From Octopus sinensis (taxonomy: Eukaryota), in NCBI RefSeq assembly GCF_006345805.1, contig NW_021824946.1, positions 1 to 17,141 of the forward strand: a DNA stretch of 17,141 bases. The letters run 5' to 3'. Positions 1 to 17,141 of the stretch are shown here, in pieces. The translations under genes and the position numbers were made by a program. The notes under the pieces were generated by a model that was not told where the DNA came from, did not search any database, and worked only from the letters and a program-made list of their open reading frames with translations. Positions within the stretch are counted from its first letter, which is position 1; every line of letters starts with the position of its first letter.

Positions 1-99
1 AAATTTAAAGGAATGCATAATACAGGATACACTTAAAGCAGAATATGTTTGATGCGTGTGTGTGCGTGTGTGTAAATCATGCATGACAGAGTCACCCTT

Positions 100-400
100 C
101 TGATTATTCTTCGTCGTCCTCATAATGCGTGTCGTTCTCTTAAACGTTGGTTCGGGTTCTCCCTGTTTACCTATTTCTCCGTTCTATTTAACATCTCAAA
201 AGCCAGAAAAATAGATATCCGCAAGAGTGTTATTGCGTACAGTAGGTCGCTGGTCGTCCTGTTAAACTTCGCCTGACTGCTCGGGTCAGAGGTCGAAGGA
301 GACGATCTCATTTTTTTTCAGAACAAAGAGATTCTGATTTCGCGCCTTTTTGTGCATTGGTATTTTACGACCAATGATTCTTGGGTCTGATTTCGAATCC
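100..400. promoter_or_regulatory. CpG-rich promoter-like region with opposed CCAAT boxes and an E2F-type site
   Basis: Many CpGs in 100-400 versus marked depletion in the following kb. ATTGG 356-360, CCAAT 371-375, TTTCGCGC 338-345, TTCGAA 392-397. Direction of transcription is not determinable. Confidence 0.4.
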
Positions 401-869
401 AAGCTTTGAGAAGGAAGTGCTAATTCTTACATATGTATCATTATGAAATTGAATTGAAAGTATTTTAGAAAGCCAACACTGATCTAGCTTGTTATAAAAG
501 AGTGTAAACAAAAGCAAACTCAAAACACTTCAGCTTTTGCCTTATATTTCAATATTTCAGTCTTAAAAAGCCTTTTCGAAGTATTTGTAAGACCAGCTAA
601 ACTCAGTCAATTTTCTCTTTATAAAGCTAACTATTGAAATACAAGGTAATTCTTAGTGGAAATATAAGGAGATGCTTAATGTTTGAGGATCTATTCCTTA
701 TTTTACTACTACTATATTGTTTTTACATATTTCATTGCATACATAGGCACTTGGCACTGATTGGTAGGCTGATTCATAAATAGATAAATTCCTGCAGGTA
801 GCTTTCTCATGAAAGAAAGAATTAATGCACCATTCTTCCTATGACTTCAAATCAGAAATAGATGGAGCT

Positions 870-892
870 ACACACACACACACACACACACA
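870..892. repeat. (CA)n microsatellite
   Basis: Perfect dinucleotide run. Confidence 0.95.
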
Positions 893-1465
893 TTTATATA
901 AAGAAAGAAGAGAGAGGGGGGGAGCTGGTATTATCAGGATGTTTCATTTCAAAGTCTGTATTTCTTTATACAGTTGAACAAGATATATGTTTTCCTTTGC
1001 ATGAGAAGTCAGCATGAGTTATCTACAAATCTGGCTAAGGAAGTTCAAGAGTGACTGGAGCTAAGTGCTCTCACACTTTCTTATATGTCATGGATAGGAT
1101 TTTACATAGTATTTATGATTAACATAATTTTGGTATGGTTTTTCAAATAACTAACTACTTTGTATCATAGTGTATACTATCATGTCAGTGACACTAGAAA
1201 GCTGGTCTTTCTGGTTTCTTCTACACTGTAACACTTTTTCATTTAGAGGTTACTGCTCTCCTAGTAAAGTTGTTGTCGTTCCAGCTTGCAAATTTCTTGC
1301 CTCTTACATGTCTAGTCTAGAAATCTTTTCATTAAATGTTAGGTTTGTTCATGTTTCCCCACACTTGTAGGTGGATCTCCCTACTGCAGCTGTGAAATCA
1401 CATCCTTCTATGACTTCCACCATTTACCTAGCATCGTTATCATAGTATTTATTTATCTAGCTTAT

Positions 1466-1533
1466 GTGCCACACTATGAGACTGAACCCAAGACCATGTG
1501 GTTGAGAAGCAATCTTCTCAGCCACACAGCCAT
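1466..1533 (-). mobile_element. tRNA-derived SINE head fragment (family of 16752-17141)
   Basis: Reverse complement (tggctgtgtggctgagaagattgcttctcaaccacatggtcttgggttcagtctc) aligns by eye to the A-box/B-box head of the copy at 16752. Confidence 0.75.
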
Positions 1534-1957
1534 CATTGGGCCTTAATCACACTTGTGCTCTGTGTTATCATATATGATATATATATATAATTATTTTGAA
1601 TTAAACATAAATTATTTCCTCTTTTCTATGACATATTTAATTATAGATACCACTTTCTTATTGTTAATAACATTAAAGAATAATCCAAAAACTAAATGTA
1701 TGTGTGGATACTGTTTTCTGTTTTTGGTTGGGGTTGTAGCATTGATAGGTGCATGGCAGTAGTGATCATTCATGTCTATGATAATGTGTTTGATTGACAG
1801 TATTCAAAGAGGAATCAGATAAAAAATTTAAAGAAAACAAAAAATGATTGTATGAAAATCATATATTCTATTGGTTAAAATAATTACAGTAATTTAGTGT
1901 TACGGACATGCTCTTCTTGTAACTCTAATCTGTTACCATGACCATTTCTGCAACCGA

Positions 1958-2079
1958 AACCACCACCATTACTACTACCATTGCTACTCCTCTTCTTACT
2001 ACTACTACTTCTACCATCAATACTACTACTACCAGTACCTCCACTACCTCTATTACTACTACTACTACTACTACTACTA
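1958..2079. repeat. Imperfect (ACT/ACC)n trinucleotide microsatellite
   Basis: Direct reading; source of the poly-T, poly-L and poly-S ORFs at 1884-2172. Confidence 0.9.
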
Positions 2080-2109
2080 AAAATTTTAAAAACATTAGTA
2101 ACTTTCAAA

Positions 2110-2905
2110 GTTTGGCACAAGGCCAGCATTTTTAAGGGGAGGAAAAAATGTAAATTACATTCACCCCTATAATTGGTACTTAATCAAACTTAAAGCAATG
2201 AAAAGCAAAGTTGATTCAGGCAAGATTTGAACTCAGAACATAAAGTATGAACAGAAGTATCACTGATCATTTTTTCCATGTTCTTATAATCCTGCTCTTA
2301 ATGATAATAGTTTCAACTTTTAGTACTTTTAGTGGGTAGGACAAGTTGATTACATTATCCCTCTACTAAATTAGTATTTTATATTATTGACCCCAAAAAG
2401 ATGAAAGGCAAAGCTGAGTTCAGTGGTATTTGAATTCAGAATGTAGAGCCAGAAGAAATACCACAAAGCTTCTTGTCCAACACAGCAATGATCCTGCCAG
2501 CTCATGCCCTTATAATAATAAGGTTAAATGTCTCAAATTTAAACATAAGGCCAGCAATATTTAGGGGGGAGGATAAATCAATTATATCGACCCCAGGGTT
2601 CAACTAATACTTATTTTATCAAGCCTTCTCCCCTCCCTCTAAGGATCAAAGGCAGTCAATCTTCACAGAATTTTAACACAACATAAAGATGAAGAAAATG
2701 CTGCAAAGCATTTTGTCTAGCATACTAATGATTTTTGTCACCTCACTACCTTAATAATAATTATTATTATTGTTGTTGTTGTTGTTGTTGTTATAATGTC
2801 TATCAAATTTTGCACAAATGCAACAATTTTTGGATTGAGGGGATGAGTCAAGTTGACTTCAGTGGGATTAGAACTCAGAATGTAAAGAATTGGAAGCAAT
2901 ACCAA
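2110..2905 (-). mobile_element. Cluster of four decayed copies of one SINE family (~2110-2300, ~2330-2511, ~2540-2752, ~2805-2905)
   Basis: Repeated blocks tttggcacaaggccagca, gatgaaaggcaaag and atttgaactcagaa in the same orientation. Minus-strand reading contains a B-box-like gttctgagttcaaat. Copies are separated by (TAA)/(TTG) runs. Confidence 0.7.
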
Positions 2906-3174
2906 AAAGAATTTAGTTGTATAGTTTCTTTTTTGTTTATGCAACATGTGTAAGGTGGTACGAATTAAATAGTTTATACACAAACTTTCTTGTTTTGTCA
3001 TGTGTATATATTCTGTGACATACCCAACTGTGGATTCCTAACAATGCATGGTTAATAATGTAACTTCTTGTGGTCTCCCATTAGATACACACATGGCACA
3101 AAACTACCTCCCTCAATACTACTCCCTCCTCTGTTGAGGGTTTTTGTCTTGTAAAATACTTTGTGATTTCACCA

Positions 3175-3355
3175 GGGCTGCTGTCACATAAAAGGCACCT
3201 AGTACAGTGTGTAAAGTGGTGAGCATTAAGAAAAGCATCCAGCTGTAGAAGCCATGCCAGAACAGACAGTTGAACTTGGCACAGTCTTCTAGCTTACCAG
3301 CTTCTAACAAAGCATGTAAGCATTGAAAACAGACTTTAAATGATGAAGTGATGAC
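3175..3355 (+). mobile_element. Old copy of the SINE-like family also at 10365-10542 and 14836-15286
   Basis: cacataaaaggcacc...aagaaaagcatccagctgtagaagccatgccagaacagac...aatgatga matches those copies by eye. Confidence 0.7.
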
Positions 3356-3373
3356 ATAACTATATATCCATGC

Positions 3374-3384
<11 letters not shown>

Positions 3385-3428
<44 letters not shown>

Positions 3429-3455
3429 GAGAAAGAGAGAGAGAGAGAGAGAGAG
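3385..3455. repeat. (TA)n plus (GA)n compound microsatellite
   Basis: Direct reading. Confidence 0.9.
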
Positions 3456-5247
3456 TTGAGTGAAGGAGAAAAGGAGTAGATCCAACTTACAGAGTGCAAA
3501 TGACAGAGAAAATTAAAGGGGAGGATATAAGTCTAACAGCTGTTTCTGGGAGAATGTTGGTAGATGTATTCATCACAGTATGTAGGCCATAATAGAAGGC
3601 AATCAGAATTGGATAAATTGAGCTGCCATCAAGAAGTGCAAAGGTGGACAGATTAAATGTGGAGAGCAAGCAGTATTAGAGGAAGGAGGTAGGATGGAGT
3701 TATGGCGAGTGTTAAGACAGAATGGTGAGAGGAGATAAATAAACTAGTTCAGAAAGAGAGTGGCGGCTTAAGAATGGAAGTATTAAGGAAGTGGTAGTCG
3801 ATGTGGAGAGTTGAGAGATGAGTGGGAGGGATGCAGTGGGTAGTAATTGAAGGGTAGTCAATTATTGGGTTTGTGTATAGTGTTGAGATAGTGAGAAAAG
3901 GGATGACAATTATTTGAGGGAGGGAAAGACTCTAATTAGGCAACAGAAGGAGATTACTAAAGTATGAACAAAGATATGAGAGAAGATAAAGGGAGGTGCA
4001 TAGAGTGGGGAGTTAGTCGGTGATAGGGTAGCTGTGGTTAGTACTATAATGAAGGTGGATTGGTGGTGGAGGGGGAGTACTGAGGTTTGCAAAGGTGTAT
4101 GAAATTGGGTAGAGGGGTGGATGTTGATTGTTTAGTAGCTAATTGATTGTGGTAGTTGCAAGTGCTCTTGATTGAAGGCGAGAATTGAGACAATGGGGAA
4201 AGAATACAATTTGTGAGGGAGGTGGTATGTTGTGGGTAAGAAGAATTTTCAAAGGTAATCATGAGAAGGATGGTATTACTGGAGAAGATGCATTGCTTCG
4301 CTAACCTTGTTGTACCCCAAGGTTAATTATAATTAATGATAATCATTGTTATGAGATTATATAGATTTTAATAAAATGAGTAAATGATGAGTAGAACCTG
4401 TGTTTACAAGAGAGTATTACATCTGAGAATCTATTAAGTAATCAGGGATTGTGGTTGCAAAGGATGATTAGTGATCCCTTACAAATACCAAGGTTTGAGC
4501 TGAACGAGGGAGCCTCCTTATGATGGATCGGGATAGAGTAGTTTTGGGATTTGTGTTATGTATTTAAGTTGCTAAGGTGGTAGAATATTTAGAATTTGGA
4601 TTGGAGAAAGAGTCCATTTGTGCTCAGTAGCAGTGCTTGAAATTGACATTCTGTCGTTATAGACCCTTACTTGGTGGGAGCATAGTATTATTACTCTGCA
4701 CTTGTAGACTACATTTTTGCATTGACAGAAACCTCCAAGAGGGCTGAATTGAAACACCTAATAATTGCAAGTTTTCCTACCTGTTCTGTGTGGTTTTCCT
4801 ACCTACTCTGTGGTCTTCCTACCTGCTCTAGAAAGAAATGTGCAATTTTTGCCTTAAGTTTAGTGTTGGAGATATAAGAGTTCTTTTTACAGAAACCACT
4901 TATCTGCTGAGCTTGGTTATAGTGTGGGGCATGATTATTAAAAATATCTTTGTTAGTAGATAAGCTGGAGATTCTGATAAAAATATCTGTGACTATTCTA
5001 TTAGGAGTAAGTTTAGGGTAATTTGATAGGATGTAGATATATTGTAATGATTGATAGGGTTTCTAGAAAGGGTGATATAGATTTAAGATGTTTCCAGTGT
5101 GTGTCATTTTCGAATGAGATACCTAGGTTATGATTTTTTAAAATCCTGTGGAATTGATTCCCTGTAAAGGTATGAGTCTAAGTTTGGATCATTTGAGCAC
5201 TACTAAGTGTCTTCTACACTGAAAATCTCTGGACCTCATCTTCTGGC
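3456..5247 (-). mobile_element. Decayed, 5'-truncated Penelope-like retroelement (RT thumb + GIY-YIG at ~4390-5240; 3456-4390 probably pLTR/5'-ORF part)
   Basis: Minus-strand translation across frameshifts gives FKNHNLGISFEND, LQYIYILSNYPKLTPNRIVTDIFIRISSLSTNKDIFNNHAPHYNQAQQISGF (cf. PLE SNHP...IFNNAAPYYNxAL..SG), PLGGFCQCKNVVYKC and LLNRFSDVILSCKHR (cf. LLNKRSE..KCRH). The 3456-4390 assignment is weaker (FNLS-like motif near 3650). Confidence 0.75.

Positions 5248-5313
<66 letters not shown>
5248..5313. repeat. (TA)n(TG)n microsatellite
   Basis: Direct reading. Confidence 0.95.
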
Positions 5314-5329
5314 ATATTGTGTAAACATA

Positions 5330-6586
5330 CAGGAGTTGGACAAAATAATGGAAACACCTTAAAATTTCAAACAAATTTATTTTAATATGGGGTAGGGCTG
5401 CCTGTAGCAGTAATTACAGCTTGAATTCTACAAGGTATGAACTTGTACAAAGTTTGAATTGTTTCCAAAAGAATTTTTGTCCATTCTTCAGCTAAAAGAG
5501 TCCCCAATTCTTGCAGTGATGATGGTGGAGGGTATTGACTCCTTTTCCTGTTTTCCTAAAATGCACCACAAATGTTCATAATATTGAGATCTGGAGGCTG
5601 TGGTGGCAAGATAAGATGTTCAACTTCTCTAGAATGTTTCTCATGCCATTCAGTAACAACTTTAGCTGCTCTATGAATTGGTGCATTATCATCCTGAAAG
5701 ATTGCATTTCCCTTCAGAAACAGTTCTGCAATCATAGGATGAATTTGATCAGATAAAATGCTTAAATAGTCTGCCATGAAGGGAAATCATTGGGCTGGCA
5801 GATTTCCAAGATATAGCCCCCACCTCTCAGATCATCATAGATCCTCCTCCATGTTTAACAGTTGGAAGAAGGTAGTCTGGGTCAAAGGCTTGTTTTGGAT
5901 GTCTCCACATGTATACTCGGCCAGTGGTCAGAAATATGGTAAAAGATGACTTGTCCAAGAAAATGACATTCTTCCACTGCTCTAGGGATCAGTTTTGTAG
6001 GTTTTTACCCCACTCTAAATGCTTTGCAAAGTTGGTTTTTGAAAGTAGTGGTTTTCTGATTGCAGCCTCCCATGAAATCCAGCTTTGTGCAACTCCCAGC
6101 AATCAGTTTTATGGAAACTGGGTTCTTGAGATGGTTATTAAGCTCTACAGTTACTTTGGGAGCTGTACTTTTGTGATCCTTTCTAACAATTTGCGTAAGA
6201 GTCCAACAGTCCTTATCTGAAGGTTTTGGTTTTCTTCCAGAGTTTTGTTTTGACTAGAAGGTTTTTCCCACTTCCTCAAAGGCTGTCATTACTTTTGAGA
6301 CAGGACTTCATGATACACCAAACACTTCGGCTGTTTTCATTACGCTAGCGCCTGCTATACGCACACCACAATTTGACCTCTTTGAAAGTCCAATAGATCT
6401 GTCATTTTAATGAATTTCAGTTAACTTTTTCTGTTGATATCTGAAAAGAAACAGCAATTTTAGCAAAACATATTAAGCAATACTAATAATAATTCAAATA
6501 ACATAAATATAAACAAGCTTTTGACAGTTTTATAGATATTTCAAAATTATGATGCTACATGTTTCCATTATTTTGTCCAACCCCTC
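5330..6586 (-). mobile_element. Full-length Tc1-like DNA transposon (1257 bp), 26-bp TIRs, TA target duplication
   Basis: Left TIR caggagttggacaaaataatggaaac 5330-5355. Right TIR gtttccattattttgtccaacccctc 6561-6586 (24/26 match). TA at 5328-5329 and 6587-6588. Confidence 0.95.
5382..6405 (-). pseudogene. Tc1-family DDE transposase pseudogene (~340 codons, stops and frameshifts)
   Basis: Starts MTDLLDFQRGQIV... and includes SGRKPK, TVKHGGGS, FQDDNAPIH and PPQPPDLNI(I)EHLW. Ends IQAVITATGSPTPY-stop (TAA at plus 5382-5384). Confidence 0.92.
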
Positions 6587-6588
6587 TA

Positions 6589-7000
6589 GATCTTCAGATA
6601 GCTGTTCCTGAACAATGGGTGCCCAGAAAAAGAACTGGTATATAAGACCAATAACATGGGTTTGAACAGTAACAAATACATATATTGGAATGATAGGGAA
6701 CTCCTTCAAATAAAGATATACATTGCACCTGGCTTTGTTCAGAGCCAAAAACAAAAAAAAACACACAATAATCCTAGCCAATATAGTATAGAGACTGAAA
6801 AAGAGAGGTGTGAGCAACATCCAGATAACCTGGAGTATTATTGCTGAGGCCAACAAGTACAGAGGACGAGGCAGGAAATGCAAGCTTTACATCACTGAAA
6901 CATTATACATTATCACACCAAAAGTGAATATTTCAAATATTAGGGATGACACCTTCTCCCCTTGCATGCATAAGCAGCATTTCACACTCTGAAATTTCAA
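6589..7000 (+). mobile_element. Penelope-like GIY-YIG endonuclease relic
   Basis: NGCPEKELVYK, TYIGMIGNSFK*RYTLH, ITWSII...RKCKLYITETLYII, ISNIRDDTFSPCMHK: PLE-type GIY-YIG with stops and frameshifts. 3' UTR may extend to ~7350. Confidence 0.85.
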
Positions 7001-7499
7001 GCAAATATCCCCACCTACTCTGTCTCCCGTGCAACCTGGATAAATTTTCATTCCAAACATCAGTTATACGCATTATATGAACTTCATGCATAAAAAAACA
7101 CATGACCTCATAAACTTATGCTGCGCTCCTCTCACAGATATATATGGGTCTCACACATATCCATGACATTACAAGTTATATACAAACTTATGAACCCATA
7201 ACACCATAAGTATCACATGAATTATGTGAAAGATATGTGAAACCTCACAATAATGAGTACACACCCAAACAGACATACTACAGATCCAGAGTTTGCACCC
7301 GCTGACGGCTGCAGAGAAATTCAATTTTGGACTTTCTTCTATCGAAGGCATTCTAACAAAAATGCTTCCGTATAAATGGTGAAAATATTGTCAGTTTTTG
7401 TTTCACTTTTAACACGTAATACTGAAATAGTGGAGAAGATATGATATTGCTATGGGCTCGCCTTAAACAAGAAGTCGAACGTTTTTTTGATCATGAAAG

Positions 7500-7611
7500 T
7501 ACATGGACCCTAAGTAAGGCATGTGTGAAATTTGAATGAAATTGGTTGTGTAGTTCTCAAGTTTTAGGGAAACACACAGACAGACACATTCTCAGTTTTA
7601 TATATATATAG
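7500..7611 (+). mobile_element. Possible end of a non-autonomous Helitron/Helentron-like repeat
   Basis: gtgaaatttgaatgaaattggttgtgtagttctc...acagacagacacattctcagttttatatatatatag resembles termini of such elements, from recollection only. Confidence 0.3.
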
Positions 7612-7688
7612 AAATTATATATATATATATATATATATAATATAATATATATATATTATATATTTATATATATATATATATATTATAT

Positions 7689-7721
<33 letters not shown>

Positions 7722-8039
7722 ATTTTATATATATATTTTAATATATATTATATATATATATATTTTTTATATATATATATATATATTTTTATTAATTATA
7801 TATTTATATATATATTTATATATATATTATATTTTTATATATATATATATATATTATTTATATATATATATATTTTAATATATATATATATTATTATTTA
7901 TATATATATATATATATAATATTTTTTATATATATATATATATATATATTTTATATATATATATATATATATTTTTTTATATATAATATTTATTATATAT
8001 ATAATATTTTTATATATATATATATATTTTATATATATA
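7600..8039. repeat. Long degenerate (TA)n/A+T-only low-complexity tract
   Basis: ~430 nt almost exclusively A/T. Confidence 0.95.
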
Positions 8040-8040
8040 G

Positions 8041-8488
8041 CTAAAACTCTATTCTCTCCAACGTCGTCGTGAGCGCTACATCATCTGCATGATGTGGAAA
8101 ATATTCCATCAGCATGCCCAAATGATGTTGGCATCACCTTAAGGTACATCCAAGCTTGGGCCCCTGCCATCCGCCCAAAACAAAAATCGCACTCTCATCT
8201 CATAACACAATACGGCACAATTTTCACCTCAATTGCCCCGCTCTCTTTAACATTACACCAAAAACACATTAAAACAAAACTTACCCTATAGGTTCAAGAA
8301 GTCTTTGGACAGATTCCTTCAAGAAATCCCGGATAAACCCTACACACCCGGATTGTCTCTGTAAACTAACTCTCTACTTGAGTGGGCCATAGTGCCCAAT
8401 TCTGACTTGAAAGACTTCACCAGGTGGTGCTATTAAGTTATACATGCCTGGGCCTAATGGCCGAACCTATCAAGTATCAAGTTCAAAG
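8041..8488 (+). mobile_element. 3' end of a CR1-group LINE (5'-truncated, frameshifted ORF2 C-terminus)
   Basis: LKLYSLQRRRERYIICMMWKIF...FKKSLDRFLQEIPDKP...NSLLEWA is typical of invertebrate CR1-like ORF2 ends. Ends in a short tandem tail atcaagtatcaagt. Confidence 0.85.
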
Positions 8489-8489
8489 T

Positions 8490-8506
8490 ATATATATATA
8501 TATATA

Positions 8507-8548
<42 letters not shown>

Positions 8549-8765
8549 ATATATATATATTTTTTTTATATATATATATATATTTTTATATATATATATA
8601 TATATTTTTATATATATATATTTTTATATATTTTTATATATATTTTTATATATATATATATATATTTTTATATATATATATGTATATATATATATTTTTT
8701 ATATATATATATATTTTTTATATTATATATTTTTTTATATATAGTATATAATATGTGTGTATATA
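8490..8765. repeat. Degenerate (TA)n/T-run low-complexity tract
   Basis: Direct reading; source of the YI-repeat ORFs. Confidence 0.95.
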
Positions 8766-8829
8766 TGCAGTTAATTTTAGTACCATGCACTACACACTGA
8801 AATAATAAGTTTTGCATCTTTTCTTAAAG

Positions 8830-8871
8830 GTACTGAAGATAATTATGCGACTATTCCAGATGAAGCTCTCA
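8830..8871 (+). CDS. Internal exon A (42 nt, phase 1-1): (G)TEDNYATIPDEAL
   Basis: Acceptor tttgcatcttttcttaaAG, donor GTaagtata, open frame, joins in frame to 12657. Confidence 0.65.
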
Positions 8872-8920
8872 GTAAGTATAATTACCACCAAATGACAAAT
8901 AATTTTGCATTGGTTTCAAT

Positions 8921-8998
8921 GTTTGGCACAAGGCCAGCAAATTTTTAGGAGGGAGAAATCAATTTCATCAACCCATTGCTCAATCTGTACTTACTTTA
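8921..8998 (-). mobile_element. SINE fragment (family of 2110-2905)
   Basis: gtttggcacaaggccagcaaatttttaggagggag matches the copies at 2110 and 2540. Confidence 0.7.
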
Positions 8999-9012
8999 TG
9001 TGTATGTGTGTA

Positions 9013-9059
<47 letters not shown>

Positions 9060-9083
9060 TTACTTACTTATATATATATACTT

Positions 9084-9350
9084 ACACCAACCCTATACAT
9101 ACACATGTCCAGACCCCGCATACGCACTTATACTCTCTCACACACACACACACACACCTATACATACCAATACGTACTAATACATACTAATACATACTAA
9201 TACATACACCAACCCCATACATACGCACGTCCAGACCAATCTTACGCACTAATACTCTCTCATACACACACACACACACACACACCCTTATACATACTAA
9301 TACATACACCAACCCTATACATACACACATCCAGACCCCTCCCACGCACT
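9084..9350. repeat. ~100-120 bp tandem repeat (about 2.3 units) built on CA/TACATAC simple repeats
   Basis: acaccaaccc(t/c)atacatac...ccagacc...acgcact recurs at ~9085, ~9207 and ~9307. Confidence 0.8.
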
Positions 9351-9522
9351 TTTAGCTGGTCCCTCAACCCTTTTATCACCCTATTATCTCCCCTTATTTC
9401 GCTCTCTCGCGTCTCATGTTTGATCTTTGACCTCTGGCCGAAATCAGATCGCCATGTTGATTCGTTAGCTACTGCACGCATTTTTTTCTCTCCTTCTTTC
9501 TGTGTTTTTCTCTCTCTGTGTA

Positions 9523-9560
9523 TCTTTCTGTTGAAGAGCGTAGGCTCGAAACGTTAAAGA
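9523..9560 (+). ncRNA. Minimal type I hammerhead-like motif (extra-A variant), probably inactive copy
   Basis: Stem I ucuuu/aaaga; core CUGUUGA+A (A6 mutated to U); stem II GAGC-guag-GCUC; GAA; palindromic ACGU stem III; GUU triplet. Confidence 0.5.
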
Positions 9561-9680
9561 CTTGTTTTATTTATATTTCCTGAGCGCCATACTAATACAA
9601 TTGTTCGTTTGTTTTCCACCTGCCTTCGTCTTTTGTTTATTTTCATAAAGCTTCCCGTTATATATATATATATATATATA

Positions 9681-9827
9681 GTGGAGGCACAATAGCCCAG
9701 TTGTTAGGGCAGCATACTTGCAGTCACATCTGTGGAGTGCTCAGCCACTTGCACGTTAATTTCATGAGCCAGCGGTTCCATTAATCAGATCAAATGGAAC
9801 CCTCGTTGTCGTAACTGACAGAGTACC
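9681..9827 (+). mobile_element. tRNA-derived SINE with internal deletion
   Basis: A-box-like head gtggaggcacaatagcccagttgttagggcagc; B-box region missing; flanked by (TA)n on both sides. Confidence 0.65.
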
Positions 9828-9999
9828 ACCACCATATATATATACAGTTTGATGAAAAGTTACCCAACAGCAAATCAAATTTCCATAAATACTCTCTGCT
9901 GTCATTCTGTATTGACTCAAATGGAAAAATGTGTCACTCAAGAAGGACTTCAGTTTGAACAATTTCCATGATGTTTTACATTTAGTTGCTTTTATTAAA

Positions 10000-10364
10000 C
10001 CCCGTGCCGGTGACACGTAAAAGCACCGTCCGTTCGTGGCCGGTTGCCAGCTCTGTCTGGCCCCGTGTCGGTGGCACGTAAAAGCACCATCCGTTCGTGT
10101 CCGTTGCCAGCATCGCCTGGCCCCGTGCCGGTGACACGTAAAAGCACCATCCGTTCGTGGCCGTTCGCCAGCTCTGTCTGGCCCCCGTGTTGGTGGCACG
10201 TAAAAGCACCATCCGCTCGTGGCCGTTTGCCAGCATCGCCTGGCCCCGTGCCGGTGACACGTAAAAGCACCATCCGTTCGTGTCCGTTGCCAGCATCGCC
10301 TGGCCCCGTGCCGGTGACACGTAAAAGCACCATCCGTTCGTGGCCGTTCGCCAGCTCTGTCTGG
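10000..10364 (+). repeat. GC-rich minisatellite, six 60-62 bp units, within a SINE-like element
   Basis: Units start at 10000, 10061, 10121, 10182, 10244, 10304. Consensus ccccgtgccggtgacacgtaaaagcaccatccgttcgtggccgttgccagc(tctgt|atcgc)ctgg. Confidence 0.95.
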
Positions 10365-10542
10365 CACCTGTGCAGGTGGCACGTAAAAAACACCCACTAC
10401 ACTCGCAGAGTGGTTGGCGTTAGGAAGGGCATCCAGCCGTAGAAACACTGCCAGATCTGACTGGGCCTGACGAAGCCTTCCAGCTTCACAGACCCCAGTT
10501 GACCCGTCCAACCCATGCTAGCATGATGATGATGATGATGAT
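10365..10542 (+). mobile_element. 3' body of SINE-like retroposon with (GAT)n tail
   Basis: gcacgtaaaaaacacccactacactc...ggcgttaggaagggcatccagccgtagaaac...ccatgctagcatgatgatgat; homologous to 15100-15286. Confidence 0.85.
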
Positions 10543-10621
10543 TCAGTTGTTAAACATAAGTAAATCTTGGAATTAAATGGTTTTGATTTGCTGTCCGGTG
10601 ATTTTGGCCAGCCCTTAACGC

Positions 10622-11035
10622 ATTGGGCTGAGGAATAATTCATAGGCCTTTTCTTCACATTTAACAATGTGCACGGAAATAAAATACATTGGCAAAACGT
10701 TTTATGTTATTTGAGAGAAATTTCTGCTCAACAAGATAATGTATTTTGATTTTTGTGCATTTTCAGATCATTAAAATGCACTTTCAAGAGGAAAAAACTT
10801 AGCATTTTCGACACCATTTGCTTTTTCATTTAATCAATTTGTTAATCCTGCCAAAGCTGCTTTTGAGATTTGTCCTGTGTATTGAGAAGGAGCAATTTCT
10901 CAAACTACTACCCACCATTGGTTTTTGAGCTTCAAAAATGGGAATTTTGACCTCAAGGATGGATTACACAGCAGTCAACCAATTCAGTTCAATGAAAAGT
11001 GATTGAATCATCTTCTTCACAAAAATTCACATAAA
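10622..11035 (+). mobile_element. Mariner relic: 5' TIR-like end and N-terminal HTH part of the transposase (ATG 10776)
   Basis: MHFQEEKT*HFRHHLLF..FNQ..AKAAFEICPVY*EGAISQTTTHHWF..FKNGNFDLKDGLHSSQPIQFNEK*LNHLLHKN; attgggctgaggaataattcat resembles a mariner TIR. Confidence 0.85.
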
Positions 11036-11076
11036 TATGAACTTACTGTGCTTTGAAACACATCTTATATATATAT

Positions 11077-11111
<35 letters not shown>

Positions 11112-11138
11112 ACACACACACATATATATATATATATA

Positions 11139-11214
11139 CTTTATTTAAAGCAGCAGAAAATTCAACAAAATCTGTTACTCATTGGAGGCATCTACATCAT
11201 TTTGACAGCCTCCA
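11139..11214. mobile_element. Terminal fragment of the same repeat family as the 16539-16662 hairpin
   Basis: 11139-11180 matches 16539-16581 with one indel and one mismatch; followed by hairpin tggaggc/gcctcca. Confidence 0.75.
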
Positions 11215-11235
11215 GAGAAGCATACATACACACGT

Positions 11236-11282
<47 letters not shown>

Positions 11283-11349
11283 TATATACACACACATACG
11301 TTCGTGCTGTCTACTTGACCTCCACTCTCATATCTTCTTCCATTCTGTA

Positions 11350-12030
11350 TTTATAGTGATGATACTTCAGAATCAGGGATGCTGGTGTGTAAGGTTGTAA
11401 GAGTTTGGGAGAAAAGGAGGTGAATGCAAACCATGGAATAAAACAGGTCAAATGAACATAGGAGTTGTAATAAATCATGAACAGGGAAAGGATTTACGTA
11501 TATAAGTGGACACAGTAAGAAAAAGGAATAGATGCTGACTGGAAATAGTACAAGGGAAAGGAAGTGGCAACTCACAGTACAGAGATGGCAATATGTATGG
11601 TATAAATGTATGGTGTATTCTGCTTTTGTCTCTTACAGCAGCAGAATAGCACTTTCGACAGGAGAATGATAGAGGGCTCATTATAGGGTCATGAGTTGTG
11701 GGGCTGGCAGTTGTGATTGGTGGGGAAATTAAGAAAGGGATACCGATTTGAAGGGTGGAGGATCATTTGTGGTAGGAACATGGAATGGATGTCTGTTGGA
11801 AGTGGCAGCAGATGTAAGATGTGGCGATTAGTGGAAAAAGGGAAAATCAATAACAACAGTGGAGGTTAGCTCATTGATGGTAAGGATAGAGGACAAATGT
11901 CAATAGGAGGTGAACCATACTTTGGAGATGTTTTTAATGGCAGGAAGAGGAAATGTGAAGAAGAGAAAGATGCAGTTTAGAAGAGCTGATTTAGTTCGGT
12001 TCTTGGGGTAGCATTGTGTGAAAACATTGT
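11350..12030 (-). mobile_element. Highly decayed Penelope-like (linker/GIY-YIG) fragment
   Basis: Minus-strand remnants CQPHNS (cf. RQPPNL), FSCRKC, PCT and CPLIYV (cf. C..YIG). Purine-rich + strand like the other PLE relics. Confidence 0.4.
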
Positions 12031-12656
12031 TGCATATAAAATATACACTATCTATATAATAATTTGCTTCTTTCTTCACCTGTTATACTATAGTTTGTTA
12101 GAGAGGTGGAAGTGGAATGAGTGAGAGGTTGAGTAAAAGTGAGAGAAAAAGGGAGAAATGTGGGTAGAGAAGCAAGAAGAAGAGAGGAGTATAATAATAC
12201 ACTAAGGTCAAATGCATCACGTAGTTAGTTGAGGGGGGAGGCAAAGAGCAAGACACAACTACAATGAGAGGAAAGTGGGAGAGAGAGAAGTGTTAATGAC
12301 ATGCTGTAGGGTGGAAAGAGAAAGAGGGAAATGTTAAAGACATGAAGAGGGGAATTACATGGTTAAAATGTTTGTTGAAGAGGTAGAGAGAAAGAGAGAA
12401 ATATAAGGTGCTTAGCAGAAGGAAATTTCAAAATCATATACTATTTTGCAACTGGAAGTGAAATCACTTAGCAAAATACAAATAACAATCATCCTTTCTT
12501 TCTTAAATAGCTTTGCTTAATCTCTTTCGTTCTGTGGAATTTCCACAGATCTCACTAGTATTTTATTTTTTTTAGTTACTTTTTGTACAATATCAAAATA
12601 TTAAAACTATCCTCTCCAAACAATAAATGTGCACATCTTTCTATAATTTTTTGAAG

Positions 12657-12716
12657 CTAATGAAGAGCAATATGCTGAAGCTAGTGGGCCCAGTTATTTA
12701 GAATTGAAACCAGCAG
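12657..12716 (+). CDS. Internal exon B (60 nt, phase 1-1): TNEEQYAEASGPSYLELKPA
   Basis: Acceptor tctttctataattttttgaAG, donor cag|GTaagtata, open frame in phase with exons A and C. Confidence 0.7.
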
Positions 12717-12935
12717 GTAAGTATAAACAATATTGTTAGTACACAGCATGATCTTAGAAATTATCTTAAACAGTCATGAAAGCTAACAGTCATGAAATGT
12801 ATCATTCTCTAACTTTTATCTTTTAATATGTGTGTATGAGTGTGTTTGAGTCTGTCTCATTAGCATTTATGATTGTAGTATCAACACAATACTAACATAA
12901 CGCTATTTATTGTTTTTATTTCTAATTTTTTAAAG

Positions 12936-12977
12936 ACATGAAGATTTCTTACGTTAATGTTTCAAGGAAACCTGATG
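12936..12977 (+). CDS. Internal exon C (42 nt, phase 1-1): DMKISYVNVSRKPD
   Basis: Acceptor tttttatttctaattttttaaAG, donor atg|GTaagtata, open frame. Confidence 0.7.
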
Positions 12978-13081
12978 GTAAGTATATAAGCAATCGAATA
13001 ATAAAATTTCATTCATTAGAGCAAGAGTTAGCAACATTTTGGTTCACTCTTTCTTTGAGTAGTATAGGCAGCTTAATGCAT

Positions 13082-13438
13082 GTCTTTCATTTGTTCCAGT
13101 CATTGGACTGCAGCCATGCTAAGGCACCACTTTCAAGGGTTCAGTCCAACAAATCCACCCGAGTACTTATTATTTTTAAGCCTTTTACTTATTCTATTGG
13201 TTTCTTTTGCTAAACTGCTAAGTTCTGTGGATGTGAACAAACCAACACAAGTGTCAAGTGGTGATGGGGATCAAACGCAAAGGCACACACACTCCCTTAT
13301 ATATATACCAAATCCATTCACAAGATTTTGGTCCGCCCAGGATTATAGCAGAATACACTCGCCCAACGTGCCTCATCATATGACGAAACCCAGACCCATT
13401 TGTTTGGAAATTAAACTTCTTACCTCACAGCCACACCT
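13082..13438 (-). mobile_element. Full-length older copy of tRNA-derived SINE (family of 16752-17141)
   Basis: Reverse complement aligns by eye from head (aggtgtggctgtgaggtaag) to tail (gcatggctgcagtccaatgactggaacaaatgaaa). Confidence 0.85.
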
Positions 13439-14084
13439 AAAAACCTTTCAAAATATTAAAATTCCATTGCATATACGATAAACTTCTTACAGATATTCCT
13501 ATTTAACTCTGATATTTTACCTTTTTATCAATCCTTACCCTTAATAATGCAGTTCATAAAAATTTACTTTGTTGGCTTTATTTGTACAAAAAAATCCAAA
13601 TAATTAAGTAATAATGAATTCAGTAGATATTTGCCAAGGCATGAGACACAATGAATGGGAATAAATTTGCAATAGTAAATGTGATTAACTGTTCTCCTCC
13701 AGTATCCAAAATCACTCCTGTTTATTTATAACTCTAGCAAGAAATTTATCTTAGAAAAACCCTTGTTGCTCTAAACATATTTGTGAATAGCTTCCCTTAA
13801 TGTTAATATCACAATTAAATATTGAAGTGATAGAAATAGTACACACTGTACTAAATATTGACAATTAAATTTAGTGTTAGTACATTTTGAGATTATATCC
13901 CAGAGAAGTACACTTTGTACAATCAGCCTCTCAATAAGTTCTACTTTTACATAATCATTAGCATTTTGCTCATAGAATAAAATTTTGGGTGCCACTTTAC
14001 TGAGGAAGCCTCTTTCAGAAGTCTAATTTTGAAATGGCATATTAACCAAAATTACTCTTTGTTTACTCTTGTTCATACCAATAG

Positions 14085-14122
14085 ATTTATTAGACAATAC
14101 TTTTCTTTTATACAATATGTAA
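14085..14122 (+). CDS. Candidate terminal coding exon DLLDNTFLLYNM-stop (one of three alternatives)
   Basis: Acceptor ctctttgtttactcttgttcataccaatAG; phase 1 fits exon C. Alternatives start at 13703 and 14128. Confidence 0.3.
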
Positions 14123-14201
14123 ATGAGAGGATGAAGAACATATTCAGTACATGGACTTCGCCTGGATTTAAGTATTTTTTGTTTTAAAATACATGTGTTT
14201 G

Positions 14202-14319
<118 letters not shown>

Positions 14320-14324
14320 GATAT

Positions 14325-14671
14325 ATGGAGTTAAACGCAGGTTTATTCAAATTCTTTTACTTCCGACATGTTTCAAAGATATCACTGGTATTATTCCAAA
14401 GGAATTACCCCTCCTCTTTCTATAGGCTACCTTTGACGCTGTATCCTCTAACGTTTTTTTTAAAAACAAACTTAATAGCGTTCAGTCAATCACTATACAT
14501 ATCCATCATTTTCTGTTAAAACATCTTAATGACGAGTTTCATTTCTTCATTTCCTGAAGAGAAGATTACGTTGTTTTACACCATTTTATTCCTTTGGAAT
14601 AATACCAGTGATATCTTCGAAACATGTGTTGGAAGTAAAAGAATTTGCATAACACCTGCGTTTAACTCCAT
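14325..14671. mobile_element. PLE pLTR-like element with 81/84-nt terminal inverted arms
   Basis: 14325-14405 versus reverse complement of 14588-14671: 78 identities in 84 columns by hand alignment; contains a hammerhead motif. Confidence 0.85.
14550..14636 (+). ncRNA. Type I hammerhead ribozyme motif, canonical core
   Basis: CUGAAGA 14554-14560; stem II gaagau/aucuuc (14561-14566/14613-14618); GAA 14619-14621; stem III ACA-ug-UGU; GUU triplet ending 14630; stem I uuuc/ggaa. Confidence 0.65.
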
Positions 14672-14835
14672 TTATTTATTTATATATATTATACAAAATA
14701 TTTCACATAAACCTGGTGTTTCTACCTTTAAAAATAAGGTTACAACCTTTTTACTTGTATGATTTCTTGCTACCCCGTAAATATTTGTCTATTTTTTTCT
14801 GTGTTAATTGTTTCGAAATTGAACCAATCCTATGA

Positions 14836-15286
14836 CTGGCACCTGGCAGTTGCCAGTGCTGCTGGACTGACTCGTGTGCAGGTGGCAAGTAAAGAAACAC
14901 CGTTCCAACCTTGTGTTTCAGGAGACCTATTGAGTGAAGTACATCAACATCAAAAATCAATGGAAATTGCAGTTGTGATCCCTCTGCCAGTGGCACGTAA
15001 AAAGCACCATCCGAACGTGGCTGAATCCAGCGCTGCCTTGACTGGCTTCCATGCCAGTGGAACGTGAAAAGCACCAACTGATCGTGGCCATTGCCAGCCT
15101 TGCCTGGCACGTAAAAAGCACCCACTACACTCACGGAGTGGTTGGTGTTAGGAAGGGCATCCAGCTGTAGAAACACTGCCAGATCAGACAGGAGCCTGGT
15201 GCAGCCTTCTGGCTTCCCAGACCCCGGTCGAACCGTCCAATCCATGCTAGCATGGAAAATGGACGTTAAACAATGATGATGATGAT
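14836..15286 (+). mobile_element. SINE-like retroposon with degenerate internal repeats and (GAT)n tail
   Basis: Three cacgtaaaaagcacc-type units, then ggaagggcatccagctgtagaaac...ggacgttaaacaatgatgatgatgat. Confidence 0.85.
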
Positions 15287-15309
15287 AAATATATATATAA
15301 AATATACAT

Positions 15310-15310
15310 T

Positions 15311-15392
<82 letters not shown>
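15310..15392. repeat. (TA)n microsatellite
   Basis: Direct reading. Confidence 0.95.
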
Positions 15393-15396
<4 letters not shown>

Positions 15397-15440
15397 AAAC
15401 AAGTCAAAAATAGAAAATGCTAAAATAATTTTATAGTGAA

Positions 15441-15487
15441 CATTTCAGTACCGGTTTCGGTCATTTTGAGACCTTTTCAACTGTAAC
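15441..15487 (-). ncRNA. Minimal type I hammerhead ribozyme, C3U/G8A covariant core
   Basis: Minus strand guuacag-UUGAAAA-GGUC-ucaaaau-GACC-GAA-ACCGGU-A-cugaaau: stem I cag/cug, perfect 4-bp stem II, palindromic stem III, GUA triplet. Confidence 0.75.
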
Positions 15488-15835
15488 GATTAAATAATTA
15501 ACTTTAGAAAAATTAGAAGAAAAGTTTTTTTAAAGGAATATTTCTATAGTAGTGTTCAGATATAAGTAGCATTCTGCCTTTCTCTGACTTCCTTGTTTGC
15601 ACTTGTGTGTTGGAGGTAGTTGTGAGTTCTTGGTAGGGTAGTAGGGGAAGAAGGCTGATGAGGAAAGGGGGTGGGAGAATCTGGGAGTGCCCTGATGGTC
15701 GTATTTTGAATGGTCAGTGGCGGCTGGCAGTCGCAGTTCAATTCAGGAGAATATTTCTATTGAAAGGCTTGTTTATAGAATTTGCGTAGGTGTTATACTA
15801 AGAAACGTTAGTGACAAAGTTAAGGGGTAGAAGGT

Positions 15836-16001
15836 GGAGAAGTAGAAGAAGAAGAAGATGACGATGTTGATGATGATGATGATGAAGAAGAAGAAGAAGG
15901 AGAAGGAGAAGATGACGATGATGGTGATGGTGGTGATGGTTATGACGACGATGATGATGATAATGATGATGATGAAGAAGAAGAGGAAGAAGAAGAAAAA
16001 A
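15836..16001. repeat. Compound (GAA)/(GAT)/(GGT)n microsatellite
   Basis: Direct reading; source of the poly-H/L and poly-M/K ORFs. Confidence 0.9.
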
Positions 16002-16165
16002 ACAGAGAAGGGAAAATATGAATGGGTTAAAGTAGTGAGGTGTTGTATGACTTGAAGTTGGCATGTTATGGATTATAGCTGTGATTTTAGCTGTGATTAG
16101 TAATGGATTCTTTGGAATGTAATATTTGTGTGTGAATATTTCTTTTATTCTAAAGTTGAGGTATA

Positions 16166-16510
16166 TTAATTGTTTGTCGTAGACCCGTTAAGAAGTGGCC
16201 TGTATTTTGCAATAAAGAGAGTTTCTTTACTTATTCGTTGTCTCGAGGTTGTATCGTCCCTAAATTGGTAGAGGGGGAAAATCCTGAAGCTTGGTGTTTT
16301 TTTGTTGGCGCAAGTATCTATGTGTTAGCTAAAAGCTATTTTTCTGTTTTGGGGAATTTTTATCTGGGATCTGTGCAGGGCCATTCGTTTACGCAAACTA
16401 TTTTTTGTTTGGCCTATGTACTGCTCTTGACACCTGGAGCAGGTTAGTGAGTATATTAGGTTCTCCGAAGCACATGTGAAGTTGCTTTTCACTGTAAACA
16501 TGTCAAAAGC
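16166..16510 (-). pseudogene. PLE GIY-YIG endonuclease domain, 115 codons with one internal stop (plus 16325-16327)
   Basis: AFDMFTVKSNFTCASENLIYSLTCSRCQEQYIGQTKNSLRKRMALHRSQIKIPQNRKIAFS*HIDTCANKKTPSFRIFPLYQFRDDTTSRQRISKETLFIAKYRPLLNGSTTNN*; IY..C..C..YIG.T..R..H..E..LN pattern. Confidence 0.92.
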
Positions 16511-16538
16511 TATATATATATATATATATATATATATA

Positions 16539-16662
16539 CTTTATTTAAAAGCAGCAGAAAATTCAACAAAACCTGTTACTCTGAGTTTCACGTTCCCGTT
16601 CGTCGAACATTTTTTGCTAGAATAACAGGTTTTGTTGAATTTTCTGCTGCTTTTAAATAAAG
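16539..16662. repeat. Perfect 40-bp inverted repeat with 44-nt spacer
   Basis: 16539-16578 is the exact reverse complement of 16623-16662. Confidence 0.97.
16574..16609 (-). ncRNA. Minimal type I hammerhead-like motif with variant core
   Basis: Minus strand ugu-UCGACGA-ACG-ggaa-CGU-GAA-ACU-cag-AGU-A-aca; core deviates at positions 3 and 4; GUA triplet. Confidence 0.55.
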
Positions 16663-16751
16663 CATATTACTCTACCCCTGGTATTTGAGTACTCTTTTTT
16701 CCACCTTGTTTCACATTTATGTGTTTACTCTGGTATATATATATATATTTA

Positions 16752-17141
16752 GATGCAGGAGTGGCTGTGTGGTAAGTAGCTTGCTAACCAACCACATGGT
16801 TCCGGGTTCAGTCCCACTGCGTGGCACCTTGGGCAAGTGTCTTCTGCTATAGCCCCGGGCCGACCAATGCCTTGTGAGTGGATTTGGTAGACAGAAACTG
16901 AAAGAAGCCTGTCGTATATATGTATATATATATGTGTGTGTGTCTGTGTTTGTACCCCCAACATCGCTTGACAACCGATGCTGATGTGTTTACGTCCCCG
17001 TCACTTAGCAGTTCAGCAAAAGAGACCGAAAGAGTAAGTACTAGGCTTAAAAAGAATAAGTCCCGGGGTCGATTTGCTCGACTAAAGGCGGTGCTCCAGC
17101 ATGGCCACAGTCAAATGACTGAAACAAATAAAAGAGTAAAA
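16752..17141 (+). mobile_element. Young tRNA-derived SINE with CORE-like central motif
   Basis: A-box tggctgtgtgg 16762-16772, B-box ggttcagtccc 16805-16815, accttgggcaagt (CORE-like), internal (TA)/(TG) run, A-rich tail at the window end. Confidence 0.9.

What the first reader, a model, noticed from the sequence alone, without database searches (positions are those of the whole stretch)
8830..12977. Modular Tyr-motif microexon array: likely signalling tail built by exon duplication
Seen: three exons of 42, 60 and 42 nt are all phase 1-1, all end in the donor GTAAGTATA, all follow a T-run-(A/G)AAG acceptor, and all have Tyr at codon 6. The spliced peptide (G)TEDNYATIPDEAL-TNEEQYAEASGPSYLELKPA-DMKISYVNVSRKPD carries YATI, YAEA, YLEL and YVNV, with acidic residues before the first two Tyr. 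Established: ISYVNV fits the ITIM consensus (S/I/V/L)xYxx(I/V/L), and YxN is the Grb2-SH2 motif. Inference: an unrecognised invertebrate receptor or adaptor whose phospho-Tyr docking sites can be combined by exon skipping without frameshift.
Basis: partly seen in the sequence, partly recalled or inferred. Interest (0 to 1): 0.7.

Follow-up and report, generated by a model that had tools for sequence, protein, structure and literature searches.

The report
Three small in-frame tyrosine-motif exons
Three very short exon-like segments with near-perfect splice signals sit in a repeat-rich animal intron landscape and would encode a tyrosine-rich, acidic peptide that looks like a docking segment for signalling proteins, but the gene cannot be identified from this window and the design principle is already known from other receptors.

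Summary
Three + strand segments (8830-8871, 12657-12716, 12936-12977; 42, 60 and 42 nt) each follow a T-run plus RAAG acceptor. Each ends at GTAAGTATA, is open in one shared frame (phase 1-1) and has a Tyr codon at exon nt 15-17. A shuffle test puts such a triple well beyond chance: 3 observed, mean 0.127 and maximum 2 in 1000 shuffles. They are very probably real coding cassette exons of a + strand gene whose other exons lie outside the window.

ISYVNV fits the ITIM consensus, and YVNV is the classical Grb2 site of LAT and MET. But these short motifs are expected by chance at about 15-20% per four tyrosines. No transmembrane or other exon is in the window. No homologue, Pfam family or solved structure matched, and the protein collection appears to lack this organism, so those negatives weigh little. 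Sequence evidence for exon duplication is weak. The shared TGAAGA hexamer is read in a different frame in exon 3, which points to a splicing enhancer rather than common ancestry.

Tyr-motif tails assembled from skippable exons are already known from PECAM-1 and arthropod Dscam. I rate it a plausible new member of a known kind, of modest interest.

The parts
8810..8829 (+). 3' splice site of exon 1: pyrimidine/T-rich tract ending in ...tttcttaaAG
   Evidence: Read directly. 12 of 15 pyrimidines in my scan.
8830..8871 (+). Candidate exon 1, 42 nt, phase 1-1. Encodes (x)TEDNYATIPDEAL. TGAAGA at exon nt 5-10, Tyr codon at nt 15-17.
8872..8880 (+). 5' splice site GTAAGTATA of exon 1
8872..12656 (+). 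Inferred intron of 3785 nt. It is filled with microsatellites, a composite repeat with 60/183-bp subrepeats (about 9760-10525) and a G-rich block. No phase-compatible exon lies inside.
12657..12716 (+). Candidate exon 2, 60 nt, phase 1-1. Encodes TNEEQYAEASGPSYLELKPA. TGAAGA at nt 5-10, Tyr codons at nt 15-17 and 39-41. The donor context CAG|GTAAGTAT is a perfect consensus.
12717..12935 (+). Inferred intron of 219 nt. An in-frame stop comes after 7 codons, so retention would truncate the protein.
   Evidence: Read directly.
12936..12977 (+). Candidate exon 3, 42 nt, phase 1-1. Encodes DMKISYVNVSRKPD, with the ITIM-pattern ISYVNV, the YxN site YVNV and an NVS sequon. TGAAGA at nt 4-9 is read in a different frame.
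12978..12986 (+). 5' splice site GTAAGTATA of exon 3. The next exon is not identifiable within the window.

Best explanation
These are three consecutive small, symmetric (phase 1-1) protein-coding exons of a multi-exon gene on the + strand of a repeat-rich invertebrate genome. From memory of its interspersed repeats I take the genome to be cephalopod or octopus-like.

The exons are kept recognisable in long, repeat-filled introns by maximal-strength splice signals:
- a T-run plus RAAG acceptor;
- a purine-rich TGAAGA element just inside each exon;
- a GTAAGTAT donor, which is fully complementary to the 5' end of U1 snRNA.

Together they encode a 47-residue acidic, hydrophilic, probably disordered segment with four tyrosines. 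I infer that this segment is most likely intracellular and works as a set of phosphotyrosine docking motifs:
- YATI and YLEL are YxxI/L sites.
- ISYVNV is both a Grb2-type pYxN site and an ITIM-pattern site.

Because every exon is a multiple of 3 in the same phase, inclusion or skipping would add or remove docking sites without changing the frame.

What is shown: the anatomy, the phases and the non-random signals. What is inferred: that the exons are expressed, where the peptide lies in the cell, that it is phosphorylated, which proteins bind it, and that any skipping occurs.
For: - Exact exon anatomy.
- All three + strand GTAAGTATA copies sit at these donors, with 0.28 copies expected on both strands.
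- Three strict phase 1-1 candidates against a mean of 0.127 and a maximum of 2 in 1000 shuffles.
- They are the only phase 1-1 candidates in the window, even with relaxed signals.
- For non-coding exons, the chance that all lengths are 3n and all 45 codons are open in one consistent frame is about 0.003.
- Tyr falls at the same codon in all three exons, about 4e-4 to 1e-3 by chance, judged post hoc.
- TGAAGA lies at exon nt 4-10 in all three, with only 11 + strand copies in 17 kb.
- The peptide has pI 4.2 and GRAVY -0.9, with no Cys, Trp, Phe or His.
- YVNV is the classical Grb2 site of LAT and MET.
- Precedents for tails built from skippable motif exons: PECAM-1 and Dscam.
Against: - These tools give no transcript evidence and no orthologous sequence.
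- No homologue, family or structure matched.
- No transmembrane exon, upstream phase-compatible exon or terminal exon lies in the window, so topology and gene identity are unknown.
- The motif matches are individually unremarkable: ITIM about 21% and YxN about 15% by chance for 4 Tyr.
- Tyr enrichment is only marginal (P about 0.05-0.16).
- The NVS sequon and the acidic residues beside Tyr would equally suit an extracellular, glycosylated or Tyr-sulfated segment.
Confidence: 0.5

Rival explanations
1. The exons are real and coding, but the segment is not a phosphotyrosine docking tail. It could be an extracellular stalk or linker, with N-glycosylation at NVS and tyrosine sulfation in the acidic contexts EDNY and EEQY. 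It could also be a generic disordered linker of a cytosolic or nuclear protein in which the tyrosines have no SH2-related role.
For: - The NVS sequon and the acidic residues next to Tyr.
- Phase 1-1 exons are typical of extracellular modules (established knowledge on exon shuffling).
- There is no transmembrane exon or topology information in the window.
- The motif matches are within chance expectation.
Against: - YVNV is identical to proven Grb2 sites.
- Four YxxΦ-type or YxN contexts fall within 47 residues.
- The closest architectural precedents, PECAM-1 and Dscam, have cytoplasmic tails.
Confidence: 0.25
2. The exons are not real. Three splice-like signal pairs with open frames arose by chance or through local sequence bias in AT-rich intronic or intergenic DNA.
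For: - A loose signal scan gives as many candidates in shuffled sequence as in the real one. At least 3 phase 1-1 candidates appeared in 13 of 200 shuffles.
- There is no expression or conservation evidence.
- No protein in the collection contains any of the three exon peptides.
Against: - The strict test gave 0 of 1000 shuffles with 3 candidates.
- The identical 9-nt donor appears three times against 0.28 expected.
- TGAAGA and the Tyr codon lie at the same exon positions in all three.
- All three lie in unique sequence between repeats.
- The protein collection appears to lack this organism, so its silence is weak evidence.
Confidence: 0.12
3. The exons are real and spliced but belong to a non-coding transcript or an untranslated region. 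The open frame would then be incidental.
For: There is no homologue and no adjoining coding exon in the window.
Against: All three lengths are multiples of 3 and all 45 codons are open in one consistent frame. The chance is about 0.003 for unconstrained exons. A Tyr codon also sits at the same position in each exon.
Confidence: 0.05

Closest known systems
PECAM-1 (CD31) cytoplasmic domain
   Same: The tail is encoded by a series of short exons that are alternatively spliced. Tyr-based inhibitory motifs sit on individual exons, and loss of exon 14 abolishes SHP-2 binding (PMC5664058). This is the same design logic: one motif per small cassette exon, combined by skipping.
   Different: No sequence similarity was found. 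PECAM-1 is a vertebrate protein with six Ig domains, whereas here no ectodomain or transmembrane exon is known. Alternative splicing is not shown here.
Arthropod Dscam cytoplasmic tail
   Same: It is an invertebrate example. Seven include-or-skip cytoplasmic exons carry SH2-binding and ITAM motifs in shrimp. [quoted passage not shown]
   Different: The exon peptides listed in that paper show no real similarity to this peptide beyond a 'YAT' tripeptide. No Pfam family, which would include any Dscam tail family, matched. Some Dscam exon skips shift the frame, whereas here all three exons are symmetric.
Grb2 docking sites of LAT (YVNV x2) and MET (Y1356 YVNV); Shc Y317 from my memory
   Same: The identical four-residue core YVNV is a classical pYxN Grb2-SH2 site (PMC2194190; PMC5344233). 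LAT-type adaptors are also acidic, disordered, Tyr-rich tails.
   Different: Only a 4-5 residue motif is shared. The Pfam search gave no match to LAT or any other family. Function is not implied by the motif alone.
ITAM (YxxL/I-x6-8-YxxL/I)
   Same: YLEL-x8-YVNV spans the exon 2/3 junction with canonical spacing.
   Different: The second +3 residue is Val, not Leu or Ile, so the strict consensus is not met.

Membership tests
ITIM-bearing inhibitory receptor | Sequence (S/I/V/L)xYxx(I/V/L) | tested here: met
   ISYVNV in exon 3. The chance of at least one such match among 4 Tyr is about 21%.
ITIM-bearing inhibitory receptor | The motif lies in the cytoplasmic tail of a transmembrane receptor | tested here: inconclusive
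   No transmembrane or phase-compatible upstream exon lies in 1-8829, and there is no further exon in the window. The rest of the gene is outside the window.
ITIM-bearing inhibitory receptor | Tyr phosphorylation and recruitment of SHP-1/SHP-2/SHIP | not testable with these tools
   This needs phosphoproteomics or SH2 pull-downs.
ITAM | Yxx(L/I)-x6-8-Yxx(L/I) | tested here: not met
   There is no strict match. Only YLEL-x8-YVNV is present, with Val at the second +3 position.
ITSM | TxYxx(V/I) | tested here: not met
   No match.
Grb2-SH2 docking site | pY-x-N core | tested here: met
   YVN(V) in exon 3, identical to the LAT and MET sites. Phosphorylation is untested.
PECAM-1-like modular tail (by architecture) | Several short, in-frame-skippable exons, each carrying a Tyr motif | tested here: met
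   Exons of 42, 60 and 42 nt, all phase 1-1. No junction codon can become a stop, by direct reading.
PECAM-1-like modular tail (by architecture) | Alternative inclusion or skipping observed in transcripts | not testable with these tools
   No RNA data are available.
PECAM-1 / Dscam / LAT (by homology) | Detectable sequence similarity to the family | tested here: not met
   Pfam gave 0 families at E<=10. PDB gave only a chance hit at E=0.79. The protein collection gave no hit, even with a 106-row variant alignment.
Microexon | Length <=27 nt (neuronal definition) or <=51 nt (broad definition) | tested here: inconclusive
   The two 42-nt exons meet only the broad definition. The 60-nt exon meets neither.
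Exon duplicates (paralogous exons) | Sequence similarity between exons and flanks above background | tested here: inconclusive
   E1 vs E3 are 40% identical, against a null mean of 27% and a 95th percentile of 40%. E1 and E2 share 14 of their first 20 nt. Flank similarity is confined to the splice signals. The shared TGAAGA is read out of frame in E3.

The most novel reading that the evidence does not exclude
This is a lineage-specific (cephalopod) transmembrane adaptor or immunoreceptor with no detectable relative. Its ITAM-like unit (YLEL-x8-YVNV) is split across two cassette exons. Splicing could then switch one tail between three states: an ITAM-like activating module (exons 2+3), a lone ITIM/Grb2 site (exon 3 only) and a lone YxxL site (exon 2 only). 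That would be a splice-coded activating/inhibitory toggle in an invertebrate.
Probability: 0.1. Interest if true: 0.6.

Novelty: new member of a known kind. Interest (0 to 1): 0.3.

Why it matters
If the exons are expressed, the locus would add an invertebrate, probably cephalopod, example of a signalling segment whose phosphotyrosine docking sites are packaged one per small symmetric exon. Such an example would help in annotating immune or neural receptors in a group whose tyrosine-based signalling receptors are poorly catalogued. It also shows how very small exons are kept recognisable inside multi-kilobase, repeat-filled introns, through U1-perfect donors and a GAAGA element. It would not change any principle, because PECAM-1 and Dscam already show the same modular logic.

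Tried and rejected
**Homology searches that found nothing**
- Protein search with the 49-aa spliced peptide found nothing.
- I repeated it with an artificial 106-row alignment covering all 5-mers with up to 2 conservative substitutions. It gave 12 candidates, none at E<=10.
I did not work around this. The only contiguous ORF of 30 aa or more around exon 2 holds 19 real residues, too few to reach significance.
- Pfam and PDB searches of the peptide gave nothing.
- The metagenome scan by peptide and by a degenerate exon-3-plus-donor pattern gave nothing.

**Control search**
- The window's Tc1-like transposase ORF found only 8 hits, all ORFs from ENA or JGI metagenome assemblies.
- The collection therefore seems to lack this organism's proteome, and the negative results above carry little weight.

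**Searches for more of the gene**
- Scans for further exons found nothing convincing: relaxed phase 1-1 exons, a terminal exon, and an upstream phase-compatible or hydrophobic exon. The single upstream candidate lies antisense inside the Tc1 remnant.

**Repeat and organism checks**
- The SINE-like repeat gave no tRNA or Rfam match, so its 'tRNA-derived' nature and my octopus attribution rest on memory only.
- A literature search for ITIM in octopus gave nothing relevant.

**Rejected reading**
- I rejected mutually exclusive splicing of E1 and E3. They have equal length and phase, but their peptides are unrelated apart from the Tyr.
Full report
**1. What is in the sequence**

The window is AT-rich (about 22-49% GC) eukaryotic DNA. 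It is full of (TA)n and (CA)n microsatellites and interspersed repeats, and no Rfam family reaches its gathering score.

| Exon | Coordinates | Length | Acceptor, exon and donor |
|---|---|---|---|
| E1 | 8830-8871 | 42 nt | cttttcttaaag, then GTACTGAAGATAATTATGCG...CTCA, then gtaagtata |
| E2 | 12657-12716 | 60 nt | aattttttgaag, then CTAATGAAGAGCAATATGCT...GCAG, then gtaagtata |
| E3 | 12936-12977 | 42 nt | aattttttaaag, then ACATGAAGATTTCTTACGTT...GATG, then gtaagtata |

- In each exon two bases finish a codon and one base is left over, so all are phase 1-1.
- The joined frame reads TEDNYATIPDEAL-TNEEQYAEASGPSYLELKPA-DMKISYVNVSRKPD.
- The Tyr codon occupies exon nt 15-17 in all three.
- All lengths are multiples of 3 in one phase. 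None of the possible alternative junction codons (x|CT, x|AC, A|AC, A|yy, G|yy) can be a stop. Any subset of the three can therefore be skipped in frame.

**2. Is it more than chance?**

- GTAAGTATA occurs five times on both strands against 0.28 expected. No shuffle out of 200 reached five. The three + strand copies are exactly the three donors.
- A loose splice-signal scan does not discriminate. It gives 6 candidate intervals in the real + strand against 6.9 in shuffles, and at least 3 phase 1-1 candidates in 13 of 200 shuffles.
- A strict test asks for an exact GTAAGT donor, a pyrimidine-rich acceptor 20-120 nt upstream and an open phase 1-1 frame. It gives 3 in the real sequence against a mean of 0.127 and a maximum of 2 in 1000 shuffles.
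- With relaxed signals these three are still the only convincing phase 1-1 candidates in the whole window.
- If they were spliced but non-coding, three 3n lengths and 45 open codons in one frame would have a chance of about 0.003.
- A Tyr codon at one shared position in all three has a chance of about 4e-4 to 1e-3, judged post hoc.
- All three lie in unique sequence between repeats.

I conclude that they are very probably genuine coding exons of a + strand gene. These tools give no transcript evidence.

**3. Signals that define the exons**

- Each exon carries TGAAGA at nt 5-10, 5-10 and 4-9. Only 11 + strand copies exist in 17 kb.
- In E1 and E2 the hexamer is read xxT-GAA-GAx (E-D and E-E). 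In E3 it is read ATG-AAG-ATT (M-K-I).
- The same hexamer at the same place but in a different frame points to an RNA-level signal. A purine-rich GAAGA-type exonic splicing enhancer would fit, and this is established knowledge.
- The donors, (CAG)|GTAAGTAT, are fully complementary to the 5' end of U1 snRNA (established knowledge).
- Strong acceptor, enhancer and donor are what tiny exons need for exon definition. Here the introns are at least 8.8 kb, 3785 nt, 219 nt and at least 4.1 kb.
- Direct similarity is weak. E1 vs E3 are 40% identical, against a null mean of 27% and a 95th percentile of 40%. E1 and E2 share 14 of their first 20 nt. The flanks agree only in the splice signals.
- Duplication is possible, above all for E1 and E2, but not shown.

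**4. What the peptide looks like**

- It has 47 residues, pI 4.2 and GRAVY -0.9. It has four Tyr and no Cys, Trp, Phe or His. That is the composition of a disordered segment.
- Motifs found:
  - ISYVNV fits the ITIM pattern.
  - YVN fits YxN.
  - YATI and YLEL are YxxI/L sites.
  - YATI also fits the Csk-SH2 preference as I remember it.
  - There is no ITSM, NPxY, YxxP or YxxM motif.
  - No strict ITAM is present, but YLEL-x8-YVNV spans the E2/E3 junction with canonical spacing and Val at the last position.
- YVNV is the classical Grb2 site of LAT (PMC2194190) and of MET Y1356 (PMC5344233).
- These motifs are short. One ITIM match among four Tyr is expected about 21% of the time and one YxN about 15%. 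The Tyr enrichment is marginal at P 0.05-0.16.
- The NVS sequon and the acidic residues beside Tyr would also suit an extracellular, glycosylated or Tyr-sulfated stretch.

**5. Which gene?**

- No other exon could be found in the window. There was no further phase 1-1 exon, no convincing terminal exon and no upstream phase-compatible or hydrophobic exon.
- Homology searches all failed:
  - the 49-aa peptide;
  - an artificial 106-row alignment covering all 5-mers with up to 2 conservative substitutions;
  - Pfam and PDB;
  - two metagenome scans.
- As a control I searched with the window's Tc1-like transposase ORF (5556-5777, minus strand). It found only 8 hits, all from ENA or JGI metagenome assemblies and at most 75% identical. 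The collection therefore seems to lack this organism's annotated proteome, and the negatives say little about whether the gene is annotated or conserved.
- From memory, the repeat at 16757-17135 resembles the abundant octopus SINE. Neither ARAGORN nor Rfam supports a tRNA origin, so the organism call remains unverified.

**6. Most likely mechanism**

- Shown: three symmetric small exons with maximal splice signals that encode an acidic, Tyr-rich peptide.
- Inferred, with about 0.5 confidence overall: the peptide is part of an intracellular disordered region. Its tyrosines are phosphorylated by Src- or Syk-type kinases and then bind SH2 proteins. Grb2/Drk would bind at pYVNV, and SHP-2/Csw or other SH2 proteins at ISYVNV, YLEL and YATI. 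Inclusion or skipping of individual exons would tune which sites are present.
- Rivals:
  - real exons with another role, such as an extracellular or generic linker (0.25);
  - chance pseudo-exons (0.12);
  - non-coding exons (0.05).

**7. Comparison with what is known**

- The design is not new.
- PECAM-1 has eight alternatively spliced cytoplasmic exons, and loss of exon 14 abolishes SHP-2 binding (PMC5664058).
- Shrimp Dscam has seven include-or-skip tail exons carrying SH2-binding and ITAM motifs. In Daphnia, ITIM or ITAM inclusion varies (PMC6851185).
- This locus works like those, if it works at all. It is not a member of either family by sequence.
- It is best filed as a possible new member of a known kind.

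**8. Verdict**

- Interest is modest at 0.3.
- The most novel reading still open is a splice-coded toggle between ITAM-like and ITIM/Grb2 states in a lineage-specific cephalopod receptor. I give it about 0.1 probability.

Noticed in passing
window 8834-8839, 12661-12666, 12939-12944: The hexamer TGAAGA sits at nt 4-10 of all three exons but is read in a different frame in exon 3. It looks like a shared purine-rich exonic splicing enhancer rather than protein-level conservation.
   Followed up: partly
window 13083-13438 (inverted) and 16757-17135; fragment 1466-1532: These are copies of one SINE-like interspersed repeat, 68-79% identical to each other. From memory it resembles the abundant octopus SINE. 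ARAGORN and Rfam find no tRNA-like head.
   Followed up: partly
window 9760-10525, 14985-15254, 3181-3428: This is a GC-rich (about 49%) composite repeat. Its copy inside the 3.8-kb intron contains 6.4 tandem 60-bp units, with a 183-bp higher-order period and 87-92% identity.
   Followed up: partly
window 5324-6097 (- strand): A degenerate Tc1/mariner-type transposase remnant (its relatives carry the DDE_3 domain). It is 80% identical at the DNA level over 794 nt to an 84-kb ENA metagenome-assembly contig (ERZ21867824:ctg105049l, locus L001). That assembly therefore probably contains DNA of a related animal.
   Followed up: partly
window 3430-4300, 11350-12450, 15550-16060: Three G-rich, C-poor blocks, with GC skew up to +0.6 on the + strand and no mutual blastn similarity. 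The last one contains a (GAT/GAA)n trinucleotide array. Their origin is unexplained.
   Followed up: no
window 14297-14405 / 14588-14701 and 16522-16667 (half copy at 11122-11180): Two short inverted-repeat, MITE-like elements. The arms of the first are 88.6% complementary. The second is a palindromic element with a 97%-identical half copy inside the large intron.
   Followed up: no
window 12717-12935: The intron between exons 2 and 3 is 219 nt, a multiple of 3. It has an in-frame stop after 7 codons, so intron retention would truncate the protein after exon 2.
   Followed up: yes
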